Shown here: one piece after another, positions 1 to 64,000 of the stretch
Layout of the letters: each line of letters starts with the position of its first letter
Numbering within the stretch: the first letter of the stretch is position 1
Source: Marsupella aquatica
Taxonomy: Eukaryota > Plantae > Marchantiophyta
Length of the DNA: 64,000 nt
Assembly: GCA_973895155.1 (NCBI GenBank)
Contig: OZ316892.1
Location: 5,922,476-5,986,475, forward strand
Reading direction: 5' to 3'
Made by a program: the position numbers and the translations under genes
Notes under the pieces: model-generated
Databases searched by the model: none
The model's input: the letters and a program-made list of their open reading frames with translations, nothing else
What the model was told of the DNA's origin: nothing

Positions 1-434
1 GTCTTGAACACAAATCCACGAGCCACAATCTGATTGCCGATCCAGACCTCGACTTCATCGCCAGATACAATCGAGTCTCCAAAACTTTCCACCGACGATT
101 TCTCTGGTACAAAACCCGGAACCGTATCCTTTGTAGAACAGGAGGCATCCATTTTCGTTGTCGCTGGAGTTGACTGTGACTTCAAATATGCAAAAGGGGC
201 ATCCCAAATAATGCAAGAGTCGACAGCATCAAACAGGGTCCTGATCGGCTGCAAAGGGTAAGGAATTTCCCGTGATCCCTCATAGCACTTCTCAATGAGA
301 ACTCCTATACGATTACTTCCCAAATCAACATTACGCACTGAGTCACCCGGGTCAACCTTGAGGACCGTCCCGCAAGCAACTTCCACTCCGTCGATTACGA
401 GGCACACCTTGTCCCCTCGAGAGAAACTCCCCAT
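1..434 (-). CDS. Protein with tandem Tnp1/En/Spm-like (CACTA TnpA-associated) domains, running off the window edge
   Basis: Not in the ORF track. Manual translation from ATG 434 is open to base 1: MGSFSRGDKVCLVIDGVEVACGTVLKVDPGDSVRNVDLGSNRIGVLIEKCYEGSREIPYPLQPIRTLFDAVDSCIIW, then a second repeat begins (SIVSGDEVEVWIGNQIVARGFVFK). The pattern VA-G-V...P-P...TL-DA...I-W is typical of this domain. Confidence 0.7.
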   Translation of the reverse strand, partial: MGSFSRGDKVCLVIDGVEVACGTVLKVDPGDSVRNVDLGSNRIGVLIEKCYEGSREIPYPLQPIRTLFDAVDSCIIWDAPFAYLKSQSTPATTKMDASCSTKDTVPGFVPEKSSVESFGDSIVSGDEVEVWIGNQIVARGFVFK

Positions 435-557
435 TTTGAAAACGTGGCCCAAACCGTTGGATGTAGTTACCTCGAGATGATCTCGAGGTAAAGTGACTAC
501 AAAAACCCAAGTGTAGAAGTTTATCCCACAAAATTGTGTGATAGAGAAAATAAGAAG

Positions 558-790
558 CTCTTCTACCTCTAGACGATCTCGAGGTAGAAGAGGGACAAAA
601 ACACCAATACGTCAAAATTCAGAAGTATTTAGCTCGAGACGATCTCGAGGTAGAAGAGGGACCAAAACAACCAATATGTAAAAATTCAGAAGTATTTAGC
701 TCGAGACGATCTCGAGGTAGAAAAGGGACCAAAAACACCAATATGTAAAAATTCAGAAGTATTTAGCTCGAGACGATCTCGAGGTAAAAT
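558..790. repeat. Tandem repeat, 66-67 bp unit x ~3.3, one palindrome per unit
   Basis: Palindromes at 567, 633, 700 and 767 are separated by a near-identical spacer, GTAGAAGAGGGAC...CCAATATGTAAAAATTCAGAAGTATTTAG. Confidence 0.93.
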
Positions 791-1299
791 ATGAATCTCA
801 CTGAATATCGAACTAAGATTCTATACCTCCGACACTCTAAAAACATTTATTATAAGAAGGAAAACCAAATGCACCATTAGAAAGAAGGAGAAAGTGAATA
901 AGTTTGAGGACCAAACTTATGACTCGAGATGATCTCGAGCCAAAAAGGACATTGTATTTGACAAAGAAACTATTAGGAATAATAAGCCACCCAAAATAAG
1001 AACATATAAATGGCTCTAGATGATCTAGAGGAATGATTTGGTGCAATTAAGAAAGTAGGCTCCCAGTTTACTTCCAGACACTGAGAAAAAGCTTCTAAAA
1101 GGCCATCAAATAGAGGGAAAAGGCTTCCAAATGGATTTTGACCGACATTAGTATAAGCTGAAAAGGTTCGGTTTTCTAAAAGATAGGAGCTCAATTATTT
1201 TAGACCTCCTTCGGGGCTTAAAATGACAATTTCTCGAAATATCCTAAACACAAACGTAGACTCCAAAACCCTTGAAAAGAACAACAGAAAGAGATCAGA

Positions 1300-1790
1300 G
1301 CACAAATCTAGAGCCAGAGAGAGGGAGAGGGAGAGGGAGAGAGAGCAGAGAGGCAGAGGAAGAAACGAGCGAGCGGTGAAACGAAATGAGAAGAATGACC
1401 CGTTGAAGAGCAAGGAGAAGCAATATATAAAACCCTGACAGACAAAAAGGGCAATAAGACGGAATGGTTGAACTTGTGTCACGGCTAAGCTTGCGGCAAG
1501 GCTGAAGTACGGATAACAATAATGACAACACGTGTGACCGTAATAATGACTGTACGCACCCAGTAGGTTGCGTGGCAGCCTGCCTGAGCCTGCACGAGCC
1601 CTGGCACGCTTGGCACGGCCAAGGCCGACCCCCGAGGGGCTTATAGTGGCTTCAGGGGTTTTGAATTCCCCATTTTCACATTTGCCTCCTCGCCTCTTTG
1701 CCTCTTCGCCTCCTCGCGTCCCTTGCCTCCTTGCCTCTAGATCGTTTCGCGCTCTTGCCTCGAGATCGTTCTATTAGCCTCGAGATTGCA
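1300..1790. promoter_or_regulatory. Putative bidirectional promoter and 5' leaders of the divergent element genes
   Basis: GA-rich tract at 1310-1360 (pyrimidine-rich on the minus strand), TATATAAAA near 1424, GC-rich core at 1565-1640, and a CT-rich tract at 1683-1760 on the plus strand. Palindrome orientation switches across this region. Confidence 0.45.
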
Positions 1791-1939
1791 GAGGATCGAG
1801 ATTAGGGTTTTTCCTCGAGATTTTATAGGGTCAAGATTTTGTGTTTAGGCTCGAGCTTCGATAGGGTCAAGATTTTCTTTTTAGGCTCGAGATTTTTTTT
1901 AAGTTCTCAGCCCGTAGTACGTTCCTCTCATCACCAGCC

Positions 1940-4900
1940 ATGTCGACTGTTGTAGATTTCTCCAAGGAGGACTTCGCTGAGTACAACCTTGCAACCGTTG
2001 GCGAAGAGCTCCAGACCCATCTAGACTCAGCACATCAGATCCATCGCACCATTAAACGTAATTCTTCATCTTTGTTCTGTTCAGGTTTAACTCGAGATCG
2101 TCTCGAGCTTCAATTGGTCCACTTGTTTTTGGATTCCTTGGATGCCGTTGAGGCTCGAGATCATCTCGAGCCTATTGATGTTTTCTCCAATACTTTGTTT
2201 CAAAAGTTGTGATCTATTAATTGATTTTGCATTTGATGTAAGTGGCATGAGGCTCGAGATCGTCTCGAGCCAATATGCAATTCCTGCATGTGACCTAGTG
2301 AGATTTCTTCAAGTTGGAAACCCTTACCCTTCAAAATTGAACATCATATCCAAAATATCTAAAATTTCCTTCCTTTAGGGACTTCTGTGCCCTCCAACTC
2401 GTTCTGATCATTGACATCCGAACGGGTTTGTGGGTATCAGAAGTTAATGGAGAAAGTGGATTTTTTATCGTTGATTGAATATGATGTTAATTGTTGAATA
2501 TGATATTCAGATCACTCATTTGATATGTTAGGCTCGAGATCGTCTCGAGCCGAATATATCCCACACCGTCTTCCCTTATGTTCATTCGTCTCCCTTGGCC
2601 AATTTCTTCCAGTTGGAAGGACTCCTTGTTGTCTACTTCAATTACTAATATCCTTTTCAATGTGATCCAAGCTTGCCTTTTGGACCAGTTGGAATAAAGC
2701 CTCAACTGATATATATATGGATCGAGATCATCTCGAGCCCTTATCTTTTTCTTTTAAATAGATGGTGGCTTGAGATCATCTCGAGCCTATTGTGTTTCCT
2801 GGGATTCTTGGGTTTGAAATCTCTTTTTAAATTCCACGGATGAAATGGCATTGGAACATGTCTGAATAGTAAACTGAAGATCGAGATCATCTCGAGTCAC
2901 CTATTTGTTTCTTGGTTTTGTAGTACATGTTCCTGACAATTGCTACATTTTTGCTATACCAGGTGCGAAATTGGGATCGCCTAATTTGGTAGTCGAAGAT
3001 GAACATGCAATTGAGATTTCCTGCCCTGGACAGAGTTTATTTGGATTTTGTTGGGCCATTGAGCTTGCTGAAACTGAAGACATGGAAGGAACTATTATTT
3101 GTGTGAAGACGAGGTCTCCATCAGTCGATCCTCTGGTGTGCAGCCTTCTAGGGCCTGTTGTTTCTATTGTGACGAGTAACGGTAAGGACATGGTTTTGAC
3201 GGTGGAGAACCACGAAACAGGGAAGTGGGCTCTAATTAGACTTCACGCCAAAAACTACTCTTGCGATCTTAACATTGAACGTGCAGCCAGGAAACAACTG
3301 AGCGTGATATCAATGGGTTTCTTCCCCGAGGATTTTACTACAAGTAATTTGCTAGAAGATACTCCTATATCTAGAGCGGACATAATTTTTGGATTCCTTT
3401 ATTGTCGGAAGTATGGGCTTGATTGCGATGATGCATTCACGACTCCTTTCACGTGGAAGGTTTTGAGACTAATGTTGGAATCCAAATTGGGGGAGTTTGA
3501 ATCTATATCCCCTGATTTTGTGTTTGGAGCCGGAGAATTTGACCAGGATGCTTGTAAAAAGTGGGTGTTGTCTCATCGGAGACAAACAGGTAAAGTGAAA
3601 TCCGTAGCTGCAGGAGACAAGACCTCCGGTTCGGACAAAAAGGAAGCGAAGGTGTCTCAAAAGAGGAAGAGGGTTGACAAACCCGAAATCAAATCGAAGA
3701 AGGCTCATCCACCAAAAAAGTCCGCATCGCCCAAGGTAGATCTTATTCCGGCATCTTCCTCGGGTGTGAATGCACATACCGATGATGATGGCACTCCAAG
3801 AGATGCTCTGGGAGAAAAGAGCGTTAAGGAAGGAGCCGAAGTTCTTAAGGAGATTGAGGAGTATTACACATTTGGCATGAATGAAACTTTTGACATTCTT
3901 GTCACCAGTATAGATTCGCCATCTGCAGTTTTGGTTTATAGGATGTTCAATAAAGACCATGCCATGGAGGTCGCAAAATCCATGGTTCGAAACCCTGGAA
4001 TGGTACCAGCTGTGGCGGATTTAATTCCGTATTCAAGAGAGAGTTTCCAGTTGCTCCATTATGAGAATACTGCTGAGGATCGAAAGGAGTTTGAGTGGGG
4101 TGTTAAGAATAAGAAGGTGCAGTTCCTTGCAATCAGTGGACAACACTCGGCAAAAGCAGCTGTTTGGATCATAGGTTGGGCTAAGAGCGATGCAAAGTTG
4201 AAGGAGGTTGCGAAGAGTCTGCAATATCGAAAGTCATGAATTCTTTCGGACAGAACTCCAAGGACAATACTTGCTCAACACTCACAAAGGGCAAATGCTG
4301 TTAATAAGACAATGGAGTATGAGTCCTGTTTTCTTGATACTATGGTCCATGCGCGTCGACAGTTTGACGAGTGTGGCCGTCCGGAGAGACCCGTGATTGG
4401 GTCCAATAGACTAACGGATCATCAAAAGTTCCAGGTATATTTGAACTCAAATCCACTTCGAGCTCGAGATTGTCTCGAGCCTCGAGGTCAAGTTTCTGTA
4501 TTTGATTTATCTTCATGTATTCCCCATAAATTTTACCATAGTTCCTTAATTCTACCTCGAGATCGTCTCGAGCCTCAGATTTGTTTTGTACTGTTTGGAC
4601 CAGGATTTTATGGCCCTTGCCAAAATAACGACTGGAAAATCCGAACTGAGGAATATTTTTTGGTTGTTGTTTTCGGATGAGAACCTCTTCCGAACTTGGA
4701 GACAAATGTGCATCGATTGGGTCAAGGGACTTCTTCCGGATGGTCTAGGGGAGTTAGGTTCAAAAATAAACGGGAAAGCCCGGACAACAAAAATGATTAC
4801 GCCGGCATTGTTTAGATGCTTTGAAGGAGACCTGAGTAATGACGACATTCTGAAAGTTTTTACTGCCGTTCAACAACAGAAGGTTTTATTGAAGAAAGAC

Positions 4901-6430
4901 GGTCGTATTCGACAACGGCAGTGGACAGATGCCGAAATTTTTGTCTTGCTGGAGTATTGCTTGCAGATGGCAAACTCGACGGAGGTCTTAGTAATCTTTT
5001 TTGTCCGTCAAGGCCCATTGATAGGCCAGATTTAGAGTGCCTTTGAAAAGATTCGTCGTGAGAAGAAAGTGCACACAAAGCTGGAATACGGGAGCTACTA
5101 CCGTGATCAGGTGCCCAAGGAGGAGGGAGATTTTCTCATTGGAGCTCGGGACTCAATCATCTTTGGGGGAATTTGTTGTGAAGAGGAACCAGACTGGTCC
5201 CAAATTTTCTTTGATGACTTTTATGCGTTCTGGAACTACAGTGAGAAGTGGGACAAAGACTTCACAGTCTTGCCTTTGAAGGCCCCTACTGGGAACAACA
5301 AAGACCAATCAAAGGGGAAAGAGAAGCTCGATGAATCCACTGTTGATGTCGAAGTTTTGGAGAAGATGGCCCCATCTTATGAGATGGTCGGTCGGCGTGG
5401 TGGCTTTGTAAATCCGAGAGCAAAGCCTTTGCGAATGACAAAGCGTCTTGTTGATTATTTCTCGTGCCCAGGTCATACAGTGTTGGATTTCTTCTCTGGA
5501 GGACAGACATTGAAAGCTTGTGTCATTCTTGGTCGGGATTGTTTTGTGTATTCGGACACAGCTCAAGAGATGGAATTCACTGAAGCCTTTGCTCAGCTCC
5601 TTCATGACAACAAGCAAGTTTTATATGTGCCACCCAAGGAGCCGTTGCCATCTGAGGAAATTACTGCTGGTCCCCTCGTTCTTATAGAAGAGGCGGCCGC
5701 AGACATAGCTCCAGTGGAAGCCAGTGTTTATGAGGAAGTATTTGCGGAGAATTTAGAGCATCGCAAAATGGAGGGCCCAAAAATTACAAGCTACATGGAA
5801 GAGGAGGGTGAAATACTCCCTGAATTTGGAAATGATGCTCGAGATGATCTTGATGTTCCAAGTGTTCCTTCATCGGGTGGCCTTGGGGATGCACAACGTG
5901 AACAACAGTCTTCAACCTTGGATGTTGGCTGGGAATCCACCCTGCAGGATGCAGTTAGCCAACCAATTCCAAGCCCTCCTCAACTGGATGAGATTTTCTC
6001 TACTAAGAAAGCTAGTGGCTTCCATACTCCCCCTCAGGACGAGGCAGGTGCATCGTCCTCTCCCTTAGACCAAATGTTTTGCGCTTCAGAGAATAAGCTT
6101 GTTTTCACAGATTCTTCTACTGGAAGCCCCGTAATTCTCCCTTTTGTTAGGAAACCGGGGACTGAAATCGGTAGAACTGGTTACAAATCACTCAAAGCAA
6201 GTGCTACTCATTATGTTTGGACTGATGGACCGTCAAAAGGTCAACAAGTCTCTATAGAGCAGTCTGAGAAGATTATTCGATCTAGAAAGTATAGGATGGA
6301 TAAGTTCAAATTAGTGCCAGTTTGGTCTGAGCCAGCTCTTGTTGAGACCCTTCCCGGAGGGATAAATTTGGACATCCAAAACCAACTAGGAGATAACCTT
6401 CTAGATGAATTTGGGTCTTTCAGCACGTGA
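1940..6430 (+). pseudogene. Spliced ~1150-codon gene: ParB/Srx-like domain fused to a beta-class N4C/N6A DNA-methyltransferase-like region; two in-frame stops
   Basis: Exons 1940-2057, 2924-4434 and 4604-6430 join in phase with GT..AG ends. ParB-like motifs: ILVTSIDSP..YRMFNKDHAMEVAKSM, FLAISGQHSAKAA, LAQHSQRAN. MTase-like: NPRAKPLRMTKRLVDYFSCPGHTVLDFFSGGQTLKACVILGRDCF (compare HPTQKP..RLI...S.PGD.VLDPF.GSGTT..AA..LGR). Stops at 4237-4239 (TGA) and 5033-5035 (TAG) are each followed by the same open frame. Confidence 0.75.
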
Positions 6431-6484
6431 GGTTGAAACCCAAGTTAGTTTGAACTGTCCGGAAATTCAGCCGTCTAAATTATT

Positions 6485-7757
6485 ATGTCTACCTTCACAG
6501 AAATAGGCGGGCCCTTACCAATTGTGGAGTGCGTCGACAATAATCTCCGAAGATGTCCTAAATATTCTTCAACTACTGACCTTCCACAAACAACAGGTAT
6601 GATGTTGACTGTTGTTCATTCACTTGTGATGCTCGAGATCGTCTCGAGCATTCCTTTGTTTTATCTCCCACAATTCTAACGTTGGTGTTCGTACTTTGCA
6701 GGACCCTTGCCTCCACTTCACGGTCCGATCAGACGGAAGCTATTGATTCTTGACCTCAACAAAATGTGTTGGGATTCTGTCAAAACGCCAAGTTCCGGAC
6801 CGCGCCGTAGTGCGACAAGTGTCAATGGTGTCCACTGGGGGAGACGTGGAGGGTTTAACTTTATGTATGTTGAGCGACCCCATCTTCACGAGTTCTTAAT
6901 CGCAGCTTTTTCATTATTTGATGTTGCCATTTGGACTTGTGCAAGGAAACCCAGGACGGATGAAATGATTCATTTGATCTTCAATCAAGAAGAGAGAGCA
7001 ATTCAAGTTTATTCTCACTCAAGAAGATACATTCGATACTGGAATCCAGAGGCCTGACATTACCGATGGGAAGGCAAATATTCTTTTGAAGGATTTGAGG
7101 GTTGTTTGGAAACGTTATGGTGGATTATACGACGAAACTAATACACTCCTTCTTGATGACACTCCAATGAAGGCGTTTGCAAATCCAGAGAATTGTGGGT
7201 TGTTTCCTTCCTCATTTTCGCATCACTCCACGGATGATACATTCTTTCCAGAAATACTGTGGCCTCTGCTCAAGAAATTGTATCATGCCTTTAATCTTCA
7301 GCACTATCTTTTTATCAATCATCCAAAGTGGTCTATGATCAATGTTTTATCGGACAGGGATCAACAGGCTGCCATTTATGCTCTGTTGTCGGAGAGGTGG
7401 GGTAGTATGGTATGGGTTCCCAATGTTATCCATACAGTCTTGGATGTTACAGCGGACGAAATTCCCTGGGATATCAAAAATGAAGTGCAACAATTACCAC
7501 CAATGGAGGAATTGACGGAGGAGGCGATCAACGACCTTGCAAAGACATTAATTGGATATCAGGACACAGGACCCTACAGAGACAATCATCGGGGATTTGT
7601 TTTGGAAGTCTTGAGGTGTAGGGACCTCACAACAAAGTTCTGGAATAGAAAGCCTCTCAATTTCTGTAATCGCGATATGAAATATGACCCGTCAGGGTCT
7701 AGGTTTACTTGCTCAAATGAATTCTGTGGGGTGGAGGAGCATGAGATTTGGGTCTAG
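6485..7757 (+). pseudogene. FCP1/SCP (NIF) HAD-family phosphatase-like gene with a frameshift
   Basis: Exon 6485-6596, then intron 6597-6701 in phase. Motifs KLLILDLN, ERPHLHEFL, FDVAIWT, KDLRVVW, NTLLLDDTPMKAFANPEN. Frameshift in the AG run near 6990; the other frame reads EQFKFILTQEDTFDTG...NILLKD. Cys/His-rich C-terminus. Confidence 0.8.
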
Positions 7758-8489
7758 ATTATCTCGACCCTACACTGAACAGTTACGATGTGAGTTGTAC
7801 ATATACATATTCTTACTCGAAAAAAGAGTGAAGCTATGCGTAGTATCCATTTGAGTCTAGATGTTGTTGATCCTCATTTACTTGTAGATATGTTCTCAGA
7901 AAAAGGTTATTTGGGTCTAGACCCTATACAAAGGGAATAGCTAGAGATATAGATTCAACAACGGGTCAAAATTATGTGGACCCTACATTTGGGTCGAGAT
8001 AATCTTGACATAGATTTTTACATAGTAATTGATATACATTCAACAACCGGTCAAAACCATCTAGAGCCTGCATTGGGGCAGACGTGGTCTCGACCCTGTA
8101 AAAATAGGTTTTTTACTTTTATAATACATCACCGGTTTACCTTCCGTGTTACTTTGTGTAACTTGGTTATCAGGGTCATTTCAATTTATTATATTGTCTT
8201 ATTCTATTTTTTCATTGTTTATATTGTATATAATAAGAACACTTTAATGTCTTTTAATTAATAAGTATTAATAATTGATAACTGAATTATTTAATTAATA
8301 ATTTGGGCATTAGAATTGTAATTTTAGACCTCAAAAAGTGTATATTTGGCCACTAAAATGTATGCTTTTGGGGAACAAGTTATAGAACTTTTGGGGGTAA
8401 AATAAGAAATTTGAAGGTCAACTTCTGGACTAGAGAAATTCCAGTTTTAATGAATAGGGTGATATAGGTGCGCTACTGTCTGTGGTTGA

Positions 8490-8890
8490 AGGAGTGTGCT
8501 ACGTTCCTTCTTGCTGAAATGATAGGAAAGTTTATGTGATTGCTGTGTTGTTGCTCAAACAGGGAGTGCGGGCGGGAGTGTGGCTGTTGCAAGTGCTGCG
8601 TTGCAGCTGCTCAAACAAGAGGTGGGTGCGGGGAGTGTGGCATTGCTACTTGCTGAAACGGAAGCTGCTACCAGGTTGCTGAAATGGAAGCTGCATGCTA
8701 GCTTGCTGAAACGGGAGCGAGAGTGCTGCGTTGCTGCTCTCTCTCAATGCTTGCTCAAACAGGAGTGCCAGGGCTGCTGCCAGCATTGCTATGTACCTTG
8801 CTCAACCGGGAGGTGGGCGCTTCCTGCTTTGATGATCGTGCTTGGTTGCTTGCTATTGTTTCATGCTCGTGCTTGCTTGCTATTGTTTGA
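8490..8890. repeat. Degenerate short-unit repeat (TTGCTCAAACAGGGAGTG / TTGCTGAAACGG)
   Basis: The motif recurs at about 8551, 8608, 8650, 8677, 8703, 8751 and 8798. Confidence 0.6.
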
Positions 8891-8891
8891 A

Positions 8892-9168
8892 GCCCATGCC
8901 AGAAGACACCTCCCACATTCCCTCCGACCTGCAGTGTTTCTTTACCCAACTCAGGTCCGTTACTCAAATCAAATTTAATGATTCCATATCTGCTAGATTG
9001 GCTGTCAACTGCAGCTGAACGAGTAGCTGTGTAGATGTATCGGGTCTTCTTGCCAATATAATTCTTGTTAATCGCGGGATATTCAGTATCGAACTCCCCC
9101 AGCCTTTTGTCCGTAGTCTCTCCAGTCTTCCAGTTGATCTGATACTCATGCAATCGCGGGCAAGCGTC
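8892..9168 (-). pseudogene. Carotenoid cleavage dioxygenase (CCD1-like) gene fragment
   Basis: Translation RLHEYQINWKTGETTDKRLGEFDTEYPAINKNYIGKKTRYIY...GIIKFDLSNGPELGKETLQVGGNVGGVFWHG matches the recalled plant CCD1 segment (LYEMRFNMKTG...DFPRINE.YTGKKQRYVY...GIIKFDL..E.GK..LEVGGN). No other CCD exons are visible. Confidence 0.85.
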
Positions 9169-9169
9169 A

Positions 9170-9796
9170 GTGATCCGAAGCAGATCCGCTGTTGGCGTTC
9201 GGCACGTAACTAAAACGATTTCATCTCCTTCCTGCCATCCATTTGCGACGTGGAAATTGATGGCTGAAGGAAAGTCGGACGGATACTATAGTACTGGCAA
9301 GAGAAAAGTGCAAGAAGCCAATCCTAACTCATGTTTTGTTGATGTTGGCACTGATTGTGCAATTGCATTTGAGTCTGATGATAATCCTGCTCCAAGTACT
9401 AGATCTGGAAAAAGAAAGGGAGTAAAGAATAAGGCTATGGAGGAGGCAATCTCAGCAGGTAAGAAATATTTTTGGTTGGGTCGGATTGTCCAAATGAGAC
9501 AAAAGTATGGTAGTAGGTGGGGCAATTGTCGGTCACCAATTGATTTGATGGATAGGCCAACTCCACTCGCAGGGCAATCAGGTAGCATTTGTGAACTGTT
9601 GTTAAATTGGTATAGTCCTATTGGTAAAAGCAAAAGTGAATTCAGATATGATACCACTGATTTGAAATGGATGGATATTGAAATGGTCATTGCTAGTGTT
9701 AGTTTAACCATGAAAGAAGGGGTTATGGATCGTATCTATGTGTTGGATCTAATAGATGGACTTGCATTGGATCAATATCTTCAAACAATGGTATGA
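9170..9796 (+). CDS. Hypothetical TE-associated protein (beta-rich, weakly BAH-like)
   Basis: 208-aa uninterrupted ORF with natural composition; YFWLGRIVQM...LLLNWY resembles BAH-type strands. Function uncertain. Confidence 0.45.
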   Translation: MIRSRSAVGVRHVTKTISSPSCHPFATWKLMAEGKSDGYYSTGKRKVQEANPNSCFVDVGTDCAIAFESDDNPAPSTRSGKRKGVKNKAMEEAISAGKKYFWLGRIVQMRQKYGSRWGNCRSPIDLMDRPTPLAGQSGSICELLLNWYSPIGKSKSEFRYDTTDLKWMDIEMVIASVSLTMKEGVMDRIYVLDLIDGLALDQYLQTMV

Positions 9797-9882
9797 ATGT
9801 CATGCTATTATTTAGTTTTTGAGAGTCTGTATATATATTTTGTTTTGTTAATATTAGTGGGTGTAGTGGGATAGGATAGGGG

Positions 9883-9942
9883 GTGACGGATTGGCAACTT
9901 GAGATCCTTTCTCAATTAGGGGTTCAATTCCCCTCCGTCACA
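9883..9942 (+). other. tRNA-like fold lacking a D-arm
   Basis: Acceptor stem GTGACGG/CCGTCAC (7 bp), stem TTGAGA/TCTCAA, T-stem AGGGG/CCCCT with loop TTCAATT. Confidence 0.45.
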
Positions 9943-10324
9943 TGTTACATCTCTCAACAGAAGTTTTAAATGGAGTATGGATGGAGCATGGGATTGGTGA
10001 TCAATGGGTGGAATGGATTATTCATGTTGTGACCTTAAAGGCCATCGCACTTATGCACGTAAGGTTTATATTGGGATGACCTTTTAGGTACACTATAAAT
10101 GATGCATTGAAATGATCAAAGTTTAAGGTCGAAAAAGGTGCAAGAACTGTTACAGGGCGTGCCATGTCTGACATACGACTTCACAAGGTACTGACATAGA
10201 CTTATCTTTTCTTTCTAGGCATTTTTTATTGATATGTGACACTTTACTTCACAAATTATAGGGGCAATACAAATTGGATTTTAGACTCTTAGAAGAAAGA
10301 AAGAGGGAGAAAAAAAATTTCAAC

Positions 10325-11074
10325 TTAATAAGTATGGGGGTCTAGGCATGAAAACGTCGCAGGTGATGGGGGGGTCCTCCATATAGTGAGACCCCCGAGG
10401 TTCACATTTACGTTCTGAGAAATTGGTGGTTCCGTTTCGGGGCGCTCATCATTGTCTGAGCCTTCATCAACATACAATTCGCGGTGACCAGGCAGCCCAC
10501 ACGCAACTGTGCTCGGAGGCGAAACATTAGCTCTCTCCCCATAAATTGCATGCATACGCTCGAAATATGGGCAGATCTTCTCGTACTTGTCAGCGAGAGT
10601 AAGGCCCTGTCTCAACTCCGCTTCTATCAATCCAGCCCCTGAGTCTCGCTTCATCGCCAGGGCCTCCTTGTACTTCTTAATGTACCGCTGAAACCTTTTC
10701 CCAAGATTATCTCCTGTGGTCACAAATTTGGGGAAGCCGCTATCATGAAGGTCAATGAGCATTTTTTTGAACACGGTCTTCTTTGGCGGATGTCTACCAA
10801 TGACAGATGGGCGGCTACTGGTGCCATTCAACATAGCAAAATTCTCAGGGACTTCCAACCAATCAACAATGTGCGCGAGCAACAGCTTAATACGATTATC
10901 TCCACCTGAGGCCATTGTTGAAGCTGCTGTGACAATGTTGGCGTCGGAGTCGGGAGGCTGGGAATCACGAATGACAACTTCTGAAGGCGAGTACCGTGGT
11001 CGATGCGGGTAGGGGAAAAGATGATGGATCACCAGAGGAATGTCCTGTGTGAACGCCATGTTTGCCATTGTCAA
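10325..11074 (-). CDS. Myb/SANT-like (trihelix-type) DNA-binding protein, Harbinger ORF2-like
   Basis: IVDWLEVPENF...KKTVFKKM...LGKRFQRYIKKYKEA...SGAGL...KICPYFERMHAIYGER; the CPYF..M..I.G.R ending is characteristic. No adjacent transposase seen. Confidence 0.65.
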   Translation of the reverse strand: MTMANMAFTQDIPLVIHHLFPYPHRPRYSPSEVVIRDSQPPDSDANIVTAASTMASGGDNRIKLLLAHIVDWLEVPENFAMLNGTSSRPSVIGRHPPKKTVFKKMLIDLHDSGFPKFVTTGDNLGKRFQRYIKKYKEALAMKRDSGAGLIEAELRQGLTLADKYEKICPYFERMHAIYGERANVSPPSTVACGLPGHRELYVDEGSDNDERPETEPPISQNVNVNLGGLTIWRTPPSPATFSCLDPHTY

Positions 11075-11977
11075 TCCTCCCTACACAATTCATTTGGCTA
11101 TCAAATTCCGCGAGGGAATTGCACTTTCAAAATTTCTCCACAATCGACGCTCGCATTCATGGACCTTCAAGCACTTTGCGGCGGGTTCAAAAACTGGAGC
11201 GGGGGAAGAGTTTCGCATATTAGATGGTTTTTGATGGTTACTGCCTTAACCATGGTTCGCCCTAAACCCACGTTAAATGCACTGCGGGCCCCTTTCACAT
11301 CTGACTACCCCAGGCAATGCTTGCCCGGGCTCGCCCTCTCGCGGGCCGCCCGAGTGCCTCCGGGGCCGCCCGTGGGCGTGATTTTTTTTTGGTATTTGAG
11401 ACGCCCTAGTACGTTGCGCTTTAACACATATACCATCCCTCTTGCTGACCAAACAGTAAGGAACATGATTGGCCTTTTAGAAATTCAATGCTATTTATAA
11501 GTATTCTACAACTACTAAGGGGCTAAAGATGACTTTGCGAGAGGCCGGGCCTCATTGTTTTTTTCTTCCCTCAGAGATTAAATCTGAAGTGTAATGAGTG
11601 TAAAAGGTTGCAGTTGACTTTACTTGAATTGGGGCCTCATTCAAGTATGGTGTCTACTGCATCGCAAAGCAGTAAGACCAAGGAAATGCTGATATGGAAC
11701 GCTTTCTTTGTCTAGAAGTTTAGATCACCTCCAAAGGTGATTCAAACATTTCCAACCTTTGGCTCCTCATTCAAGGGATCTGCAATTATTGAACTTCAAT
11801 TCGAATATTTTTTGGTCTGTGTCTATGAACACTAGTGCCCCAAGTCTTGATTTTTGATCTGGAGTCTATCTTTATAATAGGAAGTGCTTTGGTGACAAGT
11901 GCCCGAAGTCTTGTAAAGGTAGATGATCTGCATCGGCGGAATCGGAAGTATGCTTCTGACAAGAGGGCGTGCATGCT

Positions 11978-14496
11978 CTATCTGTGAGGGGGAGCAATAA
12001 ACGAGGCCTCGTCGGTGTCGGCCGTCGTTCCAATTTTGGAGGTCCACAAGCTAGACAGCGTGATTCGGATTGGCGAGCCCTTCTTAGTACGAGGCATATA
12101 GCTACGGACGAGGTTCTCGTCTGGATCAACAAGGGACCATTTGAATCTCTTCAGGAAGTGGTGAAGAAATATGAGGATCTCCATCTTGGCGAACTCCATT
12201 CCTGGGCAGATGCGTAAGCCCGCTCCGAACGGAAGGAACACGTATGGGCTTGGCCGACGGGCAGCAGAAAACCTGGACGGCTCATAGCTGTCTGGGTTTT
12301 CGAAGAAAGCAGGTTGTCTGTGCGACCTGTCTTGACTCCAGAATATCTGCATGTGCACGGGCAGCAGCCAAGAAATCAGCACAGCTTAACATTCAATCTC
12401 AGTAGCAATCAGTCCACTAAAACATAAATGCTGTTAGAAATTGGTAACACGTGCCAACCATTCTGCCCCTTTCCTTGGGACAATGTTGGATTAATAATCT
12501 TTCGTGTACAGGAAATCGCATCATCTAGTCCAAAGGTATATGATCATACAGAAAACATTTTGAAACGGGATTTTGACGGTGATAGTTGGGGGTGGAGCTT
12601 CCTGAAGAGCATAGAAAACCGATGCTCTTACCTTGAATTTGCACCAGGAGATTTGGACTACGAGATAACAGTCATTGTTCCAGAGACGACAAAGATAATC
12701 TGTTCTGAGTGGGATGACGATAGAAATAACCAAGCGAATTGTTTGAGGTATTGACTGACGTGTTCATGATCATGACTAGAGCGCCAGATCCTTGAAACTA
12801 GGACTGAATGTAGGCACAGACTGGACAACTCTGAGGCATTGCTTAATACAAATTATTCTCTCCTTGAACTTTGCGTTGACCAACCGAAACTAGGATTCAA
12901 GACACAATGGTCAAGAACGTAAGAGACAGGACAAGAAACGAACCTTCCAGCCCTTGAGAATGGTGTAACCGTTGTATTGGAAATCCCTGGTCGCTTGACG
13001 GTATCCAAAGGGTAAAATTGTCGTCTGTCGCATCGTCTCTTGTACAACCTGCCATGTGTAGATCATGCTCCTCAAATCCTCCATCTTCAACGGCTCCCCT
13101 TCCTTTTTCCTAGCCGCAATAAGCCTATGCTCTGCACATGATATTGAACGACTTTAATCTCTTCTTAGCAGTCCATTCTACTTACCCAGAGCAAACAATT
13201 TACCAGCGTGAGTTCATCATCATGCACTGAGGCCGGATTCCTTCGATGGGCTGGTAGCGCATTGCTCTACGGCACAGTTACATATACGGGAAGAGAAAGT
13301 GCCCGAGGAAAGAAACCTGTACTGTACGCGTACCTTAATTTGTAAACTCACAAGGGGCGTGGTACAATTATTTAAGCTGTGGCATAAATGAGAAGCAAAA
13401 TTGAGTAAAATTGGATGAAATTGGGTATGATCTGCTGGGGATGTGTAGATTCTATACCCTCTATGAGCTTCTCGTAAACTTCCGGATGCTTGGCAATGTC
13501 GCTGATAGTCAAGGTCAGAGTGGATGCGGTCGTGTCATGACCTGCATACAGCATGATCACAAGATTATTTTGTATGAATTCATCGCTCCAAACCTGACCG
13601 CTTTCATCAGGCTGACTGAGCAAGACCGAGAGCAGGTCTTGATCCGGAGCAGCTGTTCCTTCTTTCAGCTCCTGCCTTCTGCTCTCCATCAAGTCAGCAA
13701 CAATTCCGAAGAGAACAACTCTTGCTTTGAGAGCCCGGTGGAATACGAATCCTGGCAGGTTGATTGGCCAGCTCAACAATCCTCTGGACCATTCTTTGAA
13801 TGCACGGCTCAACTTCTCTATTTCTGCACTTCCAGTTTTCACGGTGAGCCCGAAACAGAGTTCCATGATAAATTCGAATGTGAATTTGGTTAATATATTC
13901 TGAGTGCAGATCTCTTCTCCCGTGTCAGCTTTGCCCAACCAGTGTTTGTTCAAATGCCCAAGAGAATTCCGTTCCATCTGTTCCACGTAACGAAGCAAGG
14001 ATTCGGGCCCCAAGAACTTGCCCACAAGGTGATGGCGAACAACTCTGTGCGCTTCCTCGTCTAGTGTCAGGAGAGAATTTACCACTGTTAGATCAGCCAT
14101 TGACTTTGGGTACGCCTTGTGGACCAATTTGTGTTCCGAGCTGAGGAGAAATCTATTGCCTGCAGGCGGGTCCAGAAGGACAACCGTGACCCCCATGATG
14201 GACAGCTTAAAAATGGGGCCATATTTGGCCACTTTCTGGTCGAAAAACGTCTTCATTCCGTTTCTGCTATAACTTCTCATAAACATCAGGGTATCCCACA
14301 TCACATAAGGCAGCCCCACACGGCCTGGAGGAAATACTACTCCACTCGCCTTCCTCTTCTTCTCGCTCTGTGCTTCAAGAATCCAAAATGTACTGCTGAG
14401 AGCCGAGCTGAGAATCAGAACCGTGACGAGCACGATAATGTTTCCCGTCCCTAATCTATCAGAAATGCAGTCCCAAACACTCGTCGACTGATCCAT
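11978..14496 (-). CDS. Cytochrome P450, CYP85 clan (CYP716-like), 3 exons, ~531 aa
   Basis: Exons 14496-13458, 13131-12944 and 12346-11978. N-terminal TM anchor, PPGRVGLP hinge, I-helix AGHDTT, ETMR (ExxR), PSRF, heme motif FGAGLRICPG. Confidence 0.93.
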
Positions 14497-17400
14497 TGCT
14501 CTTCCTCTTTGCTCTTCAAACGAGCTGAAGCACTATTAACTTCTGCCCAACACAAACTCGAAAGCTATTCGACAACGGAATCTCCTGGGACAGTCCTTCA
14601 AATTAGAATTTCAACTAGCTAGGGTCAGGCTCGAATCCCAACCATTGTTAACCCAAATTACTGCGCAGACAACAGACTATCAGAAGTACGCGCCAAAGCA
14701 ATGCCAAGCTTGATTCAGTACTGTATTTGTCAAGGCTGGAGCCACCTTCACTCTTGTGGATAAACGACAATTGCGTAAATTTCGAAGCAGACCATCGCCA
14801 GTACTGGCAGGAATTACTAAAGCTAGACTTTTGAAGGGAAGAACCTGAGCGTTGAAGCTTTGTCCAAAATATGACCACTGCAGTGGCTTCCTTAACTCAG
14901 GACTCGAACCGAAAAAGCTAGTGCAGCTAGGACCGGTCCCCTTCCTTCATCAGACTGTAGACACAGATAACAATATGCAAAGCAACACACGGGCCTGGAT
15001 TGGATACTTGCTCTCAGAGCTACCAGGCCGGACCACTCACTCAGTACGTTCACTCTGAAGGCCAAGTCTACAGCTATATATTCTTTTTCTCTTGAACGGA
15101 AAGAGTCAGACCATGCAGCCTCGTCCAAACCCTGTTATCTCTGGGGTTTACTGTCCCACATTGAATATAAAACACCCACTTGAACACAGCGAAGTTTCAA
15201 AGTACATTGCATGTGTTGTGAACCAACTAGATTGAGGGGTAACTGACGTTACTTCACAGAAAGCTTGCATGCCCATCGACATAACAAGTCCTGAAATTTG
15301 GCTCTCAGAAATTTGAGAATTGAGACTTCACCCGACTCTTAAGCTCCGATTTCTGCTTCCACTCTCCCGCCTCTTTATATTTTCTTCCCGGCTAGGAGAA
15401 GTTCTCAAGAGACGGAAATGCTCGTGTCAACCGGCCAACTGAATCATATCTTTTCTTATCTACTCCTAATTAAAGGGAAATTTTGAAGAGACGGAGGTGC
15501 GTGTATCAGAAACCACTGCATCTGAATCATATCTTTTCCTATCCACCCCTAAAGTAGATGGCTGACACTCATTCACTTCATGAGTTTATTCGGTGTTCTT
15601 TGTTGTAGCGCTTCAATCGTCGAAGACAAAGAACTAAGTATAGAAAAAATGCCATTAAGGCCTGAACTGGAGGATGACTCCTCCATTACTTCCCACGTAT
15701 GAATTTGATTCGAGATCAGTCACGTACGTTCTTCCTACCAATTTCAGACATGAACCGATGGTGCTATCGATCCACTCAACCACCAGATCTCACACAATGG
15801 CGGGCCGTGGTTGCCTCTAGCTCCTTCCGTTACCCTACAGATTCCCTGCGTTAGAATTCTCGAACTAATCCTAACTTTCAGATGACATGAGATGAGCTGA
15901 GATTCACGAGGTCCAAGAGATTGTGCCTTCCAATGTCACGTTGGAGGGACCACCAAGATCGTCCATAGAGACCAGAATCTGGAAAAGGTGAACAATGAGA
16001 TTTGTTCCATGTGTAACGGAAAAAAGAAAGCACTGAACACTTGATAAAAAAAACTTTGCTCTTCTGGACGTACCCAAGTTTTGTGCTAAAGTGCATCATC
16101 GTCAATCTAGGGAAATCTTTGTCATTGTAATGGCAATCCTTGGTTTGAGTCCAGATGCAGAAGATTGACTGTCCACTATGTATAAGTGCATCCTCCCAGG
16201 AAGCAACCATGCACTTATGCACAGAATGCACTCTGTTATAAGTGCATGGAAAAAATATGTTATGCACTTACCCATATGTGCACAATATGCACTACCCCAT
16301 AAGTGCATGGAAAATGGTTATGTATTTCCCCCTTTAAAGCAAACAAATAGGGTCCATTTCCTCTTTGCCATGATATTGTACGTTGTGGTGCATTCCTCCA
16401 CAGTATTATAGTGGAGGTCAAAATTGCACTACTGTCAAAGTCTAAGAGTACACCTTTGATTTTTAACACCTTCAAATTTAGAACATTATTGGAAAGCTCC
16501 AAATTTTGGTATAGAAACCTTGTCCTCTCTTGTAAGTCTCAAAATTGGATTGCAATGATCAACCCCCTGAGTTTAGGGGAGCATAGGGGCCAAATTTACA
16601 AGTTCCTAAAAGCCTTGTTCCATGCCTGCTCAAATCCTAAAACCCGAGCCACACATTTCTGACTCCAATGTCATTTTCAGGGTTTATAGGGAAACTTTTC
16701 AACAACCAATATTGCTTTCAAGGATCTTGGGAAATCAGGGGATGAGGGTGATGCTCACATGGGACTGACCACACATGCAATTGACATGCAAAGTTCTCAA
16801 GTCCCGTATATTGAATATCTGAGAAAATCAAGGGATGAGGCACATGGCCTTGACAACAACACAACGGACATTTGATTGACTGGAGAGCAATCAAAAATTC
16901 TCTCATATAGGGATCAGTAAACCACAAAATAGGAGCCACTAGATGACGTGGAGGATCAACCATGCCTCGCAATCACCAAAGTGATTCATCCATCACAAAC
17001 AGTCATCATTTGGGTCATTTTGATATTTTTATTGGATGTAGAATAGAGTAGTCCAAAATTTTGCATTTGTTTTCTGTTTTTGCTTTCACGTTAGGGTAGG
17101 ACCTCACCTGGTATCTGAAAAACATACTCTAACTTAACCCTCAGGGTTAAGGCTTAAATGGGTACCAAGATACGGGATGCCCCCCATACAAGACTAAGTC
17201 AGGCTTCCCAATATTAATCCAGTAAGTTGGAGCCCTAATGAGGTGTCAACCCCTGTGTCAACTTTTGACCAGAGGCTAGAGATGACAAATGAGTGGGTCT
17301 CCCGCTAACACCTATAGAAGGGTCAATAGGAATTATGCTCTTTTCCGTGTTACAAAATGACAGCCCATTCTGATCAGAGGAGTTTGGCTATTGGCTAGAA

Positions 17401-17520
17401 TTAAAAATGCCACAATTTTGTAGTGCTTTAACCAAGAAGTAAACATTGTGGTGACCTGTGAGCGTTTTCTACACCAATTAATAGATGCTCGTTTTATTCA
17501 AACTTTAAAAGTAGAGTAAA

Positions 17521-19115
17521 GTATCATGAGAGGTCTTGGGCTGGTGTAGGTAGTTCACATCAAAATTTGTTTTAGCTTTTTATTAGTCGTCTTTTTATTA
17601 GTCGTCTTTTAGGGCCAGGTACTTTACTCTCATCTCCGTGGCTTCATCGACAGCTCAGTCTTCCTATTTCTCACGGTGGTTTTGGGCTTACTTCCACTGA
17701 GCGCCTTGCACCTTTGGCCTTCTTGGGCGCGTGGGCGGCCGCCTTCTCATTGTTGGCAGATCGTTTCCTTACTGAGGATCGACCTTTTTTACTTTCATCT
17801 CTCATGGAGGTCGAGGAGGGTTCCCTCCCATTTCAGGTTCATTTGCGCACGGCTCGGTCATCATTACCCGATCCTGTTCGAGCTGCGTTACCTTCATTCC
17901 AGGAGTTTTTATCCTTGGACCCCGTCCGTCTTCAGGCAGACCTTGCTGGGCGTATGCACGCTTTCACCCTCTCCAGCATCCTCACCGAGGCACCTGACAC
18001 GGACCGAGCTCGGATTCTTTCTTCCGGAGGGAAGGGCGCAGGAGGCTGGCTTCAGGCCAATCCAGTCATTCCTCACCTGCGGATGTCTTCAGCGGAGTTT
18101 GCGACAGCCATGCGCCTTCGTATGGGCTTGCCCCACCCACTTCTTGCTGGTTTACCTCCTACTTGCACTTGTGGGAAGCCTTGTGATGCCACAGGTGTCC
18201 ATCTTCTTCGATGCAGTTTGGGCGGCAAAACCATTTTTGTTCACGACGCTGTGAGAGATGCGACTGCTCAGGTTCTCTCTGGCTCTTTGGTCTGCGCGCG
18301 GCGGGAGGTGGTGCTCGAGTTACCTGGTCCTCCATCACAGCGGTTACGGGTGGATCTTACCATGGTCCGTGACGGTCACCGTACTTTGGCAGATGTAGTG
18401 GTGGCAAACCCATTGCGCCAAGACATCATTGGGACAGCGGCAACAACGGCAGGGGCAGCAGCATCACGAGCAGCACAAACGAAGGAGGCCAAATATGCTG
18501 CACGAGCTTCATCTGATAGCTTCCTGCCCCTTGCTCTTGAGATATTTGGGCGTCTTCATCATCAGTTCGACGGGCTTCTTCGCCAAGCTGCTCGGGATGT
18601 TCACGGCCGGATGGGTCCCACCGGGCCCCCGCTATCTGTTTTGACCACGCACTTTCGCCAACGCATTTCAGTCACCTTACAGCGTGCTCAAGCTCGGGCC
18701 GTCTATCGTCGATCTCTGACAGTGGGTGCTAGTGTGACTCCGCAGCGGCTAGCCCCCCTAGAGGACATTCCTGTCCCACTTGCCGATCTAGTTTCGACAC
18801 TTGATGTAGACCACTAGCTTGTAGTCACATTTGCTAGGTATGATGAGGACCTCGGTCCATTTGCGGTAGTTTTAGTTACTCTTTCTTGGTTTTTAGGGGT
18901 TTCCTTTTGCTCACTTCTTTTAGTTCCTCTTTCTTGGTTTTTAGGGTTTCCTTTTGCTCACTTCTTTTGCGTTTGGTTTTGTCCACTTGGGACCTCTCTT
19001 GTTTATTCTTTTGTACTCTATTTGGCCTTTTTCTATATAAAGTATGTGTATATTCTCTTTGGGAAAAGAAGTCTGCACGACATCCCATGTTATCCAAAAC
19101 GGTTCCATCTAAAAG
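17521..19115 (+). mobile_element. 5'-truncated non-LTR retrotransposon with restriction-like endonuclease (CRE-clade-like)
   Basis: Open frame about 17612-18817: RT thumb LPISHGGFGL, AGGWL..P, zinc knuckle CTC..D..G.HLLRC, HDAVRD, RVDL, ADVVVANP, KEAKY, FLPLALEIFG, RQRISVTLQR. T-rich 3' UTR with a ~45-bp duplication. Candidate TSD AGTAGAGTAAA at 17510-17520 and 19116-19126. Confidence 0.85.
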
Positions 19116-19449
19116 AGTAGAGTAAAACTAGTATGTGGGTCCAGTTAAATTCTTCCTAGTAAATCAGATTGCCAAGATGCATTCACTGAGTGTCTTGTAT
19201 GGACTAGATCAATGTATTGTCAAAGTGCATTCAAATGAGTGTTTTATAGAGACTAGATGATATTGCCAAAGTGCATTCAAACAGGTCATTGTGGACCATG
19301 ACCCCCAAAAAAATAAGCGCCTTAACACAAGTGTTGAGGGGCTATTGTTGCCCATAATGCACTACTACCAGGGGGTTCAAATTGAAAGGCCTAAGAGTTT
19401 AATTTTTTTTTAGTAAAAGTGGAGGAGAAGTTTCATATTGCCCCCTTCC

Positions 19450-19705
19450 AAGTCTGGACTCTGCATTCTTCTCCATAAGGCACCAAAATTTACAAAGACA
19501 AAAATCACTACTGACATGTACATTCTTCTCCATTGGGTCCTCTCCACAAGGCACCAAAAATTGCCAAGCGAAAAACCACTCTGCCTTCTTCTTCATGCAT
19601 TCTTCTCCATAAGGCACCACAAATTACAAAGAGATAACCTCAAGCATGGACTCTGCCTTCTTCTTCATGCATCCTTCTCCAGAAGGCACTGCAAATTACA
19701 AAGAG
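19450..19705. repeat. Degenerate tandem repeat, about 4 copies of a 50-70 bp unit
   Basis: Recurrent (CTCTGCC)TTCTTC..CATTCTTCTCCA(T/C)AAGGCACCAAAATTAC(AAAG). Confidence 0.75.
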
Positions 19706-20641
19706 TAAAAGCACTGCAGGCATTAAGGTTCGAAAAACCTCTTAAGGGTATTATGGCTCGGGACCACATCCATTTCAGCAGCAGCCCTAGTCCATTGGAC
19801 TCACATCTGCATGGCTGCTGACTTTGCTTTTGTTTCCATGGTATTCCTAGGGGCTTGCTTTGTGCCCTTGTGGCAGTGTGCATTGCTCTGCGATAAGTAT
19901 TGTGCCCTCTAGTTCTCTGCATTATTTTGGGTTGGGCTCAAAACGCTTGGTCTTCTCCTAGAGAGATATCTGTTACAATGTGAAATGGTTTGCAGCTGCG
20001 TTGGCCTGAAGATACTGGCGAGGATACTGGTCATGTACAGATATAAGTGCCCTCATGCAAATCCTGTGACTAGCTCTGTTATTTATTCATCTCAAGCCTC
20101 AGCCGCGTTGCAGACAAAATCAAGACCCCTAATGTGCAGAATTCTGGGAGACACAGCCAAGGTTACGCACAGTCTGATCGAATTGAAGCAGTTTTCAGAA
20201 CTGTGAACTTCTACTACAGTAGGTAAGGGTTTGGGACTGCACATATAATCCCCTTCAGTTCATGGTCAGCAAAATTGCAACTCTTCCGGTAGATACAAAC
20301 TTTGGATGTCGTAAACCGTAATCACGAGCAGTCGCAAACTAAGGCATGGGGAGCGGTGTTGGTGAAAATTGTTCACCTCCAAAATGTGTCATCTTACATC
20401 TCCTGTTGGGTTGCACTTTTGGCTTATGTATATATTACCTTCAGTTTTGGAATTGGCCTTTCCCGACTGAACAAGAGTCTTTTCTGTGGATGACTTGTAG
20501 ATGTCTGACAAGGGGACTAAATGTGGCTTCTCGTGCACCGTGAGAAGCCACTTGTACATGCAGAGACAGAGGAGTCCAGCTCCATTCCTTTGTGTGGGCG
20601 GGAAAGAGTGATGGTCGGAGTCAACTCAAGTGGGCAATAAC

Positions 20642-22632
20642 TCATGCGGTGGCTGCTTGTGAAAATCCCTCCTCGGGAGAGATCCCCCACTGTGAATGAA
20701 TCCACTTTTCAACCTCAGTGAGGTCTCGGAAGACAAGAGCACCATCGTTCTTGCAAGTCTTGGCTTCAACCGACTGAAATCGGTCCAGAAGGACAGCATG
20801 CATGCCAACGCTTTTTGCAGGCAGGTAGTCCTTCTTGTAGCTGTCTCCAATATGTAGCACCTCCCCCGGATTGGTCAAGTTGGCTCTCTCCAAAGCCAGT
20901 TCGTATATCCTGACATCTGGCTTCTCTACTCCCTCAATGCCCGAAAAGACTCCGAAATCCCACTCTGAACCCTGCACAGCGAATCGCTCCTCAATTGCAG
21001 AAATTCTATGGAGCTCTAAATTGCTTAAGATAGAGGGTTCTACCGAAATCCACCTCATACCACCACGTAGAGGTCGGTCAATCAATCAGTACCCGTTATC
21101 AAGCAGACTGCATTCTTTGTCTCTATTTATTGCCTGATTCTTCCAAGAACAACGATTAGGTCCCTTGCTCATTGTCCCAATACTGGAGCCAACTTAGTAG
21201 TCAAGGATGACTGGAATTAGTTGTGAAAAGATTACAAATGACCCCTGGTAAGAAGGAAAGGGAGATTACCTGGCGGAGGCCAAGGGAGGGTAGGATCACA
21301 TCTCGATACCGATGCTCAGCATTGCTGAGAATGCCAACCATAATCCCCTGCTTCCGAACCCATCTCAAGAATGGCTTGGCGTCCGCGAGTAGCAGATAGG
21401 GGACAGAGGATCCGAAAGTTTTATAGATGCGCAAAAAGATTTTCTCCAGTGTCTCATTGTCATAATTGTATCCCGCCTATTCATCCATCGATCCATACAC
21501 ACCAAGTCAGCTCATATTCTCACTTTAACATGGAAAACGTGTAATTGAAAAAACAAAACAAAATAACCGGATAAAGTTTTTCTCGAAAACCATTCAATGG
21601 TCGGTCTGAGCACTGTTATTTATTTACAGAGTGACGATAACACACCCAACTAAAAGTTGACTAAATTTAGATTGTTGAAATGAAGTGAAGATGCATTGGA
21701 TGGCAAAAACCGTCCACCTTCAAGAAAGTTATGCGCCTAAGAGTTTCCAATACAATGGAGTACAGTTCAAATCAGATGACAGTAGAAAACATGCGCACTA
21801 GACGAAAAATTTGCGTCCCTAAGGGGTACATAAATTACAGCCACTGTCGGGATCAGATGACAGTGAATTGATGGACGATCAGATACATCTAACGTAAACT
21901 GAATTTAGAGCGTTGTAGACATCAGAAAAAAATGCAGGAGCACACATTAGTCCCTGCCGCAAACTCCGCTCCAGGTGAGATCTCAGTCGATCACATATTC
22001 ATTCAGTTGTCCTACCACTTGGACTAAAAAACGTAATTTGACTGAGCTGGCACACGTCTACCGCATTCTAGTTACAGTTCAAGTACTCTTCGCAAGGAAG
22101 CAGCTGAAGCTGACACATTTAAGCAGGCAGTCGTCGACTACATTGTCACTATCAATTTATTGCAGAAACCGAGGAGGACACTGGTAAATAATTGTGGAGA
22201 TCGGTCGAAGCGTATTGAGACCGCACTTAGTATTCTAGATGCGTCTTCAAAGAGAGATTTATGCCCGAAGAGCTAGATAAATCGAGCAACAGTGGCGATG
22301 AGAGTAATGCAATGAAAATGAAAAAGGAGCACCTTCAAGAAAGAGTTGTGTACAACAGTCCGCCACCATTCGATGTTGGGCATGTTCACTGCAGCCCCAA
22401 AGCACGGGTGGTTCCATGCCATCTCCTGGTATGCCACCTTGAAGCCCTCGTGCATCCGCTGGTAGTCAGGACAAGGTAGACCCACTCTCTTGGCCGCCAG
22501 ACAGTAGTAGTCTCCCAAATCCCCTTTGTAAGCAATCAGTGTTCCAGTCACATCGACTGTAACACATTTGAGCTGTCCGACGGCTTGCTTGGCCACCACG
22601 GGGACTACCATTCCAGCTAGCCTACGAGCCAT
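20642..22632 (-). CDS. HAD-like hydrolase domain-containing protein 3 (HDHD3-like), 3 exons, ~278 aa
   Basis: Exons 22632-22333, 21476-21270 and 20971-20642, all phase 0. Motifs CVTVDVTGTL, GILSNAE, EGVEKPD, HIGDSYKKDYLPAKSVGM. Confidence 0.92.
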
Positions 22633-24719
22633 TGATCCCTCCCCTCCAAACTTCTCTGCCAACCCTCCACTAGCAGGAGTCACTGATAAACAGCAAGAGC
22701 TTCAAGAATTGAGATGGATGAAACCCCAGCCCAACGCAGAATGCAGAAACACTTTTAGCTGGCCAGGCATTTCCCGCTCAAAGTTTTTTACTCCGTTTTC
22801 ATTCCTTGCCCCAGTATGCTTAAGGGAGACAGAGAGAGAGGAGGAAATTAAACGGTAGACAGGGACGAAAGTACAGGAGTCAAATATCTCCGGGGCAACT
22901 GCCACTGAACCAGAAATGAAAGCAATTCTCGCGACGGAAACAAACGATCAGGAACTGGACAGGAAGCTGACAAGAAATGTTGAACACATCATCTTGGGAG
23001 TTTTAGAGAACAGAGAGGAAACGATATTGGAGAACTTCGTGAAGAGGTACAGTGAAAGACTGGAACTCCTCCAGAGAATAGCAAGCCCTGGAATTACAAC
23101 TACAACCCACTTCTCCTACGTGGAAAGGGACCCAAAGAAACCAACCTGGGGACGCTACAAGAATCATTAGAAGCACGCTCTCCCCAAGCCGGTAGGTGTG
23201 CACATCGAGATATATAGAGGAACCTTCAAGACTCCAACCAATTGATACTCAGTTAAACCACCCACAAGATTCTTAAGGCCACCCTAGCAGACTTTTCTGG
23301 TCAATGCTGTAGCGTCCGATCCTCTGTGAACTCCACTTTCTCCTTGAAGCTGGACGGATAGAAATATCGGGGAACGCTACAAAGCCCTTGGATTAGAAGC
23401 CGGCCCACTTCCTTCTGCTTTGTCCCCTCCACAACCGTCACCAACTAATTACAACACTCTACAGAGTACAAGGAGGAAGGTAACGTTCCGTCAGTACCAC
23501 AAAACAACAAAAAACGTCCCTCAGTATCATTAGCTCTCACTAGAAGCTTTCACAAGGGAAGGAGATTCAATACCCAAGTTGATCTCCTCTCCCGACCAGT
23601 TCGATGTCCCAAACGCTTCGTATGGTCCTGGCTGCTGGGTAACGCGTCTTACCATCCTTTGCTGAGTCAGATTGCACGCACCCCAGACAACCGGGAGAAG
23701 AACACCACAAGCAAATTGCTCGCCAAGCTAACCACAGGAGCATTCCTTACAGTACCATCGCGCCTACAATTCATGTGTAATGTATTCCAACGTCACTGTA
23801 CTACTCCACCATCAGTCTGCCACGACCTTTCCTAGATTTAGCGCTTCTCCCACCCAGACAGGACTCATTTGAGTACTTTGCCTCCCACTCGGCGAGAGAC
23901 AGAGAGAAGGTTTGTCCAGTACTCACCAATCCACAACCAATCCACTGAAAAGAGAGATGGCGGGGGGAGAGTACGTCTCAATCCCAGAGAAGGGAGGTAG
24001 ATAGAGAAAGGGAGTGGCGGAGACGGAGAGGTGGGGAGTTTGTGATCTCTGGCAATGTGGGACCAACTGAGGTGTCTAGCTCAATTGGCAGTAACCTCCC
24101 AGCAAGGTGAGTAGAATAATGAGAATCGTTTCGGTGGACAAATCAAGGAGATTCGTTCACGATTAAGGAGAAGGGAGGGAGGCTTTCAGACCTCGATAAA
24201 CACGATCTTGGCAGGAAGAAATCAGCTCTCCTTTCTGTAATTGTGGGCGAGAGTGTTGACCCATTTCCGATTGTTTATGAAAGAGAAAGTTCATGCGGCC
24301 CAGGATCCGTCGATTACTTCCAAAACAAAATGAGATGAGGAAGTGAGATGCCGAGATCCGTAAGAGTAAACGTAAACTACAAGTCCAGTTTCGAATTTCA
24401 GGCCCTGGCACCCAATCACTCCAGCCAGATTATAGAGCTGAGCCACTGAGGTGAGGGGACAGATCTGTGAGCTTGCACTGCAGCAGCGATTACGGATGAG
24501 ACCGATTGGCGCATAATTTCTTTTTGCGCAGCAATTCTGGCTCGAAAGACGAATTGGCGTGGACTAGAAGCTCTCGCACCAAAGATAGAAAAGGAGAGGG
24601 AAAGGTCTCACGCCTGCTAAAAGATTTCCTTTCGTCAAGAGAATTTGCAGAATACAGAACCTCGCCATTTCTTTTGCTTTACCGCCTCTTTGCACTGGGA
24701 TAGTAACGAGAGGGAATAA

Positions 24720-26220
24720 TATGTGTAGGGTAACTCATCCCCAAGAGCGGGTACTGGGCTGTAATCCCGAGGGGTTACAGCTGCCAGAGGGGGTTACAGC
24801 AGTTATCCCCAAGTGGGTATGAGTACTGAGCGAACTTTTACACAGCATTCAGTCCAATTTTACATAAGAAACGTCTAATCTGACAGTGTATGCCACTTGC
24901 ACTTTATTTTATTTCTCATTCAAAGTTAGTAAATCCTGTCAGGAGAAGAGGTTACCGGTATGTAACCATTTCTACAGGGGCCTGCTATAGTCATAATCTG
25001 GTGTCCTGAAAAGTTGAGTCGGTAACATCTTTCCGGGCAGGAGTTACGTATGCTAATGCAGGGCAGGGCTGGGGTTATAGACTGTAACCTGCTCCCGGAA
25101 TATTCAACGAAGTTTCCCGGCTGCTGCCGGTCAGTTTCTTTTCATATTCCGGACGCAAGGTTACAGCAACCCTATGCCCAGACCTGCATTACCCTATACA
25201 TAATCCCCTGTCCAGGCTGGGCCAGGAGTTGGGCGGCTTCACCTAAGGGTAATGCTTCACAACCTTGTACACACATACAAAAGAGAAAAATTCAGGAAGG
25301 GTTTAAGTATAGAATAATGATGGTGTTGGCAAGGGGTTAGTAGGATGTTACTGGAGAGTGAAGAAAAGTAGAGGAGAAGCTTTTCTGAGCATTTGGGGAG
25401 ACTAGAATCCCAGCCCACACCATCTTTATATTATGTAAACCCAATACTGATAAAAGTTACCTATCATGAGTTTCCAGGTAATAGATTATCTATGGAAATA
25501 GCAAGTTAAAAAGATGGACTCTTTGCCTGATAGGGGTAACGGGATGTAAATCCCTAAGGGCCGTGAGCTTTCTCCCCAAGCGGGGATGAGTTACCAAGTT
25601 TAAGCCCCAAATGAATTTTTGAAACATTCACCTCTCTTTTACATCGCAAAATTTTCTTCGGCCACTAGTTGCCATTGGCACCTTACTTGTATTCTCATTC
25701 AAATTAGAGAATCCCCAGGTCAGGCTGGCACAGGGACTACTTGGCTCACCCAGATGGTAGTGCCTTATAACCTTCTGTAGATATACAAAGATAAATACAC
25801 AAGGGGTTTAAATGTCAGGTAACCCCTGGCCTAAAGGGGTTATGGGCTCTAATCCTATCCCTGAGGGCGGAGCGTAGGGTAGCCTATTCTCGAAAGGGGG
25901 TTATGGTCTATTATTGCCAGGGCGGAGAGCCCAAGGGGGTTACAGTCATGGGGCCCCCAAGTGGCCATCAATTAACAAGCATAAGCCCCGAGTGTAATTT
26001 TACTGTATTTTGACCTCACTGAAAAATGCACCTGAAATTGGATAATCCTCAAGGCTGGCTAGCGACAAGGGCCAAAATCTCATAATCCTTGGGCCAGGCT
26101 AGTAGGGGGTAATGACTCATAACCATCATCCCATAGAAATACAAAGAGAAAACTACATGAGGGGCTTATGTTACTCTAAGTGAAACTTGCATGATAGTGC
26201 TCGGTTACGAGGTTACCACA
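24720..26220. repeat. Degenerate internally repeated region rich in GGGGTTA/TAACCCC motifs, probably a non-autonomous TE
   Basis: Repeated blocks CCCCAAG(T/C)GGG.ATGAGT (24807, 25574), TTCTCATTCAAA (24913, 25692) and ATACAAAG(A)..AAA...AGGGG (25275, 25784, 26140). No coding signal. Confidence 0.5.
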
Positions 26221-29200
26221 CAGCAAGACCAAGTCCTCAATAAGAGCATCTCCAGCACTTTACTATCTTGGACACTCCATCCCACATGTTGGCAAGGTTG
26301 GCTGACAATCACAAAAGATTGGTCATCCTTATTTTCTCGCATTTTCCTGTCGTTTTGGCAAACCTCACCCCAATACTCTTACCACAAGTTCAAACCCAGA
26401 CAGGAAAGGTTGGAATCAACCTCATGTCCCACGTAGTCCACTCTCATCCAATATATGAAAATGTGAATTCTCAATGTTGTGCCCATTTCTCATTTCAAGA
26501 AGTCAAGCTTCACTGGCCAATGTGCACTACCGTCCAATATGATTCTTAGGTACTCTTGTAGACATGCATCTTGGTAATTTTTGTATACTGGTAGACACGA
26601 TCAATTCTTTGGAGGAGTGAAGGGGAAAACAAATTTAATTGAGCTGTGCAATTGTGCTATTGTGTGACACAATTGGTGCCATAGGTGGTGTGTTAACTCA
26701 AGAGTCAAGACCTCCTCCCATGCCACCTGTATAGTTGTGGGACCTACTATCTACAACAACTTTCAACTCTGCACTTTTGCACTTTGAAGTATGGAGAGTT
26801 CTTCACCCTTCCTTAAATTTTCACATTGCACGCTTTCTCGGGCTCAATGTTATATTCATTTTAAAGCTCTTGTTTAATTTGCTCTACATTTCTGTCCAAG
26901 TGATTTTCAAAGATAAAAGGCCAATCTTTACGTTGTGCAGTGTATCAAGTTCAATTTAGACACACTTTATATGTAGAACATTGATGCACAATTGCTTCAA
27001 CTCTCCTGTTGTATAGTTCTTCACTTGACTAGATGTCATCTTTGCAATTGCCACAAGGAATTCTGGGACTGCACAGGCGATCAACAGTGGAGCTTGAAGC
27101 TACAAAGCCCTCACAGAGTTTTGTGTTGCACTAATCAGGAAATCATCTATATGGAAGAATGAACTTGATAGGGGCTTCGCGGGAATGATGTAATCTTAAA
27201 GATCTCTAGTGATGCATGGCCAACATTTGGTTCAGTGCTGTGTTTGGGGATGAATCGGAGGAAATATTTGGCAGGTGCTATCTTGCTCAAAAAGTAGTGG
27301 CCCCAAAAAACAAATATCAGGTTGCACGGCCATCTATGTATTTATTTACAGATCCCGGTGCATCAGGGAAGGACAAGGAATCAACGCCCTCAAGCCATGT
27401 TCTTTGGTGGATGTAGATTCATGACAGCCTACAACATGGATCTAACATGGTGTAGCATCCCCTTTGAGATCTGCATGGGCTTAGCATAAAGTTGATGATG
27501 TTGACTTAACCCACAGGTGGGTGTTGTGACTGGCTCGAACTGTGTACCCTGGGTTAAGGTTGCCAATCAAAACCCTGACCAAAACCCAATTTCAGGCTAG
27601 CAAACAGAAATTTCCTGCAAGGGCTAACAAAAAAAACCTTGGAACAAGTGGTTTGAGACACCCTCGTAAGTTGTTTGCAAAAGAGAAGAGCTTGAGTTCC
27701 AATAAATCTTGTTGACATTACATTTAGCTCAAGGCAGGCTTGGAGTAAGATATGTGCAGTCTACTACAATTTTGAAAAATGTTTGACTCCACAAATCTAA
27801 TCAATGTAAGTTACATTGTTTGTAACAAGTGTGACACCCCAAATCTACCAACATTTTGTCATAACGGCTTTTAGGTATATAAAATAATATTAAAAACAAA
27901 ATGCCTATTCAAATGCTCTTAGTTTAGTTCTTTCCACTGGAAATGAAAACTTTTGCTATTGTGAGAGGCTTTCCATCATTTTGTGCTTGAGCGAGATGGA
28001 TGCAGAATTGGTCCATGCAGCACCAGAGGACAGCAACATATTGGGGAGAAAATTTAGTCAGCTCAAAGTAGTCACTAGTGCGTATGCTCTTTGTTCTTAA
28101 ACTGGGACTTTAATTCTTCTCTAGTGAACTTCCTTTGAACTCTTTAGCTAGCTTTTAGCATCTCAAGTTTGCTACCTAGTATAGATGCTTGCAGTTTACA
28201 TCCAATCATGCAAGTCTTTAATTGTTTGAGAATTTTTGAGTACATCCACAACGACAACGTACCTGCCCAGATTAGTATGATTAGGGTTCATTTTCCTTGA
28301 GATTGCTTTTCTTGCTTAATGTTCCTATTGCATTCATTTGGGACGCAAAGCATGGGAGCTCGAGGTGCAATAGTGCTCATGATGGAACAAGAGTCTTCCA
28401 GGCCATGACTATTGAAGCAAAGAGTTACTGTTTGTCTTTGTTTGCCTCTCGCATATTTTGTCCTGTTACGCATTCCAAGCTGAATTTTTTGCTCTCTTTT
28501 GCATTTGCTCTTTGGGTGGGTTTCAACGTATCAACGAGGGCTTTTCCTTCTTTTGAATTGACATAGGCTTCCTCTTGCTCTCCAAAAAGAGTCATAAGCT
28601 TGTATGGGATTTCCATCCAAACCTTTGAACTTAGATCCATCTCAAAATTCTGTTGGTACACACAAACTAAAAAACGTCAAAAATTTCTTCGCTCAAAAGT
28701 AATGTATTTGCTTATTCTAAAAACATTTGTTAGCTAAGATGCAAGTTGCCTCAGACCCCATCCAAACTTAGGACTCCTAACCAAGCAAAAAGTGTAAAAC
28801 AGATAACCAATTGGAGATTATAACTCTCCAAACCCTTAAAAGAGATTATTTCTCACATTTTTGTAGATTCCATCCCAGAAATCCTTTGCACTACGATGGA
28901 ATCTCCAAAATGCTGTGTGTATGAACTCAAGGTTTCTCACTCTTATATTCGTGTCATCGTAGCTAAAATGCATCTACAACTATAATGCTTTATCCCACCA
29001 AATAGGTTGGACCATGTACAAACTCATAAAAAGGTGGGAACCAATCATGATCCTTCATCAAAATAATGTGTTTTTGACAACGTCAGATATACCCGTACAC
29101 CTCATCTATAATAGATGCTTGCTGAAGGGCACATACACCCCATCTAAAATATATGCCTGCCCAAGCTGCTCTTCAGCCTGACCACACTTCCCCAAGATAA

Positions 29201-29539
29201 AAACTTCTTCTTAATCATCTTCTTCTTGTCCTTCTTCTTATTCATCTTCTTATTTTTTTGAATATAAATACAGTAAATATAGAAAACATTTATTTTTCTA
29301 AATATTTAAAACTAAAAATTAATACTTTTCCTTTCTCTTGAGAGTTATAACCAAGGGCCCTCAATCCAAGGGTTATGGTCGGTTATGCTTGGACTCTATG
29401 ATGCAATTGCCGTTATCTCACATCTTCAATTTCTATGTGCAATGCACGAGTTATTGAACATGATGACAACCACTGTATGGTCCGGATCACACATAACATG
29501 TCTCTACAACTACATCATAAAGCTTATATGTTTTTGCCT

Positions 29540-30065
29540 CATCCTGACATCTTTTCTCGCCTTGACATATTTTTCTAATCTTTACATATCAATATATTTA
29601 GTCTCAATATCTTTACCTTGCCTTTGACATCTTCTTTTCATCTTGTCATTTTTTTTCTCACAATATCTTTATCTCACCATGCCATTTTTTTCTCACCCTT
29701 GACATCTTTTATTTTCTCTTTCTCTTTTCTCTTTTCTCTTCTCTTCTTGCCATCTTTTCTCTCAAGTTCTTTTCTCACCTGGCTTGATATATTTTCCTAA
29801 CCTTGACATCTTTTCTCACCTGGATTTCTTATCTTTTTCTCACCTTGAATCAAAATCTTTTCCTCACACCAGGTCTTTGATTCCCTCCCCCTGGATGTCT
29901 TTTTTCTCGTTGACTCATTTTTCTTATCTTTACATATATTTCTCACCTTGAGATGTATTTCTCACCTCAATTTAGTTTTCTCACCTTGATATGTTGTTTT
30001 CTTATATGCATATTTTTTTCACTTTGTCATCTTTTCCTGACCTCAACAGTTTTTAACCTCAACAT
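29540..30065. repeat. Pyrimidine-rich low-complexity repeat (TTTTCTCACCTTGACATC-like units)
   Basis: Many degenerate copies of TTTTCTCACCT(T/G)GA. Confidence 0.7.
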
Positions 30066-30452
30066 CCGCATCAGCCTCATGTTTCAATAAATCCCGTGTA
30101 AGCTTAAAATGCCATCCACGCAAAACGTTTAGGATGGAGGTCTCATCCGAGTGTATAGCGCGTTTTTCGGGTTCATGAAATCACAAACGCGAGTCGGCAG
30201 TGTGATCCTGGACGTCCGTATAACGAACGATCTGGGCCGTCGGGCCTAGGGCTGCCCACTCAAGCCAGGGTTTGAGTCTGGACGTCTCTCCGCTCTCTCT
30301 CTCTTTCGACTCTTTGAGTCTCTCCTCACAACTTAGCCTCTCTTTCCTCTTGTTCTTCGGGATCGAGCTCGACCGCACAGGACGCAGCGGCAGAGCAGGC
30401 AGGCAGCAGCAGATCGAATCGCTATCGAGAGGAGCGACATCAGACTGCAACG

Positions 30453-31639
30453 ATGAGGTGAGCGATAACTTTTTGAAGTGTTTTTCGTGTGTCGAAGAAA
30501 TTGTAGACTTTGGGTGTGCTGAGAGATGGATTTTCTTCGCTTTTGCGACTGCGCGCGCACTTTCAGCCTGCGGTCGAAATAGAGGAAATGGTTTCTGATG
30601 GGGTGATTTGGTTTTGGGGATTGCAGTAAGCTTCAGAGTGATGTCCTTAGGGAAGCCATCACCCAGATAGTGACGGAATCTAAGGAGAAGAACCGGAAGT
30701 TCGTCGAGACAGTTGAGCTGCAAATTGGGCTCAAGAACTATGACCCTCAAAAAGACAAGCGTTTCAGCGGTTCCGTCAAGTTACCTCATGTCCCTCGCCC
30801 GAAAATGAAGGTCTGCATGCTCGGAGACGCTCAGCATGTGGAAGAGGTGAAGTCCCAACTAACCCTAATTTATTCGTCATACGGCTGATTAGCTGCGAGT
30901 TGTTTAAACTGATCCTTGTGATTTTTGTCGACTGTTGGATTCCCGCCCCGTTTTACTGAAGTTTGTCTTCGGCAGGAGAATTTCCGTGTCAATTTAGTTT
31001 TTCCCTCGTGTCAGGCAGACAATGCGTGGACGGTCTCGTTTTTCTGTCGTTTGTCGAACGAATTAGGAGGAACTCAAACATTGTACGTAATGCAGGCAGA
31101 GAAGCTCGGTCTTGACTACATGGATATCGAGAGCCTTAAGAAGATGAATAAGAACAAGAAGCTTGTTAAGAAGCTCGCGAAGAAATATCATGCTTTCTTG
31201 GCTTCCGAGGCAGTCATCAAGCAGATTCCCCGTCTGTTGGGTCCAGGTTTGAACAAGGCTGGAAAGTTTCCTGCTCTCGTATCACATCAGGAATCTTTGG
31301 AGGCTAAGGTTAACGAGACAAAGGCCATGGTCAAGTTCCAGCTGAAGAAGGTTCTGTGCATGGGAGTTGCTGTCGGAAATCTCGAGATGGACGAGAAGCA
31401 AATCTTTTCAAACACCCAGCTGAGCGTGAATTTCTTGGTGTCCCTTCTCAAGAAGAACTGGCAAAACGTAAGTGTTTCATAAGAAATGTCGATGATTATT
31501 TGGATTAGTCATGGGGCGTTTCATGCTGTAATTGCTTGCTTGTGAGGCTCTTCGTTGGCTTACGACAGTGGGACTGTTATTGCAGGTGAGGGTGTTGTAC
31601 CTCAAGACCTCCATGGGAAAGCCTGTGCGCGTGTATTAG
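30453..31639 (+). CDS. RPL10A: 60S ribosomal protein L10a (uL1), 4 exons, 216 aa
   Basis: Exons 30453-30457, 30627-30846, 31096-31467 and 31586-31639 sum to 651 nt. [13 protein letters not shown]...[22 protein letters not shown]...[21 protein letters not shown]. Confidence 0.98.
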
Positions 31640-33578
31640 TTCGGTGTAGCACATCATCGTTAATTCTACCACTTTTTTGTAGGTAAACAGAGTTGTCCTG
31701 TCTGTCAGGGTTTCACCGTGAATTTGTCAGTGGTCTCAAGACTTCATCTTGAGGGTGGTTAACAGACTTGAGTTGTCCCCATTCTCTTATGATTTTCGAA
31801 TTATGGAAGAAAATCATCGTTACTTTGAAGCCTTCAGATCCATTGCAGATACTCATCAATCCAAAATATAGCTACAGTATCATGGTGTTTGTGCTGTCTC
31901 CTTATGGGTTGATCAGGTGAACCCAAGTACTTCAGTCTTGGGGTTTTTGGTCCTGGTTATCATTCGTGAGGGGGCCATCTTTACACCGTTCGCGGGAGCA
32001 GCTGGTCTGACATGCGTGCCTCCAGGCAGTCTCACAGCCAAGAGGAGGTTATGGGTGTCTTGCAAGCAAAACAAGTAATGTAAATGGAAGTGGATCCTAA
32101 GAATGTTCTGTAGTCTGTCGTGTTGTATGAGAAATTGAGAATGATTTGTTACATTTGCTGCAAGTGAGCGTATCACTTATTAGATTTTAAGCAATTCCTG
32201 TTGAATGGTTCCTCGAGGAATCGTCGAGACCGTAGCCTCCGAATAATCTCTAGGCTAATAGTTTCCTCGTTGCAAGTGTACCTCTTTTGGTCTCCCTCCG
32301 AATAATCTCTACGCTAATGGTTTAGCAATGTGACCTAAATAGATAAGATACAGTGTATATCTCATCCTGGCTTCCTGTTACATCTATTTTAAGAGTACAA
32401 AATGGTAAGATACGGTGTATATTTCTGAAGCACTGATGGGGGTTCAGTTTCAGAGATGGATTTGACCTAATCTCACCGTGAATTCCATTTGAGAGGAACT
32501 TAAATCTGTGTGGATTTTGCCCATCCGATTAAGGCTTGGGTTGTGAACCAGGTCAATGTACGTGCCTGAGATTTAGGGTGCCTCCCGCTTAGCACCCGCA
32601 CATGAAGGAATGGATCATAAGCACATGATGGAATGGATTGTCGGTGCTACTTTACTTGACAGTGTTTTCCTCAGTCTAGCATTCATGAGTGCGATTCATT
32701 ACCACTCGATTGTTGTCCTTGACATTAACCGAACAAGGTGCTGCACAGAATAGTCTTGAATTGCCTTCGAGTGAAGCCATTGTCGAGGCGAAGGTACATA
32801 CATCAAATCTGAGGTTTTAGGAGTCGAAATCTGCCACGATCCAAAAAAATGTTATGCAACCCAATTCGTTGATCGAAATGATTGAGCTGCGCATGTGCAG
32901 GGAACTGATTGAGCCAGCAGTAACCTAACCCAAGTAACTGCGGAATATGCAATACTGAAGTTGGGAGGAGAATTTCTTCAACACCAAACATTGAATTCAA
33001 AGAGCGTGTGCAGAACGAGTAGAGTCGGAGTGAAGTTCAGCTTGGTGACTACCCATAACCACTCACGAGAGTTGAGCACACCAAATTCGGATGGACCTAC
33101 CGCCTAAACTCCGTGCCTGGGCCCTCTTTTCCCAATGTTCTAAGAATCGTCTGCCACTGTACTAGATGCGTACTTCGCCATTTTAGGGTAAACCTGACCT
33201 GATTCTGGTTTAAGCAATAGCAGATTCACCCTCGTTGCAATTGATTTCTGTGTGAATTCTCAGCAAGCACAACCCTGACGTACCATCCTGGTAGGAATGT
33301 GTTAGCTTGAACAGCATCCAACAGGATAAGATCTAACTGACTTCAGAGCTAAGAGATCATCAGCGGGAAAGCAAGCCTAAAACAACACAACACTTACAAA
33401 TCCAACTTCCAACAATATGGTCTCATATACATCGGAGCCATAACAAGTTCAAACTTACCCCCTCTTGTGTAGGCCAGCACCTTTGGTTTCAAGAGTGACA
33501 TTGGTTTTGAGTTTCTTTCATGTTCTGTAGCAATTGTGAGATTGAATCATTTTTTTTTTTCGTATTTAGGGACTTGCT

Positions 33579-33776
33579 TTCCAGTTTACTTGAGTGTCGC
33601 AACCCCATCACTGATCAATCCCTAGTTTCAGGTACCAATCGCTCCATTAGTCGTTTGCATACAGAACCTGAGCGAGGTTCCAGTTTACTTGAGTGTCGCA
33701 ACCCCATCACTGATCAATCCCTAGTTTCAGGTACCAATCGCTCCATTAGTCGTTTGCAAACAGAACCTGAGCGAGG
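33579..33776. repeat. Near-perfect 99-bp tandem duplication
   Basis: Two copies (33579-33677 and 33678-33776) differing at one visible base (TTGCAT/TTGCAA). Confidence 0.95.
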
Positions 33777-35449
33777 CCATCGAGATGACTCAGTGGGCTG
33801 CTGAGTTGAAAAGGTTGCAGCAAGGTCTCAGCAAGGTTGCCAAGAGAAAAAGTGACCTAGTGAGGTGAGCCGATTGAAAATTTTCCATCACATTGAGGCT
33901 GCCATGAGAAAAAGTCATCCAGTGAGTGTCACTCCAGAGGACATTTGGCTGATTGGAATGCCTGATAGCAAATGATAGCAACTGAACCTCCAACAGAACA
34001 CCAACATTAGAATGTTGTGCACTAGCTTGCCAAGATGCTACTGCAACTTATTTCAGGGATTCACTTGTCAGATGGAAAGTGAATGGAGGGTATGGAGCAC
34101 CCTAGATCTTAGTGTGGGAATCCTCCGATAGATGCACCGTCTAGTTAATCTATGGTTAACCCTAACTTAATTGGTGATGCTGCTGTCTCCCATGATACTA
34201 CAAGGCAGGTTGGTCAGAGCCATTTATCTAGCACTAGATCTTCATCAACTGTTTGTCTACGCAACCTTGCCCTAACTTAAACTGTAGCTTAGTTAGTGTG
34301 TAACTAGGGTAGTTGTGTAAATCCAAGGTGTGGTTAAGGCATAGATGGCAAGATATTAGGCTCATTGGAAAACTCAGGGTCTCTCAGTTGTCAATGAAAT
34401 TAGATGATATTAGGCTCATTGGAAAACTCTTTCCAAGCAGCTTCTACAGAACACAAGAAATAATATTCCACGGGAGATATTTAATGTCAAAGTTAGATGC
34501 TAACAGAATTTTGGAAACGAACCAAGGTAGAAACAAACCATATAAAGTGTTTCTCATTTCTTCTGTCTTCCTGTGTTTCTCATTTGTTGTTTAGCATAAA
34601 CTAATCCAACTCCTTTCGATCTACCAGAGACCAAGACAGAAGTAGTGGCAGGCCACAATGGGGAATATTCTGCTACGGGGTTTGCTACTTTGGGGGAGTA
34701 TGGTACTAATAAAGGGCAATGCAAAGCTACTTTTGAGAGCTATTGTGTAGAGTGAAACTTTTGAGAGCTATTGTGTAGAGTGAAATCTCTGGACACTAAC
34801 TCTCAGCAATATTAAGGACACAACAGAAAAGTAGAGTGGACAAAAAAGCTAGACATAAATGAACCAAAAATAATACAATCAAATTTAATTGCAGGATTCC
34901 CTATGTTCAAGGACTGGCAATAACCAAATTAGGGGTGAGGGTGAAAAATGGGGATGGGGGTGGAGCAGTGCCCGCAGTAGTGCACCACACTTGAAAATAG
35001 GACTGCCCGTGAAGAGAGTGGGTGGATGAAGAGAGTGGGTGTAGTAGGGCCCACATGTGAAGAGAGGCTATGTATTAGGGAGGTGCCTGTGAAGAGGTCA
35101 GCTCAAGGGTTGGCGGCTATGGTGAAATGGCCAGCTCTTAGCTTTGGTCAGCTGCTGTCACCTAGGGTCTATTCATGATCAAAGAAAGGGGGACTCGGGC
35201 TAGTGCTAATATGATCTTAATGAGAGTAATAAGGTTAGTAATGTACTTAAGGTCCATCTAATTTTGAGGTTTGAGACCCCCTAGTCTATCCGCTGATGGA
35301 CTGTAGAATGATGTCTTGCGTGATCGAGTGTTTGTTAAATTGTTTCCTTTCTTTGTATTGCCTTCTCTTTGGATTTTCATCCTCCGTTGCTTTGCGCTTT
35401 TCTCATTGTCAAATCAAATTAAAATTGTCGTGGAGTCGGAAAAATGACC

Positions 35450-36135
35450 CGTCGTCACTCATCGATCACCCATTCACGAGCCCTCTGATTCGATCTACTC
35501 TGGATTGTACATTGCTATAGTGTAAAATCGAGGGAGCATCCTCATTCTGCACTCTTCTTGTTGTCAAAGTGATAAGAATTGTTGTGGATAGAAGAAATCC
35601 GTCATCAGTCGCCCATTTAAGAGCTGGCACTCCATCTACTGTGGATTGTACATTGGTGTTGTGTACAATCGATCGAGCATCATCATTCTGCACTCTTCTT
35701 GTTGCCAAATTAATAAGAACTGTTGTGGAGGCAGAAGAAATCCGTCGTCAGTCGCCCATTTAGGAGCCCTCTCACCCATCTACTGTGGATTGTACATTGC
35801 TGTAGAGTACAATCGATCGAGCATCATCATTCTGGACTCTTCTTGTTGACCAATTAATAAGAAATTGTTGTGGAGACAGAAGAAATCCGTCATCAGTCGC
35901 CCTTTCACGAGCCCTCTCACTCCATCTACTGTGGATTGTACATGGCTGTACTGTACAATCGATCGAGCACCATCGTTCTGCACTCTTTTTGTTGTCAAAT
36001 TAGTAGGAATTGTTGTGGAGACAGAAGAAATCCGTCATCAGTCGCCCATTCACGAGCCCTCTCACTCCATCTACTGTGGATTGTACATGCATTGGCTGTA
36101 CTGTACAATCGATCGAGCACCATCATTCTGCACCC
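35450..36135. repeat. Tandem repeat, ~145-bp unit x ~5
   Basis: Anchor CTACT(G/C)TGGATTGTACA at 35495, 35636, 35780, 35926 and 36071 (periods 141-146). Confidence 0.93.
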
Positions 36136-39100
36136 TTCGTGAGTTCTTGTGCCCGAAATTCGCGTGCTCGCGTGCGTTGTGCAGACGTGCGTCCTACAGT
36201 CCTGCAGACTCTAGCGGAGCCTCTATAGTCTATACCGCAAAGACTCCATTACTGTACTCCAAAGTCCATACTGTTCGAGCATTTCGTTCGGCACTTTGTT
36301 TGGGACAACAGTGGCAATTAAGCCGTTGATGAACGAGTCCACTCCGGGATAGCGAGTTAGTTGAACCTTCGGTCTTTTCTAAGCTCCGGACTGGCTGGCA
36401 TCCGAGTCTCTGGTGGTCTTAAGGTGTCAAGCCTGACCCGAGGACGCATAATTGTAGATTGATTCGCTTCGCTCGGTTGCGCAGTACGTACGGTCTGTTT
36501 GTTCGGTTTCTTCCTTTTCTCTTTTTCTTGGCCTTCACTCGCGGCTGCGGGCAATTTTCTTTGCTGCCCTTCTCTTCTTCTCGACAGTAAGGTCATCATA
36601 ACCGACCATCAATTTGAGATTGGGTGTTCTGGACAGATGTTCATTCATTTGCAGGCATCTTTTCTCTCCTTCGCTTCTCCTCTTCTCGATAGTAGATCAT
36701 CACAACAGATCATCAGCTTGATGTGGACAAATCTCCATTCATTCACTGCAGGCAGCTTTTCTTCTCTGCTCTTCTGCTCGACAAGAGATCATCATAACAG
36801 ATCATAAGCTCGGGATTGTTGTTTTGGACAATCTCCATTCCTTCATTTACCGGTTGTTCGCTTTGAATTTCTCTTCTCCACAGTAGATCATCAAATTCGG
36901 CTGGTTGATGGAGAAAGCTCTCCGATTCATTTGTTGGCAATGCTCTCCTCGTCTTCTTCCTCTTTAGAGTAGATCATTACCAGCTTCGGGTTGTTGTGGA
37001 TAGATCTAGCTCTGCATTTCAAGCCTGTGGAGGTTTTGGAGAGAAATAATAGAGAGGTTTATGGTTTGGTTTTGAGTGGTGTTGTGTTCCTTTAGCCATT
37101 GCTAGATCTTAAGAGGTTTTTTTTTGGGTTTTTTCGTAAGGAGCTTTGCATTTTTCCGTGTTATAAATCTGGGTCGTCAGCCTGGTCTGGCGATGGTATT
37201 CCTTCAAAGGGGAGAGGATTGACGAGCCATTGAATTTAATCGAAGCGAGTAGTCTGGTTTAGATTTCATTCTTTACTTACATTCGCTCGTCATTCTTGGG
37301 GTTCCGTGAGCTTATTGCTTCTGCTTCGGCTTCCTCGCCAATTCCCATGATTGTGTAGATCTGCAGCTACGCGGAGATTCAGCCAATTGGACTTCCGCGA
37401 ATCAAAATCAAGGTATGGAACGGGATCTGGAAAAGGTCTTTATTAAGGTCGTGGTGATCAATCACTCTTTACGTAGTCTCCGCTTTGCTCCGTGACTTTG
37501 CTCTCGATTGCTCTCGCTATCTCAACAACGTGAATAAGGTCTACCTTAGGCCCAATCAATGACTTTCGGGAATATCAAGGAACGGAGCGTTTGGAACAGT
37601 GTGGATCAATTTGGCTTCCCGTTTCTCCTCTCATTACTCTGAATTGAGTCATTAAACCCGTATCGGATTCGGCGTTGTGAGATGGATCCGTATCGGGGGA
37701 GAGATAATTGTAAAGCTCGGGCCTTCTCGATTGATTTGTCGCCGTTGTGGCCTCCGACATCTTGCATGATTGGATCTGCTGTGCTGGAGTTCTTAGCATG
37801 GCGGTCCCGTCAACCAAGAGCAAGTCTTTGAACAAATTGACCAATCTCTCTTCTTCTCGAGTACGTGACTGGCAAGATCTCTGAGAAATTGGCGTCGCAA
37901 TGATGTCTCCAGGATCCTGCTGGACGAGTCTGCCGGGTCCGCACTGGGCTGTCGACATTGTTGCGTCGCAAACAGATTAATCAGAAAACCCTCTGAACGT
38001 CAATCAAGGAAGGTCGTGTTTCACAAATTGCAGACCGTTTCGTGGAATCATTGGCTGGCTAGCGGCATTGCTCTTAATCGGCACTGTTGCTTCGAATTAT
38101 CATGGGATGTCGGCCAAGTAAGCTGCTGTTTCTACCTTCCAGACCGTTTCGTGGAATCGTTGGAAGGCTGCAATGTTTCCTTCCTTACTCACTTTCGTTA
38201 CCCCGAATTTCGTTACCCCGAATTATCATGGGATGCAATCGAACCGACTTTATTGCGTCGATTGACGTGGATACACCAGCTCTGCCTGGTTACTTGAGAG
38301 TGAGCGTCTTTGATTGCTCACCGAATAACAGTTGAGGGTTGTTGCGAGGTGCCATGAAGAGCTTTCGTTCCCCTATTCCAGATCGTTTTGTGGGATTTAT
38401 CATTTTGCGCTTCATTGCTTGATTGTTACTCAGCTCTGTTACTCAGCTTTATCGTGGGATGTGACCGGGCCCCTGCTCCTTCGGGTCTCTCTTAACGCTG
38501 GTTGCCAGATTTGCTGCCTTACTTCGGAGTTAGATGGATCAGGATCAGCTGTACCAGACCAGCTTTAGCTTTACTGGCTCGCTTTCCGTGATCTGGGTGA
38601 TCAGCTTTGCCAGCTCACTTCAGCGTCCAGAGATCGAGAAAGACCGCTCACATGAGGGCCTCGCATCTCAGGGCCTGTCGTGACACCGCCCCCTCTCATG
38701 GAAAATGCCTCTGATCGGTAGCCTGCATTGTCCACTCCTTGTCACCTTTGCAGACTCGAGCTATGGTAGAGTGTAGAGAGTACGTACAAGCGGGGACAAC
38801 CTCTTCTTGGCACACTCTTTCGCCAGGATCAAACTGACTCAAACACCTTCAATGCTGGGTTTGAAAGAGGTGGAGAAGGTTTATGCCTGCTCACGTTCAC
38901 ACGCGACCGGTGTAATGCCCTGTCACCTTGGTTTTTCGAGAGAAATCCAATTCCGTGTGATCGCTTGCAGCAAACGAAGCCAACGGTAGCAAACCGTGCT
39001 TGATCATGGGCTGCATCGTCATCGCCTGAAGAAAACATAGCAGATGGTTGTTTCATCCTGCCCACTGTGTAATGTTTTGCTGCTGTCCGTCAGTCTTGCC

Positions 39101-39735
39101 AGGCTTGGTCAATGAATTGCATATGCACGTGCCAGATTTAAATGAGAACATTGCAGTGAACAAATGGACAATGTCATTGGGCATGACACATTTCACGCGT
39201 CTGGTTGTCACTACGCCTATCCGAAGGTCATAATTATCCACTCTTGTTTTGTACTCCTGAGTCCTGAACCTGGACCTCCGCCATCAGAGTTCCAGACGGA
39301 CTGACGGAGAGTACATGATAGGTGTGTACTACCTAGTTTTGTTCTGACAGGCCTCGGATCACTAGTGGGTATTCAAATCTAAGGGCTAAGGATGCGGACA
39401 AGGTGACGAACCCACTAAAAACGGTATACATGAGGTTACCCAAAAAGTGTTGCATACTTTACTGACTTCAGTTTACCGGTATTTTGAATATATGGCAGCT
39501 GTGGGTGCTCTGTCCACGCGGGAGATCAGCGGTCAAAGCGCTCAAATCGGAGGCCAACTTCCTCGCTCGACAAACACCACAGCAGCAGAGGAGAGCCAGG
39601 AAAGAATTTCAAAATTTGTGACGATGAAGCTCATTCTATGGGAGATGGACAGGCTTTCCGGCCACCTCCGTGAGTGAGTGGGGTTGATTTGGTGTCAAGC
39701 GGCTGCTTGCTGGTATGTTGGTCGAAGGGGTCCGG

Positions 39736-41811
39736 ATGGCAGATGTGTCGAAGGTGAGGCAGTCACAACACTCTCGTAAGGGTGGAGGAACAACGACCTC
39801 TTCTCATGAGAAGTGTCCAATCGGTGCGCGTTTGTATTCACAGGTCCATGTGTGCAACCACGCAAGGTGCTCTGCAAACGATCCGGACTACAATGTCAAA
39901 TCGGCGGTTCCTCTGAAGAAGTTCCTAGTTGCAAAGAAGCACGCCTATGGAGGACTGGAGGAGAAGGGAGAGAAGAAGAGGACTAGTAGTGTAAGTAGTA
40001 CCATCTCTCCTGACCATCCACGTGATCGGAGGAGCCATGCTCTCCAGTCTCTCACCAATTCGGTGCTCACAACAGAGAGTGGGTCCAAGGGTAAGGTAAG
40101 GTCAAGTGGGCTTCGCTCAAATGCCCAATCTGTGGGGCAAAGCAGGCGAGCAACAAGGGACAATAGCAGCATCAGCGCGGAGACTAAGAAAGTTGTCGAA
40201 CGCAAAGTGAGACCCACGACGACTCACTCGTCCTCCGTCCCATCTGGTAGCTCTACCAGACGCAGTAGTGTGACAGCCACTGGATCCCACTCTACGGCAC
40301 AGAAGTCCCGGCTGAGTAGTGCTGGATCCATCTTCTCCCCACAAGCTACAGAACAAAGCAAACAGTGGGAGGACTTGGCATCCCCTGAAAGCTCGATCAC
40401 TTCTATCAGTATCACACAAATCATTTCCACGAGGAGAGAGGAGAAGAAGGAAGAGGGGGAGGATGAGACTCAAGAGCTTGTTAAGGCAGCTGCTGCTGCT
40501 GCAGCATCCTCACCCACAGCATCGGTCGGTTCCAATCAGGATACCGAAATCTCGAGCTTGAAGGAGACCGTCAGAGATTTCGAACAACCGGCTGTCAATT
40601 TTGGCGACTTGCAATCTCCTGCCAGCTCGCCTTCCAATATTTTGCAACAGAACTCCGGAAACAGGGAGGCTACTGTTGACTCTCCTCCTCCGTCTTCTCC
40701 ATCAGTTGATAACAGGTCACCCGTTTTGGAGTCCCTCTCTCCATCGACGCCATCCACGAGTGTTGCATCCGCAACAACGGAAACTTCCTCCCTCACAACA
40801 ACGCCTGCGAGTGAGCTCTCCTCCTCAACTTTGCCAAATGTAGCTGTTGGTCATGAGGAGATTAATTATGGATCGTCCAGTCCATCGGTGGATTCCGGGC
40901 CTACTACGTCTGGATCGTTAAATTCATCAGTAACCTCTCTCACGTCAGGGCCACGCCTTAGTCCTGGATCCACTCGACGATCTTCTCTGACGACAACTTC
41001 TCCATCATCCTCCGACAAGCTCGGTAGAAATTTTATAACTAGTTTGAAGGAAAGCCCCAAGGTGTCACCTGTGTCATCATCTTCGCGTTCGTCAGCTAGT
41101 AGGCCTTCCAGAATTCCCAGAAATTCAGTTTCACCAGCTCCGGTAGATTCTTCTCCTGCTCCCACAAATGCATCAAGGTTAGCGAAAAACTTTTTCACAG
41201 ATTCGCAGGCGAGAAGTGTTCCCCGGAGGAGTACTAAAGGGGTGCGTTCCATTGAACTGAGAGGTGGGAAGGCCCAGAGCTACTCCACATCTACCGTCAC
41301 CAGCTGGAATATGACAACCACAACTGTTGAGACCTCAGTGTCGATTTCAGAAATTACTACCGAGAAGAATGTTGAGTCAGGGCTTGAACGGAGCGGATTA
41401 GTCGAAGACTCTGTCCAACCAGAGCAACTCAGCAAAATGGAATCGCAAACTGCAGTCGCTGGTCCAAATCTCTCGGCAGCAGATCCGAAGGCCATAAAGG
41501 AGCCTTCCACAACTGTGAAGTTTGCAAAGAACGCCAGAAGCTTTGAGGAAGTGTATGCGGACGCTGAGACTGTTGCGTTGAAACACGGTGAGGTTGCAGA
41601 ACGTAGACTGTCAGAGGAGTACATGACAAATCATGCTTTGGAAGGTGTAGTAAGTAAGATTTCGGAGAACGATCATCGGGTGAAAGTTTTGGTCCATGCT
41701 TTTGAGACTTTAGCGACCCTCACTGACTCCGAGGCCCTTGTCATCGAGGAGACAACTTTGAACCATGACCTGGCTCACGAATCATTGGCAGCCACAACAA
41801 TCGCTGTGTAG
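39736..41811 (+). CDS. Ser-rich, mostly disordered protein with a C-terminal plant calmodulin-binding domain (PICBP-like)
   Basis: Single-exon ORF of about 691 aa. C-terminus AETVALKHGEVAERRLSEEYMTNHALEGVVSKISENDHRVKVLVHAFETL matches the CaM_binding consensus (V.LRHQ...EE.M.d.AL...vsKL....KV..LV.AFET). Confidence 0.85.
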   Translation: MADVSKVRQSQHSRKGGGTTTSSHEKCPIGARLYSQVHVCNHARCSANDPDYNVKSAVPLKKFLVAKKHAYGGLEEKGEKKRTSSVSSTISPDHPRDRRSHALQSLTNSVLTTESGSKGKVRSSGLRSNAQSVGQSRRATRDNSSISAETKKVVERKVRPTTTHSSSVPSGSSTRRSSVTATGSHSTAQKSRLSSAGSIFSPQATEQSKQWEDLASPESSITSISITQIISTRREEKKEEGEDETQELVKAAAAAAASSPTASVGSNQDTEISSLKETVRDFEQPAVNFGDLQSPASSPSNILQQNSGNREATVDSPPPSSPSVDNRSPVLESLSPSTPSTSVASATTETSSLTTTPASELSSSTLPNVAVGHEEINYGSSSPSVDSGPTTSGSLNSSVTSLTSGPRLSPGSTRRSSLTTTSPSSSDKLGRNFITSLKESPKVSPVSSSSRSSASRPSRIPRNSVSPAPVDSSPAPTNASRLAKNFFTDSQARSVPRRSTKGVRSIELRGGKAQSYSTSTVTSWNMTTTTVETSVSISEITTEKNVESGLERSGLVEDSVQPEQLSKMESQTAVAGPNLSAADPKAIKEPSTTVKFAKNARSFEEVYADAETVALKHGEVAERRLSEEYMTNHALEGVVSKISENDHRVKVLVHAFETLATLTDSEALVIEETTLNHDLAHESLAATTIAV

Positions 41812-44800
41812 ATCCCATAGCAAAGGTTTGACTGTTTTCATCTTCTACTGGAAACCGAGCATGTCATGTATTGTTATTGTGGTTGGACCACATGTTAGTA
41901 AAACTGTGGGCTGCGAGTGACTGCACCTGACACGCCCACGCACCACATATTCTTCAGTTATAAATTGAGGTTTCATTCTCTATCGGTCTTATTGACATCA
42001 GAAAACGAGCAAGAGTCTAGATTTAGATTTTCTACATGTTTGCAACTGCAATGCTTCGATCATGACCTCAGATTCTCCTGGAGTATGGTCATTATGAGTT
42101 CACTGATTTATCTGTTTGACCAGGCTGGAGAGTTTGGCCTTCCAGAGGGTCCGCTTGAAACCGTGGAGATGCCTGTCATCGTGGCCATTGCAGTTCTCGA
42201 AGTGCAGCTCAAAGTTCGTAGCTCTGTGGAACGTTGATTCATCTGTCTGGAATTAAGTTCTCGGTTGGAAATAAGCTTGTTGACTGGCTCACATTAGGAC
42301 CCTTGTGGCAGAACTCTTTAACTTTCGTATTTTCCCAGAAAGATCATTGTTCCAGAAGCTGTTTTACCCGGAACAAGACGGACCCAATTGGGTTCTCTTC
42401 CACTCGGGAACAAACTCCTTTGTTACACCTGTGCTAAGCGACCTCGATGAAGGTGAGTGACTAGCGGGACATAGTTGTGTGATTGTTATTTTCTGCACAG
42501 GAAGGCGATACATGGCATGTAGGAGATAGATTTTCTAACGAGGGTTTTTTCGTGTGATAGGATGTGAAGGATGATGGAGACATGGCGTACTTTCTAGGAC
42601 GGCGATATATGTCATATAGGAGATAGATTTTCAATTAATGGTTTTGGTTGTGCCGTAGCTCCATTTTGAAGAGTAGAGAAGATGATGTCATGAATACATT
42701 TCGCCTGTATCCTTGGAATGATTGGTGGTAAGAACCAGAGTGTACAGATAGGAAAGATAGGTAGGAGAGTCCAAGACAATCTTTGTTGGTACTGCTTTCT
42801 TTTGAGAAAGAAAATTGAACGAACCGCTGATCCTGAGTAAGGACTTAGGAAGGAGGAGTATGACCAGAAATGGATCCAGCAAAAAATGTGGTTAGGGTTA
42901 AAATGATGCTCGACATCGTCAGAAGGGTTTCTTTCCTGCCTCTTAGAGATACTCGCTTGGAAAGAACGGACATGAGTTTGGACGGTTGAAGCAGATATCA
43001 ACTTCACAGTGGGGACAAAACCGCTAAAAATAGGTTCTTAGCTTCTGGTCTTGGCAGCGATCTTGACTATGGAACGCTGGACGAGAGTAGAAAAGGTAGG
43101 GTAGTGCCGACAACTGTTTGCTCTTCTGGCAAACAAGGTCATTTCCATAATAGCAACTGGCTTCTGATGAAATCTTACAAGATTTGAGCATGTTTGAGTT
43201 TCGGCCATGCAACACTAAAACTGTCTTTGAAATTAGGTAAGTTGAGCACAAGTAGTTAGGAATGGGAGAATTCAATTCATATAATTCGAAGGTTCATGGG
43301 TGTCCGTCCAGACAGAAGAGAGTAGCTCCTTGGAGTCATTATCTAAAGTTCCATCATTGGCCACGTCCAGGATCCGTCATCTAGGAAGGTGCATACTATC
43401 ATCTAAGGCAGAAGGGGTGTGACGACTGTTGTTATGGGAGTCTTCATCCAGCCTGGGTGATTGTTAGTCAGGACAATCTCTTTGTCAGCTCAGTCATATG
43501 AACTCCTCGAAAAGGCAGAGGATCTGCAACTGTCTGTGCTCTTCATGGATATTATCATGTTCAACACCGCCTCACCAGAAACTTGCAGTCCAAGAAAGAA
43601 TTTGTCGTTTGACATTTCTTACATTCACCTTTCTACAACACTGATAGCTTAAATTACAATGGACACAGAAACAGATTGTAGGTGGCGTCTGAATGCTTTG
43701 ACACTAATGGGAGTGGCTTTTGGTAGTAATTTTGGTCCTCACCTTGTCTCAATTCATAGTGTGCATGAGCTCTTGTTTCTCTTAATTTTATTTCACTAGC
43801 CTCTACAGTTGGCTTTGAGTCGTGGGTCATGGTCATTGTTGAAGGCTAAAAGTTATGGATCCTGAATTTGGCATTCTTTATGGCTGCTTGTAACAATAAT
43901 CGGCCAGTTCAGGTCCCTGAAATTCCGAGATTTGAGGCGCTCTATTAGCTTGATGTCAGCGAACTGCAAGCAGGAATTTGGTAATTTCTTCATTGTTAAT
44001 TCCAAGCTGGATTGAGCCATTTGCAGAGTAGATGATTACCCACTTCAATCAGGGAAGAATAAATCACTTCGCAGGACTTCACACCTTTAAGAAGTCCCAC
44101 TCATCATTCAAAGCACAGAGCCCCAACAGAGCATCTTTTGTATTCTGTTGAATTTGGATTGCTCTCCAGGAATCCAATAGAGTGCTACAAAGTAATATCA
44201 CATGCTGATTTCACATTATGCCTAACCTTATTCTTCACTTTAAATGCATAAGCCACATCTATACTACAGTTTTTGTTCTCAGTTGACATGAGACTAAATT
44301 TTAACACCCATTGCTGCAGAGTCACATTGTTAGCTCAAGAAGGGAGGTCACCCAAAAACTCGAGAATCTATTCACTCACGTGCACAAAGCAAAGCAAACC
44401 TGGATTTCCACCAGAGATGATTACTTTATTGGTGCACGGATACAGCCCTCCGGGTTTACAGCCATGGCCCTCCAACAGGCGATGGGTTAGCAAGCGTAAC
44501 CCCTGACAATCCTTCATCACATAGAATTTTGAGATTTTGAAAGGATTATGAGAGAGTCGGAATCCCTGGCCAGGCTGGCAAAGGGTTCCCGCTATGGACC
44601 TCTCGTGAAACTACAAATGAAAAAGGAGAGGAGGGGGACAGAGGGGGATTGAACCCGTCACAACGACACTCTTCCCGACATCCAGTGAAGAAGGGGGATT
44701 CAACCTCGGATCTGCTCAGATGACATTGTTTTGCTCTGTAATGTTGCAAATCAAAAGCGAACCTTAAAAGTCTAGGTAAGACATGACGGTATCAATCCGG

Positions 44801-45197
44801 TCAAGGGCATGGGGAGTCCACACAACTCCTTTAGCAAAGCTCTGCTGCAAGACTAGAATGGACAGCTTACCAAGCTGATATGCAGTTACCTTGACCTAAT
44901 GCTGGCCGGCCATAGCAGAAATTCAAATCAATGACAAGAAGCTCCAGTTCTTCACTGCTACGATATACGACGAACTTGGGCAAAACTGTCTCATAGGCCT
45001 TAGTAATATTCTCCAAGCCTTGAATGGAATCGTTGTCATCTAAAAAATGTTGACCATAATTGAAAAGGATGACTGTTCGTGAGCTGTGGCAGACTAGGAC
45101 CAAGTGATAGCAGCAAATTCTAAGTGAACATGTATATTTTGCAAGCGATCTCCTCTCACTGATAATGATAGAGGTCAAAATTGAGTTCCCGTGGCTA

Positions 45198-47479
45198 TTA
45201 ATGTTCCAAGTGAAAGACGTATTCAGTCAGACTTTGCAATTGACTTGCATCAGTCTGTTGCTCTACAGTAGACGTAATTGGAGAAACAGTTAACATCTTT
45301 GCCAATGGGTCCAAAGTCCACCCATGCTGGACGGTGTCTGCATTCAATAGATTTAAACCAAGTCAGTACACTTAATGGGAAAGTTTAAACCTCTGCAAAT
45401 ATCGTCAGTGTTTCAGTAACCAAAGCTGTGCCATCATTTTGAGTGACAGGCGTCTTCAAAGATCCGATATATACATAATAATGATGAACCTATAAGAATG
45501 ATGACGAGACGAAAAAAAAGTTCAATTGCTCTATTTGGACTCGCCACCTAAGAATTAGTCACTAAGTCCAAATCCACCTATAGACCATTTGAGTCTTAGT
45601 TTAGTCACACATGGGCTGCAAATTCAACGTGAATGCTCTGGGTCAGGCGTCCTTCATCGAAGAATGAAGAAAATAGTCCTTCGAGCCAAAACGGCAACAT
45701 TTACGGCTGAAGAGCTGGACCGTATTATTCACCACCATATACCATGCAACTAAGTGTCACTGTGTTCTGTTACTTAGGTGCCTAGTTGCACAGATATCCC
45801 CTTACGGAAGCAAGAATCAGCTGTCTTGAACTTCCTTTATGGAAAACACATTCACAACGCAGCCCTTCAAATTTCAAATCAGCGATCTTCAATGCAGAAG
45901 TGATCCCTCAAGCACCTTAGGGTCACTTGCAGATTAAAGAATTCAATGGTCTAGTAGAGCAGACGTGAACCCTCCTCGATTTGCCCCTATAGCAAAGTAG
46001 TCCTCGCGTTGGGTGGTTGAATATACTTACAATTCACAACGTCATTCTCTGTCATCCCCAAGCATCCGGCAGCATCTGTTACGCTGATCGTCGAATAGGC
46101 TGTGTAGAGAAGCTTCAATATTCGTTTCGAATAGTCCTCTACAAGACATGACACATCAAAGATACTAGTATTACGAGGAGAGACAAAGCGAATCCAGAGC
46201 AGTTGCAGAACACAGTCAACCGATGGACTAGCTATGGAAAGACATGACGAGTTGATCGTGAGATACGTTATCAATGTTAGAGAAATTAACCAATTAGATG
46301 CATCGGTAGACCAGATAGGTGTCCGAGGCCAGCTCAAAAGGGAGGAACTTTTATAAGAAACCTATCGCATGCAATGCACAACTACCTAACTACGGCAAGT
46401 AGAAGCACGACATCCGAACATTGTATGCCTTCCATGTTTGCCCCTCGTAATAGTCAAGCCAAAGTTTCCAGTCCAGACATGCGAAACCTTCAACCTTGAG
46501 CAGTAGTTCCTTACCAGCAACAGCAGATACTACGAGCTGGACATCGGGACTCCAATCATAGCTACGGAGAGCGTCGTGAACCGCAGCATGATCATGACTC
46601 CATAAGCACTGGACTATCTTCCAAGCAGCAGCTAGCTCCGCATCATTTTGCTTTACTACGGCTGGTGTCCGTTTCCATAGAAATCTCGCACTATTACTGC
46701 ACGCAATTTCAAAATTGAAGTCATCATTGTTCAAGCTGAATGAAGTGCATTGTTGATAAGGTGAAGAAAAATGGCAAGAGAGTTCCGACACACGTCGAAC
46801 ACACCTCAAATATGAATTAAGCTCTTCTATTAAGTTCTGTTATGTTAAAGGATCACAGAAAACTGAAGTCAAGTGGCCAATTCGAAAGCGTCAGGTGTGT
46901 AAGCTATGTCACTTACAGATCATCTACTACAACATGACCTAGCAAGTGTACAGTGAATGGCCATTCTTGAGGAATCCCGGCTCCAGCGGCAGCTGTCTGC
47001 ATAATTCTTTCAATAGTGAGATTCCCCAGGCACAGAATGATGAGGTAAGGCGAGGAACACATACAGAACAGAAACGTAGGCTAAAACCCTACGTAAGAAG
47101 CCCTAGAATGTGAATTACAATACCAATCCGCTAGCGATATCATGAGGCAGAAAAAGAGACACACATAGCTAATCTTTCCCTTCATTCCTCTAAACCCTAC
47201 AGATCGCGCAGGAACCTGAGCAAAACACAATTGGCTCGCGGTTATTTTGCCGGAGAGAAGAAGACATTCTCCATCACTACTACAGCAAATCAACAAACGA
47301 ACGAATGAACGAAGACGAACGCAGGCTGTGGTCCGACCGAAAAACGAACAAACCTCGAGTTCAAGATTGTCGAGCAAATCCGCCAACTCGGTGAATCGCC
47401 GCGCATTTATCGCCTCATGTACAGCGCTCAAACTCGAGGTCGACGGACCGGCAATCCTCCCATTCACCGAGACGGCCAT
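45198..47479 (-). CDS. CSN8: COP9 signalosome subunit 8, 5 exons
   Basis: Exons 47479-47354, 46996-46917, 46696-46515, 46138-46031 and 45337-45198 join in phase. EWPFTVHLLGH, NSARFLWKR, LLYTAYSTIS, C-terminus LQSLTEYVFHLEH. Confidence 0.95.
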
Positions 47480-47536
47480 GCCCGGATTAATTGGAATTGG
47501 GATGCGAGGAAAAATCGACGTAGGCTAAGAAATCTC

Positions 47537-47788
47537 CCTTCCTTCCTTCCTTCCTTCCTTCCTTCTTTCTTAGGAACCTACTTTTGCTACTTCTTTTCAG
47601 ACACCTTCGTCCTTCGCTGCTCGTTCGGTACAGAAACACCTTCCTCGTCGCTCCTTAGCTCCCACTTGATCGAGTGTTCGTTCTCTCGTCCTGTCACGAG
47701 ACCTCACTTCTCTACAGGTAAGCTCCCACTTGGTCGAGTGTTCGTTCTCTCGTCCTGTCGCGAGGCCTCTCTTCTTCTCTACAGGTAA
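47537..47788. repeat. (CTTC)n microsatellite plus a ~64-bp tandem duplication upstream of CSN8
   Basis: CTTC repeats at 47537-47565; AGCTCCCACTTG.TCGAGTGTTCGTTCTCTCGTCCTGTC...CTACAGGTAA occurs twice (about 47657 and 47721). Confidence 0.85.
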
Positions 47789-48484
47789 CGCTTTGTGGAC
47801 TGTTCTGTCGCTCTTTCTGTCACGATAATACCTCCCTTCGCTTCATTCAAAACCCTGATTTGCCTGAGGGATCCTGTCTCCCCGTTGGGAGCCTATTGAT
47901 TTGATCATGTCTCCCCCATTAGGCACTTTTTTTTTGTTTTTTGTTTTGTTTTTTGTTACTAATTGATATAAGCACTTTTTGTTTTTTTGTTGTTTGGTGC
48001 TGATTGGTATATATAGAGTATATATGTACATATAACTAGCCCCTATGACCCTTTCTGTCGAACATAAATAGGTACAAAGTAAAATCTTGCACAATAGAAT
48101 TATATGCTGTTTTGGTTAGTCTTTGATTCATTCTTGTTTTTTGTCCATACTCATTTCAGTTTTGTCTTTATTTAGAGTCAATTTCACTTTTGTTTATCCT
48201 CATTTAAAATTTTGACCTTATTGAACCCCATTATCTGTTTGTCTTTTTGGGAGTTAGTGTCTAGAGTCTTCATTCTAGACCTAGGCCCTTAAGACTAGAC
48301 TTGAGTTGGCGCTTTTATAATAAGATATGCAATGAATGTATTCTCTTTGTATATTTCTGTACTTTGTTGAGTTGCCTCCTATTTACCTTCCTAGCTTCCC
48401 AGTTTTCCCTAGAGCAGGGACTTTGTTACCGCCTTTCCTTCATGGAATAGTTTTCCCTAGAGTAAGGGTATTGTTTTTTCTTTT

Positions 48485-49201
48485 ACCGCACATTAAATCT
48501 ACAACTAGTTAACACTCCCCATTTTCCTGGGGCCCGTACACTGCACCAATGCTACCGCCCGCTATAGCCCAAGTTTGCCAGAACACAAGCCAATACCATT
48601 TTGTGCCTTGGTCCGACCCAATCAACTTTGTGTCTTCTACTTTGGGTTTATGTTCTGGCACCCTTCATATTTCATCGCCCACTCCAGCCCAAGTCCCCAA
48701 TGTTTCTTCTAAGTCTAAGTGTGCAAGCACAACCTCATACTTTGGTTAAGAGTCATGATTGATAGAGTACTGATTGATGTTTTGCCAAATGCCTCTTCTC
48801 TATGGAGTCATGGTTTATGTTTTTGCAACACGTCTTTTCAATTGAGTCATAGAGTTCGTAATAGAGTCTAAATGTTCAGGCAACGCCTAGTAAATTTTGA
48901 TAAAAGTCATGATTAATCTTGTCTTGGATTATGTAACTTGGGTGAGAGTGGGGAGCAGAAATCAAGGACTTGGGCCGGAGCGGGCAACAACAAGTGAACA
49001 GTGCCAGAACATAATCCAGAAGTCAATGGCACAAAGTTATTTGGGCTGGAGCAAGTGACAAAATGGTAGAGTTTTGGTTTGTGTTTTGGCAAACTCGGGC
49101 CGGAGAGGAGAGGGTTGCAGCATTGGGGATTAGGATAGGCAGTATACGGGCGCCCCAAGAAAATGAGGGAGCATTAACTCATCGTAGATTTAAAGTGCGG
49201 T
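48485..49201. mobile_element. Foldback/MITE-like element with ~230-bp diverged inverted arms
   Basis: ACCGCACATTAAATCTAC at 48485 versus GTAGATTTAAAGTGCGGT ending at 49201. Arms 48485-48710 and 48955-49201 align in reverse complement; the spurious ORFs 48549+ and 48913- share YHFV...NFV...GLCSGT.H...PAQV. Confidence 0.8.
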
Positions 49202-51375
49202 GAAGTAGACCTAGGATAGGCGTGATTTTATTGAACAACCTAGTGTATATTTTCATTTTCTTCCCTGTAGGACTATAAAGCCTAGCTGCAGCCATATGAG
49301 TGTTGAAGGAAAGGGTTCTCTACATGCATCATGCCGCAAAATGAGTTTTGGGAGCAAACCTAGAGATTACTTCGCAGGGTTTGTTTACACTACAATGTGT
49401 TTTTGGGAACACGAGAGCAAGCAATGGGTCATGCTCACCCGTTTCCTTCTCTTCTTTTTATAATATAGCATATTCATCCTGGAACATGAAAAGTTATTTT
49501 GTCCTCTAGCAAAAAGTTTAAGTTTTTTTAGTGAAATACAAGTGATCTAATTTTTTGTGGCAAATATAAATAGGACATTGATTAGGAAGCGTGACATTGA
49601 AAAATTGTGCACATAAAGTACAAGAGTAAAAGTACACATGTAAAGAAAAGTAATAATGAACAGGAAAAATTTAAGTCTATAGTATTGGGTTCTGCACATA
49701 CTATACACCACTAAAGATACTTACGTACTTATCTCAGGTAATGACACTCAAATGAATTAAAACCATAAATTTAGGACACAAAATCAAGAGTAGAACTTAA
49801 AGACATAAAGAGTGCACTTTAATTAGATCATTTCTTCTTCACTAAGGACTAGAACTTCCATGAGCTTTGTTAAAGGGTGGATGATCAAAAGTATATCAAA
49901 GATTGAAAAACTTAGAGGGGTGCCAGATTAAATTCAAAATCTAAAGTATACAAGGATGCACCTTGGTAAAACACATTGAATTAAAATATACAAGAAAAGA
50001 AGTTTGAATAAGACAAAATACTGGAAGATAGATTCACCATATAGCAGTATCATAGTTGGAATTTATAACACAGCGGCAGACGTCAGGTTCCAGGGAGAAC
50101 CGTGTTCGAGTTGTTCGCACTAGCTAATGGCTTCAGGTATCACTTTGTGGAGGGTTCTTTCTCCCTTTCCGTCACAAAACCTTTCTTCTTTACAGGAAAT
50201 AGTTGAAGCCCGGATAGATGGACCCAGCATGTGACCCCCATGGACTGTGACACCCTTTACACCTTAGCTCAGTGACGCCCTTCTAGTTTCCAAGAAGATT
50301 TTAACAGATAACATTGACCTTCAACACCTCTCTTGATGTACAGCTGAATCAGCTGTTTTTGGGTTTGTTAGAAGCAACTTGGAAAGATCTTTCCAATGAG
50401 TCTACTATGGCCAGTTTTCAACTATGGCCAGTTTTCATGAACAAGAGAGATATGTAAATTTATAAAGACTACCCAATCACTCAATGTCCACATTTTACAC
50501 TGTCTTGAAGCTTTTGAGTAGCTAACTCAGACATTCAATATCTCCATTGACACCCCATGGAATAGGCTATTTCTGGGCTCGTAAGAATTAATTTTGAACG
50601 ATCTTGGAGAGGTTAACTTGTTTTTGACAGTGTAAACTACCTCTCCAAGAGAACAGTGTCTCAACTACTTTAAATATAGTCCTTGTTTGCTTTGAAATTG
50701 TTCATAAGGATCCATCAAAATGAATATTTGCACCGGTTGTTACTCTTAGTCGTTGCTTGGGCAGTGCAGCAATAAGTTTCAGTTGTAATGGAAGCAGCAG
50801 TGAATGTGGTTTTGGAAGCTGTTTCGAAGGATTTCTCAATGATGTACTAAGGAACTCCAAACATTGCGATTCCCTGGCTAAACTTCTTCCACAAGCTGCA
50901 ATTGCTGGAAATCCCCTCAAGGAGCTAACTCCCAACGACAATCGATGTATTCAGGTTCTCGCTACGCTACCACCAGTGAGGTGTGCAAGGGGTATTGAGC
51001 AGCAGTATATAAAATATTTAGGTCAGGGATTCAACTCTTCGCGTTATAACCTCTCCTTCTCGGACGTGCCAGGTCATGTCGCGCAATCAAAAGTTCACTG
51101 TCCATCCGAGCTTTTCTCTCACATTTGGGATTACAAGACCTTCCCGAATGTCTAAGGTTTGCAAAATTGAACCAAAAACCAAAAACAGAAACCTCATTTC
51201 ATCGTGACATTGGACCACCTTTTTGTATTAAAGCTAACCGGAGGCTCAGGCTCATTGCTAATGAACTCTAGGTTCAAAACGCACAACAATTTTATTCATA
51301 TGTTGCAATCTATAAATATTGTACAAACTCATCTGGAAAATTTTACATCAGGGCCGAACGAATGTAAATTTCGAG

Positions 51376-53308
51376 TCAGAGAGCTGTGTTTTTCTTCGAG
51401 GAGTTCATATATGGCCTTACTACCCACTCGTTTTGTGCCTCCACCTGGTCCACAGTGCCCAGCTTGATCTGCAACACAATATGGGGTGATTCGTGTGAAT
51501 GTGTACATAAAGCTCACTCAATGTATTTGTAGAACAATCAATAACGGCAGTAAATATGAATCTAGCTCGCGACAGAAAAAGCCTCCAGAGATAGCTCACC
51601 TGATACAGACGCAGCTCAAAACGAGGCCCTACCTCCTTCAAGTCCAGAGATTTCACTCCTGCCGGTTTTTCATAAACGTGATGCCTGGAAATGAAAAGCA
51701 TTATCAGAAATGGTTTAAAAAGGACACACTCGATACAGTTTGACAGTTTAACTGAAAAACACTTTAACTAACCTGAAAGAAATGTAGTCGGCCTGATTCG
51801 CAAATGTAATAATTCGTTTTGTTTCCACTTTTGGTTCTGGAAACAAAAACTTCAAAATCGACGCTGTCCTCTGGCCAAGCTGAATTCTCAGGAAACGGAC
51901 TCTATTAGCGGCTGTAAAACACGTATGACATGTCAACTGACGGTAACCAGTTTAAACAAGGAAACAGATTTAAAGCAAGTAACACTGCTACCACCACCCT
52001 ATTCTAGGCCCTGAAGAAAAATCCAAAATAAAAAGAAAATTTGAGTCATTCCAGTGAGAAGCTTTTGCGTCGTGTACCTTGGTACTGAAGTTATCCAGGA
52101 TCAGATGAGGATAAGCTTCTGACATTGTCCCTAAAGTTTGCTTATCTTTGATATCATGCCTCGTAACCTGTCACGACAATTCACCCTCGTCAGATCTTCA
52201 ATCTCATTCAAGGCCATCGAGTCAAAGACGAATAAAAACCAAGGAGAACAATTGCAGTACCTACCACGTTGAGGAGACCGAAATACGCAGTTGGACCGAA
52301 CGGTAGGTGGCAGATAATGAGACCGTCAGGCTCTCCTCGATGTTCATGGACCAACAGTATGTCTGTAAAATCATTGTTCTTACACGATTCTACAATGTCC
52401 GAAATAACCTGGCACGGATGAAGAGATTGGAAGATCAGTCTTCAAAGAACATCAAAAACACTTTTGCATAATCCAGAATGCCAGATAATAAAAGCGGAAA
52501 CGATAGATCTCGATACCCACCTGGCCACCACGATTGATCCGTTGGGCATTTGGAAACACTATCTTCAACTCCTGCAGAAACCAAAAAGTCCTTTGGTGGT
52601 AAGAAGATTTTGTACTACAACTGCTGCAAGACAGAGAACAAAATTCTCATCAGATTTGTCCAAAGCCGTTACTGGACACTGACAGAGATGGGAGAGCAGG
52701 AGGGGGGCATTGAGCGGGTAAATCTTGTCTACCTTTACAAACTGTGTTAGTCGACTGCTGGGATCCCTGGATGTAGTTAAGAGGATTTTCGGGTCCTTTT
52801 CAGCGGCATTGGCATACTCATCATCAATATGCGTCCCTAATTCTGCATTTGGTAAATTAATCGTTAAAAATTTGGTAAATTAATCGTCGTATACTTTCAG
52901 CGCAATCTGACGAACAAAGTGCTTAAATCCTCAGCAGTCAACCCTAAAAAACTTCCGTGTACCGGTGGTGTTTTCATCATCAAGGTCTATCTCCTCGCGA
53001 AGCCCTGCCTCCTCGTTCCTCAGCTCTGTCGGTATTGCCTTTCCCTCTGAACATTAACAGAAGATTACGAACTCAGTAATTGAACCTCTTTCCTTTGGGA
53101 CCAAGGCGTGAACAGGAGGAACATCGGGTTTCAAAAGGTGGGGTTTAGCGTGTGAACTAAAACCCTAATCGACGAAACTCAATGCGAGTCGAATACCTTC
53201 AAGGGCGAGTCGAATTTTACGCTTCTTCTCATAGAGCGCGCGCTCTTTCCCATCCAAGCTCTTTCGGTACAGGAACTCTCTCCGCAACCTGGTGGTCCGC
53301 CTTATCAT
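51376..53308 (-). CDS. IMP4: U3 snoRNP protein IMP4 (Brix domain), about 9 exons
   Basis: Exon 1 (53308-53197) MIRRTTRLRREFLYRKSL; internal DPKILLTTSRDPSSRL, HEHRGEPDGLIICHLPFGPTAYF, ITFANQADYISFRHH, EVGPRFELRLYQ; last exon IKLGTVDQVEAQNEWVVRPYMNSSKK. Confidence 0.96.
53160..53168 (+). promoter_or_regulatory. Telo-box (AAACCCTAA) in IMP4 intron 1
   Basis: Exact motif near the 5' end of a ribosome-biogenesis gene, where telo-boxes are commonly found in plants. Confidence 0.45.
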
Positions 53309-53549
53309 TTTTCGATCGAGAAAATTCAACCGGCTGCTGGAGCTGAGGCGACCTTCTGATGGGCTGGGCGAAATGGATGAAGAACTAAAAAAACGCCAGG
53401 CAGTTCGAGTGTCACGGCATCGGCCTTTGGATCACCACGCGATGCAGAAATCACGGTGATCGATAGCGGGAGACAGAAACGGAGACAGAATCGTAGACGT
53501 TTGATAGAGGACACTCTGTGCATGGGGAATTTAGGGATTGAGTCATTCG

Positions 53550-54350
53550 TCCTCCATAAAGCAACAGTCGAGGGTTTTAGATGAGGGTTTTTGGATGAGG
53601 GTTTTTGGATGAGGGTTTGGACAGCATTTCTCCAAAGGTTTTTTTGTTTGTTTGTTTGCCTTGAAACAAAGTTTGTCCTCTTTGGACAAGAGGACCTCTT
53701 TTTCTTTGTACTTTGTTTTATCCTGATTTATAAATTTTGGTGGAAGTTTATTGAAAACCTGACCCATCCAACAGAACTCCTGTGTATGAGCCTATGTGAG
53801 GTAGCCACAAGGGGGTTTAGGGTTTAGGATCCCATAGGGACCCAGACCAGGAGGGAGAGAGGGTTTTCAAAATATTTTTTTCCACCAAAAGCTGGTGGAT
53901 GAGTGATAAGTATGAATGATGTCTCCATCCAAACCTTTGAACTAGGATGAGATTGTAGGTAGTTACAGTATTCTAGGATTCAACACTACTATCTCATCCG
54001 AGCAATTTTATTCTACATGTGTGTTATTGTAGTTACTGTTACATCCCTCTTCCAGAAAGCAACAGTCAGGGGTTTCTTGTGAGGGTTTGGGCAGTATTTC
54101 TCCAAAACGTTTAAAAAATGTTTTTCCACAGAAAGCCTAGAGGATGAGTGATAAGCTGGAATGAGGTCTCCATCCAAACCTTTGAACTTGGATGAGATAG
54201 TAGTTACAGTATTCTCGGATTTGATACTGTATATGATCTCATCTAAGCAATTTTATTCTACATGTGTGTTATTGTAGTTACAGTATCTCATCCCTTGTCC
54301 ATAAAGCAACAGTGAAGGGTTTCTTGTGAGGGTTTGGGCAGTATTTCCAT
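53550..54350. repeat. ~245-bp diverged tandem duplication plus a partial third copy
   Basis: AAAGCAACAGT..GGGTTT at about 53558, 54056 and 54303; GGATGAGTGATAAG...CTCCATCCAAACCTTTGAACT at about 53897 and 54141. The same core occurs at about 28612. Confidence 0.8.
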
Positions 54351-56430
54351 ATACCATTTAGTATGTGAGGTCGCTAGCCTTGGAAGGTGTTTGTCTATTA
54401 CCTCAGTCTTTACTCTATGATTGGATACTTGAATGTTGGCACAAGGATAGATTCTAGCACTTGCATTTGTAGAACTCCAGATGGTCCCTAGAAATAAAAA
54501 TAAATTGGGTATTGGGATAAACTCTTTCTTTCACCAATACTTTAAATTGTAGTAGCTTTGGGTAGCGGGGGACTAACCTTACTTGCGAATTAAGTCTCCC
54601 GTGTATATTTGGTTTCATTACTCGTGTGTCTGTGAAGAAAATATATGCTACCATGAGGAAATATATCCTGTTTGCTCTGCCATGTTATGACCTGTACAAG
54701 GTGTACTGTCATTTAATTCGGAGGATCTGTACACAGGTTGACTGTTTGTAAGACAAGAATTCTATTGTGCTTCTGTAGATGGATTTAAAAGCGTAACGGT
54801 AAATGGCAAAAGTAACAGAGAATCACCACTTTCCAATGAAATAATGGTTTGATCGGGAGTTTGATTTCCTTTCCAGGAATACCACTACGATATGTGTAAG
54901 TGTATACTGAGTCCATGATCGGCTGTCACATGTGCAGCTGAGTAAGGGATGTACGTAATACGTGGTTTCAGGTCTGCAAGCAATTCCCCGAGGCAACTCG
55001 ACAAGTTGGAACTTGCTATAGCTTCACTGCCTTGGAGAGAGCGGGCCAGCGGGGGAGAGAGATCGATGAGACACAGGATCGCTACAGCAGAACCTCTCTT
55101 TCTACGCGACCCAAATAAGAAATTGGAATCACATCAAAACTCAACTTCATTTCGAACAAGAGTTTCAACAGTTACGAATGAAAGGTCGTAACCTGAATTA
55201 TTTGAAGAAATAGATGACGACCTGCTCAGAAACTAAAATTGGTTTTAACTAGTGTTTTAGTTTGCAACTTAAAGAAAGTATTGACAATCACCCCGAGAGG
55301 CAACTTTGAACCGTAAATTGGAGAGTTTCCTTTATTTTCTCATTGCCCTGTACTGGCCAGATTCATGAGCTAGAGGGAGCTGCACAAGCAGATCGAGATC
55401 GATGCATGCAGAACTACACTAGCTTGATTGAAATGGAATTGAGGCTTTATTGAGAGCTCAGGTCCAAGCTCAATTATGTACCAAAAATAATAGATAGCAA
55501 GAAGAATTTGTGTCGGTAGAAGTTCTTGTAGCTATCATGATAATGTTCTTTGTGACTAAACTATTATTATTAGAGTTAATCTTCTGTCTCTTGAACTATC
55601 TTAACTGGACGACAACGTTTGAGGTCTATATTCATAACCGGATTGCGAAGGTGAATGAAATCCTCACATTGATTTATATCGTGGTGACTTAGGAAGGTGT
55701 ATCTACACTTCCCTGTCTGATGATTCATCACTCGGAAGTTTTTGTCGATTGTTTTCCTCTATATATGGATCAATGACTATCATACCCCATCGATGCTTAA
55801 ATTCTAGTAATTAATATTGAAAGCATCGACCAATATCATCATCCGCAACGACGTTAGGTGACATTCTAATGTATATTGAAATGTTTACCAGCAGCAGTCA
55901 GGATGTTCGACGTTGCCAAGCTGCGCAAGGGACGCAATGTGTATCCGTCTTGCACTAACTGGTGGCATCGAACAGGGCAGAGATCTTTTTTATCGCTTTG
56001 GATGGACATTCTGTACTTGGGTTGCTAGCTAGTGGGACAAGAAGAGGGCAGGCCAGTACTAAAGGGCTGTTACGCGTGAGCGGTTGTCAAGCCCTAGCTA
56101 CTGACCACCATCAGTCCAAATTCTAATATTAGTTTGATTCAAGCTCTAGAGAGCAGCTCTTCCGAATTCATCGGAGATCGATCGAACGCATAACGCGTTC
56201 AGAATCATTCTTCTCTTTCGAAACGCCAAAAACTCAAAAAATGGAATTGAAAACGGTCTGTAAATACTCAGATTCGTTGAATGCAATGGTCCTGATTCGA
56301 TAGATGCTGTCGGCGCGCACAACAGACTGTCTATTTGTTCTCCTGCTTGTTGGTGGTCTTTTGACGGTCTGATTCAGGGCCTGCTTCGGGGTTGCAGACT
56401 TCTTGGTAGTCACCGTCTTGTAATTGGTGA

Positions 56431-58360
<1,930 letters not shown>

Positions 58361-61300
58361 CTCCACTGTCGAAATTGCTCCGGGGCCGGGGCCTCTCCAG
58401 GTGATCTCCTACCTTGCAAGGAAATAGTAACATGTCAGTCTACTGCGCCCAAGCAGTAGATGGCAAACTGCAAATTGAAAACCCTACCAAGCCTGCCACG
58501 TACCAAGTTTCTCTCTTCTAGAGCACACCCACTAGTAGCATTCTAACTGGCATACGAAACAATTCTAGTCATCTCCTGTTTCGATGTTTGTTCATGTCAC
58601 TATACATTCAAAGTATCCATATTATATCTAATGAAAAGCTCACGAAAGTTGCTGTGACAGACAGTACAACAGGAGATGCGTCAGGAACTTCAGTACTCTA
58701 TCTTGACGTACTTTCTGTAGCTTCCAATGATCCTGCAGAACCTTAAGTTTGATAGAAAGCTGGGACGAAGCCCCAACGAGATCTTCAATTAAGTTTTCCG
58801 GATGCATCAATTACAATCTATCCAATTTCAAATGTTCAGATTCAAGGACAAAATGGAATTTTGCTCGATGGGCCTTTTGAGTGACTCACCTGTGTGGTCC
58901 TTTGAACGGTGCCGTGACTAATATTTCAAATTTTACTACAAAAGGCTGCACAGATCTAGAAGGTATCATGTACGTCCTGTGATTCCAAGTTTCAGATGGA
59001 TGTCGTACCGATCGCTCTTGCTGCAAGCGACTCTTTAGCAGCGAGGAACTGCTTTAGACGCAAATGAATTGTACCTCACGGTCATCGTACCGTCCAGTTT
59101 TATAATATAATGCAAGCTTGTTCTCTGACTGTAATGAGCGAGCGTGCAACATTTCTCTGACAGCCTCGTTTTAGTTAACGATTTTCCCACGGAATCGAGT
59201 CTAGTGGAGATGTCTGACAGATGGATCCCGCGAGTGTTTTTCGGACACGGTTTCCAGCTACGGACTCGGACTTCTTCCGAGACCTGCGCCTTGCTCAGGA
59301 TCCGGACCTGTTTTGTATACCTGGGCCACAAGTTTTGTGCCACAACTTAAGTACTCTGATCAATGCAGGTGAGAGATGATCATGTAGTGAAAAAGTCAAC
59401 CCCACTGTACCATTGGACAGTGCTGAGGGTTCAAAACAGTACAGTTACTAGGCATAACTGTGGGAAGTTTTGTCCATAAGGTACGTACAGCACTAGACTG
59501 GAGTTCAAGCAAATTCGACTATATTAAGATACATTACCAAAGGATGCATATTCAACATCAACAGCACAGTTGAGGTTTGTTTGTTTACTTCAAAGAATCA
59601 GTAATGTTAAAGTCGACCTAACTTCTAAAGTTTACAGATAGATATCTGAGAATTAGAAATACCACATTATCCGTAATTCCTGGGGAAGGATTCGTGCCCA
59701 CGAAAGAGATGTCTGTGGTTGTAAGTGCCAACACTGTAGTTATGTGCTCAAATCTGGCTAATCATGCCTGTGTGTGCTGTCTACTAGATATGCTCTCATT
59801 GGAGGTTGCAGGGATCATTAACAGTTGTAATGGGATTTGAGTAACCCCATAGTCAGAGGCTCCAGCCTTATTTATTATGAATGGTGTGGTGTATAATCTT
59901 TGACTCGATCTAAGTAGTGAGAGGCCGTATTTAGCAATTTTCTGCTGCGTGCGCCCAGAAGTTCCGGTTGGGGTTCTCATTCCACCAAAGCTCTCCATCT
60001 AGGATTGCAACGCAGTAATGCATAATTAAATGGGTTGTACCAGAAGATGATCCGCGTATTTAACGCCTTAGGCTTGCTTAGAGATGCGCAAAGATGATAG
60101 CCTCTTTTCAAACTAACCTCAACGCGGACCCTACTACGTTCCCAACCTTTCGATTGCCGTAGAATTAATTATAACTATTCAAAGGAGTCCAAGTGCAAGT
60201 GTCCACACTCGGAATGACGGGAAGCACGATAAATTGATGCGTAGGCCTTCCTGGAGCTGTTTGGAAAGGGCCCATAAAGTATCATGTACGACACCCTGAA
60301 AGGCAGCCCACTCTCTCAGCATCGTCAAGGAGCAATGCTCGCCGTCTCGTTCGCCGTGCCTTATGTCTCGACGAACTATATCACTTACCATGATATGAAA
60401 AGCTGTCTCCATGTCCGGGCCCACATATATGCTGCACATGATCAGGCTCTCAAGTTACGATCGTATAGTCCTCTGATGATCTGCTTGCTGGAAATATAGA
60501 TATCGCACATTGCCGAAGAAGAAACGCGCCAAACCGGACTTCAGGCACGATGGCAAAAAACAAAAATGGCGAAACCGGGAGACACGATCCGAAAGGCAAG
60601 GCAGGAGACTCCATAAGTGGGTATGGAAAGGATTATATGTATTGACAAGAGTGGATCCAAGCTGGCTACAAGCAACTCTCATCACCCAAACAACGCAGAC
60701 ATTCGAGTTTAGGGTTTGTATCACTCAATTGCTGGGCTAGCTTGCTACTTTCTCCTTTCTCCGGCCAGGATCTCTATAGTCAAGCACAGGAGCATTAAAT
60801 ATATTACAGAACTGTTGCGCATCACTAGCTAGTCGTGTGGTAGTGCTGCATTACCAACTTATGATCAGCATTTTAGTCTTATCGAACAGGGACTGAATCA
60901 GGAATGAATAGAATTGTGCTCACAGCAACTAGCGTGCATTTACCCTAAATCGTGAACGAGGGTACCAATACAGATTGTAAACCCAAAGACCTCACGAATC
61001 TAGAAACTTGAAATTTGCACTTTAGATTATTGGTCACGACCAAATCCCCTACCTTCACAAATTCGGAGGGAAGATTTGAAGGGCGCAGTCGATCTGTTAA
61101 TGATCTTTGGCCTCAATCGAATAGAAACTGCAATTCATGCATGTGATGGAGTTTGCTTAGTTATAGTCGTCGATCCCTTGTGTTCCTGCAGGCACATGCA
61201 CTCCTACAGGTACTATCATGCATTAGAACCTTCAGCATCATTGAGTTCTGCTTATGGAATGTTGCATGTGTCAAGCTTAACATTCTAATTATATTCTGAA

Positions 61301-63359
61301 TTTAAGCTTCCATGCCAGGGGAAAGGGATCACATAGAGTTGAGTTTAATTTAATTAGTAGGTAGTTACTTTGAACGGCAATCTTTCAGAGGACACAGGGC
61401 CTATATATGTCCGGCTTTTGACAATCTGATCGAACAACCATTTCGAAGGCATCTGTAAAATCATATTATCTGAAACCGTAACTGCCTGGTTACCAGTCGA
61501 CTGATGGAGATAGTTGTCATTAAGTTTAGGTCACCAATTGTCACATTTCACAACCTTGCCTTCAATTCATGATCCGATATTAATGGACCATTTGGATGTC
61601 AATAGTCTTTGAGAAGTTCTTCCATCAAAGCAGGCATTTCCGAGCTTAGGTAGACAGAAAGGCAGAGACTTTCATTCTTTCGCAAGAACTAATTGCCAAA
61701 GTCACTGCGGCACTGGGAACATATTATGGTGAAATTGTAACGAGCCCGTAATTGATCATCAGGGTGACCTTGGCGGCAGGCATTGTCAGCGAATTCTCCT
61801 TAGTTTCAACAGTGTAAACACGTCCAAGCAGTTGCTACCGTCTAACCTTGGAGCAATTTCTAGTCAACAGGATGAATGATAGATTTGACATACTCACAAG
61901 GTGCCGGTCCTGTTAATGCAAAAGTTGATCTTGGGTTGGCATCATGCCATCGATTTTGGTGGTACTTCCTACTCACCTAGACAGTTTCGCCTTCTGAGAC
62001 CATTTTTTGAGCCGGTAAAGCATTACGAAATTCTCTCTTTTGTGCCAACTGGTTCAGAAGTACAGACTGTAATTAATTGAAGTGTTTGGCAACTTTGCTG
62101 ATTGACACGGACTTTGATACTTAGAAGCTCTTCTGTGCCGAACGAATGGTTCAACTTGGGAAGTTCGTCATTCAGCATGAAATCAAGATAATTAGAAAGT
62201 GGAAGCATCTGAGTGTGCTAAGCTCCACTACCTTGAATCCCTGAGTTTGGTGGTAAATTGATCACGCTTGTTTACAGGTCCACCCCCAAGCACCAGCGTC
62301 ACCGTCTAGAGTCTTCGAATCACTCTCGACAATCCTAGCTTTCAATTACTTTGCAGTAGATACTAGCCTGGTTACCGCGTCCGTGAACTAAATAGAGATG
62401 AGACCAAAAAAGTGTTTGGAAAAAAATAATTCCTTATTTCTTCCTGTTCATTTCTGCCCCCATCTATGTTTTCTGTATAATGCTTTCAATTATCTCCTCC
62501 TCTTCATTGTGCCCCCATCAATGTTTTGTGTATGCACTTTGAATTATCTCCTTAGAGTCATTGACTAGCGGTTCCCTCTAGACAATGGCGACTGCCGAGT
62601 AGGTTTTGATACTTAGCCCTTTACTAGTAGCATAGTGTCTCATTAAAAATCCAAGAATGAAAATGCTGCTGCAGATGTGAAGAGCCTCACTTAATAAATG
62701 GTGTCTTACATCAAGCATGACTGTTCTGGGTCATAAACACCCTAAAACAAAATTCCTTTTAGTGCTCTACATTGGAATAAAAAGCCTCCATGATTTTTAC
62801 AGAAATTTAAAAGATTTCCACTTCACTCACAAAAATAAATTATTATATTAATTTGCAAGTGATGAGTAGGAAGAACACAATTGAGGACCCAGGGCTCCAG
62901 ATGCAATGATTTCTATTACATCTTACTAAGAGTATATATTATGCACAAAGAATGAGCACGCCTTGATTAAAAGGGGCTTTACAAGAACTAGGAGGCAGGT
63001 TTTATTTTTCCTAAGTATGTTTGAGATACAATAGTAGTCATTCAAATGTGTGGACATGCATGCCAATTGAAACTTCACTTTGCATGGAATGAAATTCGAA
63101 GAAAATATAGCAAAACAGTTCCCAATCCCAGTCACCTAATAGTGGGTGCTTTAGTTCTTGCTGATGTGGCCAAGCATGCTTTTCTGTCAAATTAAACCTT
63201 AGACCACATCTTGAGCTAGTTGGTCTGACTAAGAATGGACAACTTGGCCCATTCCTATTCAGGTTCTTGCATTTATTTTCTTTAGGGCTCACACCTTTAG
63301 CTCAGGCACTTTGACTTTTGAGTACACATGGACCTCATGTTGAAATGGGTGAACAGTGG

Positions 63360-63545
63360 CCACTTGTGCCCCAAATTGTTGTAAAACCCCCCTAATTACT
63401 TAGGTCGTTTGTCCCAACAGGCTTGACCATGCATTTGTGGCCCCGAGTTCTTGTAAAGCCCCTCTAATCACTTGAATTCCGACTTTGCCCCCAAGTTCTT
63501 GTCGAGCCCCTTTAATCACTTGAGTTCCTACTTTGCCCCAAGTCA
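63360..63545. repeat. Degenerate short tandem repeat (~45-70 bp, 3-4 copies)
   Basis: Recurrent TTG(T/C)CCCCAAGTTCTTGT..AGCCCCT.TAATCACTTGA.TTCC.ACTTTG. Confidence 0.7.
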
Positions 63546-64000
63546 TGATCCAGGGAAAGTGTGAATCGAAAACTTCTGGAGGTTGCAAATTGGATGCTTG
63601 ATGCACTAGCACACTGCAGGTGCATGATTATGCAGCCTTGAACTTGCAGAATGACGCAGTGAGGACCCGCATTCTACCAGCTGTTGACTTTGGTGGAATA
63701 GGACCCCCTGCCACTCAACAATTACATTTTGGTTGTTTGCAAACAAATTCCATCCTTGAAGTAAGGGAAAAGGACCAATTTACTAGACAGATGGACACAA
63801 ACTTTTGACATGACCAGAAAGTTAGTCTCTATGTAAACTAAGTAGTACTATAATTATGTACTGGCATCTAGCATAGCTAGTCCCTTATATATACCTATAT
63901 ACTTCTTGTTACTTAAAGCAAATACTCGGGGGTTTCACTTCCACAAAAATGGCATATCACGTGCGACGAAGGATAGGGTCATTTTATTGGTTCTAAGGGA

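Follow-up and report, generated by a model that had tools for sequence, protein, structure and literature searches.

Does a liverwort mobile element encode a protein that reads a palindrome scattered through the element's own DNA and, if so, does that protein act on the DNA as an enzyme? The question is raised by a stretch of Marsupella aquatica DNA (64 kb, hereafter the window), in which a gene for a fused ParB-like and methyltransferase-like protein lies among repeated copies of a 17-bp palindrome. The initial annotation took this arrangement to be a new system, in which the fusion protein would recognize the palindromes in a parS-like manner and mark or shield the element that encodes it.

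That the gene belongs to a mobile element, as was first proposed, is borne out by a high copy number and a sharp terminus. From four sequencing runs, 4983, 2040, 2045 and 167 contigs could be aligned to the element, and at position 10399 thirteen contigs of run X1 and nine of run X3 depart into unlike flanks (agreement 0.43), with further contigs starting at 10400. The DNA transposon in the window is large and present in many copies, of which this one has decayed; it is delimited as follows.

1..10399, unstranded: high-copy DNA element of >10.4 kb, with its left end beyond the window and its right terminus at 10399
9143..9796, plus strand: apparently 5′-truncated ORF; other copies diverge before 9283
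10368..10399, plus strand: GC-rich subterminal hairpin and right terminus, from contig break points and sequence

The ORF at 9143-9796, for which neither Pfam nor PHROG gave a match, is possibly the end of a transposase. As to the class of the element, CACTA/EnSpm was rejected, as the right end is not TAGTG: the 10399 terminus ends CCCCCGAG, with TAGTG lying 11 nt inside, and an end at 10388 was also rejected. Helitrons end in a 3′ hairpin followed by CTRR and insert before a T; this class was rejected as well, since a hairpin is present but is directly followed by CGAG, and the flanks start with A or G. The flank consensus of other copies starts with ATTT, which fits the AWWT target preference of Sola elements; the flank of the window copy is GTTC.

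The fusion gene, initially read as spliced and about 1150 codons long, has three exons with GT..AG borders and 1152 codons, and a spliced protein of Calypogeia fissa (P0036) matches across its exon 2/3 junction. The Calypogeia homologues also have the intron of the fusion gene.

1940..2057, plus strand: exon 1, with a GT donor; its product weakly matches Calypogeia P0083 at the N-terminus
2058..2923, plus strand: intron 1, with seven palindromes
2924..4434, plus strand: exon 2, encoding an unnamed N-terminal domain, a basic linker and a predicted ParB/Srx-fold domain (about 3817-4434); stop at 4237-4239
4435..4603, plus strand: intron 2, conserved in position in homologues, with two palindromes
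4604..6430, plus strand: exon 3, encoding a helical region, methyltransferase (MTase) motifs to X-I, an acidic linker and a conserved C-terminal domain; stop at 5033-5035
6485..7757, plus strand: NIF/FCP1-like phosphatase-fold gene (splice model: exon 6485-6596, intron 6597-6701, exon 6702-7757)

The two internal stops fall at codons 478 (TGA) and 687 (TAG), and an in-frame deletion of about 144 codons at 4900/4901 in exon 3 has removed MTase motif IV. Because of these three lesions, the window copy is dead and unable to make the protein. The deletion had escaped the initial annotation, as had the extent of the element to 10399 and the strand bias of the palindrome spacers described below.

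For the ParB region, the AF2 model (pLDDT 92), Foldseek, which ranked Noc, ParB and PadC at the top, and structural comparison all agree with the ParB/Srx-type motifs that had been recognized by eye. Among 48,161 chains compared, the best eight are all of the ParB/Srx family (Z 7.6-4.5), led by matches at Z 7.6 (rmsd 4.5, 126 aligned) and Z 7.5 (rmsd 3.2, 98 aligned), the best ParB match falling below the tool's caution line of Z 8. On the strength of the model, the domain is assigned to the ParB/Srx fold. Pfam and NCBIfam gave no family match for it, and a PDB-sequence profile search with the ParB alignment retrieved no ParB. In exon 2, GQHS stands where GxxR is expected, and the Box II GxxR arginine of the canonical ParB CTPase clamp occurs in 0 of 49 aligned sequences (the residue after GQH is S in 44, L in 4 and T in 1). 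Substitution of this arginine abolished NTP binding in ParB-fold proteins, according to the available text of bioRxiv 2025.10.10.680097. The nucleotide-binding domain is followed by a helical region with a model pLDDT of about 35-50, and no HTH was identified in this low-confidence model.

The beta-class amino-MTase-like region was likewise confirmed, with the fold and the motif order IV...X-I both present. It matches PF01555 (E 2.4e-6), and N6_N4 MTases align with the Atlas model of P0079, an intact Calypogeia protein, at TM 0.58-0.63, the structural matches including a mostly viral cluster, 92% with ParB_N. At the position of DPPY, deleted in the window copy, the relatives have DFSR (P0079), DFGR (P0076 and P0078) or DLTH (P0086). 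The motif IV PP-aromatic is thus found in 0 of the 4 proteins, from three lineages, that cover motif IV and extend beyond it, by profile comparison with hhalign (probability 92-96%); the Riccia register of this motif was not recovered by MAFFT. The MTase scan returned only 11 prokaryotic MTases, with DPPY kept at 8 of the 11 loci and the remaining three ORFs truncated or starting downstream, and no long MTase-region homologue was present among 495 candidates. Since the GxxR arginine is absent and none of the intact relatives seen has kept DPPY, CTP clamping and methyl-writing by the fusion protein are, as judged from sequence, unlikely. With both catalytic signature motifs, motif IV being (D/S)PP(Y/F), missing in all relatives examined, the claims that the protein marks its own element and loads on CTP as at parS are left unsupported.

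A linked CTD-phosphatase-like gene had also been noted, and this assignment is backed by two PF03031 matches (E 1.9e-8 and 1.1e-5) and by a Riccia gene model with the same order of ParB, MTase and NIF; the link between fusion gene and phosphatase is an old one. In the window copy a frameshift near 6990 breaks the second exon, and DxN replaces the usual DxD. Scans for further family members confirmed 0 of 33 candidate metagenome stretches (ParB alignment) and 0 of 16 viral candidates. Loci in annotated liverwort assemblies include CAM6123984.1 in Calypogeia fissa and KAL3675584.1 in Riccia sorocarpa.

The palindrome, CTCGAGA-YNR-TCTCGAG, has 18 matches at ≤2 mismatches (12 exact, 4 with one mismatch and 2 with two), all within 471-6648; elsewhere in the 64-kb window there are none, as had been stated. 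Shuffled sequences give a mean of 0.06 and a maximum of 2, and the 15-bp core at ≤2 mismatches has no site beyond 8100 in the window.

3..437, minus strand: divergent ORF running off the window, with two similar short domains
471..1030, minus strand: seven palindromes lying 5′ of the minus-strand ATG, spacer TCR on the minus strand in 7/7
1300..1900, unstranded: putative bidirectional promoter and 5′ UTRs, with CT-rich tracts and half-sites in a 36-bp repeat (1774-1894)
2091, 2154, 2253, 2533, 2721, 2769 and 2880, plus strand: the intron 1 palindromes, TCR spacer in all
4463 and 4556, plus strand: the intron 2 palindromes
5838, plus strand: single, degenerate palindrome in exon 3
6632, plus strand: palindrome inside the intron of the NIF-like gene
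7741..8100, plus strand: cluster of sites that vary by a swap of the outer pair (GGG-TC[G/T]AGA...TCTCGA-CCC) at 7752 and 7993, plus half-sites, from sequence comparison

Non-coding DNA holds 18 of 20 sites, though coding sequence makes up 62% of 1-8010 (P 2e-6). The exact palindrome was also met in 50 viral stretches, one exact site apiece, none of them with a fusion-family homologue at E < 0.01; these occurrences were put down to chance, the richest stretch (L017) being a GC-rich phage head region.

The explanation that we prefer, tentatively but as a quite possible one, is that the fusion protein without its two catalytic motifs is a non-enzymatic, sequence-specific DNA-binding dimer, which reads the element's palindrome and shields the element from silencing. 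Because both enzyme motifs are missing, the protein would likely bind and shield its own DNA rather than mark it. It would descend from a phage-type ParB-N6/N4-MTase fusion, bind the 6-3-6 dyad core TCGAGA-NNN-TCTCGA and counteract silencing, perhaps helped by an action of the NIF protein on RNA polymerase II; the window copy would be served in trans. Among the points against this explanation, a symmetric dimer site does not predict a spacer strand bias, and the element has other candidate binders (the minus-strand ORF, the ORF at 9143-9796 and a transposase outside the window).

A rival view is that the palindromes are bound by the transposase or by the TnpA-like product of the minus-strand ORF, with the ParB-MTase gene a passenger or acting elsewhere; we consider this unlikely, though it carries some weight. 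The ORF at 3-437 resembles CACTA TnpA/DUF8039, a likeness seen by eye only, and the GGGTC motifs near the terminus are similar to the variant cluster at 7741-8100. However, Pfam gave no supporting family for this ORF and did not confirm its TnpA-like label, and the terminus is unlike a CACTA end. The sites are moreover internal and mostly intronic rather than subterminal, even the closest lying about 2.4 kb from the right terminus, and red algae repeatedly have ParB-like genes next to inverted repeats, as far as the published descriptions go.

An active enzyme system, in which ParB loaded with CTP clamps the DNA and spreads away from the sites and the MTase writes 4mC or 6mA, by way of non-canonical active sites, is improbable. 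In its favour, both folds persist on either side of an ancient split among liverworts, conservation extends to motif I (DFFSGG), the aspartate of motif IV and, in ParB, R42, G108, Q109, H110 and N160, and bacterial-type 4mC enzymes are used by Marchantia, by the partial account available. Against this stand the lost arginine (0/49) and PP-aromatic (missing in 4/4), whereas TSPPY is kept in Marchantia DN4MT1, in the same account, and DPPY in the prokaryotic relatives.

The strand bias bears on a further view. Of 17 non-coding sites, 16 have a TCR spacer when read along the transcribed strand, and the orientation of the spacer flips across the divergent promoter, as might be expected if the motif worked as RNA, forming a hairpin with a 7-bp stem and a UCR loop in the element's introns and UTRs that has the pseudo-MTase or host factors as its readers. 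One site with a compensatory double change and another with a G-U-compatible change fit such a hairpin, as does METTL3/14 among the beta-class folds matched by the exon 3 model (mean pLDDT 35, its Foldseek matches being only indicative). This is just as improbable, however: sense and antisense hairpins fold alike with no consistent direction, Rfam gave no match, and the bias may reflect one founder copied among introns, two distant sites (632-655 and 4550-4573) being identical at 24/24 bases. About as improbable is an array without function, arisen when a self-complementary seed was duplicated locally and underwent gene conversion, for although one 67-bp tandem array (567-783) accounts for four sites and the 24 shared bases suit copying, the cores are exact while flanks outside that array are unrelated (mean identity 0.30), 33 of 40 site CpGs are intact in DNA with a CpG o/e of about 0.67-0.69, and contigs of diverged copies appear, over short joints that make this weak, to retain a site beside the same exons.

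The claim of a new system is not sustained, because both the architecture and the self-binding idea have been published for algal transposons. Green algal cases are reportedly covered by Iyer 2011. In the brown alga Ectocarpus, the giant DNA transposon Sola1-1_Ec32 (21.5 kb) encodes a 1104-aa accessory protein with ParB-like and N4C/N6A MTase-like domains, which its authors propose to bind and modify its own element (PMC12477816). The likeness, a ParB-like and MTase-like fusion on a large DNA transposon, is one of architecture, taken from descriptions; the termini there (AACCG-CGGTT) are unlike the right end here, and the available parts of that paper mention neither palindromes (main text) nor catalytic motifs nor a NIF gene. 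On the giant Plavaka transposons of Bostrychia (PAG2/PAG3), the ParB-like gene PAG3 lies by adjacent inverted-repeat arrays, self-binding has been proposed, and a PF01555 methylase gene is also present (bioRxiv 2025.02.11.637652). There, by the text available, the fusion partner of ParB is a 2OG oxygenase, the methylase is separate and SET-fused, and the repeats are tandem and adjacent, whereas here a single ParB-MTase fusion accompanies dispersed, strand-biased sites in introns.

The phage ParB_N-N6_N4_MTase fusions, likely the ultimate source, have the domain order and folds seen here, as far as described (bioRxiv 2025.10.10.680097, PMC4738411); the liverwort gene differs in its introns, its extra N- and C-terminal domains and its loss of the GxxR arginine and DPPY. 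DN4MT1 of Marchantia has a beta-class prokaryote-type amino-MTase fold in a liverwort too, but it is an active host gene pair retaining TSPPY, and no ParB domain is mentioned in the text available (bioRxiv 2021.02.12.428880). A precedent for non-coding self-motifs is VANC21, the short motifs of VANDAL being likewise concentrated in introns and intergenic DNA and partly spread by tandem repeats (PMC5735166, in part). The VANC protein is unrelated (DUF1985/DUF287, for which Pfam found no match in the proteins here), its motif is 9 bp rather than a 17-bp dyad, and its binding is proven, while binding of the palindrome here is a proposal. Among transposons, VANDAL alone is known, per the Bostrychia paper as available, to bind its own sequence and modify it.

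Already known, by these partial sources, are thus a ParB-MTase accessory gene and ParB genes beside inverted-repeat arrays, with the self-binding idea, in algal transposons. New here are the occurrence in a liverwort lineage, the absence of the two catalytic motifs, the link to a phosphatase gene and the dispersed, mostly intronic sites with a transcription-oriented spacer; no land-plant element of the ParB and methyltransferase type was found in the literature searched. A bolder and doubtful proposal is that liverwort giant transposons keep a phage-derived double pseudo-enzyme reading a transcription-oriented intronic 17-bp site, with a linked NIF/CTD-phosphatase-like protein protecting from silencing; plants would then have a second anti-silencing system with a defined site, evolved independently of the first. 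If true, this would be the first directly testable case of the ParB self-recognition hypothesis for eukaryotic transposons, proposed, in the sources seen in part, for algal ParB accessory genes: with this family come an exactly defined candidate site, relatives that are naturally intact in annotated genomes of liverworts and the sharp prediction of binding without catalysis. Plant chromatin would then have a reader derived from a bacterial partition/methylase module, which could serve as a sequence-specific tool against silencing.

As a minor observation, ParB is not mentioned in the Starship/DUF3723 literature among the matches listed, and fungal DUF3723 itself came up as an ESM feature match (0.95) to be taken as a lead only.

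The palindrome pattern is real and lies well above chance. CTCGAGA-YNR-TCTCGAG, at up to 2 mismatches, has 18 matches in the 64-kb window (0.06 expected), all within 471–6648, and no site with up to 2 mismatches to the core was found in the other 56 kb, which bears out the initial annotation that the palindrome occurs nowhere else. Two further palindromes, at 7752 and 7993, have their outer base pair swapped. One 67-bp tandem array accounts for four sites, and the flanks of 14 sites (this array entered once) have a mean identity of 30%. Eighteen of the 20 palindromes are non-coding, against 62% coding in 1–8010 (binomial 2e-6), and 33 of their 40 CpGs are intact.

Contigs matching 1–12000 number thousands in three sequencing runs and 167 in the fourth, and within the same run single element contigs reach a depth of 4726, compared with about 28 for flanking contigs near 11300–11900; since depth is not copy number, as the tool cautions, we read this as no more than a rough indication of a hundred copies of the element or more. 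Its terminus is 10399, where at least 13 contigs from run X1 and at least 9 from run X3 diverge into unlike flanks (evidence drawn from the 24 listed of 387 loose ends), and other contigs begin at 10400. Because no similar inner end is listed except a low-agreement one at 10351 (0.64), the sole such end among those listed inside 1–10399, and because a single contig spans the join from 4003 to 8375, this stretch is treated as one element, which makes the palindromes internal to it; it may instead be a nested composite. The terminus is unlike that of CACTA or Helitron elements. The 10-mer GACCCCCGAG, which closes the element at 10390–10399, occurs only twice in all 64 kb, the other occurrence (1627–1636) being in a putative promoter. 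A second array, six plus-strand copies of TTGCT(C/G)AAA(C/T) at 8511–8760, occupies a stretch where the element has low copy number, 5′ of the ORF at 9143–9796. Short contig joints, with sides of 20–22 bases and flagged by the tool as unreliable, hint that diverged copies keep a palindrome just 5′ of exon 2 and 5′ of the NIF exon.

The spliced gene of about 1150 codons annotated initially was confirmed as a 1152-codon model (exons 1940–2057, 2924–4434 and 4604–6430, plus strand) with two internal stops, its exon 2/3 junction agreeing with a spliced Calypogeia protein. Exon 2 has 70 homologues (E ≤0.001, 50%-identity representatives), many with a common end at the same intron position; among 29 distinct homologues examined, the species-named entries are Calypogeia fissa or Riccia sorocarpa. 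Taken together with the plant genes found elsewhere in the window, they make a liverwort the probable host. About 144 residues present in the intact Calypogeia homologue P0079 are missing from the window copy at 4900/4901, from where element copies in two runs carry other sequence. A conserved C-terminal domain of ~110 aa (6101–6427), common to Calypogeia and JGI homologues, gave no match in a Pfam search.

Both proposed folds held up. The 206-residue ParB-like domain is confidently predicted (pLDDT 92); its best Foldseek matches are Noc, ParB and PadC, none reaching E 0.001, and the eight best of 48,161 chains in VIA-align are all ParB/Srx family (Z 7.6–4.5). The back half matches both PF01555 (E 2.4e-6) and M.RsrI. 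About 200 residues of the Atlas model of P0079 align with N6_N4 MTases (TM 0.62 against a mostly viral ParB-fused MTase cluster). The ESM Atlas clusters nearest to residues 285–510 of homologue P0004 (window 3817–4434) are a fungal cluster (0.96) and DUF3723 clusters (0.95); given this closeness, DUF3723, a conserved Starship cargo, may be a ParB-fold relative.

In Box II, the residue after GQH is Ser (44), Leu (4) or Thr (1) and never Arg in 49 family sequences, which argues against parS-like CTP loading; ParB-fold proteins lose nucleotide binding when this arginine is substituted, according to bioRxiv 2025.10.10.680097. By profile alignment, DFSR of P0079 takes the place of the DPPY found in prokaryotic relatives (probability 92%), and the DLTH of Riccia P0086 aligns in turn with DFSR (96%), a Riccia register not recovered by MAFFT; homologues P0076 and P0078 have DFGR. 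The relatives that cover this motif thus lend no support to the idea that the fusion protein marks its own element by methylation. The active Marchantia DN4MT1 retains TSPPY (bioRxiv 2021.02.12.428880). Judged by these motifs, the family is probably a double pseudo-enzyme, beyond the mere death of the window copy.

The reading that we tentatively favour is that the intact fusion protein would bind the dyad as a dimer, through a putative DNA-recognition domain, and would shield the element without catalysis, with a presumed effect on chromatin. Another element-encoded protein might bind the palindromes instead, which we consider rather unlikely. The NIF-phosphatase gene (6485–7757, plus strand), whose intron contains a palindrome, lies 3′ of the fusion gene, and the Riccia model KAL3675584.1 matches the window ParB, MTase and NIF regions in identical order, pointing either to an ancient linkage or to transfer of the whole block. 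An active, non-canonical ParB clamp and methyl writer is improbable, given the Box II and DPPY substitutions. An RNA hairpin, equally improbable, is suggested by the strand bias of the spacer, which reads YGA (plus strand) in 7/7 palindromes left of the putative divergent promoter and TCR in 9/10 non-coding palindromes to its right (the remaining one TTG), thus TCR on the transcribed strand in 16/17; these 17 are not independent events, since copies may derive from each other (632–655 and 4550–4573 are identical at 24/24 positions). Neutral spread of the palindromes is likewise improbable.

As to novelty, the claim of a new system gives way to algal transposons already in print. Published reports describe a 1104-aa protein of Ectocarpus Sola1-1_Ec32 that pairs ParB-like and N4C/N6A-MTase domains as the fusion gene does, with the proposal that it binds and modifies the element encoding it (PMC12477816), and Bostrychia Plavaka elements in which a ParB-like gene adjoins inverted-repeat arrays (bioRxiv 2025.02.11.637652). 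The self-binding concept has therefore been published, and the window element is a variant of an algal-type system, which is known but itself a proposal. VANC, to which the proposed shielding is likened, acts via non-coding motifs (PMC5735166). A literature search covering few subscription papers found no land-plant description of such an element.

The surroundings contain the following features:
10400–11300, insertion target, a lower-copy repeat
10325–11080, minus strand, ORF in the insertion-target repeat, no Pfam match
17576–18817, 413-aa ORF, no Pfam match; by eye similar to a non-LTR retrotransposon C-terminus, with zinc knuckle and endonuclease
13372–56916, fragments of ordinary plant genes: P450, HAD hydrolase, ribosomal L1, calmodulin-binding domain, CSN8/EIF3K and peroxidase

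Follow-up and report, generated by a model that had tools for sequence, protein, structure and literature searches.

The window analysed in this study, i.e., the whole stretch of 64,000 nucleotides from contig OZ316892.1 of the liverwort Marsupella aquatica, begins inside a transposon-like, high-copy repeat that occupies positions 1-10400 and was recognised from the contig depth in DNA runs. In run X1, the summed contig depth was 10^3-10^5 over most of 1-10400 versus 260-570 at 11201-12000; the contigs that aligned to the repeat were 80-99% alike, and it was a high-copy repeat in the DNA runs from several labelled organisms. The left end of the element lies beyond the window and its right end may fall at about 8900, or at 10400 if 8950-9283, a low-copy stretch inside the repeat, is a captured insert. 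No transposase, terminal inverted repeat or target-site duplication was identified in the part of the element inside the window, in which the left end is cut. Likewise, no transposase family was matched by the ORFs that were scanned, Pfam matched neither a VANC-type protein nor a Mutator transposase in the element as cut by the window edge, and the ORFs at 9143-9796 and 10325-11080 had no match. The copy in the window is broken.

The left ORF (3-434, minus strand, with its ATG at 434) runs off the window and contains two similar beta-rich segments. It gave no useful match in Pfam, PHROGs, NCBIfam, PDB, Atlas or two homologue searches, and a likeness to the En/Spm-associated beta domains had no support. 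The gene layout suggests a divergent promoter with 5' leaders at 1250-1940, and gene 2 follows on the plus strand (1940-6430), with the exons 1940-2057, 2963-4434 (or from 2924) and 4604-6430 placed by tblastn of homologues, the named ones being from liverworts of the genera Riccia and Calypogeia, among them KAL3695087, CAM6091065 and CAM6098565 from R. sorocarpa and C. fissa. Its window copy has stops at 4237 and 5033 and lacks about 143 codons at 4900/4901. Because the homologues end at the gene 2 stop at 6430, the intron at 6597-6701 was assigned to a separate downstream ORF, gene 3 (6485-7757, plus strand, exons 6485-6596 and 6702-7757), which was delimited by an ATG and splice sites and has an NIF/FCP1-like phosphatase domain. 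Two of its frames were matched by Pfam NIF, with E 1.9e-8 in one and 1.1e-5 in the other, the window copy being frameshifted near 7000.

The non-coding DNA of this element is scattered with a short palindrome. The exact form, CTCGAG-N5-CTCGAG, had 12 matches, while 0.00 were expected from 100 shuffles. A sequence-only reading of this DNA had counted 17 double-XhoI palindromes; 17 non-coding copies were indeed obtained when up to three mismatches to the 17-mer were allowed, but only 12 are exact, and in the five near-copies at least one of the two XhoI sites is gone. The distribution was as had been described, with seven copies upstream of the left ORF (471-1030, minus strand; starts at 471, 567, 633, 700, 767, 923 and 1014), seven in intron 1 (2091, 2154, 2253, 2533, 2721, 2769 and 2880), two in intron 2 (4463 and 4556) and one in intron 3 (6632). 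The non-coding location of all 17 has a p of about 5e-7, taking 14 copies as independent, and the motif contains no stop codon in any sense frame. The assertion that no intact copy is exonic stands for all 17, beside which a degenerate exonic copy with one core mismatch lies in the opposite orientation at 5838-5854 (minus strand). When at most one arm mismatch was allowed, 1-10400 held 19 instances of the 15-bp core TCGAGA-N3-TCTCGA, against a shuffle mean of 0.03, and the 53.6 kb of 10401-64000 held none. The earlier reading had overlooked five TCGAGAT half-sites on the plus strand (1760, 1780, 1796, 1815 and 1887), which are partly within a 36-bp tandem repeat near the gene 2 start, as well as some seven decayed variants of the palindrome that cluster at about 7750-8100 and have the same core with GGG..CCC as the outer bases. 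Core matches in this cluster start at 7753 and 7994 (1 mismatch) and at 7856 and 8051 (3 mismatches), and three further look-alikes were chosen by eye. The exact motif was also found at 31 loci in viral contigs, with one exact match each and extra near-copies at two GC-rich loci; these were taken as unrelated to the element. A search of the published literature on the motif sequence found nothing relevant.

Each of the three predicted introns carries the motif, as had been stated, and intron 2 is supported by homology. Intron 1 (2058-2962, GT..AG, phase 1) had been drawn from 2058 to 2923; it holds as a predicted intron with seven copies, but the acceptor at 2962 fits as well as that at 2923 and appears to be favoured by the homologues, since the called ORFs of P0001 and P0002 start here with residues that look like an acceptor. 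The position of intron 2 (4435-4603) is conserved in the family: P0049 is continuous across the site, and P0001-P0003 stop at the donor. In intron 3 (6597-6701), the single copy sits in a 10-bp stem. Such a distribution had raised the possibility of a micro-element that marks or creates introns. An intron-creating or independently mobile unit of the Introner or micro-MITE kind would account for the motif being in 3/3 predicted introns and for copy flanks that are mostly unrelated (median 20/60 identical), yet the proposal is largely refuted and we give it hardly any weight. An upstream position relative to an ORF, outside the predicted introns, was seen for seven of the 17 copies, and the others are 28-855 nt inside introns, away from the intron ends. 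Introner calls require end-to-end similarity among introns (PMC9860276), whereas the introns of 905, 169 and 105 nt had the motif alone in common. In a distant relative, locus L001, which is about 30% identical in protein, an intron (99-207) agrees with intron 2 in position and phase but holds neither the motif nor any other palindrome, its best arms being 4 bp long. For intron 2, the one of the three in which it was sought, there was no sign of a recent gain together with the element. No consistent target-site duplication was found at the 17 copies, nor was any copy dispersed outside the host element within the window. The finding is without bearing on the origin of introns.

The differing flanks had also been taken to exclude simple segmental duplication. 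Most flanks are indeed unrelated, but up to five of the seven upstream copies stem from local duplication, because 567-786 forms a 67-bp tandem array (3.3 copies, 94% matches) to which copy 471 is related. The array is one of the observations in favour of neutral turnover, in which slippage, template switching and gene conversion would spread and repair a short quasi-palindrome inside a repeat, and protein constraint alone would keep it out of exons. The distant stretches 4550-4573 and 632-655 are identical in 24/24 bases, and copy 1014 shows a symmetric change in both arms. Template switching gives symmetric double changes and stem extension, and the copy-specific stem extensions described earlier (AGG..CCT, ATG..CAT and one of 35 bp) are all present and exceed permutation for 2-6 flank bases (p 0.006-0.02; p 0.22 for the first base alone). 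We nevertheless regard neutral turnover as unlikely, as the arms are spared while the flanks vary among the element copies. Across the intron 1 span (2058-2962), 32 positions vary at >=30% among copies from four runs of two labelled organisms, and none of them falls within the 119 motif bases (p about 0.011); the unitigs behind this count often terminate close to motifs, and differences near their ends were filtered. Moreover, the 3-nt spacer between the core arms is constant in length in 17/17 copies, and the spacer CpG has changed to CA or TG in 8/17 copies, while a CpG transition occurred in 1/34 arms (Fisher p 3e-4, the copies not being independent). The CpG-rich arms are kept even though the masked CpG o/e of the motif-bearing introns is 0.34-0.61, and the window holds no motif outside the element. 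Conversion between motifs could mimic part of these observations. The suggestion of selected cis-sites in the sequence-only reading was strengthened by the confinement to one element, the sparing of the motif and a polarity that is common to all copies.

All 17 copies follow the direction of transcription, and the polarity flips across 1250-1940. On the sense strand, the spacer is TCR or TTG in 17/17 copies (two-sided p 6e-5, 15 units), which would suit a signal in RNA. In this explanation, each copy would fold within the nascent transcript into a stem of 7-10 bp that closes a loop of 3 nt, and an element or host protein would read it and so tune splicing or escape RNA silencing; by analogy with METTL14, chains of which were among the structural matches, the reader could possibly be the probably inactive methyltransferase fold of gene 2. 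RNA folding does produce the hairpins (z -1.6 to -4.5), and the distance between the donor and the first copy is 33, 28 and 35 nt in introns 1, 2 and 3, an observation made post hoc. However, the arm sequence itself is kept beyond what pairing needs, partnerless half-sites occur, the antisense strand folds equally well and Rfam had no match near the gathering score (two weak matches were far below it). An RNA signal therefore seems to us improbable as the main role of the palindromes.

The architecture of gene 2 is relevant to the question of a reader. An N-domain that is weakly PH-like in models is followed by a predicted ParB/Srx fold (about 3850-4300), a helical region, a predicted beta-class methyltransferase fold (about 4900-5600), an acidic linker and a small C-domain. 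Both folds were judged on models of homologues. For the ParB/Srx fold, residues about 310-460 of homologue P0001 were modelled; the ParB part of the first model was unreliable, with the N-terminal homologues misplaced onto the methyltransferase region, and a second model was used. The top 11 Foldseek rows were ParB or sulfiredoxin (E 0.007-0.06, prob 0.95-0.99), and the top seven rows of VIA included PadC (Z 8.2, rmsd 3.4, 99 aligned), KorB (Z 7.9, rmsd 2.8, 93 aligned) and sulfiredoxin. We therefore predict that gene 2 carries a ParB/Srx fold on scores that are modest (E 0.007, Z 8.2) and consistent over the two methods. The CTP-binding motif of bacterial ParB is the arginine-rich GxxRxxA, while the ParB-like domain of the gene 2 family reads GQHS or RQHS (AISGQHS or a close variant) in 8/8 rows; by this alignment, the arginine of the bacterial motif is absent. 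In a light test, the helical region of the P0049 model gave only Z 5 matches, and no HTH was recognised in it.

The methyltransferase part was matched by Pfam N6_N4_Mtase (E 2.4e-6) and structurally by CcrM (Z 17.3, rmsd 3.8, 222 aligned) and PvuII (Z 15.6), and it keeps DFFSGG, which resembles the SAM-binding motif I. If gene 2 were an active N4/N6 methyltransferase, the palindromes could be its own targets, and 4mC enzymes exist in liverworts (10.1101/2021.02.12.428880). Such self-marking is very unlikely, as the catalytic motif IV, [DNS]PP[YFW], was found in 0/31 family proteins, many of them fragments, and the strand that we assigned to motif IV by its pattern and secondary structure reads D-[FL]-x-R in the eight rows that cover it, the window copy being without this region. 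A profile comparison with a canonical methylase aligned motif I alone. Because the canonical catalytic motif is lost, the gene 2 methyltransferase is probably inactive. A viral entry named ParB/Sulfiredoxin matched the methyltransferase model of the family at rank 4. Related loci amounted to one in metagenome contigs and four short methyltransferase-like matches in viral contigs; no relatives were found in the prokaryote genomes that were searched, and there was no phage record for P0049. A literature search that combined ParB, methyltransferase, transposon and liverwort found nothing relevant, and the other ParB-linked eukaryotic methylases described in PMC4738411 are distinct from the gene 2 family.

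The explanation that we prefer, with a probability of roughly 55%, is that the palindromes form an element-specific array of binding sites that is analogous to those of VANC and TnpA and has a ParB-parS-like anatomy. A paired DNA-binding protein encoded by the element would dock on the palindromes, with a dimer reading the two 6-7-bp arms. Local duplication and conversion may have multiplied the copies, which would also explain why those on either arm of the divergent pair are oriented alike. With such dense sites, intact copies could become loaded with the protein along their length and, in the manner of VANC and TnpA, would stay transcribed or unmethylated and keep related copies so. If the sites are docking sites, the gene 2 product is rather more probable as their putative reader than a transposase that was not seen or the left ORF. 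This explanation is supported by the confinement to the element, the non-coding location, the sparing of the motif among copies, the arms being steadier than the spacer, the fixed 3-nt spacing, the half-sites near the gene 2 start and the variant with exchanged outer pairs, as well as by the predicted ParB/Srx fold. Against it are the polarity, which a symmetric site does not need, and the excess of stem extension, as would be expected if hairpins form in RNA or in single-stranded DNA; the missing CTP-motif arginine, the failure to find an HTH in the light test and the L001 intron without a palindrome also count against it. A more far-reaching version, which we consider speculative and rather unlikely, is that liverwort transposons repurposed a phage-type ParB-methylase fusion. 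As a sequence-specific and catalytically dead clamp, it would load on the parS-like palindromes of the element, spread along the element and shield its cytosines from host methylation, while the linked CTD-phosphatase-like gene would act on transcription; a land plant would then have an anti-silencing system assembled out of bacterial parts.

Among known systems, the operators of bacterial ParB/parS, SopB/sopC and KorB consist of a repeated dyad site, some in tandem units. The predicted ParB/Srx fold and the repeated dyad site are common to these systems and the element, but gene 2 is without the CTP-motif arginine, is eukaryotic and contains introns, and neither an HTH (in the light test) nor a ParA partner was found. 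With the beta-class N4/N6 methyltransferases (MpDN4MT1 of Marchantia, rotifer N4CMT and phage ParB-methylase fusions), gene 2 shares the fold and the motif I region, whereas its catalytic (D/S)PP(Y/F) motif is replaced and it is multi-copy and repeat-borne. The PstI palindromes of Neurospora mitochondria are likewise short, dispersed and made of two restriction sites in non-coding DNA, but they are organellar and genome-wide, while the motif described here is nuclear and, within the window, restricted to a single element. A mention of the PstI palindromes is found in PMC1864894. The closest parallels are found in transposons. VANC21 of the Mutator-like VANDAL elements of Arabidopsis binds a 9-bp motif in the introns, intergenic and terminal non-coding regions of one family, upstream DNA included, where the motifs are arrayed in one orientation and partly in tandem repeats (PMC5735166). 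The same dense, equally oriented and partly tandem non-coding pattern is seen in this element, the family specificity being judged from L001 as the single relative and from the remainder of the window. However, the VANC motifs are 9-bp and asymmetric, whereas ours is a 15-17-bp palindrome, the candidate protein has predicted ParB and methyltransferase folds and no Mutator transposase was seen. TnpA of En/Spm is likewise an element-encoded regulator that binds dense, family-specific motif clusters, while the reader here is a candidate; its sites are terminal, it has tandem HTH motifs and it is reported to be restricted to flowering plants (bioRxiv 10.64898/2026.08.24.746577), whereas the sites here are internal and no HTH was found in the lightly tested helical region of gene 2. 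The recognition and protection by transposons of their own copies have been detailed for VANC and TnpA in flowering plants. The present element offers a defined 15-17-bp site, sparing among copies and a candidate reader of bacterial folds in a liverwort; a 4mC enzyme of bacterial type is in use in this lineage as well (10.1101/2021.02.12.428880). If the docking-site explanation is true, the ParB-plus-palindrome design would reach land plants, with an added pseudo-methyltransferase module.

The palindrome CTCGAG-N5-CTCGAG occurs 12 times in exact form in the window against 0.00 expected, and 17 non-coding copies are found when up to three mismatches are allowed, so the positions given by the sequence-only reading hold. 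The actual repeat unit is a 15-bp core, TCGAGA-N3-TCTCGA, with C..G outside it in most copies. With at most one arm mismatch, 1-10400 contains 19 matches to this core, where shuffled sequence gives a mean of 0.03, and the other 53.6 kb contains none. These matches comprise 16 of the 17 copies, variant copies at 7753 and 7994, and a degenerate exonic copy at 5838. Within 567-786 the copies recur as units of a 67-bp tandem array and hence the 17 are not all independent. Additionally, five half-sites lie at 1760-1887, oriented along gene 2, the main plus-strand gene.

Over 1-10400, summed contig depth, which does not equal copy number, was one to three orders of magnitude above the flank 11201-12000 in most bins (four DNA-type runs, three labelled organisms), and many of the matching contigs were diverged. 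The stretch is a repeat family rather than a single locus. Neither a transposase nor terminal repeats nor a target duplication could be recognised for it in the window; the label "transposon" is based on copy number, divergence and cargo. The left ORF (3-434, minus strand) runs off the window edge and its family was not identified; a similar beta-rich segment occurs in it twice, at the start and at the window edge. Gene 2 (1940-6430, plus strand) ends with the same C-terminal residues as its homologues, which makes the NIF/FCP1-like ORF starting at 6485 a gene of its own. Among 20 clusters looked up, named homologues of gene 2 were six proteins of Riccia sorocarpa and two of Calypogeia fissa, pointing to a liverwort as the probable host. 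The window copy is broken by stops at 4237 and 5033, the latter absent from most other element copies, and lacks about 143 codons at 4900/4901 compared with the homologue P0049; in two runs, contigs extend beyond 4900 with different sequence. The phosphatase gene has a frame change. An RPE65/carotenoid-oxygenase-type fragment at 8755-9285 (minus strand; Pfam E 4e-16) may be a captured host fragment; depth is low there, and high-copy sequence lies on both sides. The high-copy stretch 9283-10400, whose ORF 9143-9796 is without an identified family, may belong to this element or to another.

The pattern is best explained, with a probability of about 0.55, by a set of protein-binding sites specific to this repeat family, in line with the earlier suggestion of selected cis-sites. 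Within 2058-2962, none of 32 variable positions (differing in at least 30% of depth in some run) fell among the 119 motif bases (p about 0.011), although unitigs often end near motifs and near-end differences were filtered; on the other hand, motifs are spanned by several of the diverged contigs. In the spacer, the CpG appears as CA or TG in 8 of the 17 copies, while the arm CpGs show a transition in 1 of 34 and the same transversion in 3. On the sense strand of its own gene, every one of the 17 copies reads TCR or TTG, so the motif reverses direction from one side of the putative divergent promoter region to the other. Moreover, over 2-6 bases the two flanks of a copy were complementary more often than under permutation (p 0.006-0.02), which bears out the proposed copy-specific stem extension; for the first flank base alone the excess was not significant, and copy 1014 carries an identical change in both arms. 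A duplex site needs neither polarity nor stem extension, and these two features keep alive a neutral, self-repairing repeat, which we consider rather unlikely, and an RNA hairpin signal, which we consider about equally unlikely; the hairpins do form in computed RNA folds, on the antisense strand as well.

As a dyad, the palindrome would suit a dimer, and the candidate reader of the putative binding sites is the ParB-fold protein encoded by the element. ParB is a bacterial protein class that loads on palindromes. That the sites are bound, that this protein is their reader and that silencing is countered are each inferred. The domain plan was taken from models of two natural homologues. For residues ~310-460 of P0001, the first 11 Foldseek matches were all ParB or sulfiredoxin chains (E 0.007-0.06), and the leading VIA rows included PadC (Z 8.2, rmsd 3.4, 99 aligned) and KorB (Z 7.9). 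The model of P0049 residues 463-737 resembled beta-class methyltransferases (CcrM, Z 17.3, rmsd 3.8, 222 aligned; RsrI, E 2.6e-7). Both domains look degenerate judging by their residues: GQHS stands at the place of the arginine motif of ParB, and [DNS]PP[YFW] is missing from all 31 proteins of the family, many of which are fragmentary. That an active methylase marks its own sites is improbable, since the inferred motif IV reads D-[FL]-x-R in the eight rows covering it, making activity unlikely.

The proposal that the motif creates introns did not survive comparison with a related locus, and we regard it as very improbable. Homology supports the intron 4435-4603: the P0049 protein is continuous across it, P0001-P0003 stop at its donor, and the related locus carries, at the equivalent codon boundary, a GT..AG intron of 109 nt. 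That intron lacks XhoI sites, and palindrome arms in it do not exceed 4 bp, which indicates that intron 4435-4603 predates the motif or is unconnected with it. Introns 1 (2058-2962) and 3 (6597-6701) are predicted. Motif copies sit well within the introns, and no consistent flanking duplication was found around them. Introners are defined by end-to-end similarity (PMC9860276); the three introns do not show it and have only the motif in common. An imperfect 170-bp inverted repeat (67%) at 2330-2498, inside intron 1, is possibly a small insertion.

Elsewhere in the window, a 251-codon ORF at moderate depth (10325-11080, minus strand) had no match in the protein-family libraries searched; it may resemble Myb/SANT-like proteins of Harbinger elements. 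A 413-codon ORF (17576-18817, plus strand) resembles, on visual inspection, the C-terminal portion of a non-LTR retroelement protein, and at 35469-36138 a 145-bp unit is repeated in tandem (4.6 copies, 87% matches). A cytochrome P450 (11978-14532, minus), a ribosomal protein L1/L10a piece (30922-31482, plus) and a peroxidase exon (56431-56916, minus) were likewise identified by eye as host-type genes. The 17-mer also occurs once per contig in short viral contigs of about 52% GC (L008, L012, L017, L019, L020, L022-L025, L027, L033), in most cases about 230-320 bases from a contig end, and its stem is often longer there; this is probably an unrelated conserved hairpin.

Our literature search found no publication that describes this motif, or a fusion of ParB and methyltransferase domains in repeats of liverworts. 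VANC21 binds a short motif located in the introns and in the intergenic and terminal non-coding DNA of the elements that encode it, where the copies share one orientation and form tandem repeats (PMC5735166). The motif of the window likewise lies in introns and other non-coding DNA, in one orientation per gene and partly in tandem. Similarly, TnpA recognises motifs that are densely clustered at the ends of elements (bioRxiv 10.64898/2026.08.24.746577). Our analysis adds a probable land-plant case of a ParB-fold gene in a palindrome-bearing repeat, with a predicted dead-methyltransferase fusion and an adjoining phosphatase gene. It also gives a hint, at the population level, that the sites are constrained, and a test that speaks against the creation of introns.
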